This document shows positions 1 to 64,000 of a stretch of DNA of 64,000 nucleotides, one piece after another. The stretch covers positions 3,433-67,432 of the forward strand of contig JABIAL010000016.1 of NCBI GenBank assembly GCA_018653315.1. Direction: 5' to 3'. A program made the position numbers and the translations under genes. The notes below the pieces were generated by a model. It saw nothing but the letters and a program-made list of their open reading frames with translations. It had not been told where the DNA came from and did no database searches. This DNA comes from a bacterium. Its GTDB lineage: Bacteria > Patescibacteriota > Patescibacteriia > UBA1558 > GWA2-36-10. Numbering within the stretch: the stretch's first letter is position 1; each line of letters starts with the position of its first letter.

Positions 1-618
1 GCTGTTAATCAGCTGGATAATTATAAATTTGGTACCGTTGGTAAGGCTTTGGACTGCAATAAGGTAAAAATAGCAGAGAATAAAGAGATTATTGTTAGCG
101 GAGACAATGTAATGATGGGTTATTATGATAATCCAGAAGCAACAAAAGAGGTGATTAAAGATGGTTGGTTTTATACTGGTGATTTGGGCTTTATTGATGA
201 GGATGGTTTTTTGACTATTATTGGTAGAGCTAAAGATATCATTGTCTTATCGACAGGTAAGAATATATTTCCTGAGCCGATAGAAAATGCATTAAATGAA
301 AGCAAATATATTAATCAAAGTTTTGTTTATGGCGATAATGATAAGAATCTTTCAGTTTTAATAGTTCCTGATTTTGAAGAGTTAGCTATTTGGTCTCGTA
401 AAAATGATGTAGATTTTTCTTTACCAGATGCTTTAAAGAATAGCAAGGTTTTGATTCTGTATAAAAAGAAAATAGATAAGTGGTTGAAGGGTTTTTCTGA
501 GATTGAAAAAGTACAAAATTTTATTTTAGTTAGTGAGGAATTTAGTCAGGAGAATGGCTTATTGACTCCAACTTTAAAGTTGAGAAGAAAAATGATTAAA
601 GGTAAGTTTGATTTATGA
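1..618 (+). CDS. AMP-dependent synthetase/ligase (acyl-CoA synthetase-like), C-terminal part; 5' end lies outside the window
   Basis: Frame 1 is open from base 1. The translation contains the C-terminal AMP-binding motifs (GEI.V.G..VM.GY...PE.T......DGWFYTGDLG..DEDG.L.I.GR.KD.I...G.NI.P..IE) typical of acyl-CoA ligases. Confidence 0.75.
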   Translation, partial: AVNQLDNYKFGTVGKALDCNKVKIAENKEIIVSGDNVMMGYYDNPEATKEVIKDGWFYTGDLGFIDEDGFLTIIGRAKDIIVLSTGKNIFPEPIENALNESKYINQSFVYGDNDKNLSVLIVPDFEELAIWSRKNDVDFSLPDALKNSKVLILYKKKIDKWLKGFSEIEKVQNFILVSEEFSQENGLLTPTLKLRRKMIKGKFDL

Positions 619-639
619 TGATTTAATTAATTTTTAAAT

Positions 640-1332
640 ATGGGCATACAAAATATAAGTATTCTTATTATCAGTTCTCTTACCATATTGTTAGGATTTT
701 TGGTATTAAGAAAAAAATATAAAAATCCTGGTAATACATGGTATTTTTTAATGTGCCTTTTCGGTGGTGGTTGGGGAGTTATGAAAGCGATAGAGCTTTC
801 TTCAACGAGCGTCTATTGGCATGATTTTGTGTTTAAATTTGTTATGTTTTTTGGTATAATGGCACCATTGGCATATTTTATGTTAGCGTATAATTTTATT
901 TATAAAGTCAAAAATTTACCTAAAATATTATTATATTTCATATCTTCTGTTACTATAGTATTAGCTATTTTAAGTTTCGCGGGAGTATTAAAGTATGTTG
1001 ATGCTGCTATCATAGACGGTGTATTGTATAGAAATATTATTTTTTGGGATTATTTAATTTTTGTAGTTTACTTTTTTGTTTATGTATTCTTAGGACTTAT
1101 TATTTTGTTTAAAAAATATACCACAGCAGAAGGCACACATAAGAATCAATTTAGGTATTTAATAATCGGTACTGCTTTAACATTTTTGGTAACAGGCGTT
1201 GTAAGTGTAATTTTTTTATTGTTTAATAATTTTACATATGATTGGCTTGGCGCGATATTTTTGTCAATTCATTTATTGATTATTAGTCATTTTTTGTTTA
1301 TTAAACCAAAGATAGTCGCAAGTAGGGAGTGA
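640..1332 (+). CDS. polytopic membrane protein, standalone paralog of the N-terminal 7TM sensor domain of the downstream histidine kinase
   Basis: 230 aa with 6-7 hydrophobic helices. Blocks LGFLVLRKK, APLAYFMLAYNFIYK and LGLIILFKKYT...FRYLIIGTALTFL align with FGFFVLLKR, APLFLFFVFYFIYK and LGFILLIKKYT...IKYILIGTVISSL in the 2734..5547 protein. Confidence 0.6.
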   Translation: MGIQNISILIISSLTILLGFLVLRKKYKNPGNTWYFLMCLFGGGWGVMKAIELSSTSVYWHDFVFKFVMFFGIMAPLAYFMLAYNFIYKVKNLPKILLYFISSVTIVLAILSFAGVLKYVDAAIIDGVLYRNIIFWDYLIFVVYFFVYVFLGLIILFKKYTTAEGTHKNQFRYLIIGTALTFLVTGVVSVIFLLFNNFTYDWLGAIFLSIHLLIISHFLFIKPKIVASRE

Positions 1333-1338
1333 TATTTT

Positions 1339-2064
1339 ATGAAATATGAGTTAGAAGAAAAATTTTGGTTAAAGTATTTTAATGTTTATGATGCATTAGT
1401 TAATTTGATTCCTTACCAAAATGTTTTAGAAGACATTATATCTCTTTTGCCTAGTAAGAATTTAAAAATTTTAGAAACAGGATGTGGAACTGGTAATTTA
1501 ATTTTTTACATAGCTGATAATGTAAAGTATAAAAGATTAGTAGGAGTAGATTATTCTCTTGCGGCATTGACATTGGCTAATAAAAAAATAGAAAATAGAA
1601 AAAATATCATATTTAAATATGCTGACATAAGACAACATTTTGTATTTAAGGATGAAGAATTTGAAGTAATAGTTATGAATAATGTTTTGTATACATTGCC
1701 CGTTTCTAAGAGACAGGATTTAATACATGAAGTTTATAGGATGCTTAAACCAGGAGGTATTTTTATATTATCAAATATTAATATTCATTTTAAACCAATG
1801 TTGATATATAAAACACATATTTTAAAATCTATAAAAAAGAAAGGTTTCATTGTTACTATTACGCAGGTTTTTCAATTGATATATCCGACTGTAATGATTT
1901 TTTATTATAATTTTTTAATAAAAAAATCTAATAAGGGAGGTTTATATGATTTTATCAAACAAGGTGAACAGGCGGATTTATTGAGAAATAGTAAATTTAA
2001 AATAAATATTAATGATAAGCTAACTTATGCAGGAAGTGCATTTTTATCTAAAGGAACAAAATGA
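1339..2064 (+). CDS. class I SAM-dependent methyltransferase
   Basis: Motif I LETGCGTGNL, followed by a post-I acidic residue (VDYS) and motif II/III (LKPGGIFILS). The 241-aa length fits the family. Confidence 0.7.
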   Translation: MKYELEEKFWLKYFNVYDALVNLIPYQNVLEDIISLLPSKNLKILETGCGTGNLIFYIADNVKYKRLVGVDYSLAALTLANKKIENRKNIIFKYADIRQHFVFKDEEFEVIVMNNVLYTLPVSKRQDLIHEVYRMLKPGGIFILSNINIHFKPMLIYKTHILKSIKKKGFIVTITQVFQLIYPTVMIFYYNFLIKKSNKGGLYDFIKQGEQADLLRNSKFKININDKLTYAGSAFLSKGTK

Positions 2065-2747
2065 TTGTATTAAAAAAGTATAATGTTAATTGTCTTGGTA
2101 TAACAGACAATCTCTTAGTCTTTATTCCTAATACTTATATTGAAAAACAAAAAATGTATAAATTTCGATATAACGTTTATTTAAAAAAACATTATATTAC
2201 ACCAAACTTAGATATGTTGGATATAGATATTTATGACAAAGAAAATGGTGTAATATATATAAACGTATTTAGTGTTAAATTGAAAAAGATATTAGGTTCG
2301 GTAAGGATAATAACTAGACAAAATTTACCAATATTAAAAGATTGTTTTAATTTTAAAGAACCGCTTAGTATTAAATTATTTGCTAAACATAATATTGCTG
2401 AGTTGAGCCGCTTAATTATAATGCCATATACGAAAAATAAATTTTTACCTAGGCATTTAATATTAATCATTATGATAAAGGAGGTTTTACAGATACTTAA
2501 AGATAAAAAAATATTTTTTGTATATGCATTTATTAAAAGTAAATTATACTTTAAATTTAAAAAAATAAAATTGCCATTTTACAGCATCAAAAATTATAAT
2601 ATGAAATATAATGATGGTGTATTGAAAGAATATTTTAATCAAAAAAATGATCCGGTTTTACCTGTGTACTTTAATTATTTTTTTGTTAAATTATTTTTAG
2701 TACTTACATACGTAAAAATAAAAAAATATATAAATGTTATTGATTAA
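2061..2747 (+). CDS. GNAT-fold acyltransferase resembling autoinducer-synthase/FeeM-type N-acyl amino acid synthases (PF13444-like)
   Basis: The pattern F(R/K)YNVY...D.LD.D.YD......I.V......G.VRI.......LP.......F.......AELSRLII.PY matches the LuxI-like N-acyltransferase fold signature. The gene is translationally coupled to the MTase (ATGA overlap) and to the HK. Confidence 0.45.
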   Translation: MIVLKKYNVNCLGITDNLLVFIPNTYIEKQKMYKFRYNVYLKKHYITPNLDMLDIDIYDKENGVIYINVFSVKLKKILGSVRIITRQNLPILKDCFNFKEPLSIKLFAKHNIAELSRLIIMPYTKNKFLPRHLILIIMIKEVLQILKDKKIFFVYAFIKSKLYFKFKKIKLPFYSIKNYNMKYNDGVLKEYFNQKNDPVLPVYFNYFFVKLFLVLTYVKIKKYINVID

Positions 2748-5547
2748 TTTTTTATTACTAATTTCTTTTTTGATTAATCTTTTTTTTGGATTTTTTGTAT
2801 TATTAAAGAGAAAATCAGTAGATTATACCAGGTTAATTCTAGGCTTAATTTCAGTTGTAGTAGCCTTTTGGTGCCTTTCTTTATATCTTTATAGATTGAA
2901 TAGCGATGTTTTTCATATTGAATTGTGGGGTAAGATAGCACATATATTTGGTGCACTATTAGCACCATTGTTTTTATTTTTTGTATTTTATTTTATATAC
3001 AAGAATGTTATTAAGCGTATATTATTTAAAATAGTATTACCATCAATTTTATTTATTATAGTTGCTATATTATTATTGTTTACAGATTGGATCATAGGTG
3101 GTGGCTATGTGGTGAATAACGTTAATAATGTAGAATTATTTTTTGGATATTATATTTATATATTTTATTTGGTCATTCATTTTAATTTAGGTTTTATATT
3201 GTTAATAAAAAAATATACACATAGTAACGCATTAGAAAAAGAACAAATAAAATATATTTTAATAGGTACTGTTATTTCTTCATTGGGTGCTATAATTTTT
3301 GATTTAGTATATCCAATTTTTGTTGATTTTTCATTAAATTGGGTGGGTCCAGTTGTTACTATAACCATGGTAGTATCCATGGCATATGCTATCATTAGAT
3401 ATCGTTTAATGAATATTAAATTAATATTGGCACGTAGTATTCTTTATACCATTTTAGTTGGTACTGTGGCTAGTTTTTTTGCTTTTTTGCTTTTTTATAT
3501 TGGTCCGATATTATTTGGAGACACTAACAAAGGGCGTGTTATTAGCACTATTATTAGTTCTATTTTGATTGTTTTACTTTTGGATCCAATCAAGCGAGTT
3601 TGGGCAAAAATAACGGATAGTATTTTTTATAAAGATAAAATTAATTATCAACAAGTATTGCGTCATACTAGTGGTGTTATAGCCCGTGAGATTGATTTAG
3701 ATGATTTATTAGCTAATTTGACTAAGTTATTAGCTACAGAATTGAAGTTGAAACAAACCTTGGTGTTAATGCCAAGAGATAATAATTTCACTTTGATAGC
3801 GAGTTCAGCAGGAGTTAAATCACAGGTACAAATTACTAAACAGACCACTCAATATTTTGTTGATAACCATGGTTTTTTGATTACAGAAGAATTAATAAAA
3901 TTGCATGATGATTTTCATGATCAGAAAAAACAGCAGGAGTTAAATCATGTTATTCAGGAATTAGAACAAATTAAAGCAGAGATGGTGATTCCAATTGTTG
4001 AAGCAGATAAAACAGTAGCTTTGCTTGTTTTGGATCGTAAACTTTCTGGGGATATTTATGATAGTGCAGATATTGATTTTTTCAAGATTTTAGCTCCACA
4101 GATCGCTACGGCTATTGAGAAGTCTAAATTATATGAAGAAGTACAGGAATTAAACCGTGACTTACAAGCCAAGGTGGATGAGCGCACCAAGAGCTTAGAA
4201 CAGGCTAATGCAGATTTAGAATCGCGTAATCGTTATTTGACTACTATGCAGGTAATTCTAAATATGATTAGTCGTAGCTTAGATCTAAAAAAAGTTACCC
4301 AGATGATCGCCGATAGCATTGCTTCTGAGCTTGGCTATATTGGCGGTGTTTTAAGTTTTGTCAACGGCGATGGTAAATTACGAGTGAAGGCAGTAACACA
4401 GAATCATAAGGCCAAAACAGCTATAGATCTTTTGCCAGAAGATATATTTAAGTATAAAGCAGATTTAAAACATGGCTATAATCTAGGGGTGGATACTGTT
4501 TTGTCTGCTAAGATTAATTTTTCTCCCAAAATGACTGATTTTTTCTCACCGCCAGTTGATGAGGGAGTTATCGATAAAATTCAAGAACACCTTGGTGTAA
4601 AAACGATTATTGGCATTCCTATTTTTTCAGAAGATAAAATTATCGGTATTGTTCATTTTTTAGTCGCTGTAGAGAGAGAAAAAATTTCTTCTTTGGATAT
4701 TGAAATGATGACATCTTTGACCAATCAGGTAGGAATAGTTTCTCGTAATTTAGAGCTATACGAAAATTTACAAAAAGTAAATAAAGATTTACATGAAGCT
4801 AATACTCATCTAAAAGTTTTGGATAAAGCAAAGTCAGAATTTTTATCTATTGCCTCTCATCAATTACGTACGCCAATTTCCGCTATTAAAGGCTATCTAT
4901 CTATGATGATTGATGGTGATTTTGGTAAGATTCCAAATAATATCAGCAAATTAATTAGTGATTTATTTGAAAGTGCTTCTCGTTTAGCTAGAACTATTAA
5001 TGTCTTTTTAAATGTTTCTCGTATTGAAGCTGGACGTTTAAAATTAGATAAACATGCTGTGCAAATCGATACTATGGTTACTAGCGTTATCACTGAATTA
5101 CAAAATGCAGCTATTAATAAAGGCATTAAATTGAGTTATATAAAATCAAAGCAAGAAGTTCCCTTGATTTATGCAGATAATGATAAATTGCGAGAAGTAG
5201 TTTTGAATTTAATAGACAATGCTATTAAATATACTCCAAAAGGGTCAATAGAAGTTTTTTTAGAATTTAATGAGCAAGTTTTGACTTTTATTTCTCGTGA
5301 TACAGGCATTGGTATTCACACAGAAGAAGCACGGACTTTGTTTAGAAAATTTGTGCGTGGTGACGGAGTAGCTCAAATTCATACTGGCGGTTCTGGTTTA
5401 GGTTTATTTATTGCTCAGAAGATAGTCAAAGAGCATGATGGTCGTATTTGGGTAGAAAGCGAAGGCAAAGGTAAGGGTAGTGTTTTTAAATTTGAAGTAC
5501 CAATAGCAACTGAAAAGCAAATAGCTGACGCATCAGCCGAAGAATAA
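2734..5547 (+). CDS. sensor histidine kinase: N-terminal 7TM sensor domain, GAF domains, HisKA and HATPase_c
   Basis: Multi-TM N-terminus; H-box SHQLRTPISAIKGY; N-box LIDNAIKYT; G1 DTGIGI; G2 GGSGLGL. No response regulator gene lies adjacent. Confidence 0.85.
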   Translation: MLLINFLLLISFLINLFFGFFVLLKRKSVDYTRLILGLISVVVAFWCLSLYLYRLNSDVFHIELWGKIAHIFGALLAPLFLFFVFYFIYKNVIKRILFKIVLPSILFIIVAILLLFTDWIIGGGYVVNNVNNVELFFGYYIYIFYLVIHFNLGFILLIKKYTHSNALEKEQIKYILIGTVISSLGAIIFDLVYPIFVDFSLNWVGPVVTITMVVSMAYAIIRYRLMNIKLILARSILYTILVGTVASFFAFLLFYIGPILFGDTNKGRVISTIISSILIVLLLDPIKRVWAKITDSIFYKDKINYQQVLRHTSGVIAREIDLDDLLANLTKLLATELKLKQTLVLMPRDNNFTLIASSAGVKSQVQITKQTTQYFVDNHGFLITEELIKLHDDFHDQKKQQELNHVIQELEQIKAEMVIPIVEADKTVALLVLDRKLSGDIYDSADIDFFKILAPQIATAIEKSKLYEEVQELNRDLQAKVDERTKSLEQANADLESRNRYLTTMQVILNMISRSLDLKKVTQMIADSIASELGYIGGVLSFVNGDGKLRVKAVTQNHKAKTAIDLLPEDIFKYKADLKHGYNLGVDTVLSAKINFSPKMTDFFSPPVDEGVIDKIQEHLGVKTIIGIPIFSEDKIIGIVHFLVAVEREKISSLDIEMMTSLTNQVGIVSRNLELYENLQKVNKDLHEANTHLKVLDKAKSEFLSIASHQLRTPISAIKGYLSMMIDGDFGKIPNNISKLISDLFESASRLARTINVFLNVSRIEAGRLKLDKHAVQIDTMVTSVITELQNAAINKGIKLSYIKSKQEVPLIYADNDKLREVVLNLIDNAIKYTPKGSIEVFLEFNEQVLTFISRDTGIGIHTEEARTLFRKFVRGDGVAQIHTGGSGLGLFIAQKIVKEHDGRIWVESEGKGKGSVFKFEVPIATEKQIADASAEE

Positions 5548-5561
5548 TAGTTTTAAAATAA

Positions 5562-5607
5562 AAACCACGTAGTCTTATTTGATAAGATTTACGTGGTTTT
5601 TTGTTAT
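5562..5607 (+). terminator. intrinsic terminator after the histidine kinase gene
   Basis: Stem aaaccacgta / tacgtggttt with an inner tctta/taaga stem, followed by tttttgtt. Confidence 0.6.
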
Positions 5608-5627
5608 TATTTATGCACAATTTATCT

Positions 5628-5656
5628 TTGTTTTTGGGCGTTAGTTATGTTATAAT
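5628..5656 (+). promoter_or_regulatory. sigma70-like promoter with extended -10 (TGtTATAAT) for the 5683 gene / pgk-eno-gpm operon
   Basis: -35-like ttgttt at 5628-5633, a 17-nt spacer, and tg-t-tataat at 5648-5656. Confidence 0.45.
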
Positions 5657-5682
5657 AGCATTAATAATTATATAAATTTTTT

Positions 5683-6057
5683 ATGAAAACTAGCAATTCA
5701 ATTTGGCTGTTTCTTTTGATTTTTGTCTTTGTTATTGGTCTTTTTTTATTTTTAAATAAATCTACTGTCCAAGATAAAACACAGCTAACGCTAGCTGATG
5801 TATCTGAGTGTCAATCAGAGAAGATTGAAATATCTGTTTGGCAATTACCTGCTAATACGATTTTACTTAATACTTTTATTAGTTTTAAAAGTTTTCCTTT
5901 GGCTGAAGAATTAAAAGATAAGATAACTAATTGGGGGATCGCCTTAGATGAAAATTCTTTAATTTTTGATTATCTATGGGCCAGTATTCCAGTTGAACAT
6001 TTATGTGATTTAGTAGAATTAGATGAAGTTACTTCTGTTTTTACTTTAAATAAATAA
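5683..6057 (+). CDS. hypothetical membrane-anchored/secreted small protein
   Basis: 124-aa ORF with an N-terminal hydrophobic segment (IWLFLLIFVFVIGLFLFL). It sits directly upstream of pgk. Confidence 0.5.
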   Translation: MKTSNSIWLFLLIFVFVIGLFLFLNKSTVQDKTQLTLADVSECQSEKIEISVWQLPANTILLNTFISFKSFPLAEELKDKITNWGIALDENSLIFDYLWASIPVEHLCDLVELDEVTSVFTLNK

Positions 6058-6058
6058 G

Positions 6059-7222
6059 ATGAAACTAAAAAGTATCAAACAAATCAAAAATCTTAAAGCT
6101 AAGCGAATTTTATTACGCTTGGATTTAAATGTGCCGATTAAAAAAGGAAAGATCAGACAAGCAGACACTTGGCGTTTAGAGCAAGCTGTCTCGACTATAA
6201 ATTATTTGGCTAATAAGGGGGCTAAGGTTATTATTTTGGCTCACTTGGGTCGTCCAAATGGAAAGAAAATTAGAGCACTTTCTCTGCGTCCAGTGGCAGA
6301 ATATTTATCCAAATTAACTGGCCGGGCAATTAATTTATGGACAGAAGATTTAACAAATTATCAGACGGCTAGTCAAGAATTAGCAGTTGGTCAAGTCGTG
6401 ATGTTGGAAAATATTCGTTTTCATCCACGGGAAAAGAAAAATTGTAAACGTTTGGCTAAGACGCTTAGTAAATTAGCAGATATTTATGTTAACGATGCTT
6501 TTGGTAATGTACATCGTCAAGATACTTCAATGCTTGCTATTACTGAATTTTTACCTAGTTACGCTGGTTTGAGATTAATAGAAGAGATTAAGCAGTTGAC
6601 TAATATTTTACAAACTAAAAAAGGTTTAATTCTTTTATTGGGTGGTGCTAAAGTAGCTACTAAAATTGAATTATTAAAAAAATTTATTAGGAAAGCAGAC
6701 CATGTTTTGTTAGGCGGTATGCTGGCAAATACTTTTTTAGTAGCTCGAGGATATGATTTAGGGCATTCTTTATTAAACAAAGAAGAGCTAATAGTAGCTA
6801 AAAAGTTGACCAGTAAGAAATTAGTTTTACCTTTAGATGCAACTATGGCCAATAGCTTGCAAGCTAAGAAGTGTTTTATAGCTGATATTGATCAGATACC
6901 TGCTAAAATGATGGCTGTAGACATTGGTCCTAAAACATTACTTGAGTATAGTAAGATTTTAGCTAAGGCTAAAGTAGTGGTTTGGAACGGTCCTTTGGGT
7001 TATTTTGAAAATGATAAAGTTATAGATAATTCTGTAAAATTAGCCAAAAAATTAAGTAAGATAAAAGCCAAAACTATTGTTGGTGGCGGAGAGACAGTAG
7101 CCATGATTAGTCGTTTTGGTTTACGTCAAAAATTTGATTTTGTCTCTACTGGTGGTGGATCAATGATAGCTTTTTTAGAGGGACACAAATTACCGGTGTT
7201 AGAAAAATTAAAAATTAAATAA
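6059..7222 (+). CDS. pgk: phosphoglycerate kinase
   Basis: RLDLNVP N-terminal motif, a glycine-rich C-terminal domain (GGGETVA...GGGS), and a 387-aa length. Confidence 0.9.
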   Translation: MKLKSIKQIKNLKAKRILLRLDLNVPIKKGKIRQADTWRLEQAVSTINYLANKGAKVIILAHLGRPNGKKIRALSLRPVAEYLSKLTGRAINLWTEDLTNYQTASQELAVGQVVMLENIRFHPREKKNCKRLAKTLSKLADIYVNDAFGNVHRQDTSMLAITEFLPSYAGLRLIEEIKQLTNILQTKKGLILLLGGAKVATKIELLKKFIRKADHVLLGGMLANTFLVARGYDLGHSLLNKEELIVAKKLTSKKLVLPLDATMANSLQAKKCFIADIDQIPAKMMAVDIGPKTLLEYSKILAKAKVVVWNGPLGYFENDKVIDNSVKLAKKLSKIKAKTIVGGGETVAMISRFGLRQKFDFVSTGGGSMIAFLEGHKLPVLEKLKIK

Positions 7223-7236
7223 CATTTTTAGTGTGT

Positions 7237-8508
7237 ATGCCAGATAAAATAAAAAAAATAACGGCTTTAGAAATATTAGATTCACGTGGTGAACCAACTT
7301 TGCAAGTAGAAGTAGAATTATCCAATGGAACAATTGGACAGGCTTCCGTGCCATCTGGTGCTTCAACCGGACGTTTTGAGGCCTACGAATTAAGAGATGA
7401 CGATGCTTTTCGTTATGGTGGAAAAGGCGTTTTGAAGGCTGTGGATAATGTAAATAAAATTTTAAATAAAGAGCTCAATGGCTTACGAGTGGTAGAACAA
7501 AAACAAATTGATGACTTAATGCTTAGTATAGACGGCACTAAAAATAAGAGTAAATTAGGAGCAAATGCTATTTTAGGTGTTTCTCTAGCAGTAGCTCATA
7601 CTGCTGCTAAGTCAACTGGACAACCGTTATATAAATATTTACGTCAGCTTTATAAGCCAGAATTAAAAACATATAATTTACCAACGCCGGTTGTTAATGT
7701 TATTAATGGTGGTAAACATGCTAGTACTAATATTGATTTGCAAGAATTTTGGATCGTACCTCATAAAGCAACTAAGTTTAAAGATAAATTACAGCAGGCT
7801 AGTAATATTTTTCATGCTTTAGGTGAATTATTACATTCAGTTGGCTATGATACTGATTTAGGCAATGAAGGTGGTTATGCACCAAATGTAAAATCACATC
7901 GCGAGATTTTTGATATGATTATGCAGGCAATAAATTCAGCGGGGCTTGAACCGGACAAGGATATTATTCTAGGAATTGACGCTGGTGCTTCAGTATTTTA
8001 TAACGCAGAAACAAAAACTTACGATCTTAATTTAGATAAATTAAGCATGAGCAGTGAAGAGATGGTTGATTATTATTTGGATCTAATAACAGAATATCCA
8101 TTAAGACTTTTGGAAGATCCATTTGAGGAAGAAGATTGGGCTACTTGGACTTTATTGAATAAAAATTCATTGATTAAGGATTATAAAATTAAAGTGATTG
8201 GTGATGATTTATTTGTTACGAATGTAAAACGTTTACAAAAAGGTTTGGAATTACAAGCAGCTAATTCTATTTTGATTAAACCAAACCAAATTGGTACATT
8301 ATCTGAGACTTTTGATGCTATTCGTTTGGCCCAGGATAATGATTACCAGATAATTATTTCTCATCGTAGTGGCGAGACAACTGATACGACTATTGCTGAT
8401 TTAGCTGTAGCAGTTGATGCTCAGTTTATTAAAACAGGTTCTACAGCTAGAGGTGAGAGGATCGCCAAATACAATCGTTTATTAAAAATTGAAGAAGATT
8501 TAAAATAA
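7237..8508 (+). CDS. eno: enolase (phosphopyruvate hydratase)
   Basis: MPDKIKKITALEILDSRGEPTLQVEV N-terminus and the SHRSGETTDTTIADLAV motif. The ATG at 7237 is preferred over the GTG at 7231. Confidence 0.93.
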   Translation: MPDKIKKITALEILDSRGEPTLQVEVELSNGTIGQASVPSGASTGRFEAYELRDDDAFRYGGKGVLKAVDNVNKILNKELNGLRVVEQKQIDDLMLSIDGTKNKSKLGANAILGVSLAVAHTAAKSTGQPLYKYLRQLYKPELKTYNLPTPVVNVINGGKHASTNIDLQEFWIVPHKATKFKDKLQQASNIFHALGELLHSVGYDTDLGNEGGYAPNVKSHREIFDMIMQAINSAGLEPDKDIILGIDAGASVFYNAETKTYDLNLDKLSMSSEEMVDYYLDLITEYPLRLLEDPFEEEDWATWTLLNKNSLIKDYKIKVIGDDLFVTNVKRLQKGLELQAANSILIKPNQIGTLSETFDAIRLAQDNDYQIIISHRSGETTDTTIADLAVAVDAQFIKTGSTARGERIAKYNRLLKIEEDLK

Positions 8509-8509
8509 C

Positions 8510-10087
8510 ATGCCTAAAAATATAAAAAATAAAACAACAAATACACCATTAGTTTTGGTTATTTTGGATGGTTGGGGTTTATGGAAAGAAACAGAAGGCA
8601 ATGCCATTGCTCAAGCCAAGACGCCGGTAATGGATGGCTTGTATAAGCAATATCCTCATACAAAAATAAATGCTTCAGAAAAAGAAGTTGGTTTATCTAA
8701 GAACCAGCCAGGAAATTCAGAAGCAGGACATATGAACATTGGTGCGGGAAGAGTAGTTGAACAAGATTCTATTAGTATTTCTAAGAGCATCAATAATGGT
8801 ACTTTTTTTAAGAATCCAGCTTTTTTGCAAGCAGCTACTCAGGTTACTAAAAATAAATCAGATATTCATCTAATTGGCTTACTATCTGATAAGTCTAGTC
8901 CACATGCTGATAATGATCATATTTTGTCCTTGTTAAGTTTTTTTGTAAATAAAACAGATCGTAATATTTATTTGCATTTGTTTACTGATGGTCGTGATAG
9001 TCCGCAATTTGCAGCTGCTCGTATTTTGGAAAAATATAAAATTATTTTTGATCGCAAACGAATAAAGATAGCTACTATTATGGGTCGTTTTTACGCCATG
9101 GATCGTAAAAAGACTTGGGATCGAACTGAGACTGCCTATAAGGCTATGGTTTTAGGTCAAGGCATAGAAGTGGAAAGTGCATCAGAAGCTGTTAATCAAG
9201 CCTATAATAGAGGAGAGAGCGATGAGTTTATTCAGCCAACTGTTATTGTTAAAAATAAAAAACCAATAGCCACTATAAAAGATAAAGACGCAGTAATATT
9301 CTTTAATTTGCGTTCAGATCGAGCACGACAATTAGCCAAGGTATTTGCTCAAACTAATTTTGAAAAGAAAAATAAAGGAGCTTTTAAACCCAAGAAAAAA
9401 TTTAAGAATTTATTATTTGTAGCTTTGACTGATTTTGGTCCTGATTTGGATAATATCTTAACTGCTTTCCCGGGTATTGATATACCAGAGACATTGCCAT
9501 TTACCTTGCGTGATTTACGTCAATTATATATTGCTGAAACAGAAAAATATGCCCATGTTACTTATTTTTTTAACGGTGGTTATGACCATGTGATAGCCGG
9601 TGAGGACAGAGTAGAAATTCCATCAAAGGATGTTGATTCTTATTCTACAGTGCCCGCTATGAGCACCAAGGAGGTTAATATACATGTTAGGAAAGTCATT
9701 AAGGAAGATAAATATGATTTTATTTGTGTAAATTTTGCTAGCCCAGATATGGTTGCTCATACAGGTGATTTGGTAGCTGGTATAAAAGCAGTGGAAGTAG
9801 TTGATACAGAATTAGGCAAGTTGGTAAATACTGTTTTGAAGAAAAATGGCACTATTATTGTTACGGCTGATCATGGCAATATTGAAGAGATGATAAATTT
9901 AGAAACTAAAGAAATCGATACTAAGCATTCTATTAATCCGGTGCCTTTGATTGTAATAAATCATATAAAATATAAATTAAGAAAAAATGGTAAATTAGCA
10001 GATATTGCACCTACCATTTTAGATATTTTAGACTTGCCAAAACCAAAATTGATGCAAGCAAAATCTTTAATAAAATCGAGAGTATGA
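8510..10087 (+). CDS. gpmI: 2,3-bisphosphoglycerate-independent phosphoglycerate mutase (copy 1)
   Basis: LVILDGWG, catalytic-serine motif PGNSEAGHMNIGAGR, FTDGRDSP and TADHGN. Confidence 0.9.
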   Translation: MPKNIKNKTTNTPLVLVILDGWGLWKETEGNAIAQAKTPVMDGLYKQYPHTKINASEKEVGLSKNQPGNSEAGHMNIGAGRVVEQDSISISKSINNGTFFKNPAFLQAATQVTKNKSDIHLIGLLSDKSSPHADNDHILSLLSFFVNKTDRNIYLHLFTDGRDSPQFAAARILEKYKIIFDRKRIKIATIMGRFYAMDRKKTWDRTETAYKAMVLGQGIEVESASEAVNQAYNRGESDEFIQPTVIVKNKKPIATIKDKDAVIFFNLRSDRARQLAKVFAQTNFEKKNKGAFKPKKKFKNLLFVALTDFGPDLDNILTAFPGIDIPETLPFTLRDLRQLYIAETEKYAHVTYFFNGGYDHVIAGEDRVEIPSKDVDSYSTVPAMSTKEVNIHVRKVIKEDKYDFICVNFASPDMVAHTGDLVAGIKAVEVVDTELGKLVNTVLKKNGTIIVTADHGNIEEMINLETKEIDTKHSINPVPLIVINHIKYKLRKNGKLADIAPTILDILDLPKPKLMQAKSLIKSRV

Positions 10088-11661
10088 ACAGACCACGTCC
10101 AGTTGTTTTAATAGTGTTAGATGGTTTTGGTTTGGCTCCACCGTCACGAGCCAATGCTATTTCTTTGGCTAAAACACCCAATTTTGATAAGTATATGAGT
10201 AATTATCCGGTCATGCCAGTATCTGCTGCTGGAGGAGCGGTTGGTTTAAATTGGGGTGAAATTGGTAATTCAGAAGTGGGTCATTTATCTTTGGGTTCTG
10301 GTACTATTTGTTACCAGAATTTGCCACGGATCACAAAGTCTATTTCCGAGGGTGATTTTTTTTCTAATGAAGCTTTTATTTCTGCTTGCAAACATGTTAA
10401 AGAAAAAGGGTCTAGTTTGCATTTGATGGGTCTGATGTCTTCAGGTGGTGTGCATAGTTTTAATGAGCATCTGTATGCTTTAGTAGAATTAGCTAAGAAA
10501 GAGAAAGTAGAGCGAGTTTATATTCATGCATTTTTGGATGGTCGTGATGTTCCTTATAGTAGCGGTCTAAATTTTATTGCTAAATTGCAGGAAAAATTAA
10601 AAATAATTGGCTTAGGTGCAATAGCTTCAATTAGTGGTCGTTTTTATGCTATGGATCGTGATAATAATTGGGATCGAATAGAGAAAGCATATCGGGCTAT
10701 TGTTGACGGCAAGAATGAAATAAAATATGAAGATCCAGTAGAGGCTATCAAAGCGTCTTATAATCAAGGTATCTATGATGAAGAATTTGTACCAACTGCT
10801 ATCGTTGACGACAGACAGCAGGCTAAAGGTAAGATTCAAGACGGTGATGGTATTATTTTTTTCAATTTTCGTTCAGATCGAGCACGACAATTAACCAAAG
10901 CCTTGGTTTTACCAGGGTTTGAAAAATTTAAATGTCAATATTTTCAAAACTTATTTATGGTTACTATGACAGAATATGAAAAAGATTTACCAGTAACCAT
11001 TGCTTTTCCGCCAATAGTAATAAAAACTCCATTAGCTAAGGTTATTGCTGATGCTGGTTTAAAGCAATTACATACAGCGGAGACAGAGAAATTCGCTCAT
11101 GTTACTTATTTCTTTAATGGTGGTAGTGACATAATTTTTGATAATGAAGACAGAGAATTAATACCATCTCCTCATGTGCCTTCTTATGATCAGAAACCAG
11201 CCATGTCGGCTAGAGAAATTACCAATAAATTAGTGCAGAAAATAAAAGAGGGGAATTATGATTTTATAGTAGTTAATTATGCCAATGCGGACATGGTCGG
11301 ACATACTGGTAATTTGAATGCTACAATTGAAGCAGTAGAGATTCTAGATAAATTAATAGGAGAATTAGTAGATACTATTTTATCTTATAATGGCGTGGCA
11401 TTAATCACAGCTGATCATGGCAATGCAGAAGTTATGTATGATTTACAAACAGGTGAAATCAGCAAAGAACATTCTAATAATCCGGTGCCGTTATTTGTTA
11501 TTGGACAGCAATTTGCTGGTAAGAGTGTCTTGCCTGGTTTGTCGGGTAGAGATCTAAGTCAAATAACGCCAGTAGGTGTATTGGCAGATATAGCGCCAAC
11601 TGTTTTGAAAATCATGGGATTGAAAAAACCAGCCAAAATGACTGGTAGTTCGTTAGTTTAA
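10084..11661 (+). CDS. gpmI: 2,3-bisphosphoglycerate-independent phosphoglycerate mutase (copy 2, tandem paralog)
   Basis: VLDGFG, IGNSEVGHLSLGSGT, FLDGRDVP and TADHGN. It overlaps copy 1 by 4 nt (ATGA) and is 525 aa, the same length as copy 1. Confidence 0.9.
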   Translation: MNRPRPVVLIVLDGFGLAPPSRANAISLAKTPNFDKYMSNYPVMPVSAAGGAVGLNWGEIGNSEVGHLSLGSGTICYQNLPRITKSISEGDFFSNEAFISACKHVKEKGSSLHLMGLMSSGGVHSFNEHLYALVELAKKEKVERVYIHAFLDGRDVPYSSGLNFIAKLQEKLKIIGLGAIASISGRFYAMDRDNNWDRIEKAYRAIVDGKNEIKYEDPVEAIKASYNQGIYDEEFVPTAIVDDRQQAKGKIQDGDGIIFFNFRSDRARQLTKALVLPGFEKFKCQYFQNLFMVTMTEYEKDLPVTIAFPPIVIKTPLAKVIADAGLKQLHTAETEKFAHVTYFFNGGSDIIFDNEDRELIPSPHVPSYDQKPAMSAREITNKLVQKIKEGNYDFIVVNYANADMVGHTGNLNATIEAVEILDKLIGELVDTILSYNGVALITADHGNAEVMYDLQTGEISKEHSNNPVPLFVIGQQFAGKSVLPGLSGRDLSQITPVGVLADIAPTVLKIMGLKKPAKMTGSSLV

Positions 11662-11675
11662 TAAATTTTTAAAGA

Positions 11676-12113
11676 CTAGGGCCAAATATTAATTAGCCAA
11701 TAGCTCAGTATAATACCTACGATAATACCCGCTATTACTTCGACGGTTTTATGGCCAAATTTTTCTCCTAAGACAGGAAATTTGTATTCTTGTTCATCTG
11801 GCAGTTCTTTGACTAAATTATTTATCACTTTACCTTGTTGGCCAATAGCCTGACGGAAACCAAATGCATCTCTAATGATGATTAGGGCTAGTATAAGAGT
11901 GATTGCAAATGTGGATGATTGTAAACCATCATAATAACCAGTGATCACTGCTAAAGAGGTTACCATAGCAGCATGAGAAGAAGGCATGCCACCGTAAGTA
12001 TTGATTCTGCTTAATCTTTTCCAAGTCCACCCATCTTTAGTGTGAGTAAAAATTTTTAACACTTGAACGATAAACATTACGGCTAGGGGAATTAAAAATA
12101 ACTGATAATTCAT
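11676..12113 (-). CDS. divergent PAP2-family (DUF212-like) membrane protein
   Basis: 145 aa with 4 TM segments and the GGMPSSHAAMVTSLA motif characteristic of the acid-phosphatase/vanadium-haloperoxidase-related divergent PAP2 family. Confidence 0.45.
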   Translation of the reverse strand: MNYQLFLIPLAVMFIVQVLKIFTHTKDGWTWKRLSRINTYGGMPSSHAAMVTSLAVITGYYDGLQSSTFAITLILALIIIRDAFGFRQAIGQQGKVINNLVKELPDEQEYKFPVLGEKFGHKTVEVIAGIIVGIILSYWLINIWP

Positions 12114-12175
12114 AAATTTATTTTAATTATATTCACATTCGTGTATAGTATATCAAAATTAATCAAAATTAGAAA

Positions 12176-12934
12176 ATGGATATTTGGCAAACAATGATTT
12201 TAGGGACAGTACAAGGAATCGCAGAATGGCTCCCTATTTCTTCTAGTGGGCATTTAGTTTTGTTTGAACATTGGCTTGGTATCAAAGAAGCAGTAATAGA
12301 ATTTGATATTTTTTTACATTTAGCTAGTTTTTTTGTAGTTATTATATTTTTTCGGAAGCAGTTACGACAGGTTATTCAAGATTTTTTTGCGCCTAAAAAG
12401 TTTTTTCACCGATCAAGGCGTCTTTGGGGTTGGTATATTATAATCAGCACGATTGTTACTGGTGTTCTAGGTTGGATGTTTTATCAGCAGATAGAGTTAT
12501 TTAGAACCCCTGAATCAGTAGCTGGTTGGCTAATGGTAACTACCTTGTTGTTGCTAGCTACTATTTTTAGGAAAGAGAAAGGACATTTTGGTTTTTCGCA
12601 CGCTATTATTTTAGGATTAATGCAAGGACTAGCGGTGTTACCAGGACTTTCTCGTAGCGGAGCAGTGATTGCAATGGCGCTTATTTTGGGTCTTAAGAAA
12701 AAAGATGCTTTTGATTATGCTTTTTTGTTAGCAATTCCTGCTATTGGCGGTTCATTTTTGCTATCTCTAAATAATTTTAGCTGGCAGTGGATTTATTTGT
12801 CAGGATTTATAGTAGCCTTTGCTGTTGGTTATGCTTCTTTGATTTTATTGAAAAAAATAATTGATAGTAATTATTTTCATTGGTTTTTTGTTTACACTTT
12901 GTTATTATCTTTATTAGTTTTTAGCTTATCTTAA
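12176..12934 (+). CDS. uppP: undecaprenyl-diphosphate phosphatase
   Basis: The N-terminal GIAEWLPISSSGHLVLF motif and the later GLSRSGAVIAMALILG motif are diagnostic of UppP/BacA. Confidence 0.85.
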   Translation: MDIWQTMILGTVQGIAEWLPISSSGHLVLFEHWLGIKEAVIEFDIFLHLASFFVVIIFFRKQLRQVIQDFFAPKKFFHRSRRLWGWYIIISTIVTGVLGWMFYQQIELFRTPESVAGWLMVTTLLLLATIFRKEKGHFGFSHAIILGLMQGLAVLPGLSRSGAVIAMALILGLKKKDAFDYAFLLAIPAIGGSFLLSLNNFSWQWIYLSGFIVAFAVGYASLILLKKIIDSNYFHWFFVYTLLLSLLVFSLS

Positions 12935-14025
12935 TGTTATATCCAATTATCTTAGCCGGAGGTAGTGGTCAAAGATTATGGCCATTATCCACCATTAATA
13001 ATCCAAAACAAGTTAACGCTTTATTAGGTGAGGAAAGTTTATTGCAGGCTACTTATCAACGTTTGTTGTCTGGTTTTAAAGTTGAAGATATTTTTGTTGT
13101 AACTACAGGCGATTTAGTGTCGATGCTTCAAAAGCAGGTAGATTTTGATGAGGTGCATATGATCGCAGAGCCAGCTCGACGAGATACAGCTATGGCTATT
13201 GGTTTAGCGGCGGTGCATTTGTTTCATCATGACACAGAAGCTATTATGGTTACTGTGAATAGTGATGCTTTTATTAAAGAAACAGAGGAGTATCTTAAAA
13301 TTTTGAAATCAGCCGGACAAATAGTTCAAAATAATCCGGATAAATTTTTGTTAGTAGGGATTAAGCCAGAATACCCAGAAACGGGCTATGGTTATATAGA
13401 AATGTTTAAAGATAAAATAGACACTATTGATGGTCGTGATGTTTATCAGGTGAAGACTTTTAAAGAAAAACCAGATCTAGCCACGGCTGAAAAATATGTA
13501 GCTCAGCCAAATTTTTTGTGGAATCCTGCTATGTTTGTTTTTAAAGTTAGTAGTTTATTTGAGTGGTATAAAAAGTTTTTACCGGATATCTATCAGGGCT
13601 TAATGGAAATAAAACTTGCCTTAGAGAGCGGAGATAATAAGCAATATCAAGATGTTTTAGCTGATGTTTATGATAAAGTTGAGCCAGTATCAATTGATTA
13701 TGGCTTATTAGAAAAAATGACCGATATGTTGGTAATGCCAGTTAATTTGACTTGGGCAGACATTGGTCATTGGCGGGCTTTGCGTGATGTACAATTATCT
13801 GCTACTGATTTAGCTAATGTTAGCAATAGTCAGCATATTGATCTTGATAGTAAAGATAACTTGTTATATTCTTCTAGTGGTAAGTTAATTGCTACTTTGG
13901 GAGTAAAAGATATGGTCCTGGTAGAGACTAAAGACGTAATCTTTTTATGCTCAGCCAAACGGGCGCAAGATATTAAACATTTATTAAAAAAGTTTTCAGA
14001 TAAAGATTTGAAGAAATATTTATGA
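12934..14025 (+). CDS. mannose-1-phosphate guanylyltransferase-like nucleotidyltransferase
   Basis: ILAGGSGQRLWPLS N-terminal nucleotide-binding motif and a 363-aa length (no PMI domain). Confidence 0.75.
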   Translation: MLYPIILAGGSGQRLWPLSTINNPKQVNALLGEESLLQATYQRLLSGFKVEDIFVVTTGDLVSMLQKQVDFDEVHMIAEPARRDTAMAIGLAAVHLFHHDTEAIMVTVNSDAFIKETEEYLKILKSAGQIVQNNPDKFLLVGIKPEYPETGYGYIEMFKDKIDTIDGRDVYQVKTFKEKPDLATAEKYVAQPNFLWNPAMFVFKVSSLFEWYKKFLPDIYQGLMEIKLALESGDNKQYQDVLADVYDKVEPVSIDYGLLEKMTDMLVMPVNLTWADIGHWRALRDVQLSATDLANVSNSQHIDLDSKDNLLYSSSGKLIATLGVKDMVLVETKDVIFLCSAKRAQDIKHLLKKFSDKDLKKYL

Positions 14026-15017
14026 TAAAGATAATCAAATTTATTATATTAATTGCCATTATTATAGCAGCTTGGTTTTTTTTGGTATTAAATAGAGGGA
14101 ATGATATAGAGCAAAAATCTTTTATTATAAAATCTGGACAAGGTGTTAATGAAATTAGTGGTAATTTAAAAGATGCTGATTTGATCAAGAATAAATTAGT
14201 TTTTGAAACTTGGCTTTGGCTTAATAAAGTAGAGGATGATGTTAAAGCTGGTATTTATGTAATGCCGGCAGATATTTCTATTCGTCGTTTAGCTAATCTG
14301 ATTTTAAATATACCAGCTAATCAGCAACAGACATTTACCATTATTGAGGGTTGGCATCGCCGTTGGCCACAATTAAAAGATTTATTAGTAGAACATAATT
14401 TTACCCATGATAATTTTTTGTCTTTGACTGACAGCAAGCAGGATTGGCAAGATGAGTATGATTTTTTAATTGATGCAACTAGTAACGCTACCTTAGAGGG
14501 TTATTTATATCCAGATACATATTTCATTGATGCTAATACTAGTTTGGAGAGTTTAATCCGTAAATCTTTGAATAATTTTGATAAGAAATTAACAGCAGAT
14601 TTACGAGCAGAAATTGCCCACCAAAACAAAAGTATTTTTGAAATTTTAACCCTAGCCTCTATCGTAGAAAGGGAAGTGTCAGGACTAGCTGATAAAAAAA
14701 TGGTAGCAGATATTTTTTGGAAAAGAATTAAGGCTGGAATCGGTTTGCAGTCAGATGCTACAGTTAATTTTGTGACCGGTAAGGGTTTGGCTCAGCCAAC
14801 TTTTGCTGATTTAGAGATTGATTCCCTATATAATACCTATAAGTACCGTGGATTGCCACCAGGGCCTATTTCTAGCCCTAGCATTGAAACTATTGAAGCA
14901 GTGATCTATCCAACAGCCAATGAATATTATTATTTTTTAACTACTCCGGAAGGGGAGGCAATTTATAGTAAAACTTATGATGAGCATTTGCAAAATAAAT
15001 ATAAATATTTAGATTAA
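14022..15017 (+). CDS. mltG: endolytic murein transglycosylase MltG (YceG-like)
   Basis: N-terminal TM segment and the YceG-like motifs (...ASIVEREV..., YNTYKYRGLPPGPISSPS). Confidence 0.8.
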   Translation: MIKIIKFIILIAIIIAAWFFLVLNRGNDIEQKSFIIKSGQGVNEISGNLKDADLIKNKLVFETWLWLNKVEDDVKAGIYVMPADISIRRLANLILNIPANQQQTFTIIEGWHRRWPQLKDLLVEHNFTHDNFLSLTDSKQDWQDEYDFLIDATSNATLEGYLYPDTYFIDANTSLESLIRKSLNNFDKKLTADLRAEIAHQNKSIFEILTLASIVEREVSGLADKKMVADIFWKRIKAGIGLQSDATVNFVTGKGLAQPTFADLEIDSLYNTYKYRGLPPGPISSPSIETIEAVIYPTANEYYYFLTTPEGEAIYSKTYDEHLQNKYKYLD

Positions 15018-15035
15018 GAGTTTGTCAAGATATAT

Positions 15036-15064
15036 TTGACATATTTAGATAATTACTATATAAT
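15036..15064 (+). promoter_or_regulatory. consensus sigma70 promoter (TTGACA-17-TATAAT) for rplJ-rplL
   Basis: ttgaca at 15036-15041, an exact 17-nt spacer, and tataat at 15059-15064. Confidence 0.6.
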
Positions 15065-15207
15065 ATTGATACAAATTAAATAAATTTACCAAAGATAGTG
15101 GGTTTTTTAGCTAATATTAGCTAGAATATAAATCCTGCCGAGGTGAGAATATTAGTCATTTTTCATTGTCTGCGGTAAATTCGCAGATTTTTTTAATAAA
15201 AAAATAT
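15065..15207 (+). promoter_or_regulatory. rplJ leader with a perfect 16-nt palindrome (tagctaatattagcta, 15110-15125) and an attenuator-like hairpin plus T-run (tctgcg-gtaaat-tcgcaga, 15169-15195)
   Basis: Structured 143-nt leader between the promoter and the rplJ start. L10(L12)4 autoregulatory leaders are established for rplJL operons. The structure itself is read from the sequence. Confidence 0.35.
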
Positions 15208-15735
15208 ATGCCAAAAACTAAAGAACAAAAGAAAGAAGCATTAAAAAGCATTCAAGATAAGTTGAATGACAGTAAATCAGTGGTTTTTTCCTCAGACAAT
15301 GGTTTGGGTGTGAAAACAGCTGAAGATTTACGAAAAGAATTAAAAAAGGTCGGAGGAGAATACTTAGTAGTCAAAAAGACTTTGTTAAAAAAAGTATTAG
15401 CTGAAATGGAAGGCTCAGATCAAATCAATGATTTGTCTGGCTCAGTAGCTTTATCTTTTTCTTATGACGATGAGGTTGCGGCTGCTAGTGTTTTAAATAA
15501 ATTTTCTAAAGGAAACGAAACCTTAAGTATTGGTGGAGGAATTTTGGAAAATAAATTGATTTTACCGGAAATGGTAAAACGATTGGCTACTTTACCATCT
15601 AAAGAAGAATTATTATCCAAAGTTGTTGGCAGCTTGCAAGCTCCAATTTCTGGTATGGTAAATGTATTACATGGTAATTTACGTAATTTAGTTGGCGTTC
15701 TAAGCGCTATTAAAGATAATAAACCTACAGAATAA
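15208..15735 (+). CDS. rplJ: 50S ribosomal protein L10
   Basis: MPKTKEQKKEALKSIQDKL... aligns with L10 from its start. The TTG at 15166 lies inside the leader hairpin. The start has no SD and an A-rich upstream region. Confidence 0.8.
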   Translation: MPKTKEQKKEALKSIQDKLNDSKSVVFSSDNGLGVKTAEDLRKELKKVGGEYLVVKKTLLKKVLAEMEGSDQINDLSGSVALSFSYDDEVAAASVLNKFSKGNETLSIGGGILENKLILPEMVKRLATLPSKEELLSKVVGSLQAPISGMVNVLHGNLRNLVGVLSAIKDNKPTE

Positions 15736-15764
15736 TTTTAATTTATTAATAAATCAATAATATT

Positions 15765-16172
15765 ATGTCAGAAGAAGTAAAAAAAGAAGTAGAGGTACCT
15801 GCAAAATTTAAAGGTATTATCGAAGAAATCGAAAAAATGTCAGTGCTTGATTTATCTGAATTGGTAACAATTTTAGAAGATAAATTTGGTGTTTCAGCCG
15901 CTGCTCCAGTTGCTGTTGCTGCCGCTGGTGCTCCAGCTGGCGAAGAAGCTGCTGAAGAAAAATCAGCATTTAATGTTGAATTAACCGCCGCTGGTGACAA
16001 AAAAATCAGTGTTATCAAAGCAGTTAGAGAAATTACTCAACTAGGCTTAAAAGAAGCTAAAGATATGGTTGATGGTGCTCCAGTAGTTATCAAAGAAGGT
16101 GTTAAAAAAGAAGAAGCTGAAGAAATGAAAGCTAAAATCACCGAAGCTGGTGGTACTGTAACTTTGAAATAA
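15765..16172 (+). CDS. rplL: 50S ribosomal protein L7/L12
   Basis: Ala-rich hinge ([13 protein letters not shown]) and C-terminal domain ([22 protein letters not shown]...EAGG.V.LK). Confidence 0.95.
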
Positions 16173-16191
16173 GAATTTTCAAAAATAAAAA

Positions 16192-16220
16192 ACAAGCTCG
16201 TAAATGAGCTTGTTTTTTTG
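16192..16220. terminator. bidirectional intrinsic terminator between rplL and the convergent 16229..18340 gene
   Basis: acaagctc-gtaaat-gagcttgt followed by ttttttt, with an A-run on the other side. Confidence 0.75.
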
Positions 16221-16228
16221 TACTTTAA

Positions 16229-18340
16229 TTATTCATTAATAGCTAATAGATATAGATGATTACCATTGAGTAAATAAATAGCTTTTTCTTCTTGGTCTAT
16301 TGCTAGATCAACTAGATTATCAAATTTAAGTGAAGTGTATTGATCTTTGATGTTGCCTTCTTTGTCCAAAATAGCTACTCGTTGGTTATCTGGATCAATA
16401 ATATATAGATAATCAGAATCTGTGAATGTTTTGAGAATTGCTTTGGAGCCTAATTTTGGATGTGGTTGATGATAATTAAAAATATCCCGAGAGCCTTTGC
16501 GAAGTTTTAGTATTTGTCCGCTGTTAAACATGACGTACATATCGCCATCTAAAGTAAAACTATTAGCATCACTTAGATCAATATCATCTTGCAGCCAGTT
16601 AACGCCATTACTGAATGATTGACCACGTTCCGGGTATTTGAATATTTGGCTAGCTATAGTGTCTAACACGTATAGATTGTTGCTATAAATAGACATGTCT
16701 TGCACGCTAGTATTGCCGACACTTTGAGTAAAGCTAAATGAGTCTATTTGCTGATCATCTAAGTTAAAAATAACATATTCTTGATCGCCACTTATAATAA
16801 GTTGATTTTTATTTGGCCAATCAGCTAGTGTTTTTCCATTAGGATAACTAGTTAAAACACGTGGTGATTGTTCCTCGAGAATATATAAATTTTCTTGATC
16901 TAAAATATAAAATTGTCCGTCTTTTTGGACGATTTGTTTTGATTGATTAAGTTCACTAAGATCAAATAATTCCAAAGGAGAATCGACATAATTAATATGA
17001 CGAACTTTATTAAGCATGCGGACAGCTTGTTCTTTGGCGGTGTTTAGTTCTTCTTCTTGACTTGGTGAGCTAGACTCTAAGCTGTCTAGCATATCTTGAA
17101 TGTTTAGTAATAATTCTTCTGCTCTTTTTTCATCATCATAAATCAAACTAGCTTCTACTTCATTAAGACTATTATTGATTGCCTGAATTGATTTGTCATA
17201 GGCATCTTCTTGTTTGTTGATGGCTTGTTTTTGGGTTAAAAATACTAAACTTTGTAAAAATATCAATAACACAGCAATTACACTAATTAGTAACACTTTT
17301 TTTTGCCAGCTTAAATTACTAAACCAATTGACACGTTTGTTAATTGATTTTTGACTTGTTTGTAAGATGTTGCTTTCTCTGTCTTGTCGATATTGGCTAG
17401 AAAAGATAAATAGCCAAGCATTTTTGATATAGTGTCCAGTAGTAGTAAATATTTTAGCTACAAAATTAAAATATATTTTAGCAAATTGCCATATTTGAAC
17501 GAATATTTGAAAGATTTTGATATTTTTTAGACCATCTTTATCAAAAACAAGTTTAGTACGGGTTGATTTGCGATGTTTTGTTTTATGATCTTTTGTTTGA
17601 ATTGTACTCTGTGCTTCAATAATACCATCATTATCGTTATCATCGTCAGATTGTACGCTGATTTGTGTTTGTTCATTTGGTATATCTAAATCATGTCCAC
17701 TAGGGCGTTTGATTACTAATGAATTGAAAGTAACAAAATCAGGAACGGTGTCTAGTAGTTGTTTAAATTGGACAACTGCCGCTTGAGGGGTGTATTTTTT
17801 GATGATTCTTTTAATTTTTTCTTCGGAAATGTAATCAAATAAAGCGTTAGTAGATATAATTAAAGCATCTCCAGTGTCTAATTGACCAGAAACTATATCT
17901 GTAAAAATTTTGCTAGGATCAAAATCTGTATTTGCCTCTAGAATTTGAGTGGTCTGGTTACTGTGGATTAATAAACCGCCGACATTTCCAATGCTGGCTA
18001 AATAAACACTGTCTTGATGTATGATGCCAACAACAATATCTAGTGTTTGTAGCCAATTTTTAATTTTATGGGTATTTAATTCTGGTAAAATTTGGTTAAG
18101 TTCTTGTAAAATTTCTTCTAATAATAATTCTGGATCATCTTGAGGACTAGAAATAAAATGATGCGTTAAAGCCTCAATGATTTGGTCGATCATTGGTTGT
18201 TGATTGATTTTATTTTTAGGAGTTTCCAAGATTAAAAATAGTTGTCCACGCTCACTAGCATCACTAAAATAAACCTCGGATAATTCACGAGCATTTATGT
18301 GGTCATGTACAAAAAGTTTGTTATATTCTAAGTGAGACAT
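16229..18340 (-). CDS. membrane signalling protein: N-terminal degenerate PP2C-like domain, one TM helix, coiled-coil, C-terminal beta-propeller-like repeats
   Basis: 703 aa. The N-terminal domain has HQDSVYLASIGNVGG and GDALIISTNALFDYISEEKIKRI, which resemble PPM motifs (GDSRaYL..., GD.lllcSDGL...). TM segment VLLISVIAVLLIFLQSLVFL. The C-terminal half carries repeated YILD/YVLD/YIID/YLL blade-like units. Confidence 0.55.
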   Translation of the reverse strand: MSHLEYNKLFVHDHINARELSEVYFSDASERGQLFLILETPKNKINQQPMIDQIIEALTHHFISSPQDDPELLLEEILQELNQILPELNTHKIKNWLQTLDIVVGIIHQDSVYLASIGNVGGLLIHSNQTTQILEANTDFDPSKIFTDIVSGQLDTGDALIISTNALFDYISEEKIKRIIKKYTPQAAVVQFKQLLDTVPDFVTFNSLVIKRPSGHDLDIPNEQTQISVQSDDDNDNDGIIEAQSTIQTKDHKTKHRKSTRTKLVFDKDGLKNIKIFQIFVQIWQFAKIYFNFVAKIFTTTGHYIKNAWLFIFSSQYRQDRESNILQTSQKSINKRVNWFSNLSWQKKVLLISVIAVLLIFLQSLVFLTQKQAINKQEDAYDKSIQAINNSLNEVEASLIYDDEKRAEELLLNIQDMLDSLESSSPSQEEELNTAKEQAVRMLNKVRHINYVDSPLELFDLSELNQSKQIVQKDGQFYILDQENLYILEEQSPRVLTSYPNGKTLADWPNKNQLIISGDQEYVIFNLDDQQIDSFSFTQSVGNTSVQDMSIYSNNLYVLDTIASQIFKYPERGQSFSNGVNWLQDDIDLSDANSFTLDGDMYVMFNSGQILKLRKGSRDIFNYHQPHPKLGSKAILKTFTDSDYLYIIDPDNQRVAILDKEGNIKDQYTSLKFDNLVDLAIDQEEKAIYLLNGNHLYLLAINE

Positions 18341-18399
18341 TTTACATTTCTTTCAAATAATATTATACTATATTTAGTCTATTTAGTAAATAAATCAAT

Positions 18400-19005
18400 A
18401 TGCTTGAACAAATACTTGGTTCAACTATTCGTACAAAAATTATTAATTATTTTTGCTTGCATTTGGATGAGCAAATTTTTGTGCGTGAATTAACTAAGAA
18501 TTTAGGTGGCCAACTTAACTCTGTAAGACGAGAACTTGATAATTTGGTCAAATTTGGCTTGCTGAAATCCGAGATTAAGAAAGGTAAAAAGTCTTATTTT
18601 GCTAATAAAGACTTCGCTTTATTAAGTGAGTTGAAAAATCTAGTTTTTAAGGCAATTACCTTAGAAGAGATGCATATTGCTGATAAAATGTCTAAATTAT
18701 CTGGTCTTAGTTTGTTAATTTTTACTGGAAATTTGTCTAATATACCGACTAAGACCGATGTGTTGATCGTAGGTAAAGTAAAAAAGGCAGATTTCTATAA
18801 ATTTTTAGAGAAAATTGCTGAAGGGATGATAGAGAATTTACGCTATACCTTTATGTCTAAAAGTGATTATATCTATAGAGTGGAAATAACTGATAAGTTT
18901 ATTTATGATATTTTATCTCAAGAACATATTGTGATAGTTGATAAAATATCTAAAAATCTTAAGAAAAAACAATTAGATGAATTTGATTTTAAACATTTTA
19001 GATAA
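18400..19005 (+). CDS. winged-helix DNA-binding protein (putative transcriptional regulator)
   Basis: N-terminal wHTH-like segment (FVRELTKNLGGQLNSVRRELDNLVKFGLL). It is divergently arranged from the 16229..18340 gene. Confidence 0.45.
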   Translation: MLEQILGSTIRTKIINYFCLHLDEQIFVRELTKNLGGQLNSVRRELDNLVKFGLLKSEIKKGKKSYFANKDFALLSELKNLVFKAITLEEMHIADKMSKLSGLSLLIFTGNLSNIPTKTDVLIVGKVKKADFYKFLEKIAEGMIENLRYTFMSKSDYIYRVEITDKFIYDILSQEHIVIVDKISKNLKKKQLDEFDFKHFR

Positions 19006-19393
19006 TAATAGCGCTGAATGGATTTTGGTAGATGAGATAGAGAAAAAGCATCGATTTGCCATGCAGCAAGGCCAAGAAAATATTCTAGCTGAGCTAGATG
19101 TTTTTTTGGGTAAAGAAAAAGTAAAGTTAGGCGATATAGATGGTTTAGGTCTAGCTATAAAGCAAGCTAGCTTAACACAAGTTAAAGTACAGGTGACTAT
19201 TATCAATACCTTGGGTTGGCAATTAAACATATCCACAGTAGCTGATTTTTATTATAAAGATGACTTAAAGATAGAGGGTCTTGTAACTCAAATAAAGAAA
19301 CAAAAGCATTTTCAAGCAATTAAACCAGAATATCAGCGAGAAGCTGAAATAACGATAAGTAAAAAAACACCAAAATTTACTATAAGTAAATAA
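18977..19393 (+). CDS. short TsaB/YeaZ-like protein (Kae1/TsaD-fold N-terminal domain only)
   Basis: MNLILNILDNNSAEWILVD...ILAELDVFLGKEKVKLGDIDGLGLAIKQASLTQVKVQVTIINTLGWQLNI parallels the YeaZ N-terminus (M.ILAIDT....VALL....IL.......L....IDA.A...GPGSFTGVRIG...A.GLA..LN.). It is 138 aa and overlaps the previous ORF by 29 nt. Confidence 0.35.
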   Translation: MNLILNILDNNSAEWILVDEIEKKHRFAMQQGQENILAELDVFLGKEKVKLGDIDGLGLAIKQASLTQVKVQVTIINTLGWQLNISTVADFYYKDDLKIEGLVTQIKKQKHFQAIKPEYQREAEITISKKTPKFTISK

Positions 19394-19413
19394 ATTTAAT
19401 AAACATTATTTAG

Positions 19414-19440
19414 AAAACAGCTAAAGAGGCTGTTTTTTTA
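19414..19440 (+). terminator. intrinsic terminator
   Basis: aaacagc-taaagag-gctgttt followed by ttttt. Confidence 0.65.
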
Positions 19441-19459
19441 GTTTTCCACAGCATCTTGA

Positions 19460-19489
19460 TTGACACTGTGTATTATGGTGGAGTATAAT
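19460..19489 (+). promoter_or_regulatory. sigma70 promoter of the dcw cluster (TTGACA-18-TATAAT)
   Basis: ttgaca at 19460-19465 and tataat at 19484-19489. Confidence 0.55.
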
Positions 19490-19504
19490 GGTATTAATAA
19501 CCTA

Positions 19505-19525
19505 AAAAGTGGGGAAAAGTGGGGG
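19505..19525 (+). promoter_or_regulatory. candidate MraZ operator: tandem AAAAGTGGGG decamers (GTGGG repeats with 10-bp phase) between the promoter and mraZ
   Basis: aaaagtgggg-aaaagtggggg occurs directly downstream of the -10. Established MraZ operators are GTGGG-type direct repeats at 10-bp spacing. A third, degenerate gtgga lies at 19542. Confidence 0.45.
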
Positions 19526-19551
19526 ATTAATAATGGTAGCTGTGGATAAGT

Positions 19552-19983
19552 ATGTTTATTGGAGAGTACAACTACAATTTAGATGATAAAAATCGTTTAG
19601 CGGTACCGACCAAGTTTCGTAAATTTTTTAATGATGGGGCAATTATTACCAAAGGTTTAGATAATTGTCTATTTATTTATACTAAAAAAGAGTGGGATAA
19701 ATTAGTAAAACGTTTAGCTGATCTACCAATTAGCCAAGCTAAGTCTCGAGCATTTTCTCGTTTGATGTTAGCTGGAGCAATGGATGTTAATGTAGATAAA
19801 CAAGGACGAATGATAATGCCTGATTATCTCAAAAAGTTTGCTGGTTTAAATAAAAAGATAATTTTAGCTGGTTTGTATAATCGTTTAGAAGTTTGGGACG
19901 AGAAAGTTTGGAATAAGTATCAATCTGTTACAGATAAAGATAGTGGTGATATTGCCGAAGGCTTGGTTGATTTGGGTATTTAA
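19552..19983 (+). CDS. mraZ: transcriptional regulator MraZ
   Basis: NLDDKNRLAVPTKFRK plus a second DxxxR-type half (VNVDKQGRMIMP), and a 143-aa length. Confidence 0.9.
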   Translation: MFIGEYNYNLDDKNRLAVPTKFRKFFNDGAIITKGLDNCLFIYTKKEWDKLVKRLADLPISQAKSRAFSRLMLAGAMDVNVDKQGRMIMPDYLKKFAGLNKKIILAGLYNRLEVWDEKVWNKYQSVTDKDSGDIAEGLVDLGI

Positions 19984-19985
19984 TT

Positions 19986-20951
19986 ATGAATTCAGATTAT
20001 CAGCATCAGAGCGTGCTATTGGAGGAGGTAGTGCAGTTTTTACAGCCACAGAGCGGACAGCACTTTATTGATGGCACTTTGGGTGGTGGAGGACATACAG
20101 AAGCCTTATTAAAAAAGAATGGGCCAGAGGGCAAAGTTTTAGCTTTCGAACTTGATCAGCGAGCAATTAAGGCTTCAGAAAAAAGATTAAAAGATTATCA
20201 AGATAGATTGTTCATTATAAATAAAAGTTACGTTAATTTAAAAATAGAATTAGAAAAACTACATACAGAGCTACCGGTAATTCAGGGAATAATTTTTGAT
20301 CTTGGTCTATCATCAGATCAACTAGATAAAGCAGATAGAGGTTTTTCTTTTAAAGACGACGGACCATTGGATATGCGTTTTGATGATCAGAATCAAACTT
20401 TGACTGCAGCTGATATTGTCCTAACTTGGTCTGAAGATGATTTAATCAAAATCTTCCGAGAGTATGGCGAAGAACCAAAAGCCCGACGCCTGGCAACAGG
20501 CATCATTAAATATAGAAGTTCGTGGATAAAACAAAAACAAAAATTTACAACTTCCATGTTCGTCTCCGTCATACTCGGGATTTTGCATATAAAGAACACG
20601 GCACGCTTTAAAACTCATCCGGCTACACGTATATTCCAAGCATTGCGTATTGCTGTTAATGAAGAATTGACCAATGTAAAAGAGGTTTTACCGCAAGCCA
20701 TTGAAATATTACCAGTTGGTGGACGCTTGGTAGTTATTAGCTTCCATTCTTTAGAAGACCGGATAGTAAAGAGATATTTCAAAGAACAGGCAGCAACCTG
20801 TATTTGTCCAATAGACGCTCCAGTTTGTATCTGTGATAAAGAAGCAAAAGTAAAACGTATTACTAAAAAAGGTATTAAGCCAACAGAAGTAGAGGTTAAA
20901 AAGAATTGGCGTAGTCGTAGTGCAATATTAAGAGTAATAGAAAAAATTTAA
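19986..20951 (+). CDS. rsmH: 16S rRNA (cytosine1402-N4)-methyltransferase
   Basis: HQSVLLEEV, FIDGTLGGGGHTEALL and FDLGLSSDQLD motifs. Confidence 0.9.
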   Translation: MNSDYQHQSVLLEEVVQFLQPQSGQHFIDGTLGGGGHTEALLKKNGPEGKVLAFELDQRAIKASEKRLKDYQDRLFIINKSYVNLKIELEKLHTELPVIQGIIFDLGLSSDQLDKADRGFSFKDDGPLDMRFDDQNQTLTAADIVLTWSEDDLIKIFREYGEEPKARRLATGIIKYRSSWIKQKQKFTTSMFVSVILGILHIKNTARFKTHPATRIFQALRIAVNEELTNVKEVLPQAIEILPVGGRLVVISFHSLEDRIVKRYFKEQAATCICPIDAPVCICDKEAKVKRITKKGIKPTEVEVKKNWRSRSAILRVIEKI

Positions 20952-20971
20952 AATAAAAAACAAAAACAAAA

Positions 20972-21283
20972 ATGAAATTTATCAAATTACAAACAATCTT
21001 TCCATTTATGCATAAGATAAAAAAATTATCGTTAGTAGGTTTAGTTTGTTTGTGGCTAGTTTACATGGTATCTATTAATCATGCTGCTAATCAAAGTTTT
21101 GAAGTGGATAGTTTTAAACAAGAAATTAAAGGATTAGAACATAATATTTTGGTATTAAACGTAGAGGCAACTAGCCTGCAAACTATTGAAAGAATTGAAG
21201 ATATGAGTAAAGGTTTAAGTTTTGTACAGACAGAAGATATTTATTATTTGACCGACAGCAAAGAGGCAATGGCTCTAAGATAA
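20972..21283 (+). CDS. ftsL: FtsL-like cell-division membrane protein
   Basis: 103-aa single-TM protein with a coiled-coil tail at the canonical position between rsmH and ftsI. Sequence support is weak. Confidence 0.45.
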   Translation: MKFIKLQTIFPFMHKIKKLSLVGLVCLWLVYMVSINHAANQSFEVDSFKQEIKGLEHNILVLNVEATSLQTIERIEDMSKGLSFVQTEDIYYLTDSKEAMALR

Positions 21284-21293
21284 TTTATTTATA

Positions 21294-23132
21294 ATGTATT
21301 TTACCAGACGAAATAATAACCGGTATTTAATTAGTAATTTTCGTATTAATATCCTACAGTGGGTTATTTTTTTGTTAGTTATGTCCATTATTGGGCGTCT
21401 TTTTTATTTACAAATTTTACAACACGATAAATATACGCAAATAGCAGCTAGACAACATCAGGCCATAGAGAATATTTTACCAGAAAGAGGAGAGATTTTT
21501 GCCTTAACTAATAATAAGCAAGATAGCGGATATTATCCTTTGGCAATTAATCAGATTACTTATGAGGTTTATGCCAATCCAACAGAAATAATCCGACCAC
21601 AAAATATTACAGATATTTTGGTAGAGGTTTTAGAGCTTGATTCTGTCTTCGACTCCGAGGTCGCTCAGACTCGAGGAGAACTTATTTTAGATAAATTAAA
21701 AAAAGGCAATGACAAATATGAAGGAATAAAAAAGAATGTTACGGAAAGTCAGGTTAAAAATTTGGAAGAAAAATTAGCTGTACTTATTGATGATATTAAT
21801 ATTAATAAATTAGAAAAAGATAAAGTTTATACAGCTGGCATTCATTGGAACAAAGAAATATTGCGATATTATCCAGACAAAGAAATTGGTGCACATATTT
21901 TGGGATTTTTAGGTTATGATCAAGATGGTGTTAATAGAGTTGGTAAATATGGCGTAGAAGGATTTTGGCAGGAAGAATTAGCAGGCACTGGTAGCCAAAT
22001 GATCGCCGATCGAGCTGGCGGAGGTCGTTTGTTGCCATTTTCTAGTTTACAAGCATATGCCAAAGATGGTGCGGATTTGGTTTTAACCATTGATCGCACT
22101 GTTCAATACCAGGCCTGTAAGTCATTGGAAAAAGCAGTGGCTTTGTATGATGCAGAAGGTGGTAGTGTGCTCATCATGGAAACTGACACCGGAGCTATTC
22201 GAGCGATGTGCACTTTCCCTAGTTTTGATCCTAATCAATATAATCAGGTAGAAACGGTTGATGTATATAATAATCAAGCAGTCTATCATGCTTATGAACC
22301 GGGATCAGTGATGAAAGCTGTAGCTATGGCTATTGCTATTGATACTGGTAAAGTAACAGCAGATACTATTTATGAAGATAAGGGTGAAATAAAATTTGCC
22401 GGTGGTTTTACTGTTAGAAATTCAGACCGCAAGGCTCATGGTATGGTCGATATGACAGAAGTATTAGCTGCCTCTTTGAATACGGGTGTTATTTTTGCTA
22501 CTCAAGATATTAAAAATAAAATATACGAAAATTATATGGAGAAATTTGGTTTTGGCCAAATAACTGGTTTATCAATTTCTCAAGAAAGCAAAGGAGATAT
22601 TTTCTCTTTGTCTAAACGAGGTGATACATATAAAGCCACTGCTTCTTATGGTCAAGGTATTACAGCTACACCTTTGCAAATGTTAAATTCTTTCAATGCT
22701 TTAGCTAATCGTGGTAATTTAGTGCAACCGTATTTAGTTGAGCAAGTAAAATTTAGTAATGGTAAAATCGATGGTGTTGAGCCAAAAATTATTCGCAAGG
22801 TAGTAAGTGAAAGTACGGCAGCTACCTTAGCAGCTATGTTGGTACAAGTGGTAGATAGTGGCCATGCTGGTAAGGCAGCTGTGCCTGGATATTATGTGGC
22901 TGGTAAAACAGGAACTGCTCAAGTAGCCGATCCAGAAACAAAAGGATATTCAATAGATAAGACTATTCATAATTTTATTGGTTTTGCACCAGTGGAGAAT
23001 CCAAAATTTACTATGATCACCAAGTTAGATTTTCCAACAGCAGCTAGATTTTCAGCTGATACAGCTGCGCCATTATTTGGCGAAATTGCTAAATTTCTGC
23101 TAGAATATTACCAGATTCCACCAAATCGTTAG
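21294..23132 (+). CDS. ftsI: penicillin-binding protein (FtsI/PBP2-type D,D-transpeptidase)
   Basis: N-terminal TM segment, then SxxK (SVMK), SxN (SLNTG) and KTG (KTGTA) motifs. Confidence 0.85.
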   Translation: MYFTRRNNNRYLISNFRINILQWVIFLLVMSIIGRLFYLQILQHDKYTQIAARQHQAIENILPERGEIFALTNNKQDSGYYPLAINQITYEVYANPTEIIRPQNITDILVEVLELDSVFDSEVAQTRGELILDKLKKGNDKYEGIKKNVTESQVKNLEEKLAVLIDDININKLEKDKVYTAGIHWNKEILRYYPDKEIGAHILGFLGYDQDGVNRVGKYGVEGFWQEELAGTGSQMIADRAGGGRLLPFSSLQAYAKDGADLVLTIDRTVQYQACKSLEKAVALYDAEGGSVLIMETDTGAIRAMCTFPSFDPNQYNQVETVDVYNNQAVYHAYEPGSVMKAVAMAIAIDTGKVTADTIYEDKGEIKFAGGFTVRNSDRKAHGMVDMTEVLAASLNTGVIFATQDIKNKIYENYMEKFGFGQITGLSISQESKGDIFSLSKRGDTYKATASYGQGITATPLQMLNSFNALANRGNLVQPYLVEQVKFSNGKIDGVEPKIIRKVVSESTAATLAAMLVQVVDSGHAGKAAVPGYYVAGKTGTAQVADPETKGYSIDKTIHNFIGFAPVENPKFTMITKLDFPTAARFSADTAAPLFGEIAKFLLEYYQIPPNR

Positions 23133-23135
23133 ATT

Positions 23136-24395
23136 ATGAAGAAAATACTATATTTTACCCTAAAATTGCTAAGTATAGCGGTAATTAAGAAATATCAGCC
23201 CAAAATCATTGGGATTACTGGTAGCGTCGGAAAAACCTCTTCAAAAGAGGCGATTTTTTCTGTTATAAAGAAAAATTGGCGAGTTCGACGTAGTATCAAA
23301 AACTATAATAACGAGATTGGTGTGCCATTAACTATTTTAAATCAAGACACTGGTGGTAAGAGTATTGTAGCTTGGATTAAGATTGTGATTGCTGGCTTGA
23401 AGCTATTAGTGTTTAAAAATAAAAAATATCCTCAGATTTTAGTATTAGAAATGGGAGCAGATAAGCCAGGTGATATAAAATATCTCACATCAATTGCTCC
23501 GCCAGATATTTCAGTTCTAATAGCTATTGGGCGTAGTCATTTACAGAATTTTGGTAAAATTGAAGAAACAGCAAAAGAAAAGGCTAGCATTTTAACACCT
23601 TTAACAAAAAAAGGCTTTGCTATTTTAAATAATGATGATAAAAGAGTAGCTGCTTTAGCTGAACAAACAAAAGGAAATGTTTTGACTTATGGCAAGTCAG
23701 AAGATAGTGATATTCAAATTGACAATATTAAAATTATTAAACAAAAACATATTTACGGTACATCTTTTGATTTAAATTTTGAAGGAGGTACTTGGCCAGT
23801 ATTTTTACCACAAGTATTAGGCAAGCAACATGCCTTAGCTATCGCGTCAGCTTGTACTGTTGGGTTAGCTTTAGGCATGGATCCAGAAAGTATTATTAAG
23901 AACTTGGCTCATTATCAGGCGGCACGTGGTCGGACAAATGTGTTACTTGGAATAAAAAATAGTTTAGTAATTGATGATTCTTATAATTCATCGCCGATGT
24001 CTTCTAAAATGGTAATAGATACTTTAGCTGAAATGAAAACAGAGGGCAGTAAGATAATAGTTTTTGGCGATATGCTAGAATTAGGAGCTTCTACTGAAGA
24101 ACAACATCAAAAGATTGGTAAATATATAGCAGATACAGATGTTGATTATTTATTTGTAGTTGGTGAAAGAGCTAGAGATGTTCGTCGAGGTGCTATCAAG
24201 GCTGGTATGAGTGAGGATAAGATTTATCATTTTCCTTCTACTACACAGGCTGGTTTATTTTTGCAAGATCGCATCAAAGAAGGAGATGTGATTTTGGTCA
24301 AAGGCTCACGAGGCATGAAGATGGAGCAGGTCGTTTATGAGATCATGGCCAGACCTTGGGAGGCTGATGATTTTTTGGTTGGCCCAGTAAGATAG
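23136..24395 (+). CDS. murF: UDP-N-acetylmuramoyl-tripeptide--D-alanyl-D-alanine ligase
   Basis: GITGSVGKTSSKE P-loop, the Mur-ligase central/C-terminal pattern (DDSYNSSP, GDMLELG), and its position in the dcw cluster. Confidence 0.8.
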   Translation: MKKILYFTLKLLSIAVIKKYQPKIIGITGSVGKTSSKEAIFSVIKKNWRVRRSIKNYNNEIGVPLTILNQDTGGKSIVAWIKIVIAGLKLLVFKNKKYPQILVLEMGADKPGDIKYLTSIAPPDISVLIAIGRSHLQNFGKIEETAKEKASILTPLTKKGFAILNNDDKRVAALAEQTKGNVLTYGKSEDSDIQIDNIKIIKQKHIYGTSFDLNFEGGTWPVFLPQVLGKQHALAIASACTVGLALGMDPESIIKNLAHYQAARGRTNVLLGIKNSLVIDDSYNSSPMSSKMVIDTLAEMKTEGSKIIVFGDMLELGASTEEQHQKIGKYIADTDVDYLFVVGERARDVRRGAIKAGMSEDKIYHFPSTTQAGLFLQDRIKEGDVILVKGSRGMKMEQVVYEIMARPWEADDFLVGPVR

Positions 24396-24495
24396 TTGAC
24401 TTTTAGTAGTTTTTTTGTTAAAAATATTCACTCAAGGTCCCTCCGCCTTCGCTAAGGCTTCGGCGAGATAGGGCACTTAGTATGATTTAAATTTA

Positions 24496-24570
24496 GGTCC
24501 CATCGTCTAGTGGCTAGGACGCCAGGTTCTCATCCTGGTAACCGGAGTTCGATTCTCCGTGGGATCACCA
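24496..24570 (+). tRNA. tRNA-Glu (anticodon CUC), CCA encoded
   Basis: Manual cloverleaf: acceptor ggtccca/tgggatc; D-stem gtct; anticodon stem ccagg/cctgg with loop ttCTCat; T-loop ttcgatt. Confidence 0.85.
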
Positions 24571-24640
24571 CTCGACTTCGCTCGTGGTCTTCGACCATAA
24601 AAATTTAGTGTCCTGAGCGAGTGAAACGAGTCGAAGGGCA
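24571..24640 (+). repeat. GC-rich tRNA 3'-trailer element: ctcgacttcgctcg ... gtcctgagcgagtgaaacgagtcgaagggc
   Basis: A member of a recurring motif pair (CTTCGACT.CGCTCAG and inverted GTCCTGAGCG..AGTCGAAGGGC) found immediately 3' of five tRNAs in this window. Confidence 0.6.
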
Positions 24641-24665
24641 AACAGCTATTGTAACTGTTTTTTAA
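24639..24665 (+). terminator. intrinsic terminator after tRNA-Glu
   Basis: aaacag-ctattgtaa-ctgttt followed by ttt. Confidence 0.5.
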
Positions 24666-24937
24666 ATTGACAATGCAGTATCTTTATGGTTTTCTTAATA
24701 TATTATTTGTTATAAAAATATCTTACGAAATTTAAATATTTTATGAAAATGGAAAGAATGTCTTTGGAGAATAATATAGACAATTTAGATCAGGAGGAGG
24801 TTATTGCTTCTGAAGAGGAGGTCGTTGTTGATCAAGCAGAAGTAGAAGTAAAAAAAGAAGAGTTAGAATTGAATCCGGAGAAATTGATAGCAGAAGAAAA
24901 GACATTGTTAGATGTATTTAGAGGAAGGTCTGCTGGT

Positions 24938-26365
24938 ATGGCAAAAGTGCTAACTTTAACTACAGCTTTAATACTTGGTTCAAAATTTGCTCAAGATGCT
25001 CATGCGGAAACACCAGAGACACAAGTCACAGAACAAACAGATGAACAAAAAGAGAAACAAGAGTTTTATAGTTTAGAATTTCGAGATGACGTTGAAAACC
25101 AATTAGATGTCATAGATAAGATAAAATTAATTCGTTTTGTAGTTGTCCATGATAATGAAACAGAGTCTATTATTTTTTCACCAGAAGAATTGCAAAATAA
25201 TCCAACTTTGAGTGTTGAAGGTTATGTTGCTAATGTAATGGTTCTTGGTGACGATGGAATAGAGGTTAGCTTGAATGGTCAAGGTAGTAAAAAAATTGAT
25301 AGAGATCACGATGAAGATTATTTGATACTAGGAGGAACATGTGTACATCCTGAAGAATTGCAGACAGATGAATACTCAGAGGATTTTTTTCATGATCTTA
25401 TAACCAAATCAGAACTTACAGCAGATGAACATGGGAGCACCTATTTGTCTGGAGGACATTATTTTGGACTAGCTACATCAATGGGTTATCTTGGGGAACC
25501 AGTAAACGATGATCAAAATAATATTCTTAAATTTAAAACAAATGATGGGACTTATTCATTTCCAATTAATCAGCATGTTTTTCAAGAATTTGAGCCAGAT
25601 AATATTGAAGACAGTGGAAGAGGTGGTGATTTAGTTTTTGAGTATTTGGGCAATCGTCCAGATCGTATCTCTAATGATGAAGGTGTAGATGAACACATAC
25701 AAGCAATAACTAATGCAATTACCAGAGTTGAGTCGATTTCAGGTTCAAATTTAATAGATAGGGTACGTTTTATAGATTATAATGCGGACAATGCTTTTGC
25801 TGCTCATTATGAAAAAGAGATGACATTTACAATGGATCATTTGGAAGGGAATGATGTTGAAGAAAGCGCAGCAACAGCTGAACATGAGATATTACATAAA
25901 TATGTTGATCAAAAGAAATTTACAGATGATCCAGAAATTAGAACTTTATTTGCAGATTTAAAGGGGTATACTAGTAATAAGAAAACAAGGATAATAAATA
26001 ATGGATGGATTCCTTTTGATGGATTTAATGAAGATTATGATAATAAAATCTTTTTTGATTTCATTGATGAAAAGAGTTTTCTTGGTAGAGGAGGAGGTCA
26101 TTCCAAAGATAATGTCTGGGAGTTTTGCACTTCTTTTATTCATTCCTTAATGTATTTAGATCGCTTAGATGATAATCTACAGGAAATTGGTGATGAAGAA
26201 GAACGTATGAGTGTTTTAGATAATTATATACATACTACTCAGGTTGTGTTAGACAATGTTAGAAATTTACCAGTGATTGGTAAACTTTATGACAACAGAG
26301 AAGAAAAGTTTTTAAAAGATAAATTAGAGCAGATGAAACAACTTAGAGGTAAATTAAATAAATAA
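24938..26365 (+). CDS. secreted hypothetical protein with a HExxH motif (candidate zinc metallopeptidase)
   Basis: Classical signal peptide MAKVLTLTTALILGSKFAQDAHA|ET with an RBS (gaggaagg, 9 nt upstream). HEILH sits in the mature part. The same frame stays open upstream to 24743, where an acidic 65-aa extension gives an alternative start. Confidence 0.5.
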   Translation: MAKVLTLTTALILGSKFAQDAHAETPETQVTEQTDEQKEKQEFYSLEFRDDVENQLDVIDKIKLIRFVVVHDNETESIIFSPEELQNNPTLSVEGYVANVMVLGDDGIEVSLNGQGSKKIDRDHDEDYLILGGTCVHPEELQTDEYSEDFFHDLITKSELTADEHGSTYLSGGHYFGLATSMGYLGEPVNDDQNNILKFKTNDGTYSFPINQHVFQEFEPDNIEDSGRGGDLVFEYLGNRPDRISNDEGVDEHIQAITNAITRVESISGSNLIDRVRFIDYNADNAFAAHYEKEMTFTMDHLEGNDVEESAATAEHEILHKYVDQKKFTDDPEIRTLFADLKGYTSNKKTRIINNGWIPFDGFNEDYDNKIFFDFIDEKSFLGRGGGHSKDNVWEFCTSFIHSLMYLDRLDDNLQEIGDEEERMSVLDNYIHTTQVVLDNVRNLPVIGKLYDNREEKFLKDKLEQMKQLRGKLNK

Positions 26366-26366
26366 T

Positions 26367-26636
26367 ATGGATTTTAACATTATTAAAATTAAAGCGTTGA
26401 TTTTGAAATCAGGTCTTAGTGAAGAAGATCAGCAAAGTCTCTTAAGTTTGTTTGCTCAGGCAAAAGATGGAGATTTAAAAGAAGCTGTGAAATTATTTGA
26501 AAATGACCTGGAAAATGTTAAAATAATGGATGACGTATATAAAGCCAAGCTAAAGGTTTTTGAAAATAAAGATAAAAAAGGATGGAGAGAAATTTTAGAA
26601 GAAGAGCGTAGGAGCTTAGAAGAGATGGAAGAATAG
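26367..26636 (+). CDS. hypothetical small charged protein
   Basis: 89-aa ORF immediately after the previous stop (coupled). Confidence 0.4.
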   Translation: MDFNIIKIKALILKSGLSEEDQQSLLSLFAQAKDGDLKEAVKLFENDLENVKIMDDVYKAKLKVFENKDKKGWREILEEERRSLEEMEE

Positions 26637-26704
26637 ATTTATTGGGTTAATTTAAAAAAGAACTCAGATATTTACCTGAGTTCAAAGTCATAAAGAGGAG
26701 TGTA

Positions 26705-26875
26705 TTAAATAGTAACACTTCGTTGCCAATCTTCTTGCGTTGGATTTTGTGCATCATCCAAAGCTTTTAGTCGTTTTTTTAGACGAGGCATTGCAAGTTT
26801 TAGGCGTAGACTCGCAGCTTCTATTTCTTCAGGAGAAAGAAGTTGTTTTTTTAGTTTTTCTTTATTTTTAGGCAT
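26705..26875 (-). CDS. small Lys/Leu-rich protein (57 aa) not in the ORF track
   Basis: ATG preceded by AAGGAG (taaaaggagtagctcATG). Translation: MPKNKEKLKKQLLSPEEIEAASLRLKLAMPRLKKRLKALDDAQNPTQEDWQRSVTI. It is followed on its own strand by a hairpin (gaactcag/ctgagttc, 26659-26682) plus a T-run. Confidence 0.4.
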   Translation of the reverse strand: MPKNKEKLKKQLLSPEEIEAASLRLKLAMPRLKKRLKALDDAQNPTQEDWQRSVTI

Positions 26876-26930
26876 GAGCTACTCCTTTTAATGTACAGAT
26901 TTAGTTTAATTATACATAATATTAATAACA

Positions 26931-26959
26931 TTGACAAAACAAGCTTTCTTAACTATAAT
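26931..26959 (+). promoter_or_regulatory. consensus sigma70 promoter (TTGACA-17-TATAAT) of the suf operon
   Basis: ttgaca at 26931-26936 and tataat at 26954-26959. Confidence 0.6.
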
Positions 26960-26979
26960 CAAGTCGCTTATAGTTAAGA
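26947..26979 (+). promoter_or_regulatory. perfect 10-bp inverted repeat (cttaactata-N13-tatagttaag) overlapping the -10; candidate Rrf2/IscR operator
   Basis: Seen directly. Rrf2 regulators typically autoregulate via palindromes that overlap their promoters. Confidence 0.45.
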
Positions 26980-26989
26980 AACAGTTAAT

Positions 26990-27391
26990 ATGTTTAATAT
27001 CTCAGCAAAAGCCGATTATGGCTTAATAATCATGCTAGAATTGGCCAAAAATCATGGTCAGGGTTATTTAGCTATGTCTGATATTTCTAGCACCAAAAAA
27101 TTATCTAGTCATTATTTAACTCAAATCACCAAACCTTTGCGTCAGGCTAAATTATTAGCCAGTAAAGAGGGTAAGACTGGTGGCTATACTTTGAGTAAAA
27201 ACCCAGATCAAATCACCGTGTTAGAGATAATAGAGGCCTTGGAGGGTAAGATAAAACTTAATCGTCATGATTGTTCTAGTATCTGTGTTGCTTTTGCTAA
27301 TTGTGAAGCTAAAACCATCTGGCCAACTATTATGATAGATATTAAAAAATTATTACAAGCTAAGACCTTAGCTGATTTGTTAAAAAAATAA
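26990..27391 (+). CDS. Rrf2-family transcriptional regulator (IscR/SufR-like, 3 Cys)
   Basis: Rrf2 wHTH N-terminus (DYGLIIMLELAKNHGQGYLAMSDIS) and a Cys cluster (CSSICVAFANC). Confidence 0.8.
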   Translation: MFNISAKADYGLIIMLELAKNHGQGYLAMSDISSTKKLSSHYLTQITKPLRQAKLLASKEGKTGGYTLSKNPDQITVLEIIEALEGKIKLNRHDCSSICVAFANCEAKTIWPTIMIDIKKLLQAKTLADLLKK

Positions 27392-27399
27392 TCTAACTT

Positions 27400-28158
27400 A
27401 TGAAATTATTATTACAAATTAAAAATTTACATATTGCCGTTGATGATCGAGAGATAATCAAGGGCTTAGATTTAGAAATTAAATCTGGAGAAATACATAT
27501 TATCATGGGACCAAATGGAGCTGGCAAGTCTACTTTGTCAAATGCTTTGTTAGGAGATCCAAGTCTTGATCTTAAACAAGGAAAGATTGTTTTTGTTGAT
27601 AAAAATATTAGTGATTTCAAGACAGAAGATAGAGCCAAACTTGGATTGTTTATGTCTTGGCAACATCCGCCAGAAATTACCGGAGTTAGTTTGGATCAGT
27701 TTTTGTTTTTAGCTTATAAAAATATTATGTTAGCTCAAGATAAAAAATGGCAGGCACCTAGTATTTTTGAGTTTAAACAAAAATTAGAGCAAGAAGCAGC
27801 TAAATTAGAAATTCCAATTAAGTTTTTACAACGCAGTTTAAACGTTGGATTTTCTGGTGGTGAAAAAAAGAAAATTGAAATGTTACAATTAGCTATTTTA
27901 GAACCCAAGCTAGCCATTTTAGATGAAACGGATTCAGGTTTAGATGTTGATGCTATTAAACTTTTACATCAAGCGATTAAGGAATTTAAAGTTAAAGATC
28001 GAGCAGTTCTATTAATCACTCATCATCCAAATATTTTGGATTATATTAAACCAGACTATGTCCATATTATGATTGATGGTCAGATTGTTAAATCTGGTAG
28101 TCAAGATTTAATTAAGGAAGTGCAAAAAGCAGGTTTTAAATCATATGTCCAAAGCTAA
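27400..28158 (+). CDS. sufC: Fe-S cluster assembly ATPase SufC
   Basis: Walker A GPNGAGKST, ABC signature FSGGEKKK, Walker B ILDETDSGLD. Confidence 0.9.
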   Translation: MKLLLQIKNLHIAVDDREIIKGLDLEIKSGEIHIIMGPNGAGKSTLSNALLGDPSLDLKQGKIVFVDKNISDFKTEDRAKLGLFMSWQHPPEITGVSLDQFLFLAYKNIMLAQDKKWQAPSIFEFKQKLEQEAAKLEIPIKFLQRSLNVGFSGGEKKKIEMLQLAILEPKLAILDETDSGLDVDAIKLLHQAIKEFKVKDRAVLLITHHPNILDYIKPDYVHIMIDGQIVKSGSQDLIKEVQKAGFKSYVQS

Positions 28159-29539
28159 AGATACCAAAGAAAAGTTATGGGGCAATGCTAATCCAGCGCC
28201 TTATATGCAAGCTACTAGCCGTGGTTTGACTAAAAAAATTGTTAAACAAATATCGGCTAGTAAACATGAACCAAATTGGATGCTACAACATCGTTTGGAT
28301 AGTTTGGAGTTGTTTAAAAATATGCCAATGCCAAATTGGGGACCTGATTTATCTAAATTAGATTTGGATAAAATTACTTATTTTGCCCAAGCTCATGATC
28401 AGCAAGCTACGGATTGGAAAGATGTGCCGAAAGATATTAAAAATACTTTTGATAAACTAGGCATTCCTCAAGCAGAGCAAAAAGCTTTGGCTGGTGTAGG
28501 TGCTCAATATGAATCAACTGTGATTTATCATAATCTAAAACAACAATGGCAAGACCAGGGCGTTATTTTTGAGGACATGGATGTAGCTTTACAAAAATAC
28601 CCAGAGTTAATGTCTGAATATTTTATGAAAGCAGTACCGTCTCACTTGCATAAGTTTACCGCTTTACACGGCGCTGTTTGGTCTGGTGGTACATTTTTAT
28701 ATGTGCCAAAAGGGGTAAATATTGATTTGCCTTTGCAAGCTTACTTTAGAATGAATGCTAAGGGCATGGGCCAGTTTGAACATACTTTAATTATCGTAGA
28801 GGAGGATGCTCAAGCTCATTATATTGAAGGTTGTAGTGCACCACGATACGGAGTAGATTCTTTGCATGCTGGTTGTGTAGAAATTTATGTAAAAAAGAAT
28901 GCCCGTTTTCGTTACAGTAGTGTTGAAAGTTGGAGTAAAGATGCTTACAATTTAAATACTAAACGAGCGATTGTAGAGGAAAATGCCCGAATAGAATGGG
29001 TTGGAGGTAATTTTGGTAGTAATGTGACCATGCTTTATCCTTGTTCTGTTTTGAAGGGTCTTGGTGCTTCTGCTGATCATCTTGGTTTGGCTTTTGCAAA
29101 TTCAGGACAAATTCAAGATGCTGGAGCTAAAGTTATTCATTTAGCATCACAGACAAGTTCAAATATTGTAATGAAAAGTATTTCTAAAGGCGGGGGCGTG
29201 TCTTTATATCGTGGCTTGGTAGACATTAGTGCTAAGGCAGACAATGTTTCGATTAGCGTCAATTGTGATGCTTTATTACTTGATGATAATTCCCATTCGG
29301 ATACTATACCAGTGATGAAAATAAATAATGCTACAGCTACAGTGGTTCACGAAGCCAGAGCTGGTAAGATTTCAGCCAAGGATTTATTTTATTTACAATC
29401 TCGTGGTTTGAGCGAGGAAGAAGCTATTAATATGATCGTTAATGGTTTTATTGAGCCAATTACACGTGAGTTACCTCTGGAATATGCAGTAGAAATGAAT
29501 AGAATGATAGAGTTAGAAATAGAAGGAGGGATAGGATAG
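28145..29539 (+). CDS. sufB: Fe-S cluster assembly protein SufB
   Basis: 464 aa of SufB/SufD family beta-helix with a conserved C-terminal region. Its position follows sufC. Confidence 0.88.
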   Translation: MSKAKDTKEKLWGNANPAPYMQATSRGLTKKIVKQISASKHEPNWMLQHRLDSLELFKNMPMPNWGPDLSKLDLDKITYFAQAHDQQATDWKDVPKDIKNTFDKLGIPQAEQKALAGVGAQYESTVIYHNLKQQWQDQGVIFEDMDVALQKYPELMSEYFMKAVPSHLHKFTALHGAVWSGGTFLYVPKGVNIDLPLQAYFRMNAKGMGQFEHTLIIVEEDAQAHYIEGCSAPRYGVDSLHAGCVEIYVKKNARFRYSSVESWSKDAYNLNTKRAIVEENARIEWVGGNFGSNVTMLYPCSVLKGLGASADHLGLAFANSGQIQDAGAKVIHLASQTSSNIVMKSISKGGGVSLYRGLVDISAKADNVSISVNCDALLLDDNSHSDTIPVMKINNATATVVHEARAGKISAKDLFYLQSRGLSEEEAINMIVNGFIEPITRELPLEYAVEMNRMIELEIEGGIG

Positions 29540-29540
29540 T

Positions 29541-30317
29541 ATGATAGCTAATAAAAAAATAATCTATATTGAACCACTTAAAAATAAAAAAAGAAACATT
29601 GTAGTAGATGAAGATAGTGTGGTGATAGAAGTGATAGATGAAGATAGTAAAGATTTTGATAAATTCAAAACTAATATTAGCATTGCTGATAACATCAATG
29701 TTGAATATGTTTATTTGTTTAACAAAAATATAACTAGTCCAATTATAGAAGATAGAGAAATTAAATTGGGTATTAATACTCGGTTAAAAAATTATTATTG
29801 TTATTTAGGAAGCAATTTTACTGTTACTTTAAAACAACAATTAGATAGTCATTCAGAGCTTGATCATAATGTAGTATTTTTAGCTGATCAGAAGAATAAT
29901 TTAAATATTCAAGCCAAAAATAATTTTCTTTACCCGAAGGCTAAGGGTGTCTTCACAATTCAAGGCATTGTCAAAGATCAGGCCAGGGCTGGTTATTACA
30001 GTAGTATTATTATTGACCAGATAGCAAAAGATGCAAATGCTAAATTAGAAATGTCGGCTATTAATTTAAGTAAAGAGGCAAAAATTAGTTTAGTTCCCGC
30101 TTTGAAAGTAGCTACTAACCAAGTAAATGCTTCGCACTCTGCTCGAATTAGTAATTTAAGTAAAAAGCAATTATTTTATTTGAATAGTCGGGGAATAGAT
30201 AAGATTCAAGCACAAGAATTATTAATTCAAAGTGTTTTTCAATCTTTCTTAGATAAACTACCAAATGAAGAAATTAAAAATAAAATTGAGGCTTTATTAA
30301 AAAATAAATTATCATGA
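29541..30317 (+). CDS. sufD: SufD-like protein (short SufBD-family member)
   Basis: 258 aa, located between sufB and sufS. The C-terminal region carries a SufBD-like repeat pattern. It is divergent and shorter than canonical SufD. Confidence 0.5.
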   Translation: MIANKKIIYIEPLKNKKRNIVVDEDSVVIEVIDEDSKDFDKFKTNISIADNINVEYVYLFNKNITSPIIEDREIKLGINTRLKNYYCYLGSNFTVTLKQQLDSHSELDHNVVFLADQKNNLNIQAKNNFLYPKAKGVFTIQGIVKDQARAGYYSSIIIDQIAKDANAKLEMSAINLSKEAKISLVPALKVATNQVNASHSARISNLSKKQLFYLNSRGIDKIQAQELLIQSVFQSFLDKLPNEEIKNKIEALLKNKLS

Positions 30318-31531
30318 AAAATATCAGAGCACAATTTCCTATTTTAAAACAAAAGATTAATGGTCAAGATTTAATCTATTTTGATAACGCAGCTACTTCT
30401 CAAAAACCGCAAGTAGTAATAAATGCTGTTAGTGAATTTTATAGTAAATATAATTCTAATATTCATCGTGGTCTGAATCCTTTGGTAGATCAGGCTACTC
30501 AGATGTATGAAGAGGCGAGAATTTCGGTGGCTAAATTTATTAATGCTCAATCTGCTGCAGAGATTATTTTTACTCGTAATACTACGGAAAGCATAAATTT
30601 AGTTGCTCAGAGTTTTGGCCGTAAGTTTTTAAAAGCAGGCGATACAGTTGTTTTATCTATTTGTGAACATCACTCAAACATTGTGCCGTGGCTACAGCTA
30701 AAAGAAGAGTTAAATATAAATTTAGAATTTATAGACTTAAATAAATCTGGTGAGTTAGATTTATCAGAAGCAGAAAAGTTATTAAATAACAAAAAAGTGA
30801 AATTACTAAGTATTCAAAGTGCTTCAAATACTTTGGGTTTAACGCATGATATAGATAAATTACTAGATTTAGCTAAGAAAAATAACGTCGTCAGCTTAGT
30901 TGACGCGGCTCAAAGTATTAGCCATCAACAAATAGACGTACAAAAATTAAATTGTGATTTTTTAGTTTTTTCTGGGCATAAAATGTTTGGCCCAACTGGC
31001 ATTGGTGTTTTATATGGCAAAAAAGATTTATTAAATAAAATGCCAGCTTGGCAAGGCGGAGGAGATATGATTGGCGAAGTATTCTTGGATCATTTTACAG
31101 TAAATGACTTGCCACATAAGTTTGAAGCTGGTACACCAAATATTGTCGGGGCTATTGGCTTAAAAGCAGCTATTGATTTTATTCAAGATATTAGCTGGAA
31201 AGAAATTAAAGCTCAGGAAGTAGATTTAACTAAATATTTATTAACTAAATTGTCGAAACTTGATTTTATAAAGATTTATGGTAGTACAAATTTAGTTAAT
31301 CATTTACCAGTGTTAGCTTTTAATATCAAAGGTGTACATGCTCATGATGTGGCAGATATTTTAGGTGAAAAAGGGATTATGATTAGAGCTGGCCAACATT
31401 GCACCCAGCCTTTACATGATTATTTACAAATTCCAGCTACAGCTAGAGTTAGTTTATCTATTTATAATACCAAACAGGAAGTAGATAAATTAGTAGAAGA
31501 ATTACAAAAAATTTATATTAAATTTAAATAA
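30314..31531 (+). CDS. sufS: cysteine desulfurase SufS (class II aminotransferase)
   Basis: PLP-Lys motif SGHKMFGPTGIGVLYG and the catalytic Cys region RAGQHCTQP. Confidence 0.9.
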   Translation: MKNIRAQFPILKQKINGQDLIYFDNAATSQKPQVVINAVSEFYSKYNSNIHRGLNPLVDQATQMYEEARISVAKFINAQSAAEIIFTRNTTESINLVAQSFGRKFLKAGDTVVLSICEHHSNIVPWLQLKEELNINLEFIDLNKSGELDLSEAEKLLNNKKVKLLSIQSASNTLGLTHDIDKLLDLAKKNNVVSLVDAAQSISHQQIDVQKLNCDFLVFSGHKMFGPTGIGVLYGKKDLLNKMPAWQGGGDMIGEVFLDHFTVNDLPHKFEAGTPNIVGAIGLKAAIDFIQDISWKEIKAQEVDLTKYLLTKLSKLDFIKIYGSTNLVNHLPVLAFNIKGVHAHDVADILGEKGIMIRAGQHCTQPLHDYLQIPATARVSLSIYNTKQEVDKLVEELQKIYIKFK

Positions 31532-31532
31532 G

Positions 31533-31931
31533 ATGGATATATATGCACAAAATGTAATGGATCACTATAAGTGTCCTCGTAATCAAGGAGAAATAGATAA
31601 TCCTAGTATGTCTGGCAAGCAGGTTAATCGTTCTTGTGGAGATACTTTAGTTGTTGATTTAAAAGTAAAAGATGATAAAATTATTGATCTTAAATTTCAA
31701 GGACAAGGCTGTGCTATTTCTCAGGCTGCTATGTCGATATTAAGTGAATCGATAATTGATCAAACTATTGAGCAAGTTTTAATTTTAAAACATAAGGATG
31801 TTTTAAAATTGTTAGGCGTAGAAGTAGGACAACGCAGATTTAAGTGTGTGCTTTTAGGTTTGTTAACTGTACAAAATATTATTTTACGTAAACAAAAAAA
31901 GCCAGAGCGAGTCTGGAATGATTTTGTTTAA
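31533..31931 (+). CDS. sufU: SufU/IscU-like sulfur-transfer / scaffold protein
   Basis: NifU-N-like fold with three Cys (SCGDT, GQGCAIS, KCVLLG). Confidence 0.8.
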   Translation: MDIYAQNVMDHYKCPRNQGEIDNPSMSGKQVNRSCGDTLVVDLKVKDDKIIDLKFQGQGCAISQAAMSILSESIIDQTIEQVLILKHKDVLKLLGVEVGQRRFKCVLLGLLTVQNIILRKQKKPERVWNDFV

Positions 31932-31939
31932 ATAAAAAA

Positions 31940-31979
31940 CCTCGACACTCAACAACTGATGTTGTGTATTGTGTCGAGG
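31940..31979 (-). terminator. intrinsic terminator for the minus-strand lipoprotein gene (also ends the suf operon region)
   Basis: 9-bp stem cctcgacac/gtgtcgagg with an inner hairpin. It is followed by a U-run on the minus strand (aaaaaataaa on plus). Confidence 0.55.
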
Positions 31980-31991
31980 TCCAGCAGGGTA

Positions 31992-32414
31992 TTATCGTCT
32001 GATTAAGTGTAGATTTCGTCGAGAGACTACGCTGCTATCAGATCTTAAGATTGACTCAATTCGATAGAAGCCGCCGTCTAATCCGGCTTGATAGCGAACA
32101 TCTGCTAGTCGTGTAGCAGAGTAATCATTATTTAAGATTTGATGTCGGACATACTGCCAATTTCCTTCATTTGGGTCTACGTAATACTTGTAGATCCGTA
32201 GAAATTTGAGTGGCGGATGCGGGTTATAGATCGAGCAAGTATCTCGAAATGTTTCAGCTGGAAACCACAGGCTATCTGCACTGTATTCAATCAATGAATT
32301 GTTGCCATCTGTTTTGAGTTGAAAATCAAGATCGCCAAGCTTGGCATTAGTTTCGCACCCTAGAATAAGGGTAAAAAGTAGCATGCTCATAAGAATTGTT
32401 TTGAAAAACGTCAT
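31992..32414 (-). CDS. lipoprotein, hypothetical (GC-richer than surroundings)
   Basis: Start MTFFKTILMSMLLFTLILGC (lipobox LILGC) preceded by AGGAG. The ORF track's longer form starts in the signal-less upstream region. Local GC is clearly above genome background. Confidence 0.5.
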   Translation of the reverse strand: MTFFKTILMSMLLFTLILGCETNAKLGDLDFQLKTDGNNSLIEYSADSLWFPAETFRDTCSIYNPHPPLKFLRIYKYYVDPNEGNWQYVRHQILNNDYSATRLADVRYQAGLDGGFYRIESILRSDSSVVSRRNLHLIRR

Positions 32415-32580
32415 GTCTTTCTCCTGCTTTGTGTTGTCAATTGTGCTATTCTTCGGTATTATATCATATTTTATATATATTGTCAATAGCAAGAAAAAAG
32501 GGGATAAAACAGTTGACAATAAGCTTATTTTTTGTTAATCTATGGATACTTTTTTGTAAAAATATTATAAATAGAAAATT

Positions 32581-32898
32581 ATGTTAGCTGTTATTAAAAC
32601 TGGTGGAAAACAATATCAAGTAAAACAAGGTGATGTTTTGAGCATCGAAAAATTACCAGATAATCAAGATGGAGACAAAGTAGTTTTTGATCAAGTTTTA
32701 TTATTGATTGATGATAAGGATAATGTCACTATGGGTGATCCAATAGTAAAATCTGCTAAAGTAGAAGCTAAATTAATCCGTAACTACAAAGATAAAAAAG
32801 TTACCGTGATTAAATACAAAGCTAAAACTCGTTATAAAAAAACAGTTGGTCATCGTCAACACCAAGCTGAGATCAAGATTGAAAAGATTGTAGCTTAA
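32581..32898 (+). CDS. rplU: 50S ribosomal protein L21
   Basis: The MLAVIKTGGKQYQVKQGDVL N-terminus is diagnostic of L21. Confidence 0.9.
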   Translation: MLAVIKTGGKQYQVKQGDVLSIEKLPDNQDGDKVVFDQVLLLIDDKDNVTMGDPIVKSAKVEAKLIRNYKDKKVTVIKYKAKTRYKKTVGHRQHQAEIKIEKIVA

Positions 32899-32922
32899 AT
32901 TAAATTTACTTATATTAAAAAA

Positions 32923-32947
32923 CACCTCAATTGACTGAGGTGTTTTT
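32923..32947. terminator. bidirectional terminator shared by rplU and convergent recR
   Basis: cacctca-attgac-tgaggtg flanked by an A-run and a T-run. Confidence 0.7.
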
Positions 32948-33539
32948 ATATTTTCTTACGATTTTCTAAAGCTGATGATAAAGTAATTTCATCAGTGTAT
33001 TCTATATTGGCACCCATCGGAATGCCACGTGCTAATTGGCTTGTTGTGATATCATATTTTTTTAATAGCTTAGCTAGATAAATAGCCGTAGCTTCACCTT
33101 CCATGCTTTGATCTAAAACTAAAATTATTTCCTTAACTTGTTTATCTACTATTCTTTGTTCTAGTTCACTTATTTTTAGTTTATCGGGTGTGATGCCATC
33201 TAAAGGATTTATTACACCATTAAGTAAATGATAAGTGCCAGTAAATTGTCCGGTTTTTTCTACTGCCTCTACATCTTGGTTATGAGCCACAACACAAACT
33301 ACGGTTTGGTCACGATTTGGATTACCACAGATATTACATAAATCATTATCAGATAGGTTAAAACACTGCGGACAAAGATGAATCTGTCCATGCGCATCGT
33401 TAAGAGCATCGGCAAAAGATTTAATGTCTTCTTTACGATGTAGTAAATCAAAAACTAAGCGGGAGGCAGTTTTTGGTCCAATTCCCGGTAGTTTATCGAA
33501 TTCAGCTATTAGCCTTTGGATGAAATCTGGTAGATGCAC
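32946..33539 (-). CDS. recR: recombination protein RecR
   Basis: HhH N-terminus (KLPGIGPKTASRLVF), C4 zinc finger (CPQC...CNIC) and Toprim domain. Confidence 0.9.
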   Translation of the reverse strand: MHLPDFIQRLIAEFDKLPGIGPKTASRLVFDLLHRKEDIKSFADALNDAHGQIHLCPQCFNLSDNDLCNICGNPNRDQTVVCVVAHNQDVEAVEKTGQFTGTYHLLNGVINPLDGITPDKLKISELEQRIVDKQVKEIILVLDQSMEGEATAIYLAKLLKKYDITTSQLARGIPMGANIEYTDEITLSSALENRKKI

Positions 33540-33606
33540 TATGGTGGATTAAATTAATATTTTAATTTATACTAAATTTTTTGTCATCCCGAACGTAGTT
33601 GAGGGA

Positions 33607-33900
33607 TTATTTCATTCCAGGAAAGTTAAAATCTCCTGATTGTTGCATTTTCATTGCCATTTTTCTTTGTACTTTTTTGATGCATTCAGCTACAGCATCT
33701 TTAATACCTTTTTCTAAGTCAGATTTATTATTAGCAGATAACATTTCTGGTTTGATATCCAAAGTTTTAATTTCTTGGTTACCATCCATGATAATTTTTA
33801 CAGCTTTGTTTTCTACTTCAACGCTTTCTTTAGCCATCATGCTTTTTAAGTCATTGGCTTGTTTTCTTAAATCGTTGAATTGTTTTAGTTTGTTGAACAT
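33607..33900 (-). CDS. ybaB: nucleoid-associated protein YbaB/EbfC
   Basis: 97-aa protein matching the YbaB pattern (MFNKLKQF..LRKQA......E...VEV...AVKI.M.GN.E...L.I.PE). Confidence 0.85.
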   Translation of the reverse strand: MFNKLKQFNDLRKQANDLKSMMAKESVEVENKAVKIIMDGNQEIKTLDIKPEMLSANNKSDLEKGIKDAVAECIKKVQRKMAMKMQQSGDFNFPGMK

Positions 33901-33934
33901 ATTTTTGTTTATTAATAATTTTTAAATTATTTTA

Positions 33935-35377
33935 TTATGTATTAGGTTTTGCATTGTCCTCATTCATATTTTGCCAGCCACCAACTTGTTGAATAGGTGG
34001 TGGCTCATTTTCGACTGGAGGCGGAGTATTAGCATTGATGTGTTGTTTTTCCATGCTACGGAAAGTCACTTTAGTATCATCAAAAAATAAATTGATGATG
34101 CCAGTTGGACCATTACGATGTTTTTCTATGTGTAATTCAACTAAGTTTTTTTCATCTTCAGGACAATCACGAGATTTATCTCTAGATTTACGATAAATAA
34201 ACATAACAATGTCTGCATCTTGTTCAATAGAACCTGATTCACGTAGATCGGCTAATTTTGGAATAGCTGGTGACCTGTTTTCTACTGCTCGAGATAATTG
34301 AGATAATGCTAGTACAGGTATATCTAATTCTTTGGCTAATTGTTTTAAAGCACGGGATATTTCAGAAATTTCTTGGACACGATTTTCATTACTACGTCCT
34401 TCCATTAATTGTAAATAGTCGATAACTAAAAATCCTACGCCATGTTCCATTTTTAAACGACGAGCTTTAGTACGTAATTCCATGATATTAGCTCCAGCTG
34501 AATCGTCGATAAAAATTGGCGCTTCAGATAATACACCCATGGCACGACCAATACGAGGGAAATCATCATCATCTTCTTTGTCGGATAGTTTACCAGTACG
34601 CATGCGCCAAAGATCAACCCCAGCTTCAGTGGCTAATAGTTTATCTACTAATTGTTCCTTAGACATTTCTAAAGAAAAGATGCCAACTGGAATTTTAGAT
34701 TTTACAGCAATAGTACGTAAAATATCTAAAGCTAAAGTAGTTTTACCAACTGAAGGACGAGCCGCTAGGATAATAAGATCAGAGTTTTGGAAACCAGATA
34801 ATAGCTTATCTAAATCATTATAGCCAGTAGGAATACCACGTACACCATTGCCACCGGATTTATGTAGTTCATCAATACGATTAAAGGTATCTTGCAAGAT
34901 ATTTTTGACAGGAATGAAATTTTGCCTTAGTGAGTGTTGGGAAATAGCAAAAAGTTTTTGTTCAGCCTTGTCTAATGTTTTTTCTACATCTTCTTCTTCA
35001 GAAAAAGAAAATTCAGATATTTCTGCGGCTGCTGTCTCTAATTGACGTAAAATAGATTTTTTACGAATAATATTAGCATAAGATTTAACATGAGAGGCGC
35101 TAGGTACAGCGGCTGTTAGTTCTGCTAGATATGCTTTACCACCAATTTGTTCTAGTTGTTTTTTTTCACCTAAACGATTACCAACAGAAAGAATATCTAT
35201 TGGCTCGTGTTTATCTAATAAATCCAAAATAGATTCAAAGATCATGCCGTGCTTATTATTATAAAAGTCATGCGGAGTAATTCCGTCAGCAACTTTAATA
35301 ATAGCTTCTTTGTCTATTAGGATAGCACCTAATAAGGAAGCCTCAGCTTCTAGATTTTGTGGGGGCAATTTACTCAT
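33935..35377 (-). CDS. dnaB: replicative DNA helicase DnaB
   Basis: N-terminal PPQNLEAEASLLGAIL, Walker A GARPSVGKTTLAL and the RecA-like C-terminal domain. Confidence 0.9.
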   Translation of the reverse strand: MSKLPPQNLEAEASLLGAILIDKEAIIKVADGITPHDFYNNKHGMIFESILDLLDKHEPIDILSVGNRLGEKKQLEQIGGKAYLAELTAAVPSASHVKSYANIIRKKSILRQLETAAAEISEFSFSEEEDVEKTLDKAEQKLFAISQHSLRQNFIPVKNILQDTFNRIDELHKSGGNGVRGIPTGYNDLDKLLSGFQNSDLIILAARPSVGKTTLALDILRTIAVKSKIPVGIFSLEMSKEQLVDKLLATEAGVDLWRMRTGKLSDKEDDDDFPRIGRAMGVLSEAPIFIDDSAGANIMELRTKARRLKMEHGVGFLVIDYLQLMEGRSNENRVQEISEISRALKQLAKELDIPVLALSQLSRAVENRSPAIPKLADLRESGSIEQDADIVMFIYRKSRDKSRDCPEDEKNLVELHIEKHRNGPTGIINLFFDDTKVTFRSMEKQHINANTPPPVENEPPPIQQVGGWQNMNEDNAKPNT

Positions 35378-35447
35378 AGTAGACTTAGCTTACTCTATTT
35401 TATTTGATTTTTCAAGGTGTTTTTTATCGACAGTTTATACCCATTTT

Positions 35448-35485
35448 ATCCAAAAAAATAAACCCGTCTACAATAGCAGACGGGT
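35448..35485 (-). terminator. minus-strand intrinsic terminator upstream of dnaB
   Basis: acccgtct-gctattgt-agacgggt, then tttatttttttgg on the minus strand. Confidence 0.6.
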
Positions 35486-35592
35486 GTCTTAAACGTGTTA
35501 TGCAATGCTTTATCAGATTGTTATAGGCTGTTGATCAGCTTAGTTACTGATCAAATCTGATTTTTGCCGGCATTACTGCGGCGCTCGTGTGT

Positions 35593-35658
35593 TTATTTGG
35601 CTTTGTTTGTCGTGGCGTCGAAACGCTGGGTGTTGATCGAAGGGCTAAACACAATCAT
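35593..35658 (-). other. 21-codon ORF with a perfect SD (AAGGAGG-6-ATG) inside a GC-rich repeat-containing region; possible leader peptide or spurious
   Basis: MIVFSPSINTQRFDATTNKAK. It overlaps a copy of the ..cgaaacg..tcgaagggc.aaaca repeat. Confidence 0.2.
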
Positions 35659-35769
35659 AAGCAGCCTCCTTAGAGTTAGCTTCCATTTGCCATTAGACAG
35701 GGCCGGACAGATGTCCGCCGAAAGTACGTTTATGTTCATATCTTAATATATATTTATTATTTTGTAAAT

Positions 35770-35799
35770 AGAAAATAAAAAACAAGGCTTTAACCTTGT
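35770..35799 (-). terminator. terminator of the tRNA-Lys transcription unit
   Basis: The minus strand reads acaagg-ttaaag-ccttgt followed by ttttttatttt. Confidence 0.5.
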
Positions 35800-35913
35800 G
35801 TGTAGATGATGTGTGTCCTTCGATTCCTTCTCGTTATTCTCCGAAGTCACTCAGGACAAGTTTCTCCAAGCTGAAGCGGCTCGACTGAGCTCGCCGTAGT
35901 CCTTGTCGAAGCT

Positions 35914-35989
35914 TGGTGCGCCCAGTAGGATTTGAACCTACGACCATCAGCTTAAAAGGCTGCTGCTCTACCAACTGAGCTATAGGCGC
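35914..35989 (-). tRNA. tRNA-Lys (anticodon UUU), CCA encoded
   Basis: Reverse-complement cloverleaf: acceptor gcgccta/tgggcgc; anticodon loop ctTTTaa; T-loop ttcaaat; discriminator a; CCA. Confidence 0.85.
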
Positions 35990-36009
35990 ATGTGTAAAAT
36001 ACGAGCTTT

Positions 36010-36038
36010 ATTATAGGGTATTTTAGCTTAATTGTCAA
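36010..36038 (-). promoter_or_regulatory. consensus sigma70 promoter (TTGACA-17-TATAAT) driving tRNA-Lys
   Basis: Minus-strand ttgaca (plus 36033-36038) and tataat (plus 36010-36015) with a 17-nt spacer. Confidence 0.6.
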
Positions 36039-36082
36039 AGGGGGTTCAAGGGGGATGTGCCCCCTTGGAACAAAAAATAAAA

Positions 36083-37903
36083 TTACATCACCTCCGGAGC
36101 TTCTATTCCTAATAATTTTAGTCCTTTAGCTAGAATTTTTTTAGTTTGTAGACATAATTGTAAACGAAGATGTTTAGTATTCTCATCATCGGCCTGCAAG
36201 ACAGAATGTTGTTGGTAAAAGTGGTTAAATATTTTAGCGAGTTCAAATAAATATTGAGTTAGAGTAGCAGGATTATAGCTAATAGTAGCTTGAGTAATAG
36301 TTTCAGGGAAGTTTAAAAGTAATTTGAGTAAGATTTTTTCTTCATCATTAAGCTTTAGTTTTTTATCTAAATCTTCTAGCACAGGAATATTAGCTGCTTT
36401 TTTAAGAATATTATTGATCCTAGCATGAGTATATTGAATAAACGGGCCAGTATAACCATCAAAAGAGATTGAAGCTTGCGGATCAAAAGTCATGTCTTTT
36501 TGGGGGTTGGTGCTAAGCATGAAAAATTTTAAAGCACCAAGACCAACCATTTCAGCTGTTTGCTGATCTTGTTTGGCTGTAGTTTTAATCTGTTTTTGGG
36601 CTTTAGCCATGATATCCGTTGCCTTAGTTTTCATCTCTTTGATCATGTCGTCAGCATCAACTACATTGCCTTCTCGAGATTTCATTTTGCCGTCAGGTAG
36701 ATTAACCATACCATAGGCTAGATGATGTAAATTATCTGCCCAATTATATCCTAATTTTTTGAGAATTAAAAATAAGATTTTAAAATGATAATTTTGTTCA
36801 TTGGCAACTACATAGATCATGTTATCTAATTCAAATTCATCATAACGATCTTTAGCTGTACCTAAATCTTGAGTGATATAAACTGATGTTCCGTCACCAC
36901 GTAAAACTAATTTATCATCTAGGTTTTCAGCAGATAGATCAGCCCAAACAGAATTATCCTCTTTTTTATAGAAAACATTTTGTTTTAATCCAGCTTCAAC
37001 CATGTCTTTACCTAAAAGATAAGTGTCACTTTCATAATATACTTTATCAAAAGTAATACCTAGATTTGTATAAGTTTCCTCAAATCCCTGGTAAACCCAG
37101 TCATTCATGGTCTGCCACAGCTGACGAACTTCTTTATTGTTATCTTCCCATTGTTTAAGTATTATTTGTGCCTCTTGCATTAAAGGAGATTGAGCTAAAA
37201 ATTCTTCTTCTGTTTTTCTTTTGTCTAAATCTGAAAGCTTGTCTAAGTTTATTGTATTTTCTATATAATATTGTTCTTTTTCTTTTTTTAGTTCTTGATT
37301 AAATCTAACATAATAAATACCAACAAAATGATCACCTTTAGTTTTAGTAGATTCTGGCGTTTCATTGTTGCCCCATTTTTGGTAGGACAACATACTTTTA
37401 ACAATATGAATGCCACGATCGTTAATAATATTGACTGGAATTACTGAAAAACCACAAGCACGGTGTAGATTTACTAAAGTTTGACCTAAGACATCATTTC
37501 TTACATGACCTAAGTGTTGTGGTTTATTAGTATTTGGTCCAGAAAATTCAATCATTATTTTTTTGTCTTGACCAAAAATATTTTGGCCAAAGTTTTTATC
37601 ATTTAGATCAGCTAAAGATAATTGAGCAAATAGGTTGTTATCTATGGTGATATTTAAATATGGGCCAGCTGCTTTAGCTGAAACTATTAAATCATCTAAT
37701 TTATATTTATCAGCTAGAGTTTTAGCTACTTCATTTGGACTTTGTTTGCTTAGTTTAGCGATATCAAAACAAGCCAGAGCATAATCCCCTAAATCTTTAT
37801 TTGGTGGAAAGTTTAATTCTATTTGTTTTAGTTCAAGACCAATTTTAAAAATATCCGCAATGTTTGTTTGGATATTTGATTTAATAGTATCTAAGACAGT
37901 CAT
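36083..37903 (-). CDS. argS: arginine--tRNA ligase
   Basis: HIGH motif region PNTNKPQHLGHVRN, an ArgRS N-terminal add-1 domain, and a C-terminal DALK-type anticodon-binding domain ending in ...M. Confidence 0.9.
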   Translation of the reverse strand: MTVLDTIKSNIQTNIADIFKIGLELKQIELNFPPNKDLGDYALACFDIAKLSKQSPNEVAKTLADKYKLDDLIVSAKAAGPYLNITIDNNLFAQLSLADLNDKNFGQNIFGQDKKIMIEFSGPNTNKPQHLGHVRNDVLGQTLVNLHRACGFSVIPVNIINDRGIHIVKSMLSYQKWGNNETPESTKTKGDHFVGIYYVRFNQELKKEKEQYYIENTINLDKLSDLDKRKTEEEFLAQSPLMQEAQIILKQWEDNNKEVRQLWQTMNDWVYQGFEETYTNLGITFDKVYYESDTYLLGKDMVEAGLKQNVFYKKEDNSVWADLSAENLDDKLVLRGDGTSVYITQDLGTAKDRYDEFELDNMIYVVANEQNYHFKILFLILKKLGYNWADNLHHLAYGMVNLPDGKMKSREGNVVDADDMIKEMKTKATDIMAKAQKQIKTTAKQDQQTAEMVGLGALKFFMLSTNPQKDMTFDPQASISFDGYTGPFIQYTHARINNILKKAANIPVLEDLDKKLKLNDEEKILLKLLLNFPETITQATISYNPATLTQYLFELAKIFNHFYQQHSVLQADDENTKHLRLQLCLQTKKILAKGLKLLGIEAPEVM

Positions 37904-38000
37904 AATTTTATTGTTAGTTTAGCTTAATCTTACTGATTTTTGAAGAAAAAATCAATCCCGCAGCTTTATCTGCCAAGTTGATTTATTTTTTAGTAAATTA

Positions 38001-38009
38001 TGGTATAAT
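38001..38009 (+). promoter_or_regulatory. extended -10 (TGgTATAAT) six nt upstream of the ATPase ATG; possible leaderless mRNA
   Basis: tggtataat at 38001-38009 and ATG at 38016. Confidence 0.35.
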
Positions 38010-38015
38010 ATTAAC

Positions 38016-40700
38016 ATGAGCAAAACAAAAATTGTTTGGCATAGTTTGGATATCAGTAAAATACTCCAAACTTTAAATACTAAGAAAACTGGCCTGTCGT
38101 CTAAAGAGGCTAGCCAGAGAAATGAAAAATATGGATTAAATATTTTAGCCCAAGCTAAGAAGTTTTCAGCTTGGCGTTTATTTTTTTCTCAGTTTAAAAG
38201 TGCTTTAGTTTATGTACTGTTAATAGCTGGCTTGGTTAGTTTTATTTTTGGTGAGTTTGTTGATGCCTATGTTATTTTTGCAGCTGTTGGTCTAAATGTG
38301 GCTATTGGTTTTTGGCAAGAAAAAAAGGCTAATAGATCTTTAGAGCAATTAAGTAAAGTTGTTAAAAAAGAAGCAATTGTTTTGCGAGATGGTCATGAGA
38401 TAAAAGTAGAAGCTAGGTATTTAGTAGCTGGAGATATTATTTTATTACAAGCTGGTGATCGAGTGCCAGCAGACGGAAGATTGTTGTCTATAAACAACCT
38501 TAAGGTAAATGAAGCAACTTTGACTGGTGAATCTTGGCCAATAGAAAAAGAACTTAAACCATTAGATAAAGGAACTGTTTTAGCGGAAAGGGATAATTCA
38601 GTTTTCATGGGTACTTTGGCAGTAGAAGGCAGAGGATTAGCCGTAATTACCCACATTGGCGTTGATACTGAAATTGGTAAAATCACTACCATGCTCAAAG
38701 AAACAGATGACGAGCAGACACCTTTGCAGAAAAATTTAGATAGTTTTGCTAAAAATATTACGAAAATTATAGTTTTAATTGCCATGACTGTTTTCTTTTT
38801 GGGGTTAATAGAAGGTCAGTCAATGTTAGAAATGTTTACTGTAGCGATAGCTTTAGCGGTATCTGCTATTCCAGAAGGTTTGGTGATCGGTGTAACAATG
38901 ATTTTGACTATGGGCATGCGGCGTATTTTGCAGAACAATGGCTTGGTGCGTAAATTAGTATCTGCTGAGACACTTGGTTCCACTACTCTAATATGTACAG
39001 ATAAAACCGGCACCTTGACTGAAGGTGAAATGCGAGTAACAAAAATTGCTACTAATAAGCATTTAATAGATTTGGCTACTAACTCTCTAAAAGATGAGGC
39101 AAAGGATAAAGAAATTGAAAAGTTATTAGAGATTGCTACTTTATGTAATGATTCTAGTGTTCAAAATATTGATGATGGTTTTGAAGATTGGGTAGTCTTA
39201 GGCAGTCCAACTGAAAAAGCTTTATTGTTATTTAGTGGCTCACAACATAATTTAGATGATTTGCAACGTCGTTATCGTCGGAAAGACGAAATTCCTTTTG
39301 ATTCTCGTTATAAGTACATGGTGACACGACATAGTTATGATAACCGTCATGATATTATTTTTATCAAAGGAGCCCCAGAAAAGATATTAGAATTTTCTTC
39401 TTCTTATCTAAACAATAATAAGAAAAGTAATTTAACAGAGGCTAAGGCAGAGGCTTTTAATAAGACGCTAGAAGATTTTAGTAAAGACGGTTTACGTGTT
39501 TTAGCCGGTGCATATAAATTAATTCCAAAAAAATACCCAGATATAAAATCATGTGAAGACGATCCTTTTGATCTGACTTTTGTTGGTTTATGGGGTTTGT
39601 CTGATCCTTTACGTCCAGAAACCAAAGAAACATTAGACGCAGCCTTGAAAGCGGGCATCCGCACTATTATTATTACTGGGGATAATAAATTTACTGCTAA
39701 AAAAATTGCTTCTGATTTAGGTTTAAAGGTACAGGCAGCTAATATTTTGAGTGGAGATGATTTATTAAAGATTAGTGATGAAGAGCTAGATAAAAGAATC
39801 AAAAACATCCAAGTTTATGCTCGAGTTACTTCAGCCGATAAATTACGAATTATAAAAGCTTGGCAAAAGCGAGGAGAGATAGTTTCGATGACTGGCGATG
39901 GAGTTAATGATGCTCCAGCTTTGAAGGCAGCTGACATTGGTGTGGTAGTTTCTTCTGGATCTGATGTAGCCAAAGAGGTAGCTGATTTGGTTTTGTTGGA
40001 TAATAATTTTAAAACTATAGTGACCGCTATTAAACAAGGGCGGGTTATTTTCGATAACGTACGTAAAGTTATGTTGTATTTGTTATCAGATAGTTTTTCA
40101 GAAATTATTATTATTGTGGTGGCGATGCTTTTAGGTTGGCCTTTACCAATTATTACTGCTCAGATTTTGTGGATAAATTTAGTTAGTGATGGTTTACCGA
40201 ATTTAGCCTTGACCATGGAACCAGAAGATGAAGAGGTGATGAAAGATAGACGGGGAGCCAAGTTTAAGTCTTTGCTTAATTTTGAGGGTAAATTTTTAAT
40301 TGGGGCAATTAGTATTATTACTGCTATGGCTAGCCTAGCTCTCTTCTGGTTTTTATGGAACAGAACTGGTGATCTTGATTTAGCTAGAACAGTAGTCTTT
40401 ACAGCCTTAGGATTAGATACATTATTTTATGTATTTAGCATCCGTAATTTAAAACACAGTATTTTTACTTCACATCCTTTTCAGAATAAATATTTAAATA
40501 TGGCCGTGTTATTTGGCATAGCTTTACAAGTATCAGCTATTTATTTGCCATTTTTAAACAGAGCCCTACATACTGTTCCACTTGGTTGGACTGAATGGGA
40601 GATTATATTATTATTTTTAGTTTTGGTTATTTTAACCATTGAAATTACTAAAGCTTTATTTATACTTTATTATAAGAAACATAAAAAAAAATATGCTTAA
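38016..40700 (+). CDS. P2-type cation-transporting ATPase (Ca2+-ATPase-like)
   Basis: DKTGTLT, TM4 IPEGL, TGDN and GDGVNDAPAL motifs. N-terminal cation_ATPase_N pattern. Confidence 0.85.
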   Translation: MSKTKIVWHSLDISKILQTLNTKKTGLSSKEASQRNEKYGLNILAQAKKFSAWRLFFSQFKSALVYVLLIAGLVSFIFGEFVDAYVIFAAVGLNVAIGFWQEKKANRSLEQLSKVVKKEAIVLRDGHEIKVEARYLVAGDIILLQAGDRVPADGRLLSINNLKVNEATLTGESWPIEKELKPLDKGTVLAERDNSVFMGTLAVEGRGLAVITHIGVDTEIGKITTMLKETDDEQTPLQKNLDSFAKNITKIIVLIAMTVFFLGLIEGQSMLEMFTVAIALAVSAIPEGLVIGVTMILTMGMRRILQNNGLVRKLVSAETLGSTTLICTDKTGTLTEGEMRVTKIATNKHLIDLATNSLKDEAKDKEIEKLLEIATLCNDSSVQNIDDGFEDWVVLGSPTEKALLLFSGSQHNLDDLQRRYRRKDEIPFDSRYKYMVTRHSYDNRHDIIFIKGAPEKILEFSSSYLNNNKKSNLTEAKAEAFNKTLEDFSKDGLRVLAGAYKLIPKKYPDIKSCEDDPFDLTFVGLWGLSDPLRPETKETLDAALKAGIRTIIITGDNKFTAKKIASDLGLKVQAANILSGDDLLKISDEELDKRIKNIQVYARVTSADKLRIIKAWQKRGEIVSMTGDGVNDAPALKAADIGVVVSSGSDVAKEVADLVLLDNNFKTIVTAIKQGRVIFDNVRKVMLYLLSDSFSEIIIIVVAMLLGWPLPIITAQILWINLVSDGLPNLALTMEPEDEEVMKDRRGAKFKSLLNFEGKFLIGAISIITAMASLALFWFLWNRTGDLDLARTVVFTALGLDTLFYVFSIRNLKHSIFTSHPFQNKYLNMAVLFGIALQVSAIYLPFLNRALHTVPLGWTEWEIILLFLVLVILTIEITKALFILYYKKHKKKYA

Positions 40701-41394
40701 AAACAAAACAGTTTTAATTACTGGTGCCGCTAGAGGGATTGGCTGGGCAACGGCTCAGTGGTTAGCTGAGCAAGGTTTTAATTTAATTTTAATAGATAAG
40801 ACTAAAGGCGTTTGGCAAAAACAAGCAGATAAGCTAGCCAAAGATAAACAAGTTCGGGTTTTGACTTATATAATTGATTTAACCAAAGTCAGTGCTATTA
40901 AAAGATTAGCTAGTAAATTAAAGAATGTTAAAGTTGATGTTCTAGTTAACAATGCTGGTGTAGTGGTGGTCGGAGAGTTAGTGGATTATGCGGATAAGAT
41001 GATTGAATTGACTTTGGATGTAAATTTGAAAGCAATGATTTTTATAACAAAGTATCTATTGCCTAATTTGGAAAAAAATAAAGGCTTAGTTATAAATATT
41101 TCTTCGGGAGCGGGATTGGTAGGTAAAAAAGAATTTTCAGTTTATTGTGCTTCTAAGTTTGGTGTAATTGGTTTTAGTCAGGCTTTAGCTAAAGACCTAA
41201 AGAAAGTAAAAGTTTTAAGTCTTACCCCAGGAGCTACTAATACTAATTTATTTAAAAAGGCATTTAAAAAAGGCCGTAAAGCTTTGTATCAGCCAGCAGA
41301 TATCGCTTGTATTATTGGAGAGACAATTATGCATCATAAAAGATATAAAACAGGGGAGATAGTTGATCGTTGTGAACACTTAGAAAGAAAATAA
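40693..41394 (+). CDS. SDR-family oxidoreductase
   Basis: TGAARGIGW Rossmann motif, NNAG, catalytic S...Y..SK (YCASK). The start is placed at the ATG at 40693 rather than the overlapping 40639. Confidence 0.8.
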   Translation: MLKNKTVLITGAARGIGWATAQWLAEQGFNLILIDKTKGVWQKQADKLAKDKQVRVLTYIIDLTKVSAIKRLASKLKNVKVDVLVNNAGVVVVGELVDYADKMIELTLDVNLKAMIFITKYLLPNLEKNKGLVINISSGAGLVGKKEFSVYCASKFGVIGFSQALAKDLKKVKVLSLTPGATNTNLFKKAFKKGRKALYQPADIACIIGETIMHHKRYKTGEIVDRCEHLERK

Positions 41395-41410
41395 AAAAGA
41401 ATAAAATAGA

Positions 41411-41436
41411 AAACCGTGTTAGTACGCGGTTTTTAG
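41411..41436 (+). terminator. intrinsic terminator
   Basis: aaaccgtgt-tagt-acgcggttt with g.u pairs, followed by tttag. Confidence 0.55.
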
Positions 41437-41538
41437 TTTGGGTTGACATATTTTAAAAAATATGTTTTAATCATATATTAGCTCTATACAACTTGATCAC
41501 TCAATAACAACACAGAAGAATAACGGAAAGGCAAGACA

Positions 41539-42375
41539 ATGAAGAACTTGATTTTTTGGCTTTGGATTTTGGTGCTTTCTTTTTCAATTGTGCAAGCAGC
41601 TGAAATAAATGCATCGACTTCACTTGATGTTTATGGCTTTGCCAGTTTGAACGCTGAGACGAATCAGGAATTTGATTATAATTGGCGCTGGGCTCGTATT
41701 GGTTTCAAAGCTCATCCTTACAGTGAGACGCTATCGGATGATTTCATGGTCAGATTTGAGTACGATCTCAGCGCTTCGGCTATGAAGTATGCCTATGCGC
41801 AGTTCGATCGTGATTGGCGTGGCGGCAAAGCTTCACTATTAGCTGGACAATACCTCAATCCAATACAGTACTTCTATCCTGGACCAGCTGGTCTACCTTT
41901 GACGCGTTGGCCAGATGCTGAAGGAAATTTTTCGGTTTACTGTCCGGGAGCAGCGCTGTGGTATGACTTTAGTCTTTTTAACTTCAAGGCAGCTACCTTT
42001 GGTCAGGGTCAATTTGCCACTACTATGAGCTTTGGCTCTTTGGCAATGGGCTGGGAAGAAAGCGTTGGACACACCGTTGTTTTGGCTGGTGATTATCTGG
42101 GCAAGTACCTGGAAAATCTTTTTATCGGTTGGGCACATTTTGATGATGATGACTTAGGTCACGCTTTCTTTGTGCAACATCACTGGAAAATCTGGCATCC
42201 ATCATTGCAGTTGTATGCTCAGTATGATTTCGGTGATCAATTACCAGAGGCCTGGTTGACCGGTTTGTCCTGGTCCTACAGCAAGAATTCGTTTGCCAAG
42301 CTATTTTACGATGCTAAGGCAGGCGATTTGGAAGGAGGTGAACTGAAAGCAGAGATTACCTTTGCCTTCGAATAG
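41539..42375 (+). CDS. secreted aromatic-rich hypothetical protein (beta-barrel/porin-like composition), in a GC-rich island
   Basis: Signal peptide ...SIVQA|AE, alternating aromatic/Gly-rich strands, about 45% GC versus about 30% background. Confidence 0.5.
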   Translation: MKNLIFWLWILVLSFSIVQAAEINASTSLDVYGFASLNAETNQEFDYNWRWARIGFKAHPYSETLSDDFMVRFEYDLSASAMKYAYAQFDRDWRGGKASLLAGQYLNPIQYFYPGPAGLPLTRWPDAEGNFSVYCPGAALWYDFSLFNFKAATFGQGQFATTMSFGSLAMGWEESVGHTVVLAGDYLGKYLENLFIGWAHFDDDDLGHAFFVQHHWKIWHPSLQLYAQYDFGDQLPEAWLTGLSWSYSKNSFAKLFYDAKAGDLEGGELKAEITFAFE

Positions 42376-42395
42376 GTGAATTGTTAATTCAATGT

Positions 42396-42430
42396 CCCCG
42401 TAGCGTGCGTACGCTACGGGGGATTTTTTT
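42396..42430 (+). terminator. strong intrinsic terminator
   Basis: ccccgtagcg-tgcgta-cgctacgggg followed by attttttta. A second hairpin plus T-run on the minus strand (42441-42470) serves the convergent gene. Confidence 0.7.
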
Positions 42431-42492
42431 ATCTAAAAAAAACCGGCAAGTTGTATGACTCACCGGAGAGGCTATTTATTAGCCAGAGTTCT

Positions 42493-42971
42493 TTAGCCAG
42501 GGAAAGAGAAGGGGAATCCACTGCCAAGGCCGATTGCGATGACTTCAACGTGGTGTCCTTTTTTACTCTCCTTGCAACCAACGAGTTGCCAGTTTTCTCG
42601 GATAGCAGTGCTGTCTAAATCAGACATTTGCTCAAAGGTCTGGTATTGAATTGAGGCCCACATAGCATCATTTAGATACCCAGTGATCAAGTCGTTCATC
42701 CGAATGGATGTCAATAGGGTGTCATGACGCTGTTTATGTTCGCTTTTTTTGTCGTCGGCAGGGGCGTCCTCATTGTGAAATTCCCGATGGGTCGTCCTCA
42801 GCTCCTCTGCTTCATGAGCATAGTGATTACGTAGGAACAACAAGCGACGTTGTTCATCATTTCTCCTAGTAACACTTCATCATCTTCAATCTTGTTAGTC
42901 ACCGGACATTGTTCCAGATCGGTCGTGGATAATTTAGCCAATTCTTCGTTGATGCGCTTTCTGAAGCTCAT
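42493..42971 (-). pseudogene. possible frameshifted gene (two overlapping ORFs 42798..42971 and 42493..42843) in a GC-rich island
   Basis: The upstream ORF has a strong RBS (AGGAGG-4-ATG) but ends after 58 aa. A second ORF continues in another frame with no ATG of its own (TTG only). His-rich segments (HYAHEAEEL..H.EFH) occur. Confidence 0.3.
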
Positions 42972-43095
42972 GCTTCCTCCTGTAATTTGTTGATTTGAGA
43001 TTATTAAATGCATGATCCTTACATGCAAAAGAACATTGATTTAGTATTTTAATACATCTATCTAGTATTGTCAATAGTAAGGGCTTGTTTAGGCT

Positions 43096-43118
43096 GTATA
43101 GTATAGACTATTCTATAC
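43096..43118. promoter_or_regulatory. 23-bp near-perfect palindrome gtatagtatag-a-ctattctatac in a divergent intergenic region
   Basis: Seen directly. Candidate regulator binding site. Confidence 0.3.
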
Positions 43119-43264
43119 CTTTTTATTAAAAATTAATGTTTTTATCCAATATTAAATCTATTAAAATCTGGAAATATTTAACTATTATAGTTGGTTTAAA
43201 AGTGATTGTTTTAATTAAGTTGAAGTTAAATATCGAGCTCAAATAATTATATAAAAGACATCTC

Positions 43265-43293
43265 TTGACAAGGTTTGATTTTTGAGGTATAGT
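43265..43293 (+). promoter_or_regulatory. sigma70 promoter (TTGACA-17-TATAGT) upstream of the first repeat-protein gene; a second weaker TTGACA box lies at 43334
   Basis: The duplicated atctcttgaca motif at 43260 and 43329 gives tandem promoters. Confidence 0.5.
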
Positions 43294-43416
43294 TATATAT
43301 TAACATTTTGCCATGAAATCTAGTTTTTATCTCTTGACAATCATGGCATTTAGTGTAAGTTTATGCTATATTTACTCATTAAATAAATACATTAAAATAA
43401 ATTTAAAACCTTCATT

Positions 43417-45393
43417 ATGGAAGAACAAAAAAACACTCAATCAAACATGGACATAAAAACTCCAAATGATAGTGCGTCTATCAACACTAACGCAATAAAC
43501 AATGAACAACCTGAAGAAAGTTCTCCTAAGAAAAAGAAGTTTTTCTTTTGGTTTATAATTGCTTTAGGTCTTTTTGCTTTAATCCAAAGTATTTTGGTAT
43601 TTGGTAAAGATGATAATAAAGACGAAGTAGTAGTTGATGAACCACAGCAAACAATTATTGATGAATTAGTTATTGATGATGAAGAAGAAGAACCTGAAGA
43701 TCAATTAACTTATAACACTTATATTCCTCCAGCCCCTCTGGTGCCTGTAGAGGAAGAGATTGATTTAGTAGAATTAACAATAGATGATTGTATTGAAGCA
43801 GATATTGTTATGGCTGGTATTAATCCAGATGATATTAACGATGCTGTAGTAGAACAGTGTTTAATTCTTTGGGAGGACTTACAAGCTTTATTAGAAGATA
43901 TTGAAGATGAAGAAGTAGCTACTACTACACCTACCACCACACCAAGAAGAGGCGGTGGTTCAAGTGGGGGTGGATCTGTTACATTATCTGATGATGCTAG
44001 TTTAAATTTATTTAAGGTAGATGTCATAGATGCTTTAGTGCTTCCTGATTTAGAAGTAGAAAGTTTTGATGACGCAGGAGCTAAATTATTTGTAGATAAT
44101 CACCTCTGTTCAGATATCGAACTTAGTGCTAATCCTTGTGTTGATCAACTTAAACAGTTAGTAGGGATTTTCTTACAACCAACCGATGAAGATATTACTT
44201 ATATTAAAGTCGAGATTGAAAGACTTAGTCCATTGCCAGTAGAATTAGTTTGGGAAAATGAAGAGATTCTTCAATTGCATGAAAAAAATATTTTAGTTGG
44301 TGATATTATCATGGTAACAGTTATCGCTGAAGATGCTACTAGTCAAAATTTATATAAGCTAAGTATTTTAGGTGATGTTGTAAATGACGCTAGCTTAAGT
44401 CTATTTAATGTTGATTTCATTGATGTTTTACCTTTGGCAGGGTTACAGGTAAATAATTTCAGTGAAGAGGGAGCTAATCTGATTTTGTCAGATTATCAGT
44501 GTGAACGCTCAAGTTTTTCAAATGTCAGATGTATAAGTGAAAAAGATAATTTAACAGGTATTTTTATTGAGCCACGTGATCCAGACTTTAGTTATATTAA
44601 AGTAGAGATCAAAAGACTTAGTTTAATGCCGGTAGAGTTAGTTTGGGAAAACGAAGAGATTCTTCAATTACACACAGAAGATATTTTATTAGGTGATGTA
44701 ATTAGAGTGACTGTAGTTTCTGAAGATGGTAAGACTACAAGTTTATATAAAGTTAACATTAGCGATGAATCATTCATTGATACTTCTCTGAATAAATTTG
44801 CTATTGATAAATATGATATTCTGTCTCTAGAAAATTTAGAAATTAAAGATAAATCTGGCGCTGTATTATATATTAATGATGCAGAAGATTGTCCAGATTG
44901 GTCTGATCATGTTTGCACTACAACTAAATTGAAAGGTTTAATTGTCTCAGCTACTCAATCTGACGTGAGCTATATAGGCGTTTCGCTATTACGTGATAAA
45001 GTTTGGAAACTTTGGGAGAATGACGAAATTCATTTATTAGCCCAAGAGGAATTCTTTATTGATGACGTAGTCTTGGTAAGAGTTGTTTCCAAAAATGCTT
45101 GGCACGAAGCAATGTATAAAGTTACTATCAAAGCAGCTCCAACTGAAATAGAAGAAGTTGTAATCACACCAACTGAGCTCAAGCTTGTAAAAATCAAGCC
45201 TAGATTAGTTGGCGGTGGAGGATCTGCTCCAGCAAAGATAGAAAAAGAGCCAATTAATATTGAGCCAATTCAAATTACACCGGTAGAAAAGATTAAGAAA
45301 GTTCAGGAAAAACCAGTTATAGAAGTAAAAGAAGTGACTAGCATTGATCCAGTGATTGAAGTCAAGAAAACCGAACCAGCTATTATTGAATAA
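43417..45393 (+). CDS. large acidic membrane-anchored repeat protein (surface/adhesin-like), paralog A
   Basis: 658 aa. N-terminal TM anchor (FFFWFIIALGLFALIQSILVF), conserved LTIDDCIEADIVMAGINPDDINDA..QCLILWEDLQ block, Thr/Pro/Gly linker TTTPTTTPRRGGGSSGGGS, four modules of about 120 aa (...F.VD.ID.LP..GL.V..F...GA.L.......C......C...L.GIF..P.D.D.SYIKVEI.R.S..PVELVWENEEI.QLH.....GD.I.VTV.AEDG....LYK..I), and a K/E/P-rich C-terminus. Confidence 0.7.
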   Translation: MEEQKNTQSNMDIKTPNDSASINTNAINNEQPEESSPKKKKFFFWFIIALGLFALIQSILVFGKDDNKDEVVVDEPQQTIIDELVIDDEEEEPEDQLTYNTYIPPAPLVPVEEEIDLVELTIDDCIEADIVMAGINPDDINDAVVEQCLILWEDLQALLEDIEDEEVATTTPTTTPRRGGGSSGGGSVTLSDDASLNLFKVDVIDALVLPDLEVESFDDAGAKLFVDNHLCSDIELSANPCVDQLKQLVGIFLQPTDEDITYIKVEIERLSPLPVELVWENEEILQLHEKNILVGDIIMVTVIAEDATSQNLYKLSILGDVVNDASLSLFNVDFIDVLPLAGLQVNNFSEEGANLILSDYQCERSSFSNVRCISEKDNLTGIFIEPRDPDFSYIKVEIKRLSLMPVELVWENEEILQLHTEDILLGDVIRVTVVSEDGKTTSLYKVNISDESFIDTSLNKFAIDKYDILSLENLEIKDKSGAVLYINDAEDCPDWSDHVCTTTKLKGLIVSATQSDVSYIGVSLLRDKVWKLWENDEIHLLAQEEFFIDDVVLVRVVSKNAWHEAMYKVTIKAAPTEIEEVVITPTELKLVKIKPRLVGGGGSAPAKIEKEPINIEPIQITPVEKIKKVQEKPVIEVKEVTSIDPVIEVKKTEPAIIE

Positions 45394-45404
45394 ACATTTT
45401 TTAT

Positions 45405-45448
45405 AAAACCCCGCCCTGAGCATAGTCGAAGGGCGGGGTTTTTATTTT
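45405..45448 (+). terminator. intrinsic terminator whose loop carries the GTCCTGAGC..AGTCGAAGGGC repeat core
   Basis: aaaaccccgccct-gagcatagtcga-agggcggggtttt followed by tatttt. Confidence 0.7.
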
Positions 45449-45509
45449 GCTATTGTCAAGATGCTATTAAATATAGTATAATTACATCGTTAAAATTTAG
45501 ATTTTTATT

Positions 45510-48314
45510 ATGTCCAATGAACAATTTGCTGGCCAAAACGTCGGCTTTAAACAAAAGTTCACTAAGCGTCGAGTTGTAGTCACAATGTTATTTATGCTTG
45601 GTGCTTATGCAGCTATCCAAAGTGTAGTTAGTTTTGGTAAAACTGAAGACACAGTAGTTGAGCCATCTGATAAAGTGGTAAAACAAGTTGAGGTTAAGAA
45701 AGACATGCTTCATGTTGTTCCTCCAGCTCCAACAAAATTAAAAACTGACAATGAAGGTGATATTGATGTGGAATCTTACGGTTTATTTGGTTACGTGCCA
45801 AATGATAATGTTCCACTGGTCCCAGTTCCAGTAGTTGAAGTTGAAGAAGAGGAATTAGATTTAACAGACTTGACTGTTGATGACTGCATAGAAGCTGATA
45901 TTGTCATGGCTAGTATAAATCCTGAAGACATCAATGATGCTATGGTAGCGCAATGTTTGATTTTATGGGAAGATTTGCAAGATTTATTAGATGAAGTTGA
46001 TGAAGAAGTAGCTACAACAACTCCTACTACTACACCGAGAAGAGGCGGTGGTGGAGGCGGGGGTGGAACTGATAATCCTCCTGAAGAAGATCCGCTATCT
46101 ACTAATTCCGATTTAGGTATTTTCGATGTAGACAAAATAAACATTTTGCCATTTGATGGTTTGCGAGTAGCAGATTTTGATGAAGACGGCGCAACTTTGT
46201 TAGTAGACGATTATTTTTGTAAAGAAACTGAATTAACTGCTTGGCCTTGTTTTCATCCGGGTAAGCCTCTGATGGGTGTTTTTCTGGCTGCTGCTGATGA
46301 AAAGAGTAGTTATGCTAGAGTTGAGATCGAACGTAATAATCCTTTATTGTTAGAATATAGCCCAGCTAGAGTGTGGGAAAATGATGAAATCTCTAAGTTA
46401 GCAAAGGAGGAAATTTTGCCAGGCGACATCATTCGAGTGACTGCCATTGCCGAAGATGGTGTTAGTCAGAGCTTATTTAAATTAAACGTCGATGCCTTAG
46501 CCAGTGATGCTAATTTGAATATTTTTGATGTTGATTTTGTTGATGTGCTACCATTTGATGGTTTGCAAGTTAAAAAATTTGATGATCCAGGTGCCATCTT
46601 AAACATGTATAATTATCTCTGCGATCCATCTGTAGTTGGTCCAGAGCCTTGCGTGGGTGGTATTGGCGAGAGAATTACCTTGAGCGGCCTAATGCTACAA
46701 GCTAGAGATAGAAATATTAGCCATAGTAAGGTTGAAATTGAACGTAGAAGTCCATTTTCTTTTTGGGACACACCAATAAAAATCTGGGAAGGCAAAGAGA
46801 TCGACCAATTAAGAGATATGCAGATTTGGCCAGACGATATCATTAGAGTAACAATTGTTGCTGAAAATGGTCGGGCAGAAAATTTATTTAAATTGAGCGT
46901 TGTCAATCAAACAGATAATGCTGATTTAAGCCAATTTAATATTGGTACCTCTCCAGTTCTAGAGTGGCCAAATATTGAAGTGAAAGATATTAATAGTTTA
47001 GGTGCTATAGCTAATATTTGTCCAGAAAATATAAATGGTGAAGCAAGTCCTTATTTTACTTGTATTACTACTTTGGATGGAGTGTTTATCACACCAGAAG
47101 ATGAAGATGTTAGAAATATTACAGTTTCTATTTATCATGAAAATCTAATCAGTAAAGCTATATTTGTACCAGAAAAGTTTGACTTCTTTGAAGGTGAAGA
47201 AGAAATAAAACAATTAGAAAAATATCAACTTGTGCAAGACGATATGATTTTTGTGCAAGTTACAGCTGAAGATGGAGCCACAATCAAAAATTATAAAATT
47301 CAAGTTATTGAAGGTGATTATACGGAGAATGTAAGTTTGGCAGCATTTACCGTAGGTGGTATTAATGCTTTAGCCTTACCAAATGTAGAAATAGCTGGTT
47401 GGTATGACCAAGGAGCAGTAATTGAACTTTGTAATCCAACTCGTGCTACAGCTGATTGCATAGAAAGTTTAGAAGGCATTATCGTAAAAACAGAAGAAGA
47501 TACAATGTATCGCGGTGTTTATATTGAAAGAGATGGAGATGCAAATTCATTAATTTGGGTCAATGATCAAATAGATGGACTTGTAAACTTTGAAGTTTTA
47601 CCAAACGATATTATTCGTGTAGTGGTTGTAGCTAGCAATGGTAAGGCATTGGGCTTTTATAAGGTATCTGTTATATATCAAACTAGAAATGATATATTAT
47701 TATCTGAATTTACAATAGATACACATAATGCTTTGTTATTACCAGATGTAAAGATAGATAATCTTTCTGATGCTGGCGCTACATTGTTTGTACCAACAGA
47801 AGAAGTTATCCCTTGTTCATCTAATAGAGCCGAAGGTTGCACCACCATTGATCTCACTGGTATTTATGCTGCGCAGGCACTCAAAGATGTGGATATTACA
47901 GTTTATACTTTTCATGATTATTGGTCTACTTGGGTAGGTGAAGAGGGCATAGGTCAATTAGTGGATCATGAATTAGCCATTGGTGATATGGTTGCTGTGC
48001 TACTAAAGGAAGAGAATGGTTTACAGCAAACTTTATATAAAGTTACCATTGCAGAAAAGTCAGTAGAGCCTCTAGTGATCAAGAAATTCTATCCTAGCAA
48101 ATTTATTGGCGGTGGCGGATCAGTAGCACCTGTAAAGAAAAAGCCTTTAGAAGAAACAGATTTTTCTAATATTCAAGATCAGGAATTGAAAAAAGAAGAG
48201 GTTGTTAATGAGATAGAAGTGGAAAAAACTCCAGAACCACAACCTGATACTGATGATGTTAAAATAATCAAAGAGCCTATTGTTGTGAAAGAAACAGAGG
48301 AAACAGAGGAATAA
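45510..48314 (+). CDS. large acidic membrane-anchored repeat protein, paralog B
   Basis: 934 aa with the same architecture as paralog A: TM anchor, LTVDDCIEADIVMASINPEDINDA block, TTTPTTTPRRGGGGGGGGT linker, at least six modules, and an IGGGGS...KKKP C-terminal tail. Confidence 0.7.
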   Translation: MSNEQFAGQNVGFKQKFTKRRVVVTMLFMLGAYAAIQSVVSFGKTEDTVVEPSDKVVKQVEVKKDMLHVVPPAPTKLKTDNEGDIDVESYGLFGYVPNDNVPLVPVPVVEVEEEELDLTDLTVDDCIEADIVMASINPEDINDAMVAQCLILWEDLQDLLDEVDEEVATTTPTTTPRRGGGGGGGGTDNPPEEDPLSTNSDLGIFDVDKINILPFDGLRVADFDEDGATLLVDDYFCKETELTAWPCFHPGKPLMGVFLAAADEKSSYARVEIERNNPLLLEYSPARVWENDEISKLAKEEILPGDIIRVTAIAEDGVSQSLFKLNVDALASDANLNIFDVDFVDVLPFDGLQVKKFDDPGAILNMYNYLCDPSVVGPEPCVGGIGERITLSGLMLQARDRNISHSKVEIERRSPFSFWDTPIKIWEGKEIDQLRDMQIWPDDIIRVTIVAENGRAENLFKLSVVNQTDNADLSQFNIGTSPVLEWPNIEVKDINSLGAIANICPENINGEASPYFTCITTLDGVFITPEDEDVRNITVSIYHENLISKAIFVPEKFDFFEGEEEIKQLEKYQLVQDDMIFVQVTAEDGATIKNYKIQVIEGDYTENVSLAAFTVGGINALALPNVEIAGWYDQGAVIELCNPTRATADCIESLEGIIVKTEEDTMYRGVYIERDGDANSLIWVNDQIDGLVNFEVLPNDIIRVVVVASNGKALGFYKVSVIYQTRNDILLSEFTIDTHNALLLPDVKIDNLSDAGATLFVPTEEVIPCSSNRAEGCTTIDLTGIYAAQALKDVDITVYTFHDYWSTWVGEEGIGQLVDHELAIGDMVAVLLKEENGLQQTLYKVTIAEKSVEPLVIKKFYPSKFIGGGGSVAPVKKKPLEETDFSNIQDQELKKEEVVNEIEVEKTPEPQPDTDDVKIIKEPIVVKETEETEE

Positions 48315-48325
48315 ATTATATTTAG

Positions 48326-48360
48326 AGCCGGCTCCCGCAATGCGGGAGCCGGTCTTTTGT
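48326..48360 (+). terminator. strong GC hairpin terminator
   Basis: gagccggctcccgc-aat-gcgggagccggtc followed by ttttgtttg. Confidence 0.75.
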
Positions 48361-48395
48361 TTGACTCTTCGACTACGCTCAGAGTCTGCGCTAGC

Positions 48396-48425
48396 TTGAC
48401 AAAATTTAGCATTCCTGTTTATATA
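48396..48425 (+). promoter_or_regulatory. sigma70 promoter (TTGACA-18-TATATA) for the structured leader/sRNA and tRNA-Asn
   Basis: ttgaca at 48396-48401 and tatata at 48420-48425. Confidence 0.5.
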
Positions 48426-48431
48426 TAGATA

Positions 48432-48548
48432 TGACTTACCAAAAATACAATAATTCTAATAATAATGATAATAACCGATTGATAGACCGGTAATTTTTGG
48501 TATTTAATTTAAATTGCTAAGCCGGTCTTAAAATGATCGGTTTTTTTG
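48432..48548 (+). ncRNA. candidate structured leader or small RNA immediately upstream of tRNA-Asn
   Basis: A 9-bp long-range stem (accaaaaat / atttttggt) encloses an AT-rich loop. It is followed by the hairpin ccggtc-ttaaaat-gatcgg plus ttttttt, which ends 8 nt before the tRNA. Confidence 0.3.
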
Positions 48549-48555
48549 TATTTAT

Positions 48556-48630
48556 TGCCAGGTAGTTCAATGGTAGAACGCTGCACTGTTAATGCAGATG
48601 TTACAGGTTCGAGTCCTGTCCTGGCAGCCA
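48556..48630 (+). tRNA. tRNA-Asn (anticodon GUU), CCA encoded
   Basis: Acceptor tgccagg/cctggca; anticodon stem ctgca/tgcag with loop ctGTTaa; T-loop ttcgagt; discriminator g. Confidence 0.85.
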
Positions 48631-48713
48631 TCCTTCGACTCCGCTCAGGATGACAAAATTCCTTGTATTTTTCTCTGATTTTAGGTATTATTTAATAAAT
48701 TATTATAAAAATT

Positions 48714-50003
48714 ATGGAACAAGTTTCAATCAAAGATTTGTCACAGTTTGTTGATCAAGAAGTAGAAATTAAAGCTTGGGTATCCAACTTTCGTTCATCT
48801 GGAAAGATTGCCTTTTGGCAATTAAGAGACGGGGCTGGTTTTGCTCAGGCTATTTTAAATTCAACAGATTTAGATGAAGTAAAATGGCAGGAAGCACAAA
48901 AAGTCACTTTAGAGACTTCTGTTAAAATTATTGGTAAAGTTTCTAAACATCCCAAAAAAGAAGAATATGAAATTCAAGTTACAGATTTTGAATTTTATCA
49001 GATAGCAGAGGAGTATCCTATTGCTAAAAAAGACCATGGTGTAGATTTTCTTTTAGATAATAGACATTTATGGTTACGTTCTTCCAAGCAATGGGCAATT
49101 CAAAGAGTACGTAATACTTTGATTTCAGCTACTTATGATTTTTTTAGAGAAAATGATTTTATTAAAATTGATTCTCCAATTTTGACGCCAAATGCTTGTG
49201 AAGGCACAACTGAATTATTTGAGTTAGATTATTTTGATAATACTGCTTATTTATCTCAAAGTGGTCAGCTTTATTTAGAAGCTGCAATTTTTGCTCACAA
49301 GAATGTTTTTGATTTCGGTCCAGTGTTTAGAGCAGAAAAATCTAAGACTCGTCGTCATTTGACTGAGTTTTGGATGATGGATGCAGAAATGGCTTTTATT
49401 GATTTAGCAGAAAACTTGCAAGTGCAAGAAGATTTAGTTCGCTTTATGGTGACGGCTGTTTTAGAGAAGAATAAAGCTGAACTTGAAATTTTAGAAAGAG
49501 ATATTAAACCTTTAGAAAATATTATTAAGCCTTTTTATAAAATAACATACACTGAAGCGGTAAATAAATTACAAGAATTAGGTTCAGATATTAAAGATGG
49601 AGCTGACCTGGGAGCTGATGATGAAACAAAATTAACCCAAGAATATGATAACCCAATTTTTATTACTCATTATCCCGCAGCTATTAAGTCTTTTTATATG
49701 AAAAGAGACGAGCAAGATGAAACAAAGGCTTTGTGTGCCGATTTATTAGCTCCTGAAGGTTATGGAGAGATTAGCGGTGGTTCACAAAGAGAAGATGATT
49801 ATAATGTTTTATTGAAGCGCATTAAAGAACATAAATTATCCGTTGAAGATTTTCAATGGTATTTAGATTTACGTAAATATGGTTCTGTGCCACATGGAGG
49901 ATTTGGCTTTGGTTTAGAGCGTATTGTTACTTGGGTTTGTGGTATTCAACATGTTAGAGAAACCATTCCATTTCCAAGAACAATTTATAGAATTAAACCT
50001 TAG
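48714..50003 (+). CDS. asnS: asparagine--tRNA ligase
   Basis: Class IIb aaRS with OB fold. Motif 2 FRAEKSKTRRHLTEFWMMDAEMAF is AsnRS-type. Motif 3 GGFGFGLERIV. 429 aa. It lies directly after tRNA-Asn. Confidence 0.85.
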   Translation: MEQVSIKDLSQFVDQEVEIKAWVSNFRSSGKIAFWQLRDGAGFAQAILNSTDLDEVKWQEAQKVTLETSVKIIGKVSKHPKKEEYEIQVTDFEFYQIAEEYPIAKKDHGVDFLLDNRHLWLRSSKQWAIQRVRNTLISATYDFFRENDFIKIDSPILTPNACEGTTELFELDYFDNTAYLSQSGQLYLEAAIFAHKNVFDFGPVFRAEKSKTRRHLTEFWMMDAEMAFIDLAENLQVQEDLVRFMVTAVLEKNKAELEILERDIKPLENIIKPFYKITYTEAVNKLQELGSDIKDGADLGADDETKLTQEYDNPIFITHYPAAIKSFYMKRDEQDETKALCADLLAPEGYGEISGGSQREDDYNVLLKRIKEHKLSVEDFQWYLDLRKYGSVPHGGFGFGLERIVTWVCGIQHVRETIPFPRTIYRIKP

Positions 50004-50126
50004 GATAACTCGCTTCGGCGAGTTGACGCCGAGATAGCTCCTGCCTACGCTACCGTGCTTCGCCATAGCGGCTACGCGACGGCAAGAAGCTTAGGCAAGG
50101 CAGGCAGTTGGCGGGGGATAATTTTT

Positions 50127-50203
50127 GCCGATGTAGCTCAGCTGGCTAGAGCAATTCTCTCGTAAAGAATAGGTCACCAGTTCGATTCTGGTCATCGGCT
50201 CCA
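50127..50203 (+). tRNA. tRNA-Thr (anticodon CGU), CCA encoded
   Basis: Acceptor gccgatg/catcggc; anticodon stem attct/agaat with loop ctCGTaa; T-loop ttcgatt. Confidence 0.85.
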
Positions 50204-50233
50204 TTAAATTTAGAAGATTTAGAATAAAATATT

Positions 50234-51646
50234 ATGAAAAATTACATTAAAGAAACAGTAGATTTAAAAGCAGGCGCTGAAGTCAATTTAAAAGGCTGGG
50301 TGCATGTTTACCGTCGGATGGGTAAAATGGGTTTTATAGAACTGAGAGATTCTACTGGAATCATCCAGGTTGTTTGTGTGCCAGGTGAAATGACAGTTGG
50401 TGCAGATATTTTGGATGATGTTCGTCCAGAGTTTGTCGTCAGCATCAAAGGCGTGATCCAAGAACGCGGGGCAAAACAACAACGCGAAGATCAATTAACT
50501 GGTAAGATAGAAATTTTAGCTAAAGAATTATCAGTTATTTCTGAATCTGAAACGCCACCATTTGAAATCGTCAATGAAGATAGACAAGCCAATGAAGAGC
50601 TTAGATTGAAACATAGATATTTAGATTTACGTCATGAAAGAATGGCTAATAATATCAAGATGAGACACAAAGTCATTCATTTTTTTAGAAATTATTTGAC
50701 AGATAATGGTTTCACAGAAGTTCAAACTCCTATTTTGTCCAAGTCTACACCAGAGGGCGCTAGAGATTATTTAGTACCATCTCGTTTACATAAAGGTAGT
50801 TTTTTTGCTTTACCACAAGCTCCGCAGCAATACAAGCAGCTTTTGATGATCGCTGGCTTAGAAAAATATTTTCAAGTTGCTCCATGTTTTAGAGATGAAG
50901 ATGCAAGGGCAGATAGAAGTCCGGGTGAGTTTTATCAATTAGATATGGAAATGTCTTTCATGACCCAGGAAGAAATAATGGATTTAACTGAAGACATGTT
51001 TACTACTATGGTAGAAAAATTATTTCCAGAAAAGAAAATAACGCAAAAACCTTGGCCTAGATTAGATTATGATGATGTGATGAAGGAGTATAGTACTGAT
51101 AAGCCTGATTTGAGAAAAGATAAAAATGATCCAAATGAATTAGCCTTTGCTTGGACTATAAATTTTCCATTATTTGTAAAACAAACCGATGAAGATAAAT
51201 TTATCGGTGCTGGAGATACTTGGGGACCATCTCATAATATGTTTACTGCTCCAAAAGAAGAGGATGTAAAATTATTAGATAAAAGTCCTGAAAAAGTAAA
51301 ATCCTATCAACATGATTTAGTTTTAAACGGATTTGAGGTTGGTGGAGGAGCTGTTCGTATTCATGATATCAAATTGCAAGAAAAGATTTGGGATTTAATT
51401 GGTTTCTCAGAAGAGCAAAAAAAACAATTTCAACATTATCTGGAAGCTTTTAAATATGGTGTGCCACCACACGGCGGCATTGCTCCCGGTATAGATAGAT
51501 TGTTAATGGTTTTATTGGCTGAGAAAAATCTTAAAGAAGTAACCGCCTTTCCTTTGACTTCTGATGGACATGATCCTTTGATGGATTCACCAAGTGAAGT
51601 TTCTAAAGAACAGCTAGATGAATTAGGTTTAAGTTTGAAGAAATAA
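50234..51646 (+). CDS. aspS: aspartate--tRNA ligase (short form lacking the bacterial GAD insertion)
   Basis: Motif 2 CFRDEDARADRSPGEFYQLDMEMSF is AspRS-type. Motif 3 GGIAPGIDRLLM. 470 aa. Confidence 0.85.
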   Translation: MKNYIKETVDLKAGAEVNLKGWVHVYRRMGKMGFIELRDSTGIIQVVCVPGEMTVGADILDDVRPEFVVSIKGVIQERGAKQQREDQLTGKIEILAKELSVISESETPPFEIVNEDRQANEELRLKHRYLDLRHERMANNIKMRHKVIHFFRNYLTDNGFTEVQTPILSKSTPEGARDYLVPSRLHKGSFFALPQAPQQYKQLLMIAGLEKYFQVAPCFRDEDARADRSPGEFYQLDMEMSFMTQEEIMDLTEDMFTTMVEKLFPEKKITQKPWPRLDYDDVMKEYSTDKPDLRKDKNDPNELAFAWTINFPLFVKQTDEDKFIGAGDTWGPSHNMFTAPKEEDVKLLDKSPEKVKSYQHDLVLNGFEVGGGAVRIHDIKLQEKIWDLIGFSEEQKKQFQHYLEAFKYGVPPHGGIAPGIDRLLMVLLAEKNLKEVTAFPLTSDGHDPLMDSPSEVSKEQLDELGLSLKK

Positions 51647-51654
51647 AATAAATA

Positions 51655-52371
51655 ATGCATAAAATTTCTTTAGAGCAATTTGAAGGTCCCTTGGATCTTC
51701 TCTTGCAACTAATCGAAAAACAAAAATTACAAATCACCGAAATTTCTTTAGCCAAGATTACTGATCAGTACTTGGACTATATAGATAACAGTGAGGATAT
51801 TGCCAGCGAAGAAGTGGCAGATTTTTTGTTAATTGCCTCCAAGCTTATTTATTTGAAATCAAAACATTTATTACCGAATTTAGAATTAGAAGCTGACGAA
51901 GATGTTCAGAATTTAGAAAAACAATTGAAGATTTATCGTCAGTACTATGATGCTAGTAAATATATTCAGAAAATGTGGAATACAGATAAGAGAACTTTTG
52001 TTCGTATTACGCCCTACAAGTTACCGAAAGAAGAAGGTTTTGCACCACCGACAAACATAGAAACTAATATCATGGCGGAAGTTTTCCAGATTGTTTTGAA
52101 TAGAATTCAGAGAATAGTGAATTTACCAAAAGTAATAATGGCTAAGGCTATTTCTATTGGAGAGAAAATTTTACATATCAAAGATTTGATTAAAAATAGT
52201 TCTAAACTTACATTTACTCAGCTGATCAATGGCAAAAAAGATAAGACAGAAGCTGTAGTTAGTTTTTTAGCAATGTTAGAATTAGTAAAACAAAGAGAAA
52301 TCGAAGTCAGTCAAGATTCACTTTTTGCTGAAGTAAATATTTCTCACAATGGCGACGGAATTAAATTTTAG
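51655..52371 (+). CDS. scpA: segregation and condensation protein A
   Basis: The N-terminal FEGPLDLLLQLIEKQKLQITEISLAKITDQYLDYI is the ScpA signature. Confidence 0.8.
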   Translation: MHKISLEQFEGPLDLLLQLIEKQKLQITEISLAKITDQYLDYIDNSEDIASEEVADFLLIASKLIYLKSKHLLPNLELEADEDVQNLEKQLKIYRQYYDASKYIQKMWNTDKRTFVRITPYKLPKEEGFAPPTNIETNIMAEVFQIVLNRIQRIVNLPKVIMAKAISIGEKILHIKDLIKNSSKLTFTQLINGKKDKTEAVVSFLAMLELVKQREIEVSQDSLFAEVNISHNGDGIKF

Positions 52372-52378
52372 ATAACAT

Positions 52379-52897
52379 ATGTCAGAAAACAAAAAAATAT
52401 GCATAACATTTGCAGGTGCAGTTGGTAGTTCAAAAACACCAATAGCTAATTATTTAAGCACGAAATTATCGTTACCTGTTTTTAATAATGATGCTATACG
52501 TTCTGAAATAATAGAGGATTTAGGTGTTTTTAATGATAATGAACATGCCAAAAGACGTAACGCCAGATTAGGGGAAATTATCAAAAATGGGCATTTTTTT
52601 ATTTGTGATGCAAGTATTGATAGAGAATGGACAGATTTTAAGGAGCAATTAATTTCGCATGGTTATGATTTTTTTATTATTAGCATCGACTTAAGTAAAA
52701 ATTTATTAACAAAATTTTACAAGGCTAAAAAATATCTTGAGTCTTTAGAACGTATTGATGAATTAATTCAAGATCATGATAATTTCTTAAGTCAGTATTC
52801 AGATGATATTAATATACATATTACAGATAAAAATTTCATAAATAGAATGCAAATTGCTTACGATGAAGTTAGTAAATACTTAGAATCAAAAGATTAA
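52379..52897 (+). CDS. P-loop NTPase, small-kinase-like (AAA_33/zeta-toxin-like fold); hypothetical
   Basis: Walker A GAVGSSKT at residues 13-20; 172 aa. Inserted between scpA and scpB. Confidence 0.5.
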   Translation: MSENKKICITFAGAVGSSKTPIANYLSTKLSLPVFNNDAIRSEIIEDLGVFNDNEHAKRRNARLGEIIKNGHFFICDASIDREWTDFKEQLISHGYDFFIISIDLSKNLLTKFYKAKKYLESLERIDELIQDHDNFLSQYSDDINIHITDKNFINRMQIAYDEVSKYLESKD

Positions 52898-52934
52898 ATT
52901 TTAAATAAAACATAATCCAATAATCAATAAAATT

Positions 52935-53429
52935 ATGAAAAAAACAATTTTAATTTTAGCGGTCATTATTATTCTAGGCGGTGTCTGGTGGTGGCAACAA
53001 CAATCCCCAGTAACAGAAACACAAGATGAGGTTGCTAAAGCAACAGATAGTTGGTTAACTTACGAGCGCAATGAGGAAAATTTTAGAAATTACCAAATAA
53101 AGTATCCTGATACATGGACATTGGTTAAGAGTGATGAAGTACATTTCGAAATTGAAGATGCTCAAGGGTCTACATTGAGTATCAATGTTCCACCACTTGG
53201 ATTTGGTTTTTTAGCAGAATCCTCAGATGGAATAATAATTGATGGTAATAATGCTAGCATGGTTTATTCGTCTTATGGAAAAAATTCAGGGCACGATGGA
53301 ATAAGTGTACAATTTGAAGATGAGAAATTTAATGATATTCAAATCTATTATGATTTTGATGAAAATGAAGTAGATAAATATACAGCTTTACTAGAAGAAA
53401 TGCTGGCTACTTTTAAATTCGTAGAATAA
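52935..53429 (+). CDS. hypothetical secreted/membrane-anchored protein
   Basis: 164 aa with N-terminal anchor ILILAVIIILGGVWWW. Confidence 0.5.
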   Translation: MKKTILILAVIIILGGVWWWQQQSPVTETQDEVAKATDSWLTYERNEENFRNYQIKYPDTWTLVKSDEVHFEIEDAQGSTLSINVPPLGFGFLAESSDGIIIDGNNASMVYSSYGKNSGHDGISVQFEDEKFNDIQIYYDFDENEVDKYTALLEEMLATFKFVE

Positions 53430-53441
53430 TTTTTATAAAAT

Positions 53442-54014
53442 ATGTCAGAAAACAAAAATTTATCAGTTGTAGAAAGTTTATTGCTCGCTGCGGGCAAGCC
53501 TTTGAGTTTCAAAGAAATTGCTAGCGTGGCAGATGTTGATGTGAATAAAGTCTCGGATTTAGCAGAAAGTTTGCAAGAGAAATACAATAAAGATGAAAGT
53601 GGAATTCATGTAACTGTTAATAATAATAAAATTCAGTTTGTAACTAACACTGTTAATACTGATGCTTTGCAATCTTATCTCAAAGATGAAACAACTGGTG
53701 AGTTGAGCAAGCCTTCTTTGGAGACACTGACTATTGTCGCATATCGACAACCAATTTCTAAAGAAGAATTAGAACAAATTCGTGGCGTAAATTGTAGCGT
53801 AATTTTACGTAATTTATTAATCCGCGGTTTAGTAGAAGCTCGAGAGAATAAAGATGATCTAGTGCCCATGTATTCAGTAACAATAGATTTCTTGCGTCAT
53901 TTAGGAATTGATTCAGTAGAACAATTGCCAGATTTTGCCAAATTAAACAGCGATGAAAATTTACAAGCTTTAATAGAAGGAACTAAGTCAGAAGATAAAC
54001 CAGAAGAAGAATGA
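53442..54014 (+). CDS. scpB: segregation and condensation protein B
   Basis: The wHTH tandem (VESLLLAAGKPLSFKEIA...; ...LETLTIVAYRQPISKEELEQIRGV) is typical of ScpB. Confidence 0.8.
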   Translation: MSENKNLSVVESLLLAAGKPLSFKEIASVADVDVNKVSDLAESLQEKYNKDESGIHVTVNNNKIQFVTNTVNTDALQSYLKDETTGELSKPSLETLTIVAYRQPISKEELEQIRGVNCSVILRNLLIRGLVEARENKDDLVPMYSVTIDFLRHLGIDSVEQLPDFAKLNSDENLQALIEGTKSEDKPEEE

Positions 54015-54688
54015 CTGAACGCTTAGCAAAATTTTTGGCAAATCATGGAATTGCTTCTCGTCGTAAAGCTGAGGAATTAATTTTGGCAGGTCAAATAAAA
54101 GTAAATAACAAAATAATTACTGAAGTTGCTACTAAAGTAAGCGCAGAAGACGAAATAAAATTTGATAACAAAATAGTTGGTGATGTTGAAAAAGTTTATT
54201 ATTTATTAAACAAACCAGTTGACTATATTTGTTCAGTCAGTGATCCATATAATGATCAAAATGTTTTAGCGCTTGTGCCAAAAACTCCAGCAGTTTATCC
54301 AGTTGGGCGACTAGATAAAAACAGCCAAGGTTTATTGTTATTAACTAACGACGGAGATTTAACTTATCAATTAACTCATCCCAAGTTTAAGGTTGCTAAA
54401 AAATATTTAGTACGCGTTGATAAAGTTTTAGATAATAATATAATAAAAAAATTAAAAACCGGCATAAAATTAGAAGAAGGATTAGCAAAAGCTGATCAGG
54501 CAAAAATTAAAAACAAATTTGAATTAGAAATCACTTTACATCAAGGTTGGAAAAGACAAATTCGTCGAATGCTAGCAGAACTTAATCTAAAAGTCATTCA
54601 GCTAACTAGACTAAGTGAAGGTAAATTAAGTATAGAAGATTTGCCTCTAGGAAAATATAAAAAAATTAATAAGTCAGATATTATCTAA
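54011..54688 (+). CDS. RsuA/RluB-family pseudouridine synthase
   Basis: S4 domain (RLAKFLANHGIASRRKAEELI), catalytic GRLD motif (YPVGRLDKNSQGLLLLTNDG). Confidence 0.8.
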   Translation: MTERLAKFLANHGIASRRKAEELILAGQIKVNNKIITEVATKVSAEDEIKFDNKIVGDVEKVYYLLNKPVDYICSVSDPYNDQNVLALVPKTPAVYPVGRLDKNSQGLLLLTNDGDLTYQLTHPKFKVAKKYLVRVDKVLDNNIIKKLKTGIKLEEGLAKADQAKIKNKFELEITLHQGWKRQIRRMLAELNLKVIQLTRLSEGKLSIEDLPLGKYKKINKSDII

Positions 54689-55605
54689 TGTGGGAGTTAA
54701 TCGCTAAAGTTTTATTTGGTCTCAATTTATTGACCGTGCCTATCCAGCATGTGCCAAGTTTTAATTTGGAAAATATTGACGATAATTTAAACATTTCAGT
54801 AACGCAACAAAAATTTGAAGGAGAACAAGTTTTACCTCACAAAATAAACCCAGATTCTTTGGGAGTAAAAATTACCTCTCAATATTCTGCAATCATGGAC
54901 AAAGATAGCGGGGCTATTTTATGGCAACATAATGCTGATGAAGTTCGTTCTTTAGCTAGTATTACTAAGTTAATGACTGCCTTGGTTTTTTTGGATCATA
55001 ATCCTGGTTGGCAAACAATCATGACTATGGAGCAAAAAGATGAGATCAATGGCGGTGTGCCACATATAAAAAGAGACGAAAGAGCAAAAGTTAGAGATTT
55101 GTTTTATACTACTTTAATTGCTTCAGATAATACAGCAGCTCGTGCTTTGGTACGTAGTACAGGGATGGATAATGAGCAATTTGTTAAAAAAATGAATGAT
55201 AAAGCTACAGCCTTGGGTCTAAGTAGCACATATTTTGTAGATGTAACAGGTTTAAGCGTAGATAATAAATCGACAGCTTTAGATGTATTAAAGTTAGCTA
55301 AAGAAGCTTTGTCGCAAGAAGATATAAAAGCAGTGACCAGTAAACGAGTGTATAGTTTTACAACGGTTAGTGGACAGGCTCATCGTATTTTTTCAACTAA
55401 TAAATTATTGGACAGCTATCTTGATGTAGTGGCTGGTAAAACAGGTTTTATTACAGCATCAGGATATTGTTTGGTTGCAGAGATTACTGGTGCAGATGGA
55501 CATAATGTCATTGGGGTAGTTTTAGGCTCAGCTACACATGATGATCGTTTTCAAGATTTAAAAATTTTATCAGCTTGGGTGCTAGATAATTTTAGCTGGT
55601 CTTAA
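54688..55605 (+). CDS. D-alanyl-D-alanine carboxypeptidase (peptidase S11, low-molecular-weight PBP)
   Basis: SxxK (SITK), SxN (SDN) and KTG (KTGFI) motifs. Confidence 0.8.
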   Translation: MWELIAKVLFGLNLLTVPIQHVPSFNLENIDDNLNISVTQQKFEGEQVLPHKINPDSLGVKITSQYSAIMDKDSGAILWQHNADEVRSLASITKLMTALVFLDHNPGWQTIMTMEQKDEINGGVPHIKRDERAKVRDLFYTTLIASDNTAARALVRSTGMDNEQFVKKMNDKATALGLSSTYFVDVTGLSVDNKSTALDVLKLAKEALSQEDIKAVTSKRVYSFTTVSGQAHRIFSTNKLLDSYLDVVAGKTGFITASGYCLVAEITGADGHNVIGVVLGSATHDDRFQDLKILSAWVLDNFSWS

Positions 55606-55635
55606 AAGCCTTTTTGTTTTATAATAAATGGTATT

Positions 55636-56118
55636 ATGGATGCATTTTTAAATTTACCACCACAAATAGTTACTTTAATTTTGGCTATGTTGCCGGTGAC
55701 TGAGTTACGTCTTTCTATACCATTTGCTTTAGAGATATTACATTTACCAGTATGGGAGGCTTTTTTTTGGTCTATTATTGGTGATATGGTTTCAGCGGTT
55801 ATCATTGTTTATACCATGCAACCTATTACCAGATGGTTGCGGCGACATTGGCCATGGGCAGATCGAATGCTTGCGCGTGTTTTTATAAAAACTCGTGGTA
55901 GATTTGATAGTAGGTATTCTAAATTAGGTAAAGTGGCTTTGATAGTTTTTGTAGCTATTCCTTTGCCTGGTACTGGAGCCTGGTCTGGTTCAATGGCTGC
56001 TTGGTTATTTGGTATAGAAAAGAAAGAATCAATTGTTTATATATTTTTAGGGGTTATTTTATCTGGTATTTTAGTGACTCTTATTTCTTTAGGCTTTGTT
56101 CAATTGTTTAATTTATAA
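55636..56118 (+). CDS. small polytopic membrane protein (COG2426 / putative small multidrug-export-like family)
   Basis: 160 aa with 4 TM segments; motif PLPGTGAWSGSMAAWLFG. Confidence 0.4.
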   Translation: MDAFLNLPPQIVTLILAMLPVTELRLSIPFALEILHLPVWEAFFWSIIGDMVSAVIIVYTMQPITRWLRRHWPWADRMLARVFIKTRGRFDSRYSKLGKVALIVFVAIPLPGTGAWSGSMAAWLFGIEKKESIVYIFLGVILSGILVTLISLGFVQLFNL

Positions 56119-56123
56119 AAGCT

Positions 56124-56885
56124 ATGTCAAAAAAATTTCTTATTGCTAATTGGAAAATGAAGCTTAACGCCGAAGAATCTATTCAGTTAGCCAAGGATTT
56201 AAAAACTGAAATTAGTAAAGCTAAATTTGGTGCAGACAAAGAAATTGCTGTTGCTCCAGATTTTTTAAGCTGGCAGGCAGTAGCAAAAATATTAAAAAGT
56301 AGTAAAGTTAACATGGCTTGTCAGAATGCTTGGTATGAAGACAAAGGATCTTTTACTGGTGAGATTTCTTTGGCAATGTTAAAAGATTTAGGATGCCAGT
56401 ATGCTATTTTAGGTCATTCAGAAAGAAGAGCATTTTCTGGAGAAACAGATGAGTTGGTAAATAAAAAAGTAGCCACTGCTTTAAAACATGATATGACTCC
56501 AGTTGTTTGTGTTGGTGAGACATTTGAGCAACGTAAAGAAGGCAGAAAAGATGTGGTTATCATGAGGCAAGTACAAGAAGCCTTGCGAGAGATAGATATA
56601 AAACCAGAACAGACTTTGATTGTAGCTTATGAGCCGGTTTGGGCAATCGGTTCTGGTCAAGCAATGAATCCAGCTGAAGCAGAGCATACGGCTATGATTA
56701 TAAAACAAAGTTTAATCGATGTATTAGAGCATCAGGATTTACCTTTAGTAAAAATTGTTTATGGTGGTTCAGTTGACTCCAAAAACGTAGCTTCGTTTAC
56801 TAATATTGATGTTATTGACGGAGCTTTAATTGGCGGGGCAAGTTTAGATGCTAAAGAGTTTATTAATCTAATTAAAAAAGCTTAA
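56124..56885 (+). CDS. tpiA: triosephosphate isomerase
   Basis: ANWKMKLN, catalytic His region (ILGHSERR), AYEPVWAIGSG and GGS. Confidence 0.92.
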   Translation: MSKKFLIANWKMKLNAEESIQLAKDLKTEISKAKFGADKEIAVAPDFLSWQAVAKILKSSKVNMACQNAWYEDKGSFTGEISLAMLKDLGCQYAILGHSERRAFSGETDELVNKKVATALKHDMTPVVCVGETFEQRKEGRKDVVIMRQVQEALREIDIKPEQTLIVAYEPVWAIGSGQAMNPAEAEHTAMIIKQSLIDVLEHQDLPLVKIVYGGSVDSKNVASFTNIDVIDGALIGGASLDAKEFINLIKKA

Positions 56886-56889
56886 AAAT

Positions 56890-57759
56890 ATGATTGTACC
56901 AATTAGTAAAATTCTCACCAAAGCCAAACGACAGGGTTATGCTGTTGGCGCTTTTAATACTTCTAATTTAGAAATTACCTTAGCCATTGTCAGAGCAGCG
57001 GTAGCTCAAAAGTCGCCAGTTATTATTCAGACTTCACAGTCAGCTATTAAGTACTCTAATATTGAGACCTTATTTGGCATCATGACTAATTTGGCTAATA
57101 CTGTTGGCAAGAAAGTGCCAATCGCTATTCATTTGGATCACGGAAAAGATTTTTCTATTATCAAGGATTGTATTAGAGTAGGATATAATTCTGTTCATAT
57201 TGATGCTAGTTTAGAAAAATTTGCTACCAATGTTCGTTTGAGTAAGCAGATAATTAAATTAGCTCATCGTAAAAAATTGTGGGTACAGGCAGAATTGGGG
57301 GCTATTTTAGGCAAGGAAGGCTTAGTAAAATTAAAAACCGGTGAGATAAACATGGAGGAAATGATGACTGATCCAGTTGAAGCAGCTGATTTTGTGGCTC
57401 AAACTAAAGTTGACACCTTAGCCATCGCTGTCGGCACTATTCATGGACATTTTAAAGGCATTGAAAAAGTTGATCAAGTACGCTTGAAAAAAATTGCTAA
57501 TTTAGTTAAAGTACCTCTTATACTGCATGGTGGTAGTGGTTTATCTGCTCCAGTCTTTAAAAAGGCTATAAAAAATGGTGTTTCTGCTATTAATATTGAT
57601 ACTAACTTAAGGATAGCCTTTAGAAATGCCTTAAAAAAGAATATTAATACCAAGACTGATATGATTGATCCGCGTAAGATTTTGGCTCCATCTACAGATG
57701 CTATGCAGGCAGAAGTAGAAAAAACAATCAAGATTTTTGGCAGTAATAATAAAGCTTAA
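56890..57759 (+). CDS. fba: class II fructose/tagatose-bisphosphate aldolase
   Basis: GAFN, HLDHG and LHGGSG metal-binding motifs; 289 aa. Confidence 0.85.
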   Translation: MIVPISKILTKAKRQGYAVGAFNTSNLEITLAIVRAAVAQKSPVIIQTSQSAIKYSNIETLFGIMTNLANTVGKKVPIAIHLDHGKDFSIIKDCIRVGYNSVHIDASLEKFATNVRLSKQIIKLAHRKKLWVQAELGAILGKEGLVKLKTGEINMEEMMTDPVEAADFVAQTKVDTLAIAVGTIHGHFKGIEKVDQVRLKKIANLVKVPLILHGGSGLSAPVFKKAIKNGVSAINIDTNLRIAFRNALKKNINTKTDMIDPRKILAPSTDAMQAEVEKTIKIFGSNNKA

Positions 57760-57767
57760 GATTATTT

Positions 57768-58655
57768 ATGTTTAATATTGTATTTACAATTTTAATCATT
57801 GCCTCGCTTATATTTATTATTTGGTTAATAATTCAAAAATTACCAAAATTAATAAATATCAATGTAGCTAATTTGCCACATTTTCAAGTGAAGCAAAAAA
57901 AAGAAGATATTCTAAAGACTCGTATTAAAAGAGATTTAGTAAAGGTGTTTTCTAGTTGGCGACATATTTCATTACCGGCTCGTGATAGAGTTTTTGATTG
58001 GTTCAAAAATAATTATAGTAAACTAAAAGAATTAGAAAAAGATTTACGTCGTCGTAGTTTGCAACAATTTAGTTCAAGCCTTGATAAATCACAGACAGTT
58101 GATGAATTGTTATTAGAGGCAAAAAACGCTATTAATAACGAAGAGTACGATAAGGCAGAAAATTTATTATTAGAAGTTTTGGCAATTGACCAATACAGTA
58201 TAGAATCTTATAAAATATTAGCAGAGGTTTATCGAGATAAAAAAGAATACGAGCAAGCTAAAGAAACTTTGCAATATTTATTAAAGTTAACCCACAATGA
58301 AGATGCAGGAGTTTTTACTTCTCTAGCAGAGCTAGCACATACTCGTGGTAATCTAAAGCAGGCTGAAGATGAATATTTGCGTTCTATATCTTTGGCTGAG
58401 GATAATTATCTTAATTTTTTATCATTAGCAGAAGTATATATAGAGTTAGATGATCAAGAAAGTGCTTTAGAATCAGCTCAAAGAGCATTGTCGTTAGCTC
58501 CAAATAACCCTAAGGTTCTTGACTTTTTGATAAATATCAGTATAATTATTCAAGATAAAGAACTAGCCAAGAAGTATTTAGGTAGATTGAAAGAGGTAAA
58601 TCCAGAGAATCAGAAGATAGCTCATTTTATAGAGAATATTGATAAATTACATTAA
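57768..58655 (+). CDS. TPR-repeat protein with N-terminal TM anchor
   Basis: TM helix IVFTILIIASLIFIIWLI followed by several 34-aa TPR-like repeats (A...Y....G....A...Y). Confidence 0.6.
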   Translation: MFNIVFTILIIASLIFIIWLIIQKLPKLININVANLPHFQVKQKKEDILKTRIKRDLVKVFSSWRHISLPARDRVFDWFKNNYSKLKELEKDLRRRSLQQFSSSLDKSQTVDELLLEAKNAINNEEYDKAENLLLEVLAIDQYSIESYKILAEVYRDKKEYEQAKETLQYLLKLTHNEDAGVFTSLAELAHTRGNLKQAEDEYLRSISLAEDNYLNFLSLAEVYIELDDQESALESAQRALSLAPNNPKVLDFLINISIIIQDKELAKKYLGRLKEVNPENQKIAHFIENIDKLH

Positions 58656-58676
58656 TCATAATACAATTATATTGTG

Positions 58677-58712
58677 AGTTGGCTAGTGTTTTAGTCAACT
58701 TTTATTTTTTAC
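58677..58712 (+). terminator. intrinsic terminator
   Basis: gagttggct-agtgttt-agtcaactt (with g.u pairs) followed by ttatttttt. Confidence 0.5.
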
Positions 58713-58713
58713 A

Positions 58714-58819
58714 TGGGTCTGGTATCCTTCGGCGTTGCTCAGGATTACCGGACAATAATTTTTATATGGGTCTGGTATCCTTCGGCGTTGCTCAGGATTA
58801 CCGGACAATAATTTTTATA
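58714..58819 (+). repeat. two tandem 53-nt direct repeats whose 5' ends mimic the tRNA-Tyr 5' end (pseudo-tRNA fragments plus duplicated leader/promoter)
   Basis: tgggtctggtatccttcggcgttgctcaggattaccggacaataatttttata occurs at 58714 and 58767. A third phase begins at 58820 with the genuine tRNA-Tyr (gggtcggtaccgaagcgg). Confidence 0.7.
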
Positions 58820-58820
58820 T

Positions 58821-58906
58821 GGGTCGGTACCGAAGCGGTCAAACGGGGCAGACTGTAAATCTGCTGGCTTTCGCCTTCGGGGGTTCGAATCCCTCCCGGC
58901 CCACCA
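58821..58906 (+). tRNA. tRNA-Tyr (anticodon GUA), type II with long variable arm, CCA encoded
   Basis: Close to canonical bacterial tRNA-Tyr: ...ccgaagcggtcaaacggggcagacTGTAaatctgc..., long variable arm, T-loop ttcgaat, acceptor gggtcgg/ccggccc. Confidence 0.85.
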
Positions 58907-59049
58907 CTCGATTCGCTTTTTGCTTCGCAAAAGCTCACTCGTGGTCGCCGGTGCTTGATAGCACCTTTGACCTTTCTTTTTAAAGAATCGAGTGTCCCGA
59001 GCGAACGAAGAGAGTCGAGGGACATTCAAATAGGATAAAAAGAAAAGCA

Positions 59050-59301
59050 ATGAAGAAATACTATATTTATCTAGCTAGATGTAATGATCAAACCCTCTAT
59101 ACGGGATACACAAGTAATTTAATACAAAGAGAGGCTAAGCACAATGCAGGAGAAGGTGCGAAATACACCAGGGCTAGACGTCCAATACGAATTATTTATT
59201 CTGAGAAATTTAATACAATAAGCGAGGCCATGATAAGAGAATGCCAAATAAAGAGCTGGACAAAATTGAAGAAAGAAAAATTAATTAAGAAACAACCATA
59301 A
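59050..59301 (+). CDS. GIY-YIG nuclease-family protein (UPF0213-like, 83 aa)
   Basis: YYIYLARCNDQTLYTGYTSNLIQREAKHN contains the GIY...YIG motifs and the catalytic Arg/Glu pattern. Confidence 0.8.
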   Translation: MKKYYIYLARCNDQTLYTGYTSNLIQREAKHNAGEGAKYTRARRPIRIIYSEKFNTISEAMIRECQIKSWTKLKKEKLIKKQP

Positions 59302-59306
59302 TCTGT

Positions 59307-59381
<75 letters not shown>

Positions 59382-59487
59382 TTCGACTGCGTTTTACTCC
59401 ATAAAACTCCGCTCATGGCCGTTGGCCACTTACTATAACATTTTATATATATCAAAGTCGAATGTCCTGAGCGTAGCCGAAGGGCGT
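59382..59487 (+). repeat. tRNA 3'-trailer element: ttcgactgcg...ctccgctcatgg ... agtcgaatgtcctgagcgtagccgaagggcg
   Basis: Same motif pair as after tRNA-Glu, tRNA-Tyr, tRNA-Asn and tRNA-Lys. Confidence 0.6.
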
Positions 59488-59496
59488 TACAATAAC

Positions 59497-59517
59497 CAGC
59501 CGAAAGGCTGTTTTTTT
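59497..59517 (+). terminator. intrinsic terminator (GNRA-loop hairpin)
   Basis: cagcc-gaaa-ggctg followed by ttttttt. Confidence 0.7.
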
Positions 59518-59543
59518 ATACCTAAACATGCTATTTTGATGAT

Positions 59544-60401
59544 ATGCCAGAATTACCAGAAGTAGAAACAATTAGGCAAGATCTTAGTCAAAAGATTATT
59601 AATAAAAAGATTAAGTTAGTTGAAGTTCATAAAACTAACATGATTAAAGATGTTAAATCTAAGTTTATTAATAATTTAAAAAATAATCAGATAATCAGAG
59701 CTGATCGAATCGGCAAGTTGTTGATTTTTGATTTGGCTTCTGGAAATCATTTATTAGTTCATTTGAGAATGACTGGACAGCTTATCTATGTCTTAAAAAA
59801 TGATGTTACAGCTGGAGGACATGATTGGCCACAAGTAGATAGTCTACCAAATAAATATTCACATATTATTTTTCATTTTAGTGATAATTCTAAACTATTT
59901 TTCAATGATTTACGGCAGTTTGGTTATATGCAAATAGTAAATAGCCAAACTAAAGATGAAATTAAAAAGAAATTTGGTATTGAGCCATTACAAAGTGATT
60001 TTACTTGGAATAATTTTAAAAAATTATTAGCTAAGAAAAAAAGCATTTTAAAACTATTTTTATTAAATCAGCAAATGATTTCTGGTATTGGTAATATCTA
60101 TGCCGATGAAATTTGTTTTCGAGCTGGTGTGTTGCCAGACAGAAGATTGAATACCTTAACTGAGACTGAAAAGAAAAAAATATTTCAAACTTGCCAGTAT
60201 ATTATTAAAAAAGCGATAGAAAAAAGAGGAACAACTTTTAGTAATTACGTAGATAGCGATGCTAAAAGTGGAAACTTTTCAGATCAGCTCAAAGTTTATG
60301 GCAGAGGAGGAGAAAGATGTTTAAGTTGTCGACAAGAAATTATAAAAAAGGTAAGATTAGGAGGTAGGGGAACAACTTTTTGTCCTAATTGTCAAAAATA
60401 A
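59544..60401 (+). CDS. mutM: formamidopyrimidine-DNA glycosylase
   Basis: MPELPEVETIRQDL N-terminus (catalytic Pro2/Glu3), H2TH domain, C4 zinc finger CLSC...CPNC. Confidence 0.9.
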   Translation: MPELPEVETIRQDLSQKIINKKIKLVEVHKTNMIKDVKSKFINNLKNNQIIRADRIGKLLIFDLASGNHLLVHLRMTGQLIYVLKNDVTAGGHDWPQVDSLPNKYSHIIFHFSDNSKLFFNDLRQFGYMQIVNSQTKDEIKKKFGIEPLQSDFTWNNFKKLLAKKKSILKLFLLNQQMISGIGNIYADEICFRAGVLPDRRLNTLTETEKKKIFQTCQYIIKKAIEKRGTTFSNYVDSDAKSGNFSDQLKVYGRGGERCLSCRQEIIKKVRLGGRGTTFCPNCQK

Positions 60402-60416
60402 ATTAAAATAAATATT

Positions 60417-61064
60417 ATGAAAGCTAAACATTGGAATTATTTATCATGGCTAGTGATTTTGATCACTATTTTTGCTTCTGCTTATTTTTATGACAAATTA
60501 CCAGATCAAGTAGTCACTCATTGGAATGCGGCTGGTGAGCCAGATGGCTGGGGTAGTAAAAACTTCGTCACATTTTTTATACCAGGTTTATTGATAGGAA
60601 TGTATTTATTATTTCAATGGTTACCAAAACTTGATCCCAAAAAAGCAAATTATGCTAAATTTTTTAATATTTATAAAATATTTCAGTTTGTCATAATTGC
60701 ATTTTTAAGTTTTATGTATTTTATTACCACTCTATACAACATAGGTTGGAAAATTGACATTGGCGCTACCATTAGTATCGTTGTTGGTTTGATGATGGTC
60801 ATCTTTGGCTCTAACATGAAAAAGATCAAAACAAATTGGTTTATTGGTATTCGTACACCCTGGACATTATCTAGTGAAGTTGTTTGGAAAAAAACTCATG
60901 AATTTGCTGCCAAAATCTTTGTTTTTGGTGGCTTATTATTTATTATCATTAGTTTTTTACCAGCAGAGTGGTTTATGTGGTTATTGATATTAATTATTTT
61001 AGTATTGTTAAGTCCAGCTGTGTATTCTTATTTTATTTTTCGTGATATTAAAGAAAAGAGCTAA
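60417..61064 (+). CDS. DUF1648/SdpI-like membrane protein
   Basis: N-terminal VTHWNAAGEPDGWGSK motif typical of DUF1648, followed by SdpI-like TM helices. Confidence 0.5.
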   Translation: MKAKHWNYLSWLVILITIFASAYFYDKLPDQVVTHWNAAGEPDGWGSKNFVTFFIPGLLIGMYLLFQWLPKLDPKKANYAKFFNIYKIFQFVIIAFLSFMYFITTLYNIGWKIDIGATISIVVGLMMVIFGSNMKKIKTNWFIGIRTPWTLSSEVVWKKTHEFAAKIFVFGGLLFIIISFLPAEWFMWLLILIILVLLSPAVYSYFIFRDIKEKS

Positions 61065-61087
61065 TTTTAGCTAAAATGTCAATAAAA

Positions 61088-61118
61088 ACAATAGATAAAA
61101 GTCTATTGTTTTGTGTTT
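61088..61118 (+). terminator. intrinsic terminator
   Basis: caataga-taaaag-tctattg followed by ttttgtgttt. Confidence 0.5.
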
Positions 61119-61121
61119 AGG

Positions 61122-61150
61122 TTGACAAAAACGTAAATATATGCTATGAT
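61122..61150 (+). promoter_or_regulatory. sigma70 promoter (TTGACA-17-TATGAT)
   Basis: ttgaca at 61122-61127 and tatgat at 61145-61150. Confidence 0.55.
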
Positions 61151-61248
61151 TATATATCATTCAGAGAATTGCATATATCGTATTTTCTGAGATGTGCACC
61201 TTAAAAAAAGAACAAGAACAAGAAAATAAAGAAAGAAGGAGAAAGAAA

Positions 61249-62667
61249 ATGGAAACCTTACAGAGTTTTCTCATGAATTTGGGCTGGGGTCAGTCCATTA
61301 GTCACGGTATCGCTTGGGTTATGATTTGGATCGGCGTAGCGGCTGTTATTGCTTTGGTGCTATACAAAGTTTTGGCAGAACTTTTGACGTCAATGGATCT
61401 GTCAAAGAAGAAGAATAAACAAATTCTAGCACGTCTAAACGCCGCCTTTAGTGTTGCTTGGTTACTGTATTTTGTCATCCTACTTTGGATGCATAAGACT
61501 GGTAACTCAGTAGATGCAATTGTGCCAGAAATTGGAACGCCAAAATTTTCAATTCCTTGGTGGAAACTATTGTTTTCATCAATAGTTGTATTATCTGTTA
61601 TGCCGTTGTGGATTAAAACCCTTAGATCAAGTTTCTTTATTGACTTAAGGAACATCATCCAAGGTCAAGATCCTAAGTCAACTAACCCACCAAAACCGCA
61701 CTGGTTATCACTAGCTTCTGTCGTGTTATTAGTCTTAGGTCTGCTTTCTATTTTTTGGTTAGGCAAGGCGAGTATATATGTCTTACCATTAAGTTTGGCA
61801 GTTTCTTATTGGCTTGGTGGTATCATCATGGTGCCAATCAAGGAATACTACTTGCCTGTCTGGACTGAACAACCAATGTCTCTTATGGGCGATCTTGTTT
61901 CCAAGAAAGGTAAAGATCGTTATCATATCTTTAAGAGTGGTTTTCATTGGTTCTGGATTCCTACATGGTTTCCATGGTTCAAGATTTTCATGCTAAGACA
62001 TGAATCTGTGGAGCGTGTAGGTATCACTGCACAGGTGCCTACAGCACAGGCTGACGCTGGTGAGAGTGAGGATGATGCTGTTGATGCTAATATCATCGGT
62101 GCAACTATTGCTACTACCTTTCGTCTGACTTTAATGATTGGTCATGTGCCTAGTGTATTTTTGGACATGTCAAACGAGGAACAGGCTAGTATTTTGTTGG
62201 TGGCGATTCGTATCACCGAGGGTTGGTTAGCGAAGAATTATCGGGTTAAAAATATCCAAGAGATTATCTCTTGGGATCCGATGAAGCCTGAGTCTCCAGA
62301 AGACACTGCAGTCTTAGAAGATCTGAAGAATCTTTTATTACAGCGTATTGGTTGCAAGTTTGTTGGCATCCAGTTTATGGATCACAATCCAGCAGCAGAA
62401 CTGGAAGATGCATCTAATAAGTTGGCTGCAGTTCGAGCAGAAAAGCAACGAGAGGGCATTCTCGGTGAAGCTGCTGGTTTGCATCTTAATCAGGAGATTA
62501 AGCAGGTACTTAGTTTAATTGCAGTTGACCCTGAGCACCCTACTGCTGAAGAAAAAAGCTCTGCAATGAGATACATCATTGAGCGTGACGAGGCTTCTCG
62601 TTCAGCACATATTATGCCACGTGGTAGTGGTGGCGCTGGTGTGATGGTCAATCACCCTGGACAGTAA
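61249..62667 (+). CDS. polytopic membrane protein with C-terminal SPFH/band-7-like domain; GC-richer than background
   Basis: Start METLQSF preceded by AAGGAG-8-ATG (the ORF-track start at 61192 has no RBS). Four or more TM helices, then an SPFH-like core (...VERVGITAQVP....DAVDANIIGATIATTFRL....NEEQASILLVAIRITEGWL...) and a coiled-coil. Confidence 0.45.
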   Translation: METLQSFLMNLGWGQSISHGIAWVMIWIGVAAVIALVLYKVLAELLTSMDLSKKKNKQILARLNAAFSVAWLLYFVILLWMHKTGNSVDAIVPEIGTPKFSIPWWKLLFSSIVVLSVMPLWIKTLRSSFFIDLRNIIQGQDPKSTNPPKPHWLSLASVVLLVLGLLSIFWLGKASIYVLPLSLAVSYWLGGIIMVPIKEYYLPVWTEQPMSLMGDLVSKKGKDRYHIFKSGFHWFWIPTWFPWFKIFMLRHESVERVGITAQVPTAQADAGESEDDAVDANIIGATIATTFRLTLMIGHVPSVFLDMSNEEQASILLVAIRITEGWLAKNYRVKNIQEIISWDPMKPESPEDTAVLEDLKNLLLQRIGCKFVGIQFMDHNPAAELEDASNKLAAVRAEKQREGILGEAAGLHLNQEIKQVLSLIAVDPEHPTAEEKSSAMRYIIERDEASRSAHIMPRGSGGAGVMVNHPGQ

Positions 62668-62686
62668 ATATTTTTTGTTCTTAACC

Positions 62687-62722
62687 ACACCCCAGATTAG
62701 AGGATCTGGGGTGTTTTTTTAT
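62687..62722 (+). terminator. intrinsic terminator
   Basis: acaccccagat-tagagg-atctggggtgt followed by ttttttt. Confidence 0.75.
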
Positions 62723-62766
62723 CCAGCACTCACTTTTATTTTTTAGAAAAAAGTGAGCGCTGGATT
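62723..62766. repeat. 17-bp-arm inverted repeat (tccagcactcactttt..aaaagtgagcgctgga) directly after the terminator
   Basis: Seen directly; one mismatch in the arms. Confidence 0.5.
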
Positions 62767-62834
62767 TATTTTGCCAATATTAAGATTTATGGTATAGTTA
62801 ATTCAATAATATTTTAATAATTTAAAGTAAAATT

Positions 62835-63152
62835 ATGCCTCAACAACAAGAATTTGATATCTTAAAAGAACTTGGTTTAGACGATTTGCCAGAAGAAAAA
62901 AAGCAAGCTTTACGAGAACAAATTGTAGATGTAATCGAATCTCGATTTAATAGAGCTTTGCTAAATGCTATGTCTGAAGAAGACAAGAAAGGATTTGATA
63001 AAGTTTTGGAAAAAGGTGAAGGAGTAGATGAATTTATCCAAGCTAAAGTTCCAAATTTTGTGGAATTACATCAAGAAATTATAGCTGACCTTAAACAAGA
63101 AATGTTAAAAATGAACGAAGAAGTTTTTAATAATCCTCCAAAGGCGGAGTAA
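62835..63152 (+). CDS. hypothetical small acidic protein
   Basis: 105-aa ORF with coiled-coil character. Confidence 0.4.
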   Translation: MPQQQEFDILKELGLDDLPEEKKQALREQIVDVIESRFNRALLNAMSEEDKKGFDKVLEKGEGVDEFIQAKVPNFVELHQEIIADLKQEMLKMNEEVFNNPPKAE

Positions 63153-63164
63153 ACAAAAGATTAA

Positions 63165-63332
63165 ATGACTGATCAAGAAAGAATCAAAAAAATAGAAGAG
63201 ATTTACCAGATTTTTTTGACTGAATTAAGAGAATTAAAAGATAAAGCCGGTGCTAATACACAGGCTAAGATTAAATCTATTGAAAAAAAAGAAATAGATA
63301 AGATTTTAAATAAAATTCATAACCAATTATAA
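63165..63332 (+). CDS. hypothetical small protein (55 aa), not in the ORF track
   Basis: ATG...TAA ORF giving MTDQERIKKIEEIYQIFLTELRELKDKAGANTQAKIKSIEKKEIDKILNKIHNQL, in a compact array with its neighbours. Confidence 0.3.
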   Translation: MTDQERIKKIEEIYQIFLTELRELKDKAGANTQAKIKSIEKKEIDKILNKIHNQL

Positions 63333-63334
63333 TT

Positions 63335-64000
63335 ATGCGACAAGAAAAAGATGATCCAAGGCAAATAGCGACCGCTGAGGAATTAAAAAATTATAACTTA
63401 GAAGATAGAGATGGTAATGAACGCGGAGAAAACACTCTTGAAGATTTTAGTGAAGAAACATTGGTAAATATTAACAGTGAGGCAAGTGATACTAGAGCAG
63501 CATTACCAAAAGAAACTGTTGTTATTGACGGAATAGAGAATAAAGCCGTAGATGGAGTACATAATGTGTTAAGTGATAAAGAACAGAGAGATCAAGAAAT
63601 GAATTCAGCTTGGAACGACAAGGCTGAAGAAGGAAAAACAAAAGAGAAAAAAAAGGAAAAACAAAAGAGAAAGCAAGAAAATAAAGCTTGGAATATTAAG
63701 AAAAAGGAAGAGGCTCTAACTGAGGAGCAGAAGAAGAAAGACACAGAAAGGGCTTATGAATTCAATGAACATGAAAAAGCAGAAGAAAAGGAAAAATTAA
63801 GTGAATTACTGGGAGATGATGCAGAGGTAGATTTTAGTCCAAAGCATTCAACGGAGACCGTTAAAGATAGCGGCGAAGTCCCTATTGAAACAGGCAGTGA
63901 ATTAGCACCTGATTCTGAGTTAGGTTCTACTGAAATAGATAGTACTGGCAATGAATCAGTAGATAATCAAGAAACAATAACGGAGTTACGAGAATTAGAA
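63335..64000 (+). CDS. hypothetical highly charged low-complexity protein, 3' end beyond the window
   Basis: Open frame from the ATG at 63335 to the window end (222 codons, no stop). K/E-rich (KEKKKEKQKRKQENK). Confidence 0.4.
   Translation, partial: MRQEKDDPRQIATAEELKNYNLEDRDGNERGENTLEDFSEETLVNINSEASDTRAALPKETVVIDGIENKAVDGVHNVLSDKEQRDQEMNSAWNDKAEEGKTKEKKKEKQKRKQENKAWNIKKKEEALTEEQKKKDTERAYEFNEHEKAEEKEKLSELLGDDAEVDFSPKHSTETVKDSGEVPIETGSELAPDSELGSTEIDSTGNESVDNQETITELRELE

What the first reader, a model, noticed from the sequence alone, without database searches (positions are those of the whole stretch)
24571..24640. Conserved GC-rich element that starts immediately after the CCA of five of the six tRNAs
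The sequence right after the encoded CCA begins with a (C)TTCGA(C/T)T...CGCTCAG-like motif. This holds for tRNA-Glu (24571 ctcgacttcgctcg), tRNA-Asn (48631 tccttcgactccgctcagg), tRNA-Tyr (58907 ctcgattcgc...tcactcg), tRNA-Thr(GGU) (59382 ttcgactgcg...ctccgctcatgg) and tRNA-Lys (minus strand, 35913 downward: agcttcgacaaggactacggcgagctcag).
An inverted partner, GTCCTGAGCG..AGTCGAAGG(GC), follows 40-80 nt later in each case:
- 24611 tcctgagcgagtgaaacgagtcgaagggc
- 59464 gtcctgagcgtagccgaagggcg
- 58985 gaatcgagtgtcccgagcgaacgaagagagtcgaggg
- the minus-strand equivalent near 35839-35871
The two halves can pair (ttcgact/agtcgaa; ctcgattc/gaatcgag), so each tRNA carries a long 3'-trailer stem-loop of conserved sequence. 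These elements are GC-rich outliers in a 30% GC genome. Only tRNA-Thr(CGU) lacks one.
Possible roles are lineage-specific tRNA 3'-processing or termination signals, REP/BIME-like repeats that home next to tRNAs, or recombination sites. The distribution is too regular for chance.
Basis: seen in the sequence. Interest (0 to 1): 0.7.

Follow-up and report, generated by a model that had tools for sequence, protein, structure and literature searches.

The report
Mobile hairpin repeats behind tRNA genes
The GC-rich sequences that begin right after five tRNA genes are copies of a gain-and-loss hairpin repeat that, in several bacterial phyla, accompanies a tiny GIY-YIG nuclease gene; they are not a conserved tRNA-processing signal, and their exact docking at tRNA 3' ends appears not to have been described.

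Summary
Five of six tRNAs are followed from +1 after CCA by a GC-rich element with a TTCGAC...GCTCA core. Four of them have an inverted partner, GTCCYGAGCG...YCGARGG, 40-90 nt downstream.

The core is far above chance: 6 copies against 0.01 expected. It is not tRNA-specific. It also sits in a terminator loop, upstream of tRNA-Tyr, and as an in-frame insert in a PBP gene.

Syntenic loci from close relatives (Komeilibacteria-like CPR) lack the element at every orthologous tRNA in at least one genome. One variant follows tRNA-Thr here but tRNA-Tyr in a relative. So these are insertions, not a conserved processing signal.

The same 20-25-mer occurs in metagenome contigs of 31-68% GC. It has no Rfam match.

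It flanks small single-domain GIY-YIG genes here (59050-59301), in other CPR contigs, and on Sphingomonas and Methylobacterium plasmids. In three CPR contigs such genes lie among repeated partial tRNA 3' ends.

The closest known system is the Ssn nuclease with its SRM hairpin repeats (Chenal 2025). The published SRM pattern does not match, and that paper's main text never mentions tRNA.

Verdict: a new variant of a known kind, with a tRNA-3'-end insertion preference. Interest is moderate to high.

The parts
24571..24597 (+). tRNA-Glu trailer, module A. Forward core CTCGACTTCGCTCG starts at +1 after CCA, followed by the small hairpin TGGTC-TTC-GACCA. TGGT is complementary to the tRNA's ACCA.
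24610..24639 (+). tRNA-Glu trailer, module B. Reverse core GTCCTGAGCG-AGTGAAACGA-GTCGAAGGGC. It is followed by an intrinsic-terminator-like hairpin at 24641-24663.
   Evidence: The whole 69-nt A-B unit is absent from the orthologous site in L221.
35866..35913 (-). tRNA-Lys trailer, module A. AGC-TTCGAC...GCTCA...GCTTGG, with CCAAGC/GCTTGG as the closing stem.
   Evidence: Absent in L221 and L222.
35815..35857 (-). tRNA-Lys trailer, module B. GTCCTGAGTG...AATCGAAGGAC (expanded reverse core). A terminator-like hairpin follows at 35777-35799.
48631..48654 (+). Solo hairpin directly after the tRNA-Asn CCA: TCC-TTCGACTCCGCTCA-GGA-TGAC. The reverse complement reads GTCATCC TGAGCGGAGTCGAA GGA.
   Evidence: Absent in L081/L082 and L083.
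48363..48386 (+). Solo hairpin GACTC-TTCGACTACGCTCA-GAGTC, after the terminator of the upstream gene and about 170 nt upstream of tRNA-Asn.
   Evidence: I saw no counterpart in the L081/L083 intergenic sequences printed.
45405..45442 (+). Terminator hairpin whose loop is the reverse core: AAAACCCCGCCC-TGAGCATAGTCGAA-GGGCGGGGTTTT. Not next to a tRNA.
   Evidence: The orthologous terminator in L081 has a plain TTTTC loop.
58713..58818 (+). Two tandem 53-bp units upstream of tRNA-Tyr. Each unit holds a copy of the leader plus the first ~12 nt of tRNA-Tyr (GGGTCTGGTATCC), the forward core TTCGGCGTTGCTCA, and a complementary arm GGATTACCGGAC.
   Evidence: There is one unit in L081, one in L084 whose arms match that genome's own tRNA-Tyr 5' end, and none in L083, L085 or L086.
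58907..58972 (+). tRNA-Tyr trailer, module A. CTCGATTCGC-[hairpin]-CTCACTCG, then the TGGTCGCC...GACC hairpin.
58985..59023 (+). tRNA-Tyr trailer. GAATCGAGT pairs with the start of the trailer. Module B follows: GTCCCGAGCGAACGAAGAGAGTCGAGGGAC, ending 26 nt before the GIY-YIG start codon.
59050..59301 (+). 83-aa single-domain GIY-YIG nuclease gene between tRNA-Tyr and tRNA-Thr(GGU), with element copies on both sides within 170 nt.
   Evidence: Pfam PF01541, 5.9e-18. Best PDB matches are the UPF0213 proteins BH0048 and EF2693. Orthologues at the same position in L081, L083, L084 and L086.
59382..59428 (+). tRNA-Thr(GGU) trailer, module A. TTCGACTGCG-[hairpin]-TCCGCTCATGG, then the hairpin TGGCC-GTT-GGCCA.
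59456..59485 (+). tRNA-Thr(GGU) trailer. AGTCGAAT pairs with ATTCGACT at the start of the trailer. Module B follows: GTCCTGAGCGTAGCCGAAGGGC. A terminator-like hairpin lies at 59497-59520.
   Evidence: The whole trailer is absent in L081, L083, L084, L085 and L086. An identical module B follows tRNA-Tyr in L084.
21643..21675 (+). Probable in-frame copy inside the penicillin-binding-protein gene 21294-23132. GTC-TTCGAC-TCCGAGG-TCGCTCA-GAC adds about 11 residues.
   Evidence: weak profile hits; 11-residue gap in the L221 orthologue at this position.

Best explanation
The trailers are copies of a dispersed, GC-rich hairpin repeat that acts at the DNA level. They are not a tRNA-specific RNA signal.

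The unit is a ~14-25 nt oriented core. It reads YCC-TTCGRC-NNN-GCTCA-GGR on one strand and (GTC)CC-TGAGC-NNN-GYCGAA-GG on the other. It occurs in two forms:
- alone, closed by a short stem whose sequence differs from copy to copy;
- as an inverted pair: module A right after the CCA and module B 40-90 nt downstream.

Copies are gained and lost on the time scale that separates close Komeilibacteria-like genomes.

I propose they are the cognate repeats of the small single-domain GIY-YIG nuclease encoded between tRNA-Tyr and tRNA-Thr. This would parallel the Ssn nuclease and its SRM/NTS hairpin repeats. There the nuclease binds the folded repeat on one strand of single-stranded DNA and cuts just upstream, and the gene is typically bracketed by repeats.

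I further propose that in this lineage cutting and repair are focused on tRNA gene 3' ends. The forward core resembles a tRNA T-loop (TTCGA), so new copies end up abutting the CCA.

Shown:
- the repeat family, its excess over chance and its non-tRNA copies;
- filled versus empty orthologous sites with no target-site duplication;
- occurrence across phyla;
- recurrent physical association with small GIY-YIG genes and with partial tRNA 3'-end copies.

Inferred:
- that this GIY-YIG protein binds or cuts these repeats;
- that the substrate is single-stranded DNA;
- the reason for the tRNA preference.
For: 1. Repeat family. There are 6 core copies against 0.01 expected. A profile from unrelated contigs finds 7 window copies. 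Aligned A-B trailers share four conserved blocks.

2. Insertion polymorphism at orthologous sites in syntenic relatives (AsnRS 78-91% and DnaB 82-83% identical):
- Glu and Lys trailers are absent in L221. In L222 the Lys trailer is absent, and tRNA-Glu carries a different solo hairpin downstream plus two B-like copies upstream.
- The Asn hairpin is absent in L081/L083.
- The Thr(GGU) trailer is absent in five relatives.
- The Tyr trailer is full in L084, a remnant in L081, and absent in L083/L085/L086.
- L083 keeps the same terminator, CAGCCGAAAGGCTG, six bases after the CCA.
- The L081 terminator has a plain loop where the window has the core.
- Module B of the window's Thr trailer is identical to module B of L084's Tyr trailer.
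- A probable in-frame copy sits in a PBP gene and is missing from the orthologue.

3. Not an RNA family and not lineage-restricted. Rfam gives nothing. The consensus extends to YCCTTCGRCTNCGCTCAGGRYARGC.

4. Link to GIY-YIG.
- The window gene is bracketed by copies.
- tRNA | A-B element | GIY-YIG recurs in L084, in L188 after tRNA-Gln, and in L174.
- L188, L174 and L212 show two to three direct copies of a tRNA 3' end around GIY-YIG genes.
- L209 has GIY-YIG 130 nt after tRNA-Ile.
- The Sphingomonas plasmid locus L214 has a forward/reverse core pair upstream, one copy overlapping the 3' end of its GIY-YIG gene, and two more within 1 kb.
- Methylobacterium L217 has a CATCCTGAGG...CCTCGAAGGAGG variant on both sides.

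5. Precedent.
- Ssn is a single-domain GIY-YIG protein of about 94 aa. It is a site-specific ssDNA nuclease bound to oriented hairpin repeats, and 71% of homologues have repeats in their flanks (PMC11893778).
- The phage GIY-YIG enzyme SegB cuts tRNA genes at RAWTSGAAC. I read this as matching the antisense T-loop. SegB drives tandem amplification of tRNA plus segB (PMC13096335).
Against: - The published SRM search pattern finds nothing in the window or in any related locus.
- The window protein looks like the UPF0213/YazA type (sequence GAKYTRARRP). From my own knowledge that is CDD family cd10456, not the Ssn family cd10448. I could not run CDD or obtain a reference Ssn sequence.
- Orthologous GIY-YIG genes in L083 and L086 have no element nearby.
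- Seven of the further homologue loci I inspected showed no core: L210, L211, L215, L216, L218, L219 and L220. L210 and L211 carry the same protein.
- The gene has kept one position across the clade, so it is not itself recently mobile here.
- Nearest-neighbour folding gives the isolated core little stability. The hairpin with tandem G.A pairs is my inference.
- Only 2 of the 120 metagenome contigs carrying the core also held a GIY-YIG ORF. The contigs are short, and a dispersed repeat is not expected to sit next to its enzyme.
- The metagenome pattern required CC before TTCG, so it could not detect CCA|TTCGAC junctions. How widespread the tRNA docking is remains unknown.
Confidence: 0.55

Rival explanations
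1. The elements are a REP/MITE-like palindromic repeat spread by some other enzyme, such as a RAYT/IS200-like HUH transposase or host recombination, encoded outside the window. The neighbouring GIY-YIG gene is incidental: it simply also lives in tRNA operons.
For: GIY-YIG orthologues without elements exist in L083 and L086. The GIY-YIG gene is positionally stable. The core occurs twice inside IS91-family (HUH Y2) transposase genes on a Trichlorobacter plasmid. Most metagenome contigs carrying the core have no GIY-YIG ORF. There is no target-site duplication, as with ssDNA transposons.
Against: No transposase or integrase was found among 19 window ORFs scanned. The same core brackets small GIY-YIG genes in CPR, Sphingomonas and Methylobacterium, which is hard to ascribe to chance. 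REPs have conserved stems and a GTAG head, which is not seen here.
Confidence: 0.22
2. The trailers are functional RNA. A 3'-trailer stem-loop pairs with the CCA end and guides endonucleolytic 3' processing, protects the pre-tRNA, or assists termination.
For: All five lie on the tRNA strand between the CCA and a terminator-like hairpin or the next gene. The right arm of module A is complementary to each tRNA's own 3' end, with compensatory differences: ACCA/TGGT, GCCA/TGGC in L174, AGCCG/CGGCT in L188. The Tyr and Thr trailers fold better than shuffles.
Against: Orthologous tRNAs in close relatives lack them. Long-range pairing uses a different register in each copy. The same core sits in a protein-gene terminator loop, upstream of a tRNA, inside a CDS, and in unrelated phyla away from tRNAs. 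No Rfam family matches. The Asn and Glu folds are not better than shuffles.
Confidence: 0.1
3. The elements are scars (att-site remnants) of integrase-mediated integration of genomic islands into tRNA genes.
For: tRNA 3' ends are classic integration sites. L086 has a tyrosine integrase right after tRNA-Thr(GGU). L222 has an HTH_17 excisionase-like gene after tRNA-Lys. Partial tRNA 3'-end repeats occur in L174, L188 and L212.
Against: The window trailers carry no duplicate of the tRNA 3' end. The intervals between tRNA-end repeats in L174 and L188 (about 300-470 bp) hold only a small GIY-YIG gene and no integrase. In L212 the repeats are about 75-145 bp apart and lie upstream of the gene. The conserved core is unrelated to the individual tRNA sequences and also occurs far from tRNAs.
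Confidence: 0.04

Closest known systems
Ssn single-domain GIY-YIG ssDNA nucleases with their SRM/NTS hairpin repeats (Chenal et al. 2025, Nat Commun 16:2388; PMC11893778)
   Same: A very small GIY-YIG-only protein. Oriented hairpin repeats of 20-50 nt, mostly intergenic, in many copies. The gene is bracketed by repeats. Occurrence spans several phyla. Some copies carry the same GTCAT head and AT tail (window 48631-48654 reverse-complemented: GTCAT-CC...GG-AT, against NTS CGTCAT-TCC...GGA-ATC).
   Different: The published SRM pattern gives 0 hits. Here the conserved part is the interior (TGAGCG-NAG-YCGAA) and the closing stem varies; in NTS the stem is conserved. The window protein looks UPF0213/YazA-like rather than cd10448, which I could not test. 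The paper's main text does not mention tRNA (0 occurrences). No biochemistry exists for this variant.
REP/BIME elements with RAYT transposases (enterobacteria, Pseudomonas; from my own knowledge and as discussed in PMC11893778)
   Same: Short extragenic palindromes, often in inverted pairs, frequently between a gene end and a terminator. Thought to act as ssDNA hairpins. No target-site duplication.
   Different: No GTAG head. Stems are not conserved. No Y1/HUH transposase was seen in the window. REPs are species-specific, whereas this core is shared across phyla.
SegB, the free-standing GIY-YIG homing endonuclease of T-even phages (PMC13096335)
   Same: A GIY-YIG gene embedded in a tRNA gene cluster. 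It cleaves within tRNA genes at RAWTSGAAC, which by my reading matches the antisense T-loop and resembles the ...AGTCGAAGG / AATCGAAGG half of the core. It produces tandem amplification of tRNA plus endonuclease segments, as in the L174 array.
   Different: SegB is a larger, multi-domain dsDNA endonuclease in phages (size and domain content from my own knowledge). No dispersed hairpin repeat is described for it. Homology beyond the catalytic domain was not tested.
Rickettsia palindromic elements (RPE) and GC-rich palindromes of fungal mitochondria (yeast GC clusters; Neurospora PstI palindromes that flank tRNA genes). From my own knowledge, not checked here.
   Same: GC-rich mobile palindromes in AT-rich genomes. 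RPEs insert in frame into protein genes, as near 21645 here. The Neurospora palindromes flank tRNA genes.
   Different: Unrelated sequences and hosts. No associated GIY-YIG-repeat pairing has been shown for them. This is an analogy only.

Membership tests
Ssn/SRM system (PMC11893778) | A single-domain GIY-YIG protein of about 80-110 aa is encoded nearby | tested here: met
   The 83-aa ORF at 59050-59301 matches only PF01541 (5.9e-18). The catalytic Y, Y, G, R, H and E columns are invariant in the alignment with six related proteins.
Ssn/SRM system (PMC11893778) | [quoted passage not shown] | not testable with these tools
   No CDD search and no reference SsnA sequence were available. The best solved relatives are UPF0213 BH0048 and EF2693 (1e-16). 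The motif-flanked proteins of L214 and L188 hit the same two entries. NCBIfam gave no hit.
Ssn/SRM system (PMC11893778) | The gene is flanked by repeats on both sides within 500 bp | tested here: met
   Module B ends 26 nt upstream of the start codon. The A-B element begins 81 nt after the stop codon, beyond tRNA-Thr. Cores within 600 nt are listed.
Ssn/SRM system (PMC11893778) | The repeats match the published degenerate SRM sequence HGTCWYN(0-2)YYVSBRHN(0-5)WNVSBRGN(0-2)RNCYNB | tested here: not met
   The pattern matches the NTS controls but gives 0 hits in the window, L081, L083-L086, L174, L188, L207-L209, L212, L214 and L215.
Ssn/SRM system (PMC11893778) | An oriented repeat: a conserved non-palindromic head (GTC..) followed by a hairpin | tested here: inconclusive
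   GTCC/GTCAT precedes CCTGAGCG in module B, in the Asn copy and in the metagenome logo. The isolated core is not predicted to fold stably.
Ssn/SRM system (PMC11893778) | The nuclease cuts ssDNA, not dsDNA or RNA, next to the repeat | not testable with these tools
   This needs biochemistry.
REP/BIME with RAYT | A conserved imperfect palindrome with a GTAG head, and a Y1 transposase gene flanked by REPs | tested here: not met
   There is no GTAG head and the stems differ between copies. No transposase was found among the 19 ORFs scanned. The rest of the genome was not available.
MITE (DDE-transposase dependent) | Terminal inverted repeats plus a target-site duplication | tested here: not met
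   Modules A and B are inverted copies of the core. However, none of five filled/empty comparisons shows a target-site duplication.
Conserved cis-acting tRNA trailer RNA | Present at orthologous tRNAs of related genomes, with a structure supported by covariation | tested here: not met
   Every one of the five sites is empty in at least one close relative. The pairing register differs between copies. No Rfam family matches.
Integrase att-site scar | A direct repeat of the tRNA 3' end bounding an inserted segment | tested here: not met
   No tRNA 3'-end duplicate was seen on reading the sequence after the window trailers. Such repeats do occur in L174, L188 and L212, but the intervals between them hold at most a GIY-YIG gene.

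The most novel reading that the evidence does not exclude
A second, cross-phylum class of nuclease-associated hairpin repeat exists, with core CC-TGAGCG-NAG-YCGAA-GG and possibly closed by tandem G.A pairs. It is paired with UPF0213/YazA-like as well as Ssn-like single-domain GIY-YIG nucleases. In CPR bacteria the repeat plus the gene form a minimal mobile or recombinogenic unit that targets tRNA genes, in the T-loop or just after the CCA. Its traces are ORF-less A-B trailers, partial tRNA duplications and in-frame inserts in proteins. This would be direct genomic evidence for the open proposal that repeat-ssn-repeat units are, or were, mobile elements.
Probability: 0.3. Interest if true: 0.75.

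Novelty: new variant of a known kind. Interest (0 to 1): 0.6.

Why it matters
Small GIY-YIG-only proteins (UPF0213, Ssn) are among the most widespread uncharacterised nucleases. The first biochemical function, site-specific ssDNA cutting at hairpin repeats, was reported only in 2025. Whether the gene-plus-repeat unit is mobile was left open there.

This locus and its relatives offer three things:
- a distinct and very widely distributed repeat core that the published search pattern misses;
- filled and empty orthologous sites that date gains and losses within one CPR clade;
- an exact docking point at tRNA 3' ends, with partial tRNA duplications around the nuclease genes.

Together these give testable predictions about target choice and mobility. 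They may also point to additional sequence specificities for ssDNA-cutting tools.

There is a practical warning for annotation too. These GC-rich trailers, and the spurious or extended ORFs they create, should not be read as tRNA-processing signals or as protein-coding sequence.

Tried and rejected
- Known RNA family. Rfam gave only the six tRNAs in the whole window at gathering score, nothing in 58600-59600 at E <= 10, and nothing in 13 metagenome loci rich in the motif. Hammerhead-like and tRNA-like readings of module B were therefore dropped.
- Canonical SRM. The published pattern gives 0 hits.
- Literature by sequence. Six 13-16-mers of the core found no relevant paper. Two keyword searches on GIY-YIG, tRNA and repeats returned mostly mitochondrial genome papers.
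- Synteny through the AspRS-like gene in species-level genomes. The relatives were too distant and the contigs too short to be useful. The AsnRS and DnaB homologue route worked instead.
- General tRNA adjacency of the core in metagenomes. Only 3 of 141 listed core copies lie within 300 nt of a tRNA, and none at a 3' end. The search pattern (CC before TTCG) excludes CCA|TTCGAC junctions, so this test is uninformative for that question.
- Stable fold of the isolated core. The nearest-neighbour model does not support one.
- Mobile-element genes in the window. Pfam scans of 19 ORFs found no transposase or integrase. The remaining ORFs were not scanned.
- P0005 locus. No DNA was available.
Full report
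**1. What is in the window**

The window has about 33% G+C. ARAGORN and Rfam agree on six tRNA genes.

Its proteins are closest to Candidate Phyla Radiation genomes labelled Komeilibacteria, Parcubacteria or Nomurabacteria.

Five tRNAs are followed from the first base after the encoded CCA by a GC-rich element: Glu, Lys, Asn, Tyr and Thr-GGU.

**2. Anatomy**

The common denominator is an oriented core. It reads YCC-TTCGRC-NNN-GCTCA-GGR on one strand and CC-TGAGC-NNN-GYCGAA-GG, often preceded by GTC, on the other.

It appears in two forms.

- Solo hairpins. The core is closed by a short stem whose sequence differs from copy to copy.
  - after tRNA-Asn: 48631-48654
  - 48363-48386
  - the loop of a protein-gene terminator: 45405-45442
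  - two tandem 53-bp units upstream of tRNA-Tyr: 58713-58818
- A-B units after tRNA-Glu, Lys, Tyr and Thr(GGU).
  - Module A is a forward core right after the CCA, often with a small hairpin inserted at the NNN position. It ends in TGG(T/C), which is complementary to the tRNA's own 3' end.
  - An AT-rich spacer follows.
  - Module B is a reverse core, GTCCYGAGCG...YCGARGGRC.
  - Three units are followed by an intrinsic-terminator-like hairpin. The Tyr unit is followed by a GIY-YIG gene.

An alignment of the four window units with three from other contigs shows four conserved blocks. These are CCA-TTCGACT-CGC, CGCTCATGG, TGTCCTGAGCG and AGTCGAAGGGC.

**3. More than chance, and not tRNA-specific**

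- The 18-nt pattern with up to two mismatches gives 6 hits against 0.01 expected.
- GTCCTGAGCG with up to one mismatch gives 5 against 0.62.
- A profile built only from unrelated metagenome copies finds seven window copies at E between 1.7e-6 and 0.025.
- Three insertion sites are not at a tRNA 3' end. One is not near any tRNA.
- A further motif-like hairpin, GTC-TTCGAC-TCCGAGG-TCGCTCA-GAC near 21645, lies inside the penicillin-binding-protein gene. It coincides with an 11-residue insertion relative to the orthologue in L221.

**4. The decisive comparison: orthologous sites**

Homologues of the window's AsnRS and DnaB led to syntenic loci from relatives. The tRNAs, neighbouring genes and even terminators are conserved there. 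The elements are not.

| Site | Window | Relatives |
|---|---|---|
| tRNA-Glu | 69-nt A-B unit | L221: terminator directly after CCA. L222: a different solo hairpin (TCCCTCGACTTTTCTCGGGATGAC) plus two B-like copies upstream of the tRNA |
| tRNA-Lys | A-B unit | Empty in L221 and L222 |
| tRNA-Asn | 24-nt hairpin | Empty in L081/L082 and L083 |
| tRNA-Thr(GGU) | A-B unit | Empty in L081, L083, L084, L085 and L086. L083 has the same terminator, CAGCCGAAAGGCTG, six bases after CCA |
| tRNA-Tyr | A-B unit | Full unit in L084. Short remnant (CTCGATTCG) in L081. Empty in L083, L085 and L086 |
| Terminator 45405-45442 | Core in the loop | L081: ordinary TTTTC loop |

- Module B of the L084 Tyr unit is identical to module B of the window's Thr unit. 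The same variant therefore sits behind different tRNAs in different genomes.
- None of the filled/empty comparisons shows a target-site duplication.
- These facts argue for repeated insertion and loss at the DNA level. They argue against a conserved tRNA-processing signal.

**5. Beyond this lineage**

Rfam has no matching family.

- Flank statistics extend the consensus to YCCTTCGRCTNCGCTCAGGRYARGC.
- Module B of the window is indistinguishable from copies in 50-66% G+C contigs.
- Variation at second codon positions, such as GAC/GGC and TNC, shows that the conservation is not at the protein level.
- Tandem arrays with periods of 24 and 27 nt occur in L108 and L133.
- On a Trichlorobacter plasmid the motif lies in frame, twice, inside IS91-family transposase genes.

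The pattern required CC before TTCG. The scan therefore could not detect CCA|TTCGAC junctions, and it says nothing about how general the tRNA docking is.

**6. The link to a small GIY-YIG nuclease**

Between tRNA-Tyr and tRNA-Thr(GGU) lies an 83-aa ORF that is nothing but a GIY-YIG domain. It has element copies on both sides. Its position is conserved in L081, L083, L084 and L086.

The same architecture, tRNA | A-B unit | GIY-YIG, recurs in unrelated contigs:

- L188. It follows tRNA-Gln. A reverse core fused to a second copy of the tRNA-Gln 3' end lies behind the gene.
- L174. Three exact 20-nt copies of a tRNA-Asn 3' end, further anticodon-arm and D-arm fragments, and three GIY-YIG ORFs form an array. 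One tRNA-end copy is fused to CCCTGAGCGAAGTCGAAGG. Another is followed by a full A-B unit.

Other homologues from CPR-like contigs also sit next to tRNA sequence:

- L209: 130 nt behind tRNA-Ile.
- L212/L213: behind three copies of a tRNA 3' end.
- L208: behind a CCACCA|TTCGACTCG...TTCATGG remnant.

Outside the CPR:

- The GIY-YIG gene of a Sphingomonas plasmid (L214) has a forward/reverse core pair upstream, one copy overlapping its 3' end, and two more within 1 kb.
- A Methylobacterium homologue (L217) has a CATCCTGAGG...CCTCGAAGGAGG variant on both sides.

Counter-examples exist. L083 and L086 have the gene without elements. L210/L211, L215, L216, L218, L219 and L220 show no core.

**7. What is known**

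Chenal et al. (PMC11893778) showed the following.

- SsnA of Neisseria meningitidis is a 94-aa GIY-YIG-only protein and a site-specific ssDNA nuclease.
- It binds the oriented hairpin repeat NTS (CGTCATTCCCGCGMAVGCGGGAATCYRG) and cuts upstream of it.
- 71% of homologues have such repeats (SRMs) in their flanks.
- The authors note that the repeat-gene-repeat layout resembles an insertion sequence. They leave mobility open.
- The word tRNA does not occur in the main text.

The present elements share the logic and, in some copies, the GTCAT head and AT tail. They also differ.

- They fail the published SRM pattern completely.
- Here the interior is conserved and the closing stem varies.
- The window protein's closest solved relatives are UPF0213 proteins, as are those of L214 and L188.
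- The seven aligned proteins fall into a YazA-like group (window, L084, L209, L212) and a second group (L188, L174, L214). All keep the catalytic residues. Whether either group is cd10448 could not be tested.

A second relevant precedent is phage SegB (PMC13096335). It is a GIY-YIG endonuclease embedded in tRNA clusters. It cuts tRNA genes at RAWTSGAAC, which I read as matching the antisense T-loop. It also drives tandem amplification of tRNA plus segB. The forward core's TTCGAC(T) resembles a T-loop, and the L174 array resembles such amplification. This is resemblance, not proof.

**8. Most likely mechanism (inference)**

The core, folded on one strand of transiently single-stranded DNA, is the recognition element of the small GIY-YIG nuclease. 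Nicking and repair near T-loop-like sequences of tRNA genes seed new copies at the tRNA 3' end. ORF-less A-B units are non-autonomous or decayed copies.

Because they sit between the CCA and the terminator, they are probably transcribed with the tRNA and may incidentally affect pre-tRNA handling.

The complementarity of module A's right arm to each tRNA's own 3' end is unexplained. The pairs are ACCA/TGGT, GCCA/TGGC, AGCCG/CGGCT and CCAAGC/GCTTGG. It could reflect selection for a hairpin that includes the CCA. It could also reflect an insertion mechanism that copies the target in inverted form.

**9. Verdict**

- The elements are best filed as a new variant of the recently described nuclease-associated hairpin repeats.
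- The insertion preference for tRNA 3' ends is, as far as the searched literature shows, undescribed.
- Confidence in the DNA-level insertional-repeat reading is high.
- Confidence that this particular GIY-YIG protein acts on them is moderate.

Noticed in passing
window 58713-58818: An exact 53-bp tandem duplication upstream of tRNA-Tyr. Each unit starts with a copy of the leader and the first ~12 nt of the tRNA, followed by a core hairpin. L081 and L084 have one unit. In L084 the arms match that genome's own tRNA-Tyr 5' end.
   Followed up: partly
window 50020-50122: A roughly 95-nt GC-rich insert between the AsnRS terminator hairpin and tRNA-Thr(CGU). It contains CCTGCCT...AGGCAGG and is unlike the main core. 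L081 and L083 have only the terminator hairpin there.
   Followed up: partly
window 21643-21675: The PBP gene 21294-23132 carries an in-frame insertion of about 11 residues, encoded by a motif-like hairpin. It is absent from the L221 orthologue. This is reminiscent of Rickettsia palindromic elements inside genes.
   Followed up: partly
window 35540-35740 (minus strand, downstream of the tRNA-Lys terminator): A GC-rich stretch in a 540-nt gap. It holds a 21-codon ORF behind a strong AAGGAGG site. At the same place L222 has a GC-rich HTH_17 excisionase-like gene and L221 a GC-rich stretch that reads as a short ORF. This may be a remnant of an element integrated at tRNA-Lys.
   Followed up: no
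L086 20210-21103: A tyrosine integrase gene immediately after tRNA-Thr(GGU), followed by a DNA methyltransferase gene. In the window the Fpg gene sits there instead. This indicates an island integrated at that tRNA.
   Followed up: no
L207 4005-4020, 4818-4833, 7272-7287 (Trichlorobacter lovleyi plasmid): The core lies in frame inside IS91-family (Y2 HUH) transposase genes, giving ...PALSVVEG... and ...TSTSLS... in the protein.
   Followed up: partly
window 24428-24476 and 36033-36072: GC-rich hairpins upstream of tRNA-Glu (GGTCCCTCCGCCTTCGCTAAGGCTTCGGCGAGATAGGGCAC) and tRNA-Lys (CAAGGGGGCACATCCCCCTTG...). The second resembles a hairpin upstream of tRNA-Tyr in L083 and of tRNA-Lys in L221.
   Followed up: no
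L108 4794-4883 and L133 4269-4367: Head-to-tail arrays of the core with 24-nt and 27-nt periods in unrelated metagenome contigs.
   Followed up: no
L003 4673-4830: The predicted tRNA-Asn is followed by a second T-arm and acceptor end about 80 nt downstream (...GGTTCAAATCCTGCCCTGGCAGCCA). This suggests an interrupted or intron-containing tRNA gene.
   Followed up: no
L214 1784-1815: The annotated Sphingomonas GIY-YIG protein ends in ...ALRLRSGRTRE, which is translation of a repeat copy. Such repeats extend or create ORFs in annotations.
   Followed up: no

What the first reader, a model, noticed from the sequence alone, without database searches (positions are those of the whole stretch)
43417..48314. 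Tandem paralogous large acidic membrane-anchored proteins built from a novel repeated module of about 120 aa with two Cys, Thr/Pro/Gly hinges and Gly4 motifs
Two adjacent genes of 658 aa and 934 aa share a common architecture:
- an N-terminal signal-anchor;
- a highly conserved acidic block (LT[IV]DDCIEADIVMA.INP[DE]DINDA.V.QCLILWEDLQ);
- an identical TTTPTTTPRRGGG linker followed by a poly-Gly/Ser run;
- four and at least six copies, respectively, of a module with consensus ...F.VD.ID.LP..GL.V..F...GA.L.....C......C....L.GIF..P.D.D.SYIKVEI.R.S....VWENEEI..L......GD.I.VTV.AEDG....LYK..I;
- tails containing [IV]GGGGS and K/E/P-rich low complexity.
I do not recognise the module as any named domain; the paired Cys and beta-rich pattern suggest an Ig- or cadherin-like extracellular fold. 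The genes are driven by duplicated TTGACA promoters and closed by strong terminators that embed the tRNA-trailer repeat core. Tandem, size-variable repeat proteins of this kind are typical of adhesins or host-interaction proteins and are likely lineage-specific. This is the best candidate for an undescribed surface system in the window.
Basis: seen in the sequence. Interest (0 to 1): 0.7.

Follow-up and report, generated by a model that had tools for sequence, protein, structure and literature searches.

The report
Paired membrane-anchored Ig-like surface proteins
Two neighbouring genes of an uncultured, tiny-genome bacterium (Patescibacteria) encode very acidic, membrane-anchored surface proteins built from 3 and 5 copies of a disulfide-stapled beta-sandwich module; the module is a far-diverged relative of a known "cadherin-like" domain and not a new fold, so this is a lineage-specific surface protein family of unknown role and not a new kind of system.

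Summary
The two ORFs are real: 43417-45393 (658 aa) and 45510-48314 (934 aa).
- one N-terminal transmembrane (TM) helix;
- a conserved acidic two-Cys block;
- an identical TTTPTTTPRRGGG linker;
- repeated modules of about 120 aa, each with two Cys;
- GGGGS motifs followed by K/E/P-rich tails.

The copy numbers are 3 and 5, not 4 and at least 6.

The module is not a new fold. AlphaFold2 predicts a confident beta-sandwich (pLDDT 93). A profile search of 1.84 billion proteins links it to Pfam PF12733 (Cadherin-like beta sandwich) through an intermediate domain subfamily of about 95 aa (hhalign 99.7% and 97.6%). It scores below Pfam's cut-off and carries two lineage-specific insertions, one of which is the Cys loop.

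The family is tiny, about 9 clusters at 50% identity among 15 billion proteins. It is found only in close relatives of a "Ca. Nomurabacteria" MAG, always just upstream of AsnRS/AspRS.

The genes are under purifying selection (dN/dS about 0.22) but diverge much faster than their neighbours (25-44% against 58-86% identity).

The best reading is a type-II-anchored extracellular stalk or coat protein pair. Whether the role is adhesion or envelope structure is unknown. Interest is moderate.

The parts
43260..43293 (+). Promoter-like site upstream of gene A (TTGACA-17-TATAGT, 11/12). It lies within the first copy of the duplicated ATCTCTTGACAA.
   Evidence: consensus match only
43329..43372 (+). Second copy of ATCTCTTGACAA, with a weaker -10-like element
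43417..45393 (+). Gene A: 658-aa acidic membrane-anchored protein with 3 modules. One cluster member (P0014, 658 aa) is NCBI MBT4349547.1, a 'hypothetical protein'.
   Evidence: dN/dS 0.23 against the L001 orthologue
43540..43602 (+). Gene A transmembrane helix (aa 42-62, FFFWFIIALGLFALIQSILVF), preceded by KKKK. The Q-S pair and an F are invariant across the family.
43765..43914 (+). Gene A conserved acidic two-Cys block (aa 117-166; Cys125 and Cys148). It is predicted to form a helical hairpin.
43915..43977 (+). Gene A Thr/Pro linker plus Gly/Ser run (VATTTPTTTPRRGGGSSGGGS)
   Evidence: (D3)
43996..44367 (+). Gene A module 1 (aa 194-317)
44389..44760 (+). Gene A module 2 (aa 325-448). This is the module that was modelled (pLDDT 93).
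44782..45129 (+). Gene A module 3 (aa 456-571), a distinct terminal module type
45130..45390 (+). Gene A C-terminal tail, containing KPRLVGGGGSAPAK (45205-45237) and a K/E/P/V/I-rich low-complexity stretch
45405..45448 (+). Terminator hairpin after gene A (13-bp stem, dG -24.4, then a U run). Its loop carries the reverse complement of CTTCGACTATGCTCAG.
45453..45482 (+). Promoter-like site for gene B (TTGTCA-18-TATAAT, 11/12)
   Evidence: consensus match only
45510..48314 (+). Gene B: 934-aa acidic membrane-anchored protein with 5 modules
   Evidence: dN/dS 0.21 against the L001 orthologue
45573..45635 (+). Gene B transmembrane helix (aa 22-42, VVVTMLFMLGAYAAIQSVVSF), preceded by KRR
45861..46007 (+). 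Gene B conserved acidic two-Cys block (aa 118-166; Cys126 and Cys149)
46008..46067 (+). Gene B Thr/Pro linker plus Gly8 run
46107..46490 (+). Gene B module 1 (aa 200-327)
46509..46901 (+). Gene B module 2 (aa 334-464)
46920..47306 (+). Gene B module 3 (aa 471-599)
47331..47672 (+). Gene B module 4 (aa 608-721)
47694..48050 (+). Gene B module 5 (aa 729-847)
48051..48311 (+). Gene B C-terminal tail, containing PSKFIGGGGSVAPVK (48102-48137) and a K/E/P-rich low-complexity stretch
48324..48362 (+). Terminator hairpin after gene B (dG -27.5, then a U-rich run). The motif CTTCGACTACGCTCAG follows at 48367.

Best explanation
The two genes encode a conserved pair of paralogous, type-II (N-in, C-out) membrane-anchored cell-surface proteins of a small-genome Patescibacterium related to 'Ca. 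Nomurabacteria' HK-STAS-PATE-4.

Each protein is built from the following parts, in order:
- a short cytoplasmic N-terminus;
- one conserved TM helix;
- an acidic spacer;
- a conserved acidic helical hairpin carrying one Cys per helix, probably disulfide-stapled;
- a Thr/Pro stretch and a poly-Gly hinge;
- a string of 3 (gene A) or 5 (gene B) Ig-like beta-sandwich modules;
- a second Gly4-Ser hinge;
- a disordered K/E/P-rich tail at the distal end.

The modules are remote relatives of the PF12733 'Cadherin-like beta sandwich' domain. They have acquired two insertions, one of which is a short loop closed by two Cys.

Shown:
- the gene models;
- the repeat structure;
- remote homology to PF12733;
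- a confident predicted fold;
- conservation of the pair;
- purifying selection with fast divergence.

Inferred:
- The topology, from the positive-inside rule and from a TM segment that is long and conserved.
- The disulfides, from strict Cys pairing.
- That the proteins form a negatively charged, beads-on-a-string stalk projecting roughly 10-20 nm from the membrane. It would serve either as a contact or adhesion structure towards a host or partner cell, or as part of the cell coat.
- That the two paralogues may associate through the conserved TM helix and helical hairpin.
For: Genes are real and under constraint:
- Intact ORFs.
- dN/dS is 0.23 and 0.21 against orthologues in L001. Neighbouring genes give 0.05-0.12.

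Conserved unit:
- A short plus long pair lies in the same place, directly upstream of AsnRS/AspRS, in the window, in L001/L008, in a JGI 168-kb contig, in L007 and in L012/L013.

Topology:
- There is a single hydrophobic stretch of 21 aa after a K/R cluster, and none at the C-terminus.
- The TM residues A, Q, S and F are invariant across 8 homologues. That fits an anchor and is unusual for a cleaved signal peptide.

Module:
- 3 and 5 copies, each with phmmer/HMM E-values from 1e-7 down to 1e-55.
- The AlphaFold2 model has pLDDT 93 and pTM 0.86 and is a beta-sandwich.

Link to PF12733:
- Sub-threshold Pfam hits in 7 of the 9 family proteins scanned.
- The module profile finds 103 proteins at E <= 1e-3 in 1.84 billion.
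- Those hits include proteins with 5-11 genuine PF12733 repeats, for example P0027 with Pfam E 4e-143.
- hhalign, module against classical PF12733: 72.5% probability, E 3e-5, over the last 27 columns.
- hhalign, module against the bridge subfamily: 99.7%, E 4e-27, over 100 columns.
- hhalign, bridge subfamily against PF12733: 97.6%, E 4e-12, over 56 columns.
- Several bridge domains pass the PF12733 cut-off (P0036, P0052 and P0054).
- The only PDB chain with a PF12733-like domain, 8yk1_A, is the highest-probability Foldseek hit of the model, although the match is weak.

Disulfides:
- All 44 modules examined have either 2 Cys or none.
- The N-block has C-x22-C, with one Cys on each predicted helix.

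Surface-protein behaviour:
- Identity to the L007 orthologues is 44% and 25%. The ten flanking genes give 58-86%.
- Module number varies from 2 to 5, and module types are shuffled between paralogues.
- Bridge-subfamily domains sit in secreted multi-domain enzymes that carry T9SS or dockerin signals.
Against: - There is no experimental or expression evidence.
- Localisation rests on a hydropathy profile and the positive-inside rule only. No dedicated predictor was available.
- Gene B has an AYA-A motif inside its TM segment that could be a signal-peptidase site.
- The module fails the Pfam gathering score (best 19.6 bits against 24.2).
- Direct profile-profile homology to PF12733 covers only the last beta-hairpin.
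- The N-block model is only moderately confident (mean pLDDT 69; 80-88 in the helices).
- No partner genes such as a glycosyltransferase, a sortase or a disulfide oxidoreductase were found nearby.
- One relative (L010/L011) manages with a single chimeric gene, so a heterodimer is not obligatory.
- A role in adhesion rather than in the coat is not tested.
Confidence: 0.6

Rival explanations
1. S-layer-like coat or envelope-spacer proteins. The pair would form, or would anchor, a regular acidic protein coat. This resembles membrane-anchored archaeal S-layer glycoproteins, which are Ig-like domains on a Thr-rich, O-glycosylated, membrane-proximal stalk. It also resembles two-component S-layers. 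Under this reading the pair does not bind a host.
For: - The proteins have pI 4.2 and are the most acidic large ORFs in the window.
- They are beads-on-a-string beta-sandwich arrays with a Thr/Pro stretch near the membrane anchor.
- Each gene has a strong consensus promoter-like site and a strong terminator of its own. There is also a long AT-rich leader with a duplicated promoter-like element, which fits high expression.
- The locus sits in a conserved core-genome position.
- S-layers are reported as predicted in Patescibacteria (bioRxiv 10.1101/2024.05.28.596244).
- The comparison with Haloferax and Sulfolobus S-layer proteins comes from my own knowledge and from titles retrieved.
Against: - A lattice-forming protein is not expected to change from 2 to 5 modules between close relatives.
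- Nor is it expected to fall to 25% identity where neighbours keep 58-86%.
- No SLH or other known S-layer or cell-wall-binding domain was detected.
- The family is far too narrowly distributed to be the general coat of the group.
Confidence: 0.25
2. Glycan- or polymer-binding capture proteins. The modules would act as carbohydrate- or substrate-binding accessory domains that hold external polymers at the cell surface for uptake.
For: The nearest full-length relatives of the module (the bridge subfamily) are accessory domains in secreted proteins. These include a subtilase, an endonuclease I, and proteins with CBM_4_9, CHB_HEX_C or LTD domains. The only solved PF12733-like domain lies in a Bifidobacterium alpha-galactosidase.
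Against: - No catalytic or transporter partner is fused or adjacent.
- An extreme negative charge and the absence of conserved aromatic platforms in the consensus are not typical of CBMs. This is an inference.
- In those enzymes the domain may be a mere spacer.
Confidence: 0.1
3. Secreted proteins, not anchored ones. The N-terminal hydrophobic segment would be a cleaved Sec signal peptide, and the acidic arrays would be released into the medium or onto the wall.
For: Gene B and its orthologues have G-A-Y-A|A-I-Q in the hydrophobic segment, which resembles an AxA signal-peptidase site.
Against: - The hydrophobic stretch is 21 aa long and continues past the AxA.
- The region ahead of it is 20-41 aa long.
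- The segment is among the better conserved parts of the protein (dN/dS 0.12-0.13; invariant Q, S and F).
- Gene A has no AxA.
Confidence: 0.1

Closest known systems
Pfam PF12733, 'Cadherin-like beta sandwich domain', as found in repeat proteins
   Same: - Tandem arrays of beta-sandwich modules in extracellular proteins.
- A shared C-terminal hairpin motif: G-D/N-x-I-x-V-x-V-x-A-E-D-G-x-x-x-x-Y-K/T-V-x-V.
- The module profile retrieves proteins with 5-11 PF12733 repeats.
- hhalign gives E 3e-5 directly and 97.6-99.7% through a bridging subfamily.
   Different: - Scores are below the Pfam gathering cut-off (at most 19.6 bits against 24.2 in the window proteins).
- The modules are 114-131 aa, against about 89 aa for PF12733. 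The difference comes from two insertions: a disulfide-closed loop of about 16 aa, and about 10 aa before the WENEEI helix.
- The N-terminal two thirds are not alignable directly to classical PF12733.
Unnamed 'bridge' domain subfamily of about 95 aa (for example P0021 518-613, P0031 757-853, P0047 490-585). It occurs in secreted subtilases, nucleases and T9SS or dockerin proteins.
   Same: Full-length homology to the window module (hhalign 99.7%, 100 columns, 41% consensus identity). The shared motifs are dAtLs.FtiGG.dvL.L, GA.L.v and DVIvVtVvAEDg.t..YKVT.
   Different: - The bridge domains lack both insertions and both Cys.
- They occur as 1-4 copies (matched stretches) inside large enzymes.
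- They are not found as the sole content of an N-terminally anchored protein.
Membrane-anchored archaeal S-layer glycoproteins (for example the Haloferax volcanii S-layer glycoprotein), and two-component S-layers (Sulfolobus SlaA/SlaB)
   Same: Very acidic; strings of Ig-like domains; a Thr-rich stretch next to a single membrane anchor; two adjacent genes in the Sulfolobus case. This rests on my own knowledge and on PMC10903991 and PMC6607943, which were seen as titles only.
   Different: - The anchor is N-terminal here, not C-terminal.
- No sequence homology was detected.
- Module number is variable.
- Lattice formation has not been tested.
Rod-like repeat adhesins of Gram-positive bacteria (SasG/Aap G5-E repeats, Cpe0147-type Ig repeats)
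   Different: - There is no LPXTG signal and no C-terminal TM segment. The anchor is an N-terminal TM helix.
- There are no intramolecular ester or isopeptide signatures. Stabilisation would be by Cys pairs instead. This is an inference.

Membership tests
Pfam PF12733 Cadherin-like beta sandwich | Whole-protein score at or above Pfam's gathering cut-off (24.2 bits) | tested here: not met
   The scores are 19.6 bits (gene A) and 17.7 bits (gene B). Single modules give E >= 0.042. Relatives reach at most 22.3 bits.
Pfam PF12733 Cadherin-like beta sandwich | Profile-level homology to genuine PF12733 domains | tested here: inconclusive
   - Direct hhalign gives 72.5% probability, E 3.3e-5, over only the last 27 columns.
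- Through the bridging subfamily the values are 99.7% (100 columns) and 97.6% (56 columns).
- The profile search retrieves PF12733 repeat proteins at E 1e-13 to 1e-4.
- Superfamily-level homology is supported. Family membership in the strict Pfam sense is not.
Pfam PF12733 Cadherin-like beta sandwich | Beta-sandwich fold | tested here: met
   - The AlphaFold2 model has pLDDT 93 and pTM 0.86 and is built mainly of strands.
- The one PDB chain with a PF12733-like domain (8yk1_A) is the highest-probability Foldseek hit, but the match is weak (E 0.38, TM 0.39).
- This is a prediction, not an experiment.
Classical cadherin repeat (PF00028) or Big_2 and other named bacterial Ig-like families | A match to the family HMM | tested here: not met
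   There is no hit to PF00028, Big_2 or any other Ig-like Pfam family at E <= 1 in either protein or in any module. NCBIfam gives nothing meaningful.
Sortase-anchored LPXTG surface proteins | A C-terminal LPXTG motif followed by a hydrophobic segment and a basic tail | tested here: not met
   The only hydrophobic window is N-terminal. There is no LPXTG, and the C-termini are acidic and K/E/P-rich.
Bacterial S-layer proteins with SLH or other wall-binding domains | An SLH, CWB2 or similar anchoring domain | tested here: not met
   No such Pfam or NCBIfam hit was found. Lattice formation itself cannot be tested with these tools.
Type II (signal-anchor) single-pass membrane proteins | A single uncleaved N-terminal TM helix with the positive charges on the cytoplasmic side | tested here: inconclusive
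   - One hydrophobic segment of 21 aa follows KKKK or KRR, and the residues in it are conserved.
- No dedicated TM or signal-peptide predictor was available, and there is no experiment.

The most novel reading that the evidence does not exclude
The pair is a clade-specific, two-subunit surface fibril of an episymbiotic Patescibacterium.
- The paralogues heterodimerise through their conserved polar-containing TM helices and their disulfide-stapled acidic helical hairpins.
- The fast-evolving, disulfide-looped modules and the distal K/E/P tail make specific contact with the host cell.
- The near-identical Gly-run motifs that bracket the array are sites of processing or cross-linking. These motifs are P-R-R-GGG... 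before the array and ...GGGGS-x-AP-x-K after it. In P0008 both read GGGGSVAPV.
- The insertions would make this a new, host-specificity-determining elaboration of the PF12733 scaffold.
Probability: 0.15. Interest if true: 0.6.

Novelty: new variant of a known kind. Interest (0 to 1): 0.4.

Why it matters
How ultra-small Patescibacteria build their envelope and recognise their hosts is poorly understood. Type IV pili are so far the main attachment structures with experimental support (papers listed).

This pair has several properties that make it a reasonable candidate for a specificity or coat component in one small clade:
- it is conserved in position but evolves quickly;
- it is membrane-anchored;
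- it is built of Ig-like repeats.

The module alignment also exposes a sizeable PF12733-related domain subfamily, the 'bridge' domains. Pfam currently misses it, or scores it below threshold, in 7 of the 10 carrier proteins scanned. That is useful for annotation.

Otherwise this is an ordinary class of protein, a repeat-containing surface protein, with no evidence of a new mechanism.

Tried and rejected
- The PDB sequence-profile search with the module found only chance hits to de novo TIM barrels, E 0.26.
- Foldseek against PDB found nothing better than E 0.25.
- The AFDB50 library was not available. A structural match to predicted PF12733 domains could therefore not be tested.
- The search for homologous proteins with the N-block alignment A5 returned nothing, not even the family itself. 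The word index was probably swamped by acidic, Thr/Pro and Gly low complexity. The result is uninformative, not negative.
- Pattern scans based on the N-block found only 3 loci (2 MAGs) among 185,579 species genomes and 2 loci in JGI metagenomes.
- Weak Pfam hits to NEDD4_Bsd2, CsrA, RuvB_N, W_rich_C and T2SSG were all far below their cut-offs. I rejected them as chance.
- Recent gene conversion between the paralogues is rejected. The DNA repeats between them are only 65-79% identical, even in the identical peptide linker.
- A recent fusion origin of the single gene P0004 is rejected. Its C-terminal modules are only about 39% identical to those of P0002. Its module types are nevertheless of the gene-B kind, so any fusion is old.
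- The literature search for PF12733 found no functional study.
Full report
**1. Observation**

BLASTP of A against B gives 39% identity over about 590 residues, E 3e-117.

I seeded an HMM with one module and iterated it. It converged on:
- 3 copies in A (aa 194-317, 325-448, 456-571);
- 5 copies in B (aa 200-327, 334-464, 471-599, 608-721, 729-847).

The first single-sequence (phmmer) pass already found all eight copies, with E-values from 2e-7 to 4e-82. The iterated HMM then gave domain E-values between 1e-39 and 1e-55. A six-frame scan of the whole 64-kb window finds no other copy of the module or of the N-terminal block. The module itself is real.

Every module has exactly two Cys, 7-13 residues apart. 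The N-terminal block has C-x22-C.

Each protein has a single hydrophobic 21-residue segment. It sits at aa 42-62 in A and aa 22-42 in B and is preceded by KKKK or KRR. Net charges are -78 and -98. These are the two most acidic of the 47 large ORFs in the window.

The conserved block, the identical VATTTPTTTPRRGGG peptide and the [VI]GGGGS motifs are all present. The Thr/Pro stretch is not an inter-module hinge. It occurs once, before the array, and the linkers between modules are 6-8 residues long.

**2. Signals around the genes**

- A distal TTGACA-17-TATAGT (11/12) lies upstream of A, and TTGTCA-18-TATAAT (11/12) lies upstream of B.
- ATCTCTTGACAA is duplicated at 43260 and 43329.
- Both genes end in strong hairpins followed by U runs: dG -24.4 and -27.5 kcal/mol, z -5.1 and -6.0.
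- The motif CTTCGACTNCGCTCAG occurs 4 times in the window against 0.02 expected. One copy is inside the A terminator, one is 14 nt after the B terminator, one directly follows tRNA-Asn and one lies about 85 nt downstream of tRNA-Thr(ggt).

These are consensus matches and folds, not evidence of function. They fit two separately transcribed genes.

**3. What the module is**

Pfam gives only sub-threshold hits to PF12733 (Cadherin-like beta sandwich). They fall on the last hairpin, G-D-x-I-x-V-T-V-x-A-E-D-G-...-Y-K-V. The scores are 19.6 and 17.7 bits against a cut-off of 24.2. Six of seven relatives scanned behave the same way. NCBIfam and a PDB sequence-profile search give nothing.

An AlphaFold2 model of A module 2 was built from an alignment of 27 modules. 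It is confident (pLDDT 93, pTM 0.86) and shows a beta-sandwich with short helices.
- Foldseek against PDB has no hit better than E 0.25.

The module profile was then searched against 1.84 billion representative proteins. It returned 103 hits at E <= 1e-3. Beyond the family itself there are two classes.

(a) Proteins with many short matches to profile positions of about 93-118. Pfam shows these to be genuine PF12733 repeat proteins with 5-11 repeats, E 1e-68 to 1e-175.

(b) Proteins matched over the whole profile by a stretch of about 95 aa. These are a subtilase, an endonuclease I with a dockerin, and T9SS cargo proteins with CBM, LTD or CHB_HEX domains. In them PF12733 scores just above the cut-off, just below it, or not at all.

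Profile-profile comparison puts numbers on the chain:
- module against classical PF12733: 72.5% probability, E 3e-5, over 27 columns;
- module against the class (b) 'bridge' alignment: 99.7%, E 4e-27, over 100 columns;
- bridge against classical PF12733: 97.6%, E 4e-12, over 56 columns.

The module-bridge alignment shows that the window modules differ from bridge domains by two insertions. One is about 16 residues and contains both Cys. The other is about 10 residues and lies before the WENEEI helix.

More distant family members have Cys-free modules of bridge-like length. These are P0018, the second gene of L007, as well as P0022 and the first module of P0008. Across 44 modules the Cys count is always 2 or 0. 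That is the pattern expected of a disulfide pair acquired together with the insertion.

The only PDB chain with a PF12733-like domain is 8yk1_A. It is also the highest-probability Foldseek hit of the model, although the match is weak (prob 0.75, E 0.38).

Conclusion: the module is a far-diverged, elaborated relative of PF12733. It is not an unknown fold, and it is not a member by Pfam's own criterion.

**4. The N-terminal block**

The block is the best-conserved ectodomain segment, with 66% mean column identity across 8 homologues. AlphaFold2 predicts two helices with pLDDT about 80-88 and one Cys on each. This is a helical hairpin that a disulfide could staple.

No homologue was found outside the family. 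Pattern scans based on the block found only 2 MAGs among 185,579 species genomes and 2 loci in JGI metagenomes. The word-indexed protein search with the block failed outright and is uninformative.

**5. Distribution, context and evolution**

The whole family amounts to 8 clusters at 90% identity in 5.8 billion proteins. It amounts to about 9 representatives at 50% identity in the 15-billion-protein collection. All are labelled 'hypothetical'. One member of gene A's cluster, P0014, is NCBI MBT4349547.1.

The named relative is 'Candidatus Nomurabacteria bacterium HK-STAS-PATE-4', on an 842-kb contig. Its AsnRS is 86% identical to that of the window. The window therefore comes from a Patescibacterium of that neighbourhood. 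A second MAG carrying the pair is labelled 'Gammaproteobacteria', which is probably a mislabel.

The short plus long pair sits directly upstream of AsnRS/AspRS in every pair-bearing genome:
- the window, 658 + 934 aa;
- L001/L008, 664 + 807 aa;
- a 168-kb JGI contig, 588 + 926 aa;
- L007, 559 + 746 aa;
- L012/L013, 669 + at least 773 aa.

In L010/L011 a single 696-aa gene lies between a transposase and AsnRS. It has a gene-A-type N-terminus and first module, followed by gene-B-type fourth and fifth modules. Its C-terminal half is only about 39% identical to known B proteins, so any fusion is old.

The surrounding genes are housekeeping: ArgRS, a P-type ATPase, an SDR, AsnRS, AspRS, ScpA/B, RluB, a D-Ala-D-Ala carboxypeptidase and TIM. 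No dedicated partner is evident.

Against L007, A and B keep 44% and 25% identity, while ten neighbours keep 58-86%. Against L001, dN/dS is 0.23 and 0.21, while four neighbours give 0.05-0.12. The genes are functional but evolve fast.

DNA repeats between the paralogues are only 65-79% identical, so there has been no recent gene conversion.

**6. Mechanism**

Shown:
- two intact, selected genes;
- a repeat architecture;
- a confident beta-sandwich prediction;
- remote PF12733 homology;
- strict Cys pairing;
- a conserved gene pair;
- fast divergence with module gain, loss and shuffling.

Inferred:
- N-in, C-out anchoring through an uncleaved TM helix. The grounds are the positive-inside rule, the 21-aa length, invariant Q, S and F in the helix, and dN/dS of about 0.12 there.
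- Extracellular disulfides.
- A flexible, negatively charged stalk in which the poly-Gly hinges bracket a rigid string of 3 or 5 sandwiches that ends in a disordered K/E/P tail.

The conserved polar TM residues and the helical hairpin are the most plausible sites for self-association or for A-B association.

For function I rank the options as follows. A contact or adhesion structure comes first, on the grounds of fast evolution, variable length, lineage specificity and the episymbiotic lifestyle typical of the phylum. An S-layer-like coat or spacer comes second. Polymer capture and release as a secreted protein follow. None of these can be separated with sequence data alone.

**7. Comparison and novelty**

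The thing works like other beads-on-a-string bacterial surface proteins, and its module belongs to the PF12733 superfamily. Three features are particular to it:
- the two insertions, including the Cys loop;
- the N-terminal anchor plus disulfide hairpin plus Thr/Pro/Gly stalk;
- its existence as a conserved paralogous pair in one small Patescibacterial clade.

That makes it a new variant of a known kind.

The superfamily is known and widespread. This subfamily and this architecture are rare.

Interest is moderate (0.4). It is a reasonable candidate for envelope or host-contact biology in an uncultured lineage, and it is a useful annotation bridge. Nothing here points to a new mechanism.

Noticed in passing
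window 45416-45431(-), 48367-48382(+), 48633-48648(+), 59467-59482(-): The 16-nt motif CTTCGACTNCGCTCAG occurs 4 times against 0.02 expected. Its positions are inside the gene A terminator hairpin, 14 nt after the gene B terminator, directly after tRNA-Asn, and about 85 nt after tRNA-Thr(ggt). It looks like a small dispersed intergenic repeat tied to 3' ends.
   Followed up: partly
window about 42493-43013, minus strand: The gene upstream of gene A is split over two reading frames, with the switch near 42860-42880. The orthologue in L001 (7130-7648, -) is an intact 172-aa protein. This is either a pseudogene or an assembly frameshift. It has no Pfam family and is not present in L007.
   Followed up: partly
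L010 1862-3952 and L011 6001-8091: One relative has a single chimeric gene (P0004, 696 aa) instead of the pair. An rve-family transposase lies immediately upstream. The locus has been remodelled, and one gene is evidently sufficient there.
   Followed up: partly
L005 and L006 (MAG CAZXZY01): A MAG titled 'uncultured Gammaproteobacteria bacterium' carries the same gene pair as the Ca. Nomurabacteria genome. Its taxonomic label is probably wrong.
   Followed up: no
window 41539-42375 (+): A 278-aa protein with a clear N-terminal signal-peptide-like sequence has no Pfam hit. It is conserved next to the pair in L001 and L012 but is absent from L007.
   Followed up: no
window 45130-45390 (gene A tail): Synonymous divergence from the L001 orthologue is about three times lower in the gene A tail (dS 0.17) than in the modules (0.46-0.59). 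This hints at recent recombination or at a nucleotide-level constraint.
   Followed up: no
P0008 aa about 185-200, and the C-terminal hinges of all family members: The Gly-run hinges on both sides of the module array share a motif, P-x-[RK]...GGGG-S-[VA]-A-P-[VA]. In P0008 the N-terminal hinge reads GGGGGGSVAPV, almost the same as the C-terminal hinge of gene B (GGGGSVAPV). The meaning is unknown.
   Followed up: no
proteins P0021, P0023-P0025, P0028, P0031, P0033, P0047 and others: A widespread extracellular domain subfamily of about 95 aa, related to PF12733, is missed or scored below threshold by Pfam in 7 of the 10 carrier proteins scanned. It could merit its own family model.
   Followed up: partly

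What the first reader, a model, noticed from the sequence alone, without database searches (positions are those of the whole stretch)
48396..48548. Promoter-driven structured RNA of about 115 nt ending in a terminator-like hairpin 8 nt before tRNA-Asn
TTGACA-18-TATATA (48396-48425) would start transcription at about 48432. The RNA folds into a long-range 9-bp helix (accaaaaat...atttttggt) around an AT-rich region. It is followed by ccggtc-ttaaaat-gatcgg plus U7 (48523-48547), and tRNA-Asn begins at 48556 with no intervening promoter. This is either (i) an independent sRNA with partial read-through producing the tRNA, or (ii) a tRNA leader carrying an attenuator. A terminator-like structure directly upstream of a tRNA is unusual. 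It is too short for a T-box, and the downstream gene is a tRNA rather than an aaRS.
Basis: partly seen in the sequence, partly recalled or inferred. Interest (0 to 1): 0.5.

Follow-up and report, generated by a model that had tools for sequence, protein, structure and literature searches.

The report
Asparagine leader-peptide attenuator before tRNA-Asn
The "structured RNA" most likely works as a classical ribosome-sensed transcription attenuator: a 20-codon mini-gene with seven asparagine codons sits in front of a terminator and would set how much tRNA-Asn (and probably asparaginyl-tRNA synthetase) this candidate-phyla bacterium makes, and I found no earlier report of such a switch on a tRNA gene.

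Summary
TTGACA (48396-48401), a -10-like TATATA, a strongly folding ~117-nt RNA (z = -3.4), a hairpin plus U7 ending at 48547, and tRNA-Asn at 48556 are all present.

ATG 48431 to TAA 48493 encodes MTYQKYNNSNNNDNNRLIDR*, with 7 Asn in 9 codons, the only such stretch in six frames of the window. Downstream lie tRNA-Asn(GTT) and then asnS.

Ten distinct Patescibacteria sequences keep the same design:
- TTGACA, exactly 29 nt, then ATG, which suggests a leaderless transcript.
- An Asn-rich ORF with in-frame indels and AAT/AAC swaps.
- A stop codon inside or touching a GACCGG segment (II) that can pair with the terminator's 5' arm (III).
- A terminator, then tRNA-Asn.

In one lineage (L022) the unit is separated from asnS, so it travels with the tRNA.

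Best reading: a ribosome-mediated attenuator that senses Asn-tRNAAsn. Not shown: translation, termination or any response to asparagine. Covariation is not significant, and equilibrium folding gives a clear antiterminated state in only some members.

Rfam has no match, and my literature searches found no Asn leader and no attenuator in front of a tRNA gene. I rate it a new variant of a known kind.

The parts
48396..48401 (+). -35 hexamer TTGACA of the leader promoter
   Evidence: Sequence read. It is invariant in all 10 related leaders, while the DNA just upstream cannot be aligned.
48419..48425 (+). -10 region (TTATAT or TATATA, spacer 17 or 18)
   Evidence: The divergent relative L022 has TTGACA-17-TATTAT-6 nt-ATG. 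The distance from -35 to ATG is exactly 29 nt in 10 of 10 sequences. From this I infer that transcription starts at or next to A48431, giving a leaderless mRNA. No transcript data exist.
48431..48493 (+). Leader ORF, 20 codons plus stop: MTYQKYNNSNNNDNNRLIDR*
   Evidence: The ORF is conserved in 10 distinct sequences, with in-frame 3-nt indels. Variable sites fall mostly at codon position 3 (7, against 4 at position 1 and 1 at position 2), and Asn codons change only between AAT and AAC.
48449..48475 (+). Regulatory codon run: 7 Asn codons in 9 (AAT AAT TCT AAT AAT AAT GAT AAT AAC)
   Evidence: This is the only 9-codon stretch with at least 7 Asn in all six frames of the 64-kb window. One other stretch reaches 6 of 9.
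48437..48448 (+). Segment I (UACCAAAAAUAC), the 5' arm of the long-range helix, lying inside codons 3-6
   Evidence: Pairs with 48490-48502. The I:II duplex is -8.8 to -10.3 kcal/mol in the nine close relatives but only -4.4 in L022, so it is not universally conserved.
48473..48481 (+). Segment 1 (AACCGAUUG), complementary to terminator arm IV
   Evidence: Forms a 9-bp pairing with 48534-48542 in the MFE fold. The duplex is -7.8 to -9.8 kcal/mol in the close clade and -1.9 in L022. CGATT is invariant in all 11 copies. Its role is uncertain.
48484..48502 (+). Segment II (AGACCGGUAAUUUUUGGUA), the antiterminator 5' arm; it contains the stop codon UAA at 48491-48493
   Evidence: The II:III duplex is -14.6 to -19.3 kcal/mol in all 10 sequences, with 6-9 contiguous pairs preserved. 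The last Asn codon starts 12-13 nt upstream of the GACCGG core in every sequence.
48515..48528 (+). Segment III (UGCUAAGCCGGUCU), shared arm that pairs either with II (antiterminator) or with IV (terminator)
48534..48547 (+). Segment IV (UGAUCGG) plus the U7 tract; with III it forms the intrinsic terminator (stem 48519-48543)
   Evidence: Terminator scan. The III:IV duplex is -12.1 to -19.4 kcal/mol in all 10 sequences. With a ribosome modelled on the stop codon, the III:IV pairing probability is 1.0 in every sequence tested.
48556..48630 (+). tRNA-Asn (GTT), the first regulated gene, 8 nt after the U tract
   Evidence: ARAGORN and Rfam RF00005 at 74.7 bits. Of the 11 distinct tRNA-Asn sequences found in the fetched Patescibacteria loci, 10 are preceded by an intact Asn-rich leader and one (L096) by a decayed copy.
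48663..48691 (+). asnS's own promoter-like site: TTGTAT, 17 nt, TATTAT
   Evidence: The same cTTGTAAaat...TTTTAGGTATTAT motif precedes asnS in most of the ~20 closest loci, including those with no tRNA-Asn there. asnS therefore does not depend only on the attenuator.
48714..50003 (+). asnS (asparagine--tRNA ligase, 429 aa), probably co-transcribed by read-through
   Evidence: NF003037 at 558 bits and TIGR00457 at 484 bits. No terminator-like site was found between the tRNA and asnS.

Best explanation
This is a ribosome-mediated (leader-peptide) transcription attenuator that senses the supply of Asn-tRNAAsn. It controls read-through into the tRNA-Asn gene and, in this genome, on into asnS.

Proposed sequence of events:
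1. Transcription starts from the conserved TTGACA promoter at, or within a base or two of, the A of ATG 48431. The leader ORF is therefore translated from a leaderless mRNA.
2. When Asn-tRNAAsn is plentiful, the ribosome runs through the seven Asn codons to UAA 48491-48493 and sits on segment II (48484-48502). Segment III (48515-48528) is then free to pair with IV (48534-48542). Hairpin plus U7 stops RNA polymerase at about 48547, 8 nt before the tRNA.
3. When Asn-tRNAAsn is scarce, the ribosome stalls in the run. With its A site on the last Asn codons, its leading edge stops about 12 nt short of the GACCGG core of II while covering segment 1. II pairs with III as soon as III is transcribed, IV stays single-stranded, and the polymerase reads into tRNA-Asn and asnS.
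4. Without translation, either I:II plus III:IV, or the nested 1:IV/II:III hairpin, ends at the U tract. The default state is therefore termination.

What is shown: the ORF, its conservation, the codon run, the terminator, the competing pairings and their geometry. What is inferred: the transcription start, translation of the ORF, stalling, termination and regulation.
For: 1. The ORF holds 7 Asn in 9 codons, unique in six frames of the window. It lies directly upstream of the cognate tRNA and asnS.
2. Ten distinct sequences from Patescibacteria genomes and metagenomes keep the whole design: window, L001, L002, L005, L007, L081, L092, L087, L120 and the divergent L022.
3. The window-type leader is identical in 3 independent samples. 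The L022-type leader is identical in 6 further metagenome contigs. This makes an assembly artefact unlikely.
4. Coding signature: TTGACA-29 nt-ATG in 10 of 10 sequences; 3-nt in-frame indels; variable sites 7/4/1 at codon positions 3/1/2; Asn codons vary only AAT<->AAC. L022 keeps the residues M-T-Y-Q-K through synonymous TAC>TAT and AAA>AAG changes that weaken helix I:II.
5. Geometry: the last Asn codon starts 12-13 nt before the II core in every sequence. The stop codon lies inside II or abuts it.
6. II:III and III:IV are both strong and nearly equal in energy in all ten sequences, with 96-97% of cells paired. Each helix has one compensatory pair: G-C / G.U / A-U for II:III and A-U / G.U / U-A for III:IV.
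7. A modelled ribosome at the stop codon gives terminator probability 1.0 in all sequences tested. A ribosome at the last 2-4 Asn/Asp codons leaves IV free with probability 0.85-0.98 in the window, L001 and L022.
8. The unit travels with the tRNA. In L022 it lies 900 nt from asnS with an opposite-strand ORF between them. asnS has its own conserved promoter everywhere.
9. Only 5 of 45 genes in the window have a Shine-Dalgarno-like motif, so the missing SD is normal for this organism.
10. Precedent exists for leaderless leader peptides attenuating aaRS genes in Streptomyces and Deinococcus (PMC8079986, PMC4007540, PMC1262725).
Against: - There is no transcript, ribosome or reporter data of any kind.
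- Covariation is not statistically significant. The observed scores are reached by 236 of 500 and 87 of 500 shuffles, and most pairs are invariant.
- All ten sequences come from a narrow clade. Nine of them are about 85% identical in the leader.
- Equilibrium folding of L002, L005 and L007 still favours the terminator when II is free. For these, antitermination has to rest on co-transcriptional kinetics.
- In the close clade, a stall at the first three to five Asn codons leaves segment 1 free to pair with IV. That builds a long hairpin abutting the U tract. By this model only stalls late in the run would relieve termination, which is an odd use of seven codons.
- If segment I may pair with II around a stalled ribosome, the model predicts termination in almost every state.
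- One relative (L096) carries tRNA-Asn behind a decayed leader with no start codon or promoter. The leader is therefore not indispensable everywhere.
- Since asnS has its own promoter, the gain from raising only tRNA-Asn when asparagine itself is limiting is unclear.
Confidence: 0.75

Rival explanations
1. An independent small transcript (an sRNA, or a small mRNA for an Asn-rich peptide) with its own promoter and terminator. The tRNA would be made by constitutive leakage through that terminator, with no sensing of asparagine.
For: The promoter and terminator delimit a ~117-nt unit that folds unusually well. Equilibrium folding predicts termination in most states for several relatives. Covariation for the switch is not significant.
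Against: - It does not explain why the codon run is cognate to the tRNA immediately downstream in 10 of 10 intact cases.
- It does not explain why the stop codon always lies on the arm that competes with the terminator, or why the last Asn codon is always 12-13 nt from that arm.
- The tRNA has no promoter of its own in the 8 nt after the U tract.
- nhmmer finds no other copy of the element that could suggest a trans-acting family.
Confidence: 0.12
2. The short ORF encodes a functional Asn-rich peptide whose sequence matters. Conservation would reflect the peptide, and its position next to tRNA-Asn would be incidental or serve only to supply the tRNA.
For: The N-terminal MxYQK and the C-terminal R-[FL]-x-D-R are conserved at the residue level. 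They survive synonymous changes in L022.
Against: - The ORF is only 18-20 residues with no hydrophobic or Cys-rich character.
- No processing or export genes are adjacent.
- The C-terminal codons coincide with the structured segments 1 and II, which would constrain them anyway.
- The variable part is the spacing and count of Asn codons, not their presence.
Confidence: 0.05
3. A protein- or tRNA-binding attenuator (T-box-like or TRAP-like), in which the AAU/AAC repeats are bound directly and the ORF is not translated.
For: Repeated triplets are the binding signal in TRAP-type systems. The output module, a terminator with a competing antiterminator, would be the same.
Against: - No T-box or any other Rfam cis-regulatory family matches, even at E <= 10.
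- The RNA is about 117 nt, with no Stem I or T-box bulge.
- The fixed -35-to-ATG spacing, the in-frame indels and the placement of the stop codon are all unexplained without translation.
Confidence: 0.04
4. A chance ORF and chance hairpins in an AT-rich spacer; the only real feature would be a terminator and a promoter.
For: The genome is 33% G+C, so AAT triplets are common. The CCGG cores are palindromic, so any two of them can pair.
Against: The 7-of-9 Asn stretch is unique among roughly 128,000 codon positions. The ORF and its frame are conserved in ten sequences, including one whose flanking leader sequence has diverged.
Confidence: 0.03

Closest known systems
Leaderless leader-peptide attenuators of aminoacyl-tRNA synthetase genes in Actinobacteria and Deinococcus (leuS, trpS, alaS and thrS in Streptomyces; cysS in Deinococcus deserti): PMC8079986, PMC1262725, PMC4007540
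   Same: - The short ORF starts at the transcript's 5' end with no Shine-Dalgarno sequence.
- It is enriched in codons cognate to the downstream translation-apparatus gene.
- It is followed by a hairpin and a U-rich stretch.
- The logic is the same: slow decoding leads to read-through.
   Different: - The first downstream gene here is the cognate tRNA itself, not a protein gene.
- The amino acid is asparagine. My searches found no report of an Asn leader.
- The host is a Patescibacteria (CPR) organism.
- The sequence is unrelated to those leaders.
E. coli pheST attenuator (pheM leader peptide)
   Same: A ribosome-mediated attenuator in which a run of cognate codons controls a gene of the charging machinery rather than a biosynthetic operon. 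This description rests on my own knowledge and on the citation in PMC1262725.
   Different: The pheM leader is SD-led rather than leaderless. Its target is the synthetase only, its codons are Phe, and no tRNA gene lies in the attenuated unit.
Classical his and trp operon attenuators (Rfam His_leader, Trp_leader and related families)
   Same: Both have overlapping segments (I:II, II:III, III:IV), a run of regulatory codons (seven in his), and a stop codon placed so that a terminating ribosome masks the antiterminator. The default state without translation is termination.
   Different: - No Rfam leader family matches this element.
- The regulatory codons lie between I and II rather than within segment 1.
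- An extra segment (1) can pair with IV.
- The regulated genes are not biosynthetic.
T-box riboswitch
   Same: It responds to the same physiological signal, the charging state of one tRNA species. It has the same output, a terminator competing with an antiterminator. It is typically found before aaRS genes, including asnS in Firmicutes (the asnS point rests on my own knowledge).
   Different: The sensor is different. A T-box binds uncharged tRNA directly with a Stem I of about 200 nt and a T-box bulge. Here the sensor would be the translating ribosome. No RF00230 match was found.

Membership tests
Ribosome-mediated (leader-peptide) transcription attenuator | A short ORF in the 5' leader, enriched in codons cognate to the regulated function | tested here: met
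   The ORF has 20 codons, with 7 Asn in a 9-codon run, unique in the window. It is conserved in 10 distinct sequences, with 6-7 Asn in the best 9-codon stretch of each.
Ribosome-mediated (leader-peptide) transcription attenuator | An intrinsic terminator between the leader ORF and the regulated gene | tested here: met
   The stem lies at 48519-48543 and is followed by U7. It is present in all 10 relatives, at -12 to -19 kcal/mol.
Ribosome-mediated (leader-peptide) transcription attenuator | An alternative (antiterminator) pairing that uses the terminator's 5' arm | tested here: inconclusive
   Pairing potential is conserved: II:III is -14.6 to -19.3 kcal/mol and 96% of cells are paired. Only one compensatory pair exists, and 236 of 500 shuffles reach the observed score.
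Ribosome-mediated (leader-peptide) transcription attenuator | Geometry such that a ribosome at the stop codon masks the antiterminator arm, while a ribosome stalled on the regulatory codons leaves it free | tested here: met
   The stop codon lies inside II or abuts it. The last Asn codon starts 12-13 nt before the II core in 10 of 10 sequences. A modelled ribosome at the stop gives terminator probability 1.0. Late-Asn stalls give a free IV in the window, L001 and L022 but not in L002, L005 or L007 at equilibrium.
Ribosome-mediated (leader-peptide) transcription attenuator | The leader ORF is translated | not testable with these tools
   The evidence is indirect only: fixed TTGACA-29 nt-ATG spacing, in-frame indels, third-position bias, and the fact that most genes in the window lack an SD motif.
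Ribosome-mediated (leader-peptide) transcription attenuator | Read-through rises when the cognate charged tRNA is limiting | not testable with these tools
   This needs Term-seq, a reporter, or an in vitro coupled system.
T-box riboswitch (RF00230) | Stem I with a specifier loop, the conserved T-box sequence and antiterminator bulge; a match to the Rfam model | tested here: not met
   There is no hit at the gathering score and none at E <= 10 on 48300-48720. The leader is only about 117 nt.
Rfam amino-acid operon leader families (Trp, His, Leu, Thr, Phe leaders and others) | Sequence and structure similarity to the curated covariance models | tested here: not met
   No such family appears among the matches at E <= 10. 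The best non-tRNA hits are unrelated sRNA models far below their gathering scores.
Independent trans-acting sRNA | Own promoter and terminator, plus a function exerted on other transcripts | tested here: inconclusive
   A promoter and a terminator are present. Trans function cannot be tested here. No other copies or paralogues were found in 0.9 Mb of related sequence.

The most novel reading that the evidence does not exclude
This would be the first described leader-peptide attenuator whose direct target is the cognate tRNA gene. It would form a closed feedback loop, a 'tRNA-stat'. The ribosome's speed on Asn codons would set the synthesis of tRNA-Asn and, where asnS follows, of AsnRS. Genome-reduced Patescibacteria are generally thought to lack most amino-acid biosynthesis (my own knowledge; PMC6851277 abstract), which would leave the tRNA and the synthetase as the only levers. 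If it holds here, similar cognate-codon leaders in front of other tRNA genes may have gone unrecognised in poorly studied phyla.
Probability: 0.55. Interest if true: 0.75.

Novelty: new variant of a known kind. Interest (0 to 1): 0.62.

Why it matters
Classical attenuation is a textbook mechanism, but it is known for biosynthetic operons and a few synthetase genes. Four things would be new here.

- **A new kind of target.** A tRNA gene as the attenuated product would mean the charged-tRNA pool regulates the tRNA's own synthesis.
- **A new specificity.** Asparagine would join the list of amino acids sensed by leader peptides.
- **A first look at CPR regulation.** This would be one of the first concrete cis-regulatory mechanisms proposed for Candidate Phyla Radiation bacteria. 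They cannot be cultured easily, and their regulation is almost unknown.
- **It is testable.** The element is small, about 150 bp including the promoter, with clear predictions. It can be tested directly in a heterologous reporter or a reconstituted transcription-translation system.

It also has a practical use for annotation. The ~120-nt gap before tRNA-Asn in these genomes is not empty spacer, and it should not be called an sRNA.

Tried and rejected
- **Rfam.** A whole-window search at gathering score and a permissive search on 48300-48720 found only the tRNA. No T-box, no leader family and no credible sRNA appeared.
- **Other tRNAs.** I looked for cognate-codon leaders upstream of the other five tRNAs in the window and of all 51 tRNAs in the loci held at that point. 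Only tRNA-Asn has one. The tRNA-Lys hit is the end of a real gene.
- **Metagenome pattern scan for the segment 1/II core**. Seven of 12 hits are true leaders of the same narrow clade and five are chance matches. No more distant members were found.
- **Viral-contig scan with a looser pattern**. All 16 hits are chance matches.
- **AsnRS-guided sampling**. This added L120, the decayed L096 copy and identical repeats. It also showed that relatives with 86-88% identical AsnRS (L098, L100) have no tRNA-Asn next to asnS.
- **nhmmer with the leader alignment against all held sequence**. No further copies were found.
- **Covariation counts**. Not significant; most pairs are invariant.
- **Equilibrium folding with ribosome masks**.
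  - It supports termination with the ribosome at the stop codon.
  - It gives a clean antiterminated state only in the window, L001 and L022.
  - It shows that the result depends on whether segment I may pair across a stalled ribosome.
- **An internal promoter for the tRNA.** I considered TTGATA 48479, 16 nt, TGgTATTTA. I rejected it because it is not conserved in the relatives, and its transcript would still contain the terminator without the antiterminator arm.
- **Literature searches**. They found no Asn leader peptide, no attenuator before a tRNA gene and nothing on attenuation in CPR. The supplementary table of Deinococcus leader peptides was not available.

Full report
**1. What is there**

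The interval sits between a 934-aa ORF (45510-48314) and tRNA-Asn. The ORF matches no NCBIfam family and has its own strong terminator at 48327-48353. tRNA-Asn(GTT) lies at 48556-48630.

After the tRNA come three more genes:
- asnS at 48714-50003 (NF003037, 558 bits).
- tRNA-Thr(CGT) at 50127-50203.
- aspS at 50234-51646.

- TTGACA at 48396-48401 and TATATA at 48420-48425.
- ACCAAAAAT at 48438-48446, complementary to ATTTTTGGT at 48493-48501.
- The hairpin CCGGTC / GATCGG at 48522-48540, followed by U7 to 48547.

The 117-nt RNA folds at -24.1 kcal/mol, against -14.6 +/- 2.8 for shuffles (z = -3.4).

The window is 33% G+C. Its AsnRS relatives are all Patescibacteria (CPR) MAGs (Nomurabacteria, Parcubacteria, Komeilibacteria, Staskawiczbacteria), apart from a few records deposited as Gammaproteobacteria or Deltaproteobacteria.

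**2. The missed feature**

Read in frame from ATG 48431, the "AT-rich region" is an ORF: MTYQKYNNSNNNDNNRLIDR*, with its stop at 48491-48493. Seven of nine consecutive codons (48449-48475) are Asn. No other 9-codon stretch in any of the six frames of the 64-kb window reaches 7 Asn, and only one other reaches 6.

The ATG lies 29 nt after the -35 hexamer. That places it about 6-7 nt after the -10, where transcription should start.

**3. Comparative evidence**

A scan of one genome per GTDB species with the AsnRS protein returned 80 loci. Only the closest have tRNA-Asn upstream of asnS: L001 (91%), L002 (86%), L005 (81%) and L007 (80%). All four carry a leader ORF of the form M[SG]YQK[YH]NN..NNDNNRF[LM]DR.

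Other searches added further distinct copies:
- A metagenome pattern scan added L081, L086/L092 and L087.
- Look-ups of AsnRS homologues added L120.

A scan of all 51 tRNAs in the held sequence found one more tRNA-Asn, in L022 (Komeilibacteria, AsnRS 75%). It has a clearly diverged leader: TTGACA-17-TATTAT-6 nt-ATG, encoding MTYQKFATFNNNNNNRLL*. Its stop codon abuts GACCGG, and a terminator AAUCCGGU...ACCGGAUUUUUU follows.

In L022 the tRNA lies 900 nt from asnS, with an opposite-strand ORF between them. Relatives with 86-88% identical AsnRS (L098, L100) have asnS without the tRNA. asnS also keeps its own promoter-like motif (TTGTAA/T, 17 nt, TATTAT) in most of the ~20 closest loci, including the window at 48663-48691. 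The leader therefore belongs to the tRNA, not to asnS.

The window-type leader is identical in three independent samples. The L022-type leader is identical in six further metagenome contigs. This makes an assembly artefact unlikely.

One copy, L096, has decayed. It has no start codon or promoter, carries a 22-nt insertion, and has an rve transposase next door.

No tRNA other than tRNA-Asn has a cognate-codon leader. nhmmer finds no further copies of the leader.

**4. Signs that the ORF is read as codons**

- TTGACA, exactly 29 nt, then ATG holds in 10 of 10 sequences, although the 29 nt themselves vary.
- Length differences are 3-nt, in-frame indels.
- In the close clade, variable sites fall 7/4/1 at codon positions 3/1/2. 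Asn codons change only between AAT and AAC, and the stop varies TAA/TAG.
- L022 keeps M-T-Y-Q-K through synonymous TAC>TAT and AAA>AAG changes that weaken helix I:II.
- Only 5 of 45 long ORFs in the window have a Shine-Dalgarno-like motif, so its absence here is unremarkable.
- Leaderless leader peptides have been described, from mapped transcription starts, in Streptomyces and Deinococcus (PMC8079986, PMC4007540).

**5. The switch**

Four segments matter:
- II: 48484-48502, core GACCGG.
- III: 48515-48528, core CCGGUC.
- IV: 48534-48542, followed by the U tract.
- I: 48437-48448, upstream in the ORF.

III can pair with IV (terminator) or with II (antiterminator). Both duplexes are strong and nearly equal in every sequence: II:III is -14.6 to -19.3 and III:IV is -12.1 to -19.4 kcal/mol. 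Each is the basis of the MFE in some relatives.

The last Asn codon starts 12-13 nt before the II core in all ten sequences, which is about the reach of a ribosome's leading edge. The stop codon lies inside II or abuts it.

Folding with a ribosome modelled as a mask gave these results:

| Ribosome position | Result |
|---|---|
| On the stop codon | Terminator probability 1.0 in all six sequences tested |
| On the last 2-4 Asn/Asp codons | IV free with probability 0.85-0.98 in the window, L001 and L022 |
| On the last 2-4 Asn/Asp codons, in L002, L005, L007 | Equilibrium still prefers III:IV; antitermination there must depend on II:III forming first during transcription |

**6. Two complications**

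- In the close clade, a further segment 1 (48473-48481, AACCGAUUG) pairs with IV. When the ribosome is absent or stalled early in the run, the predicted fold is a long nested hairpin (1:IV around II:III) that still abuts the U tract. On this model only stalls late in the run relieve termination. This pairing is weak in L022, so I cannot say whether it is functional.
- If segment I is allowed to pair with II across a stalled ribosome, the model predicts termination almost everywhere. I regard that pairing as sterically doubtful, but I cannot exclude it.

**7. Strength of structural evidence**

Pairing is preserved in 96-97% of cells for both helices. Each helix has one compensatory pair:
- II:III shows G-C, G.U, A-U.
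- III:IV shows A-U, G.U, U-A.

Most pairs never vary, and the shuffle control is not significant (236/500 and 87/500). The case therefore rests on the cognate codon run, reading-frame conservation, geometry and mutually exclusive pairing. It does not rest on covariation.

**8. Comparison with known systems**

Mechanistically this matches the classical leader-peptide attenuator. Its closest relatives in design are the leaderless leaders before aaRS genes in Actinobacteria and Deinococcus, and the E. coli pheST attenuator (PMC1262725, PMC8079986, PMC4007540).

It is not a member of any Rfam leader family, and it is not a T-box. It differs from known attenuators in amino acid (Asn), in lineage (CPR) and in having the cognate tRNA gene as the first regulated product.

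Nine full-text searches found no report of an Asn leader peptide or of an attenuator preceding a tRNA gene. The library is incomplete, so this is absence of evidence only.

**9. Verdict**

- Most likely reading (0.75): an Asn-tRNAAsn-sensing, ribosome-mediated attenuator governing tRNA-Asn and, by read-through, asnS.
- Novelty: a new variant of a known kind.
- Interest: moderate to high (0.62). The mechanism is classical, but the target and the lineage are unexpected, and the element is small enough to test directly.

Noticed in passing
window 48367-48382 and 48633-48648 (also 45416, 59467, 58727, 58780, 21653, 24441): A small GC-rich repeat, CTTCGACTNCGCTCAG, occurs 8 times in the window against 0.37 expected. 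Two perfect copies bracket the promoter-leader-tRNA-Asn unit, and each is followed by TGACAAAATT (48397 and 48651). L086 has the downstream copy, while L002 and L007 have none. It could be a miniature repeat element, or the trace of an insertion of the tRNA unit.
   Followed up: partly
window 48663-48691; L003, L006, L009-L020 just upstream of asnS: asnS has its own conserved promoter-like motif (cTTGTAAaat, 17 nt, TATTAT within TTTTAGGTATTATTTAA) in most of the ~20 closest loci, whether or not tRNA-Asn lies upstream.
   Followed up: partly
L022 2154-2218 and about 2265-2312; L096 826-1707; L121 164-994: Downstream of the functional tRNA-Asn in L022 lies a 5'-truncated second tRNA-Asn copy. 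It resembles the window-type tRNA more than L022's own, and another fragment follows it. rve-family transposases lie next to tRNA-Asn in L096 and L121. tRNA-Asn appears to be a hot spot for integration and rearrangement in this group.
   Followed up: partly
L001 2813-2864 (same as L091): This relative has an extra ~55-nt insert between the attenuator terminator and tRNA-Asn. The insert carries a second terminator-like hairpin (CCCGCtttGCGGG followed by a T-rich run).
   Followed up: no
window about 58713-58820, upstream of tRNA-Tyr: A perfect tandem duplication of a ~53-nt unit (catgggtctggtatccttcggcgttgctcaggattaccggacaataatttttatat) lies directly before tRNA-Tyr.
   Followed up: no
window 43417-45393 and 45510-48314: Two adjacent large paralogous ORFs (658 and 934 aa) share an N-terminal region, a TTTPTTTPRRGGG linker and repeated ~120-aa modules. 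The 934-aa protein has no NCBIfam hit. They may be surface proteins.
   Followed up: no
window, gene starts (for example 38016): Only 5 of 45 long ORFs have a Shine-Dalgarno-like motif. At least one (38016) has TATAAT, 6 nt, then ATG, the same geometry as the leader ORF. Leaderless mRNAs may be common in this organism.
   Followed up: partly
window 50127-50203; 28 of the fetched loci: tRNA-Thr(CGT) is conserved between asnS and aspS across many Patescibacteria loci. In the window it is preceded by a GC-rich structured spacer and has no obvious promoter.
   Followed up: no
window 48493-48504 versus 48678-48689: The stretch just after the leader stop codon (ATTTTTGGTATT) closely resembles the -10 region of the asnS promoter (ATTTTAGGTATT) (D4). 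Together with TTGATA at 48479 it forms a weak extended -10 promoter-like site in the window only. It is not conserved in relatives.
   Followed up: partly
window about 59050-59300 (ORF ending just before tRNA-Thr GGT); L101 9783-10497: Small ORFs flank tRNA-Tyr and tRNA-Thr(GGT). In the syntenic locus L101 the corresponding genes carry PF01541 (GIY-YIG nuclease domain); the window's own ORF was not scanned.
   Followed up: no
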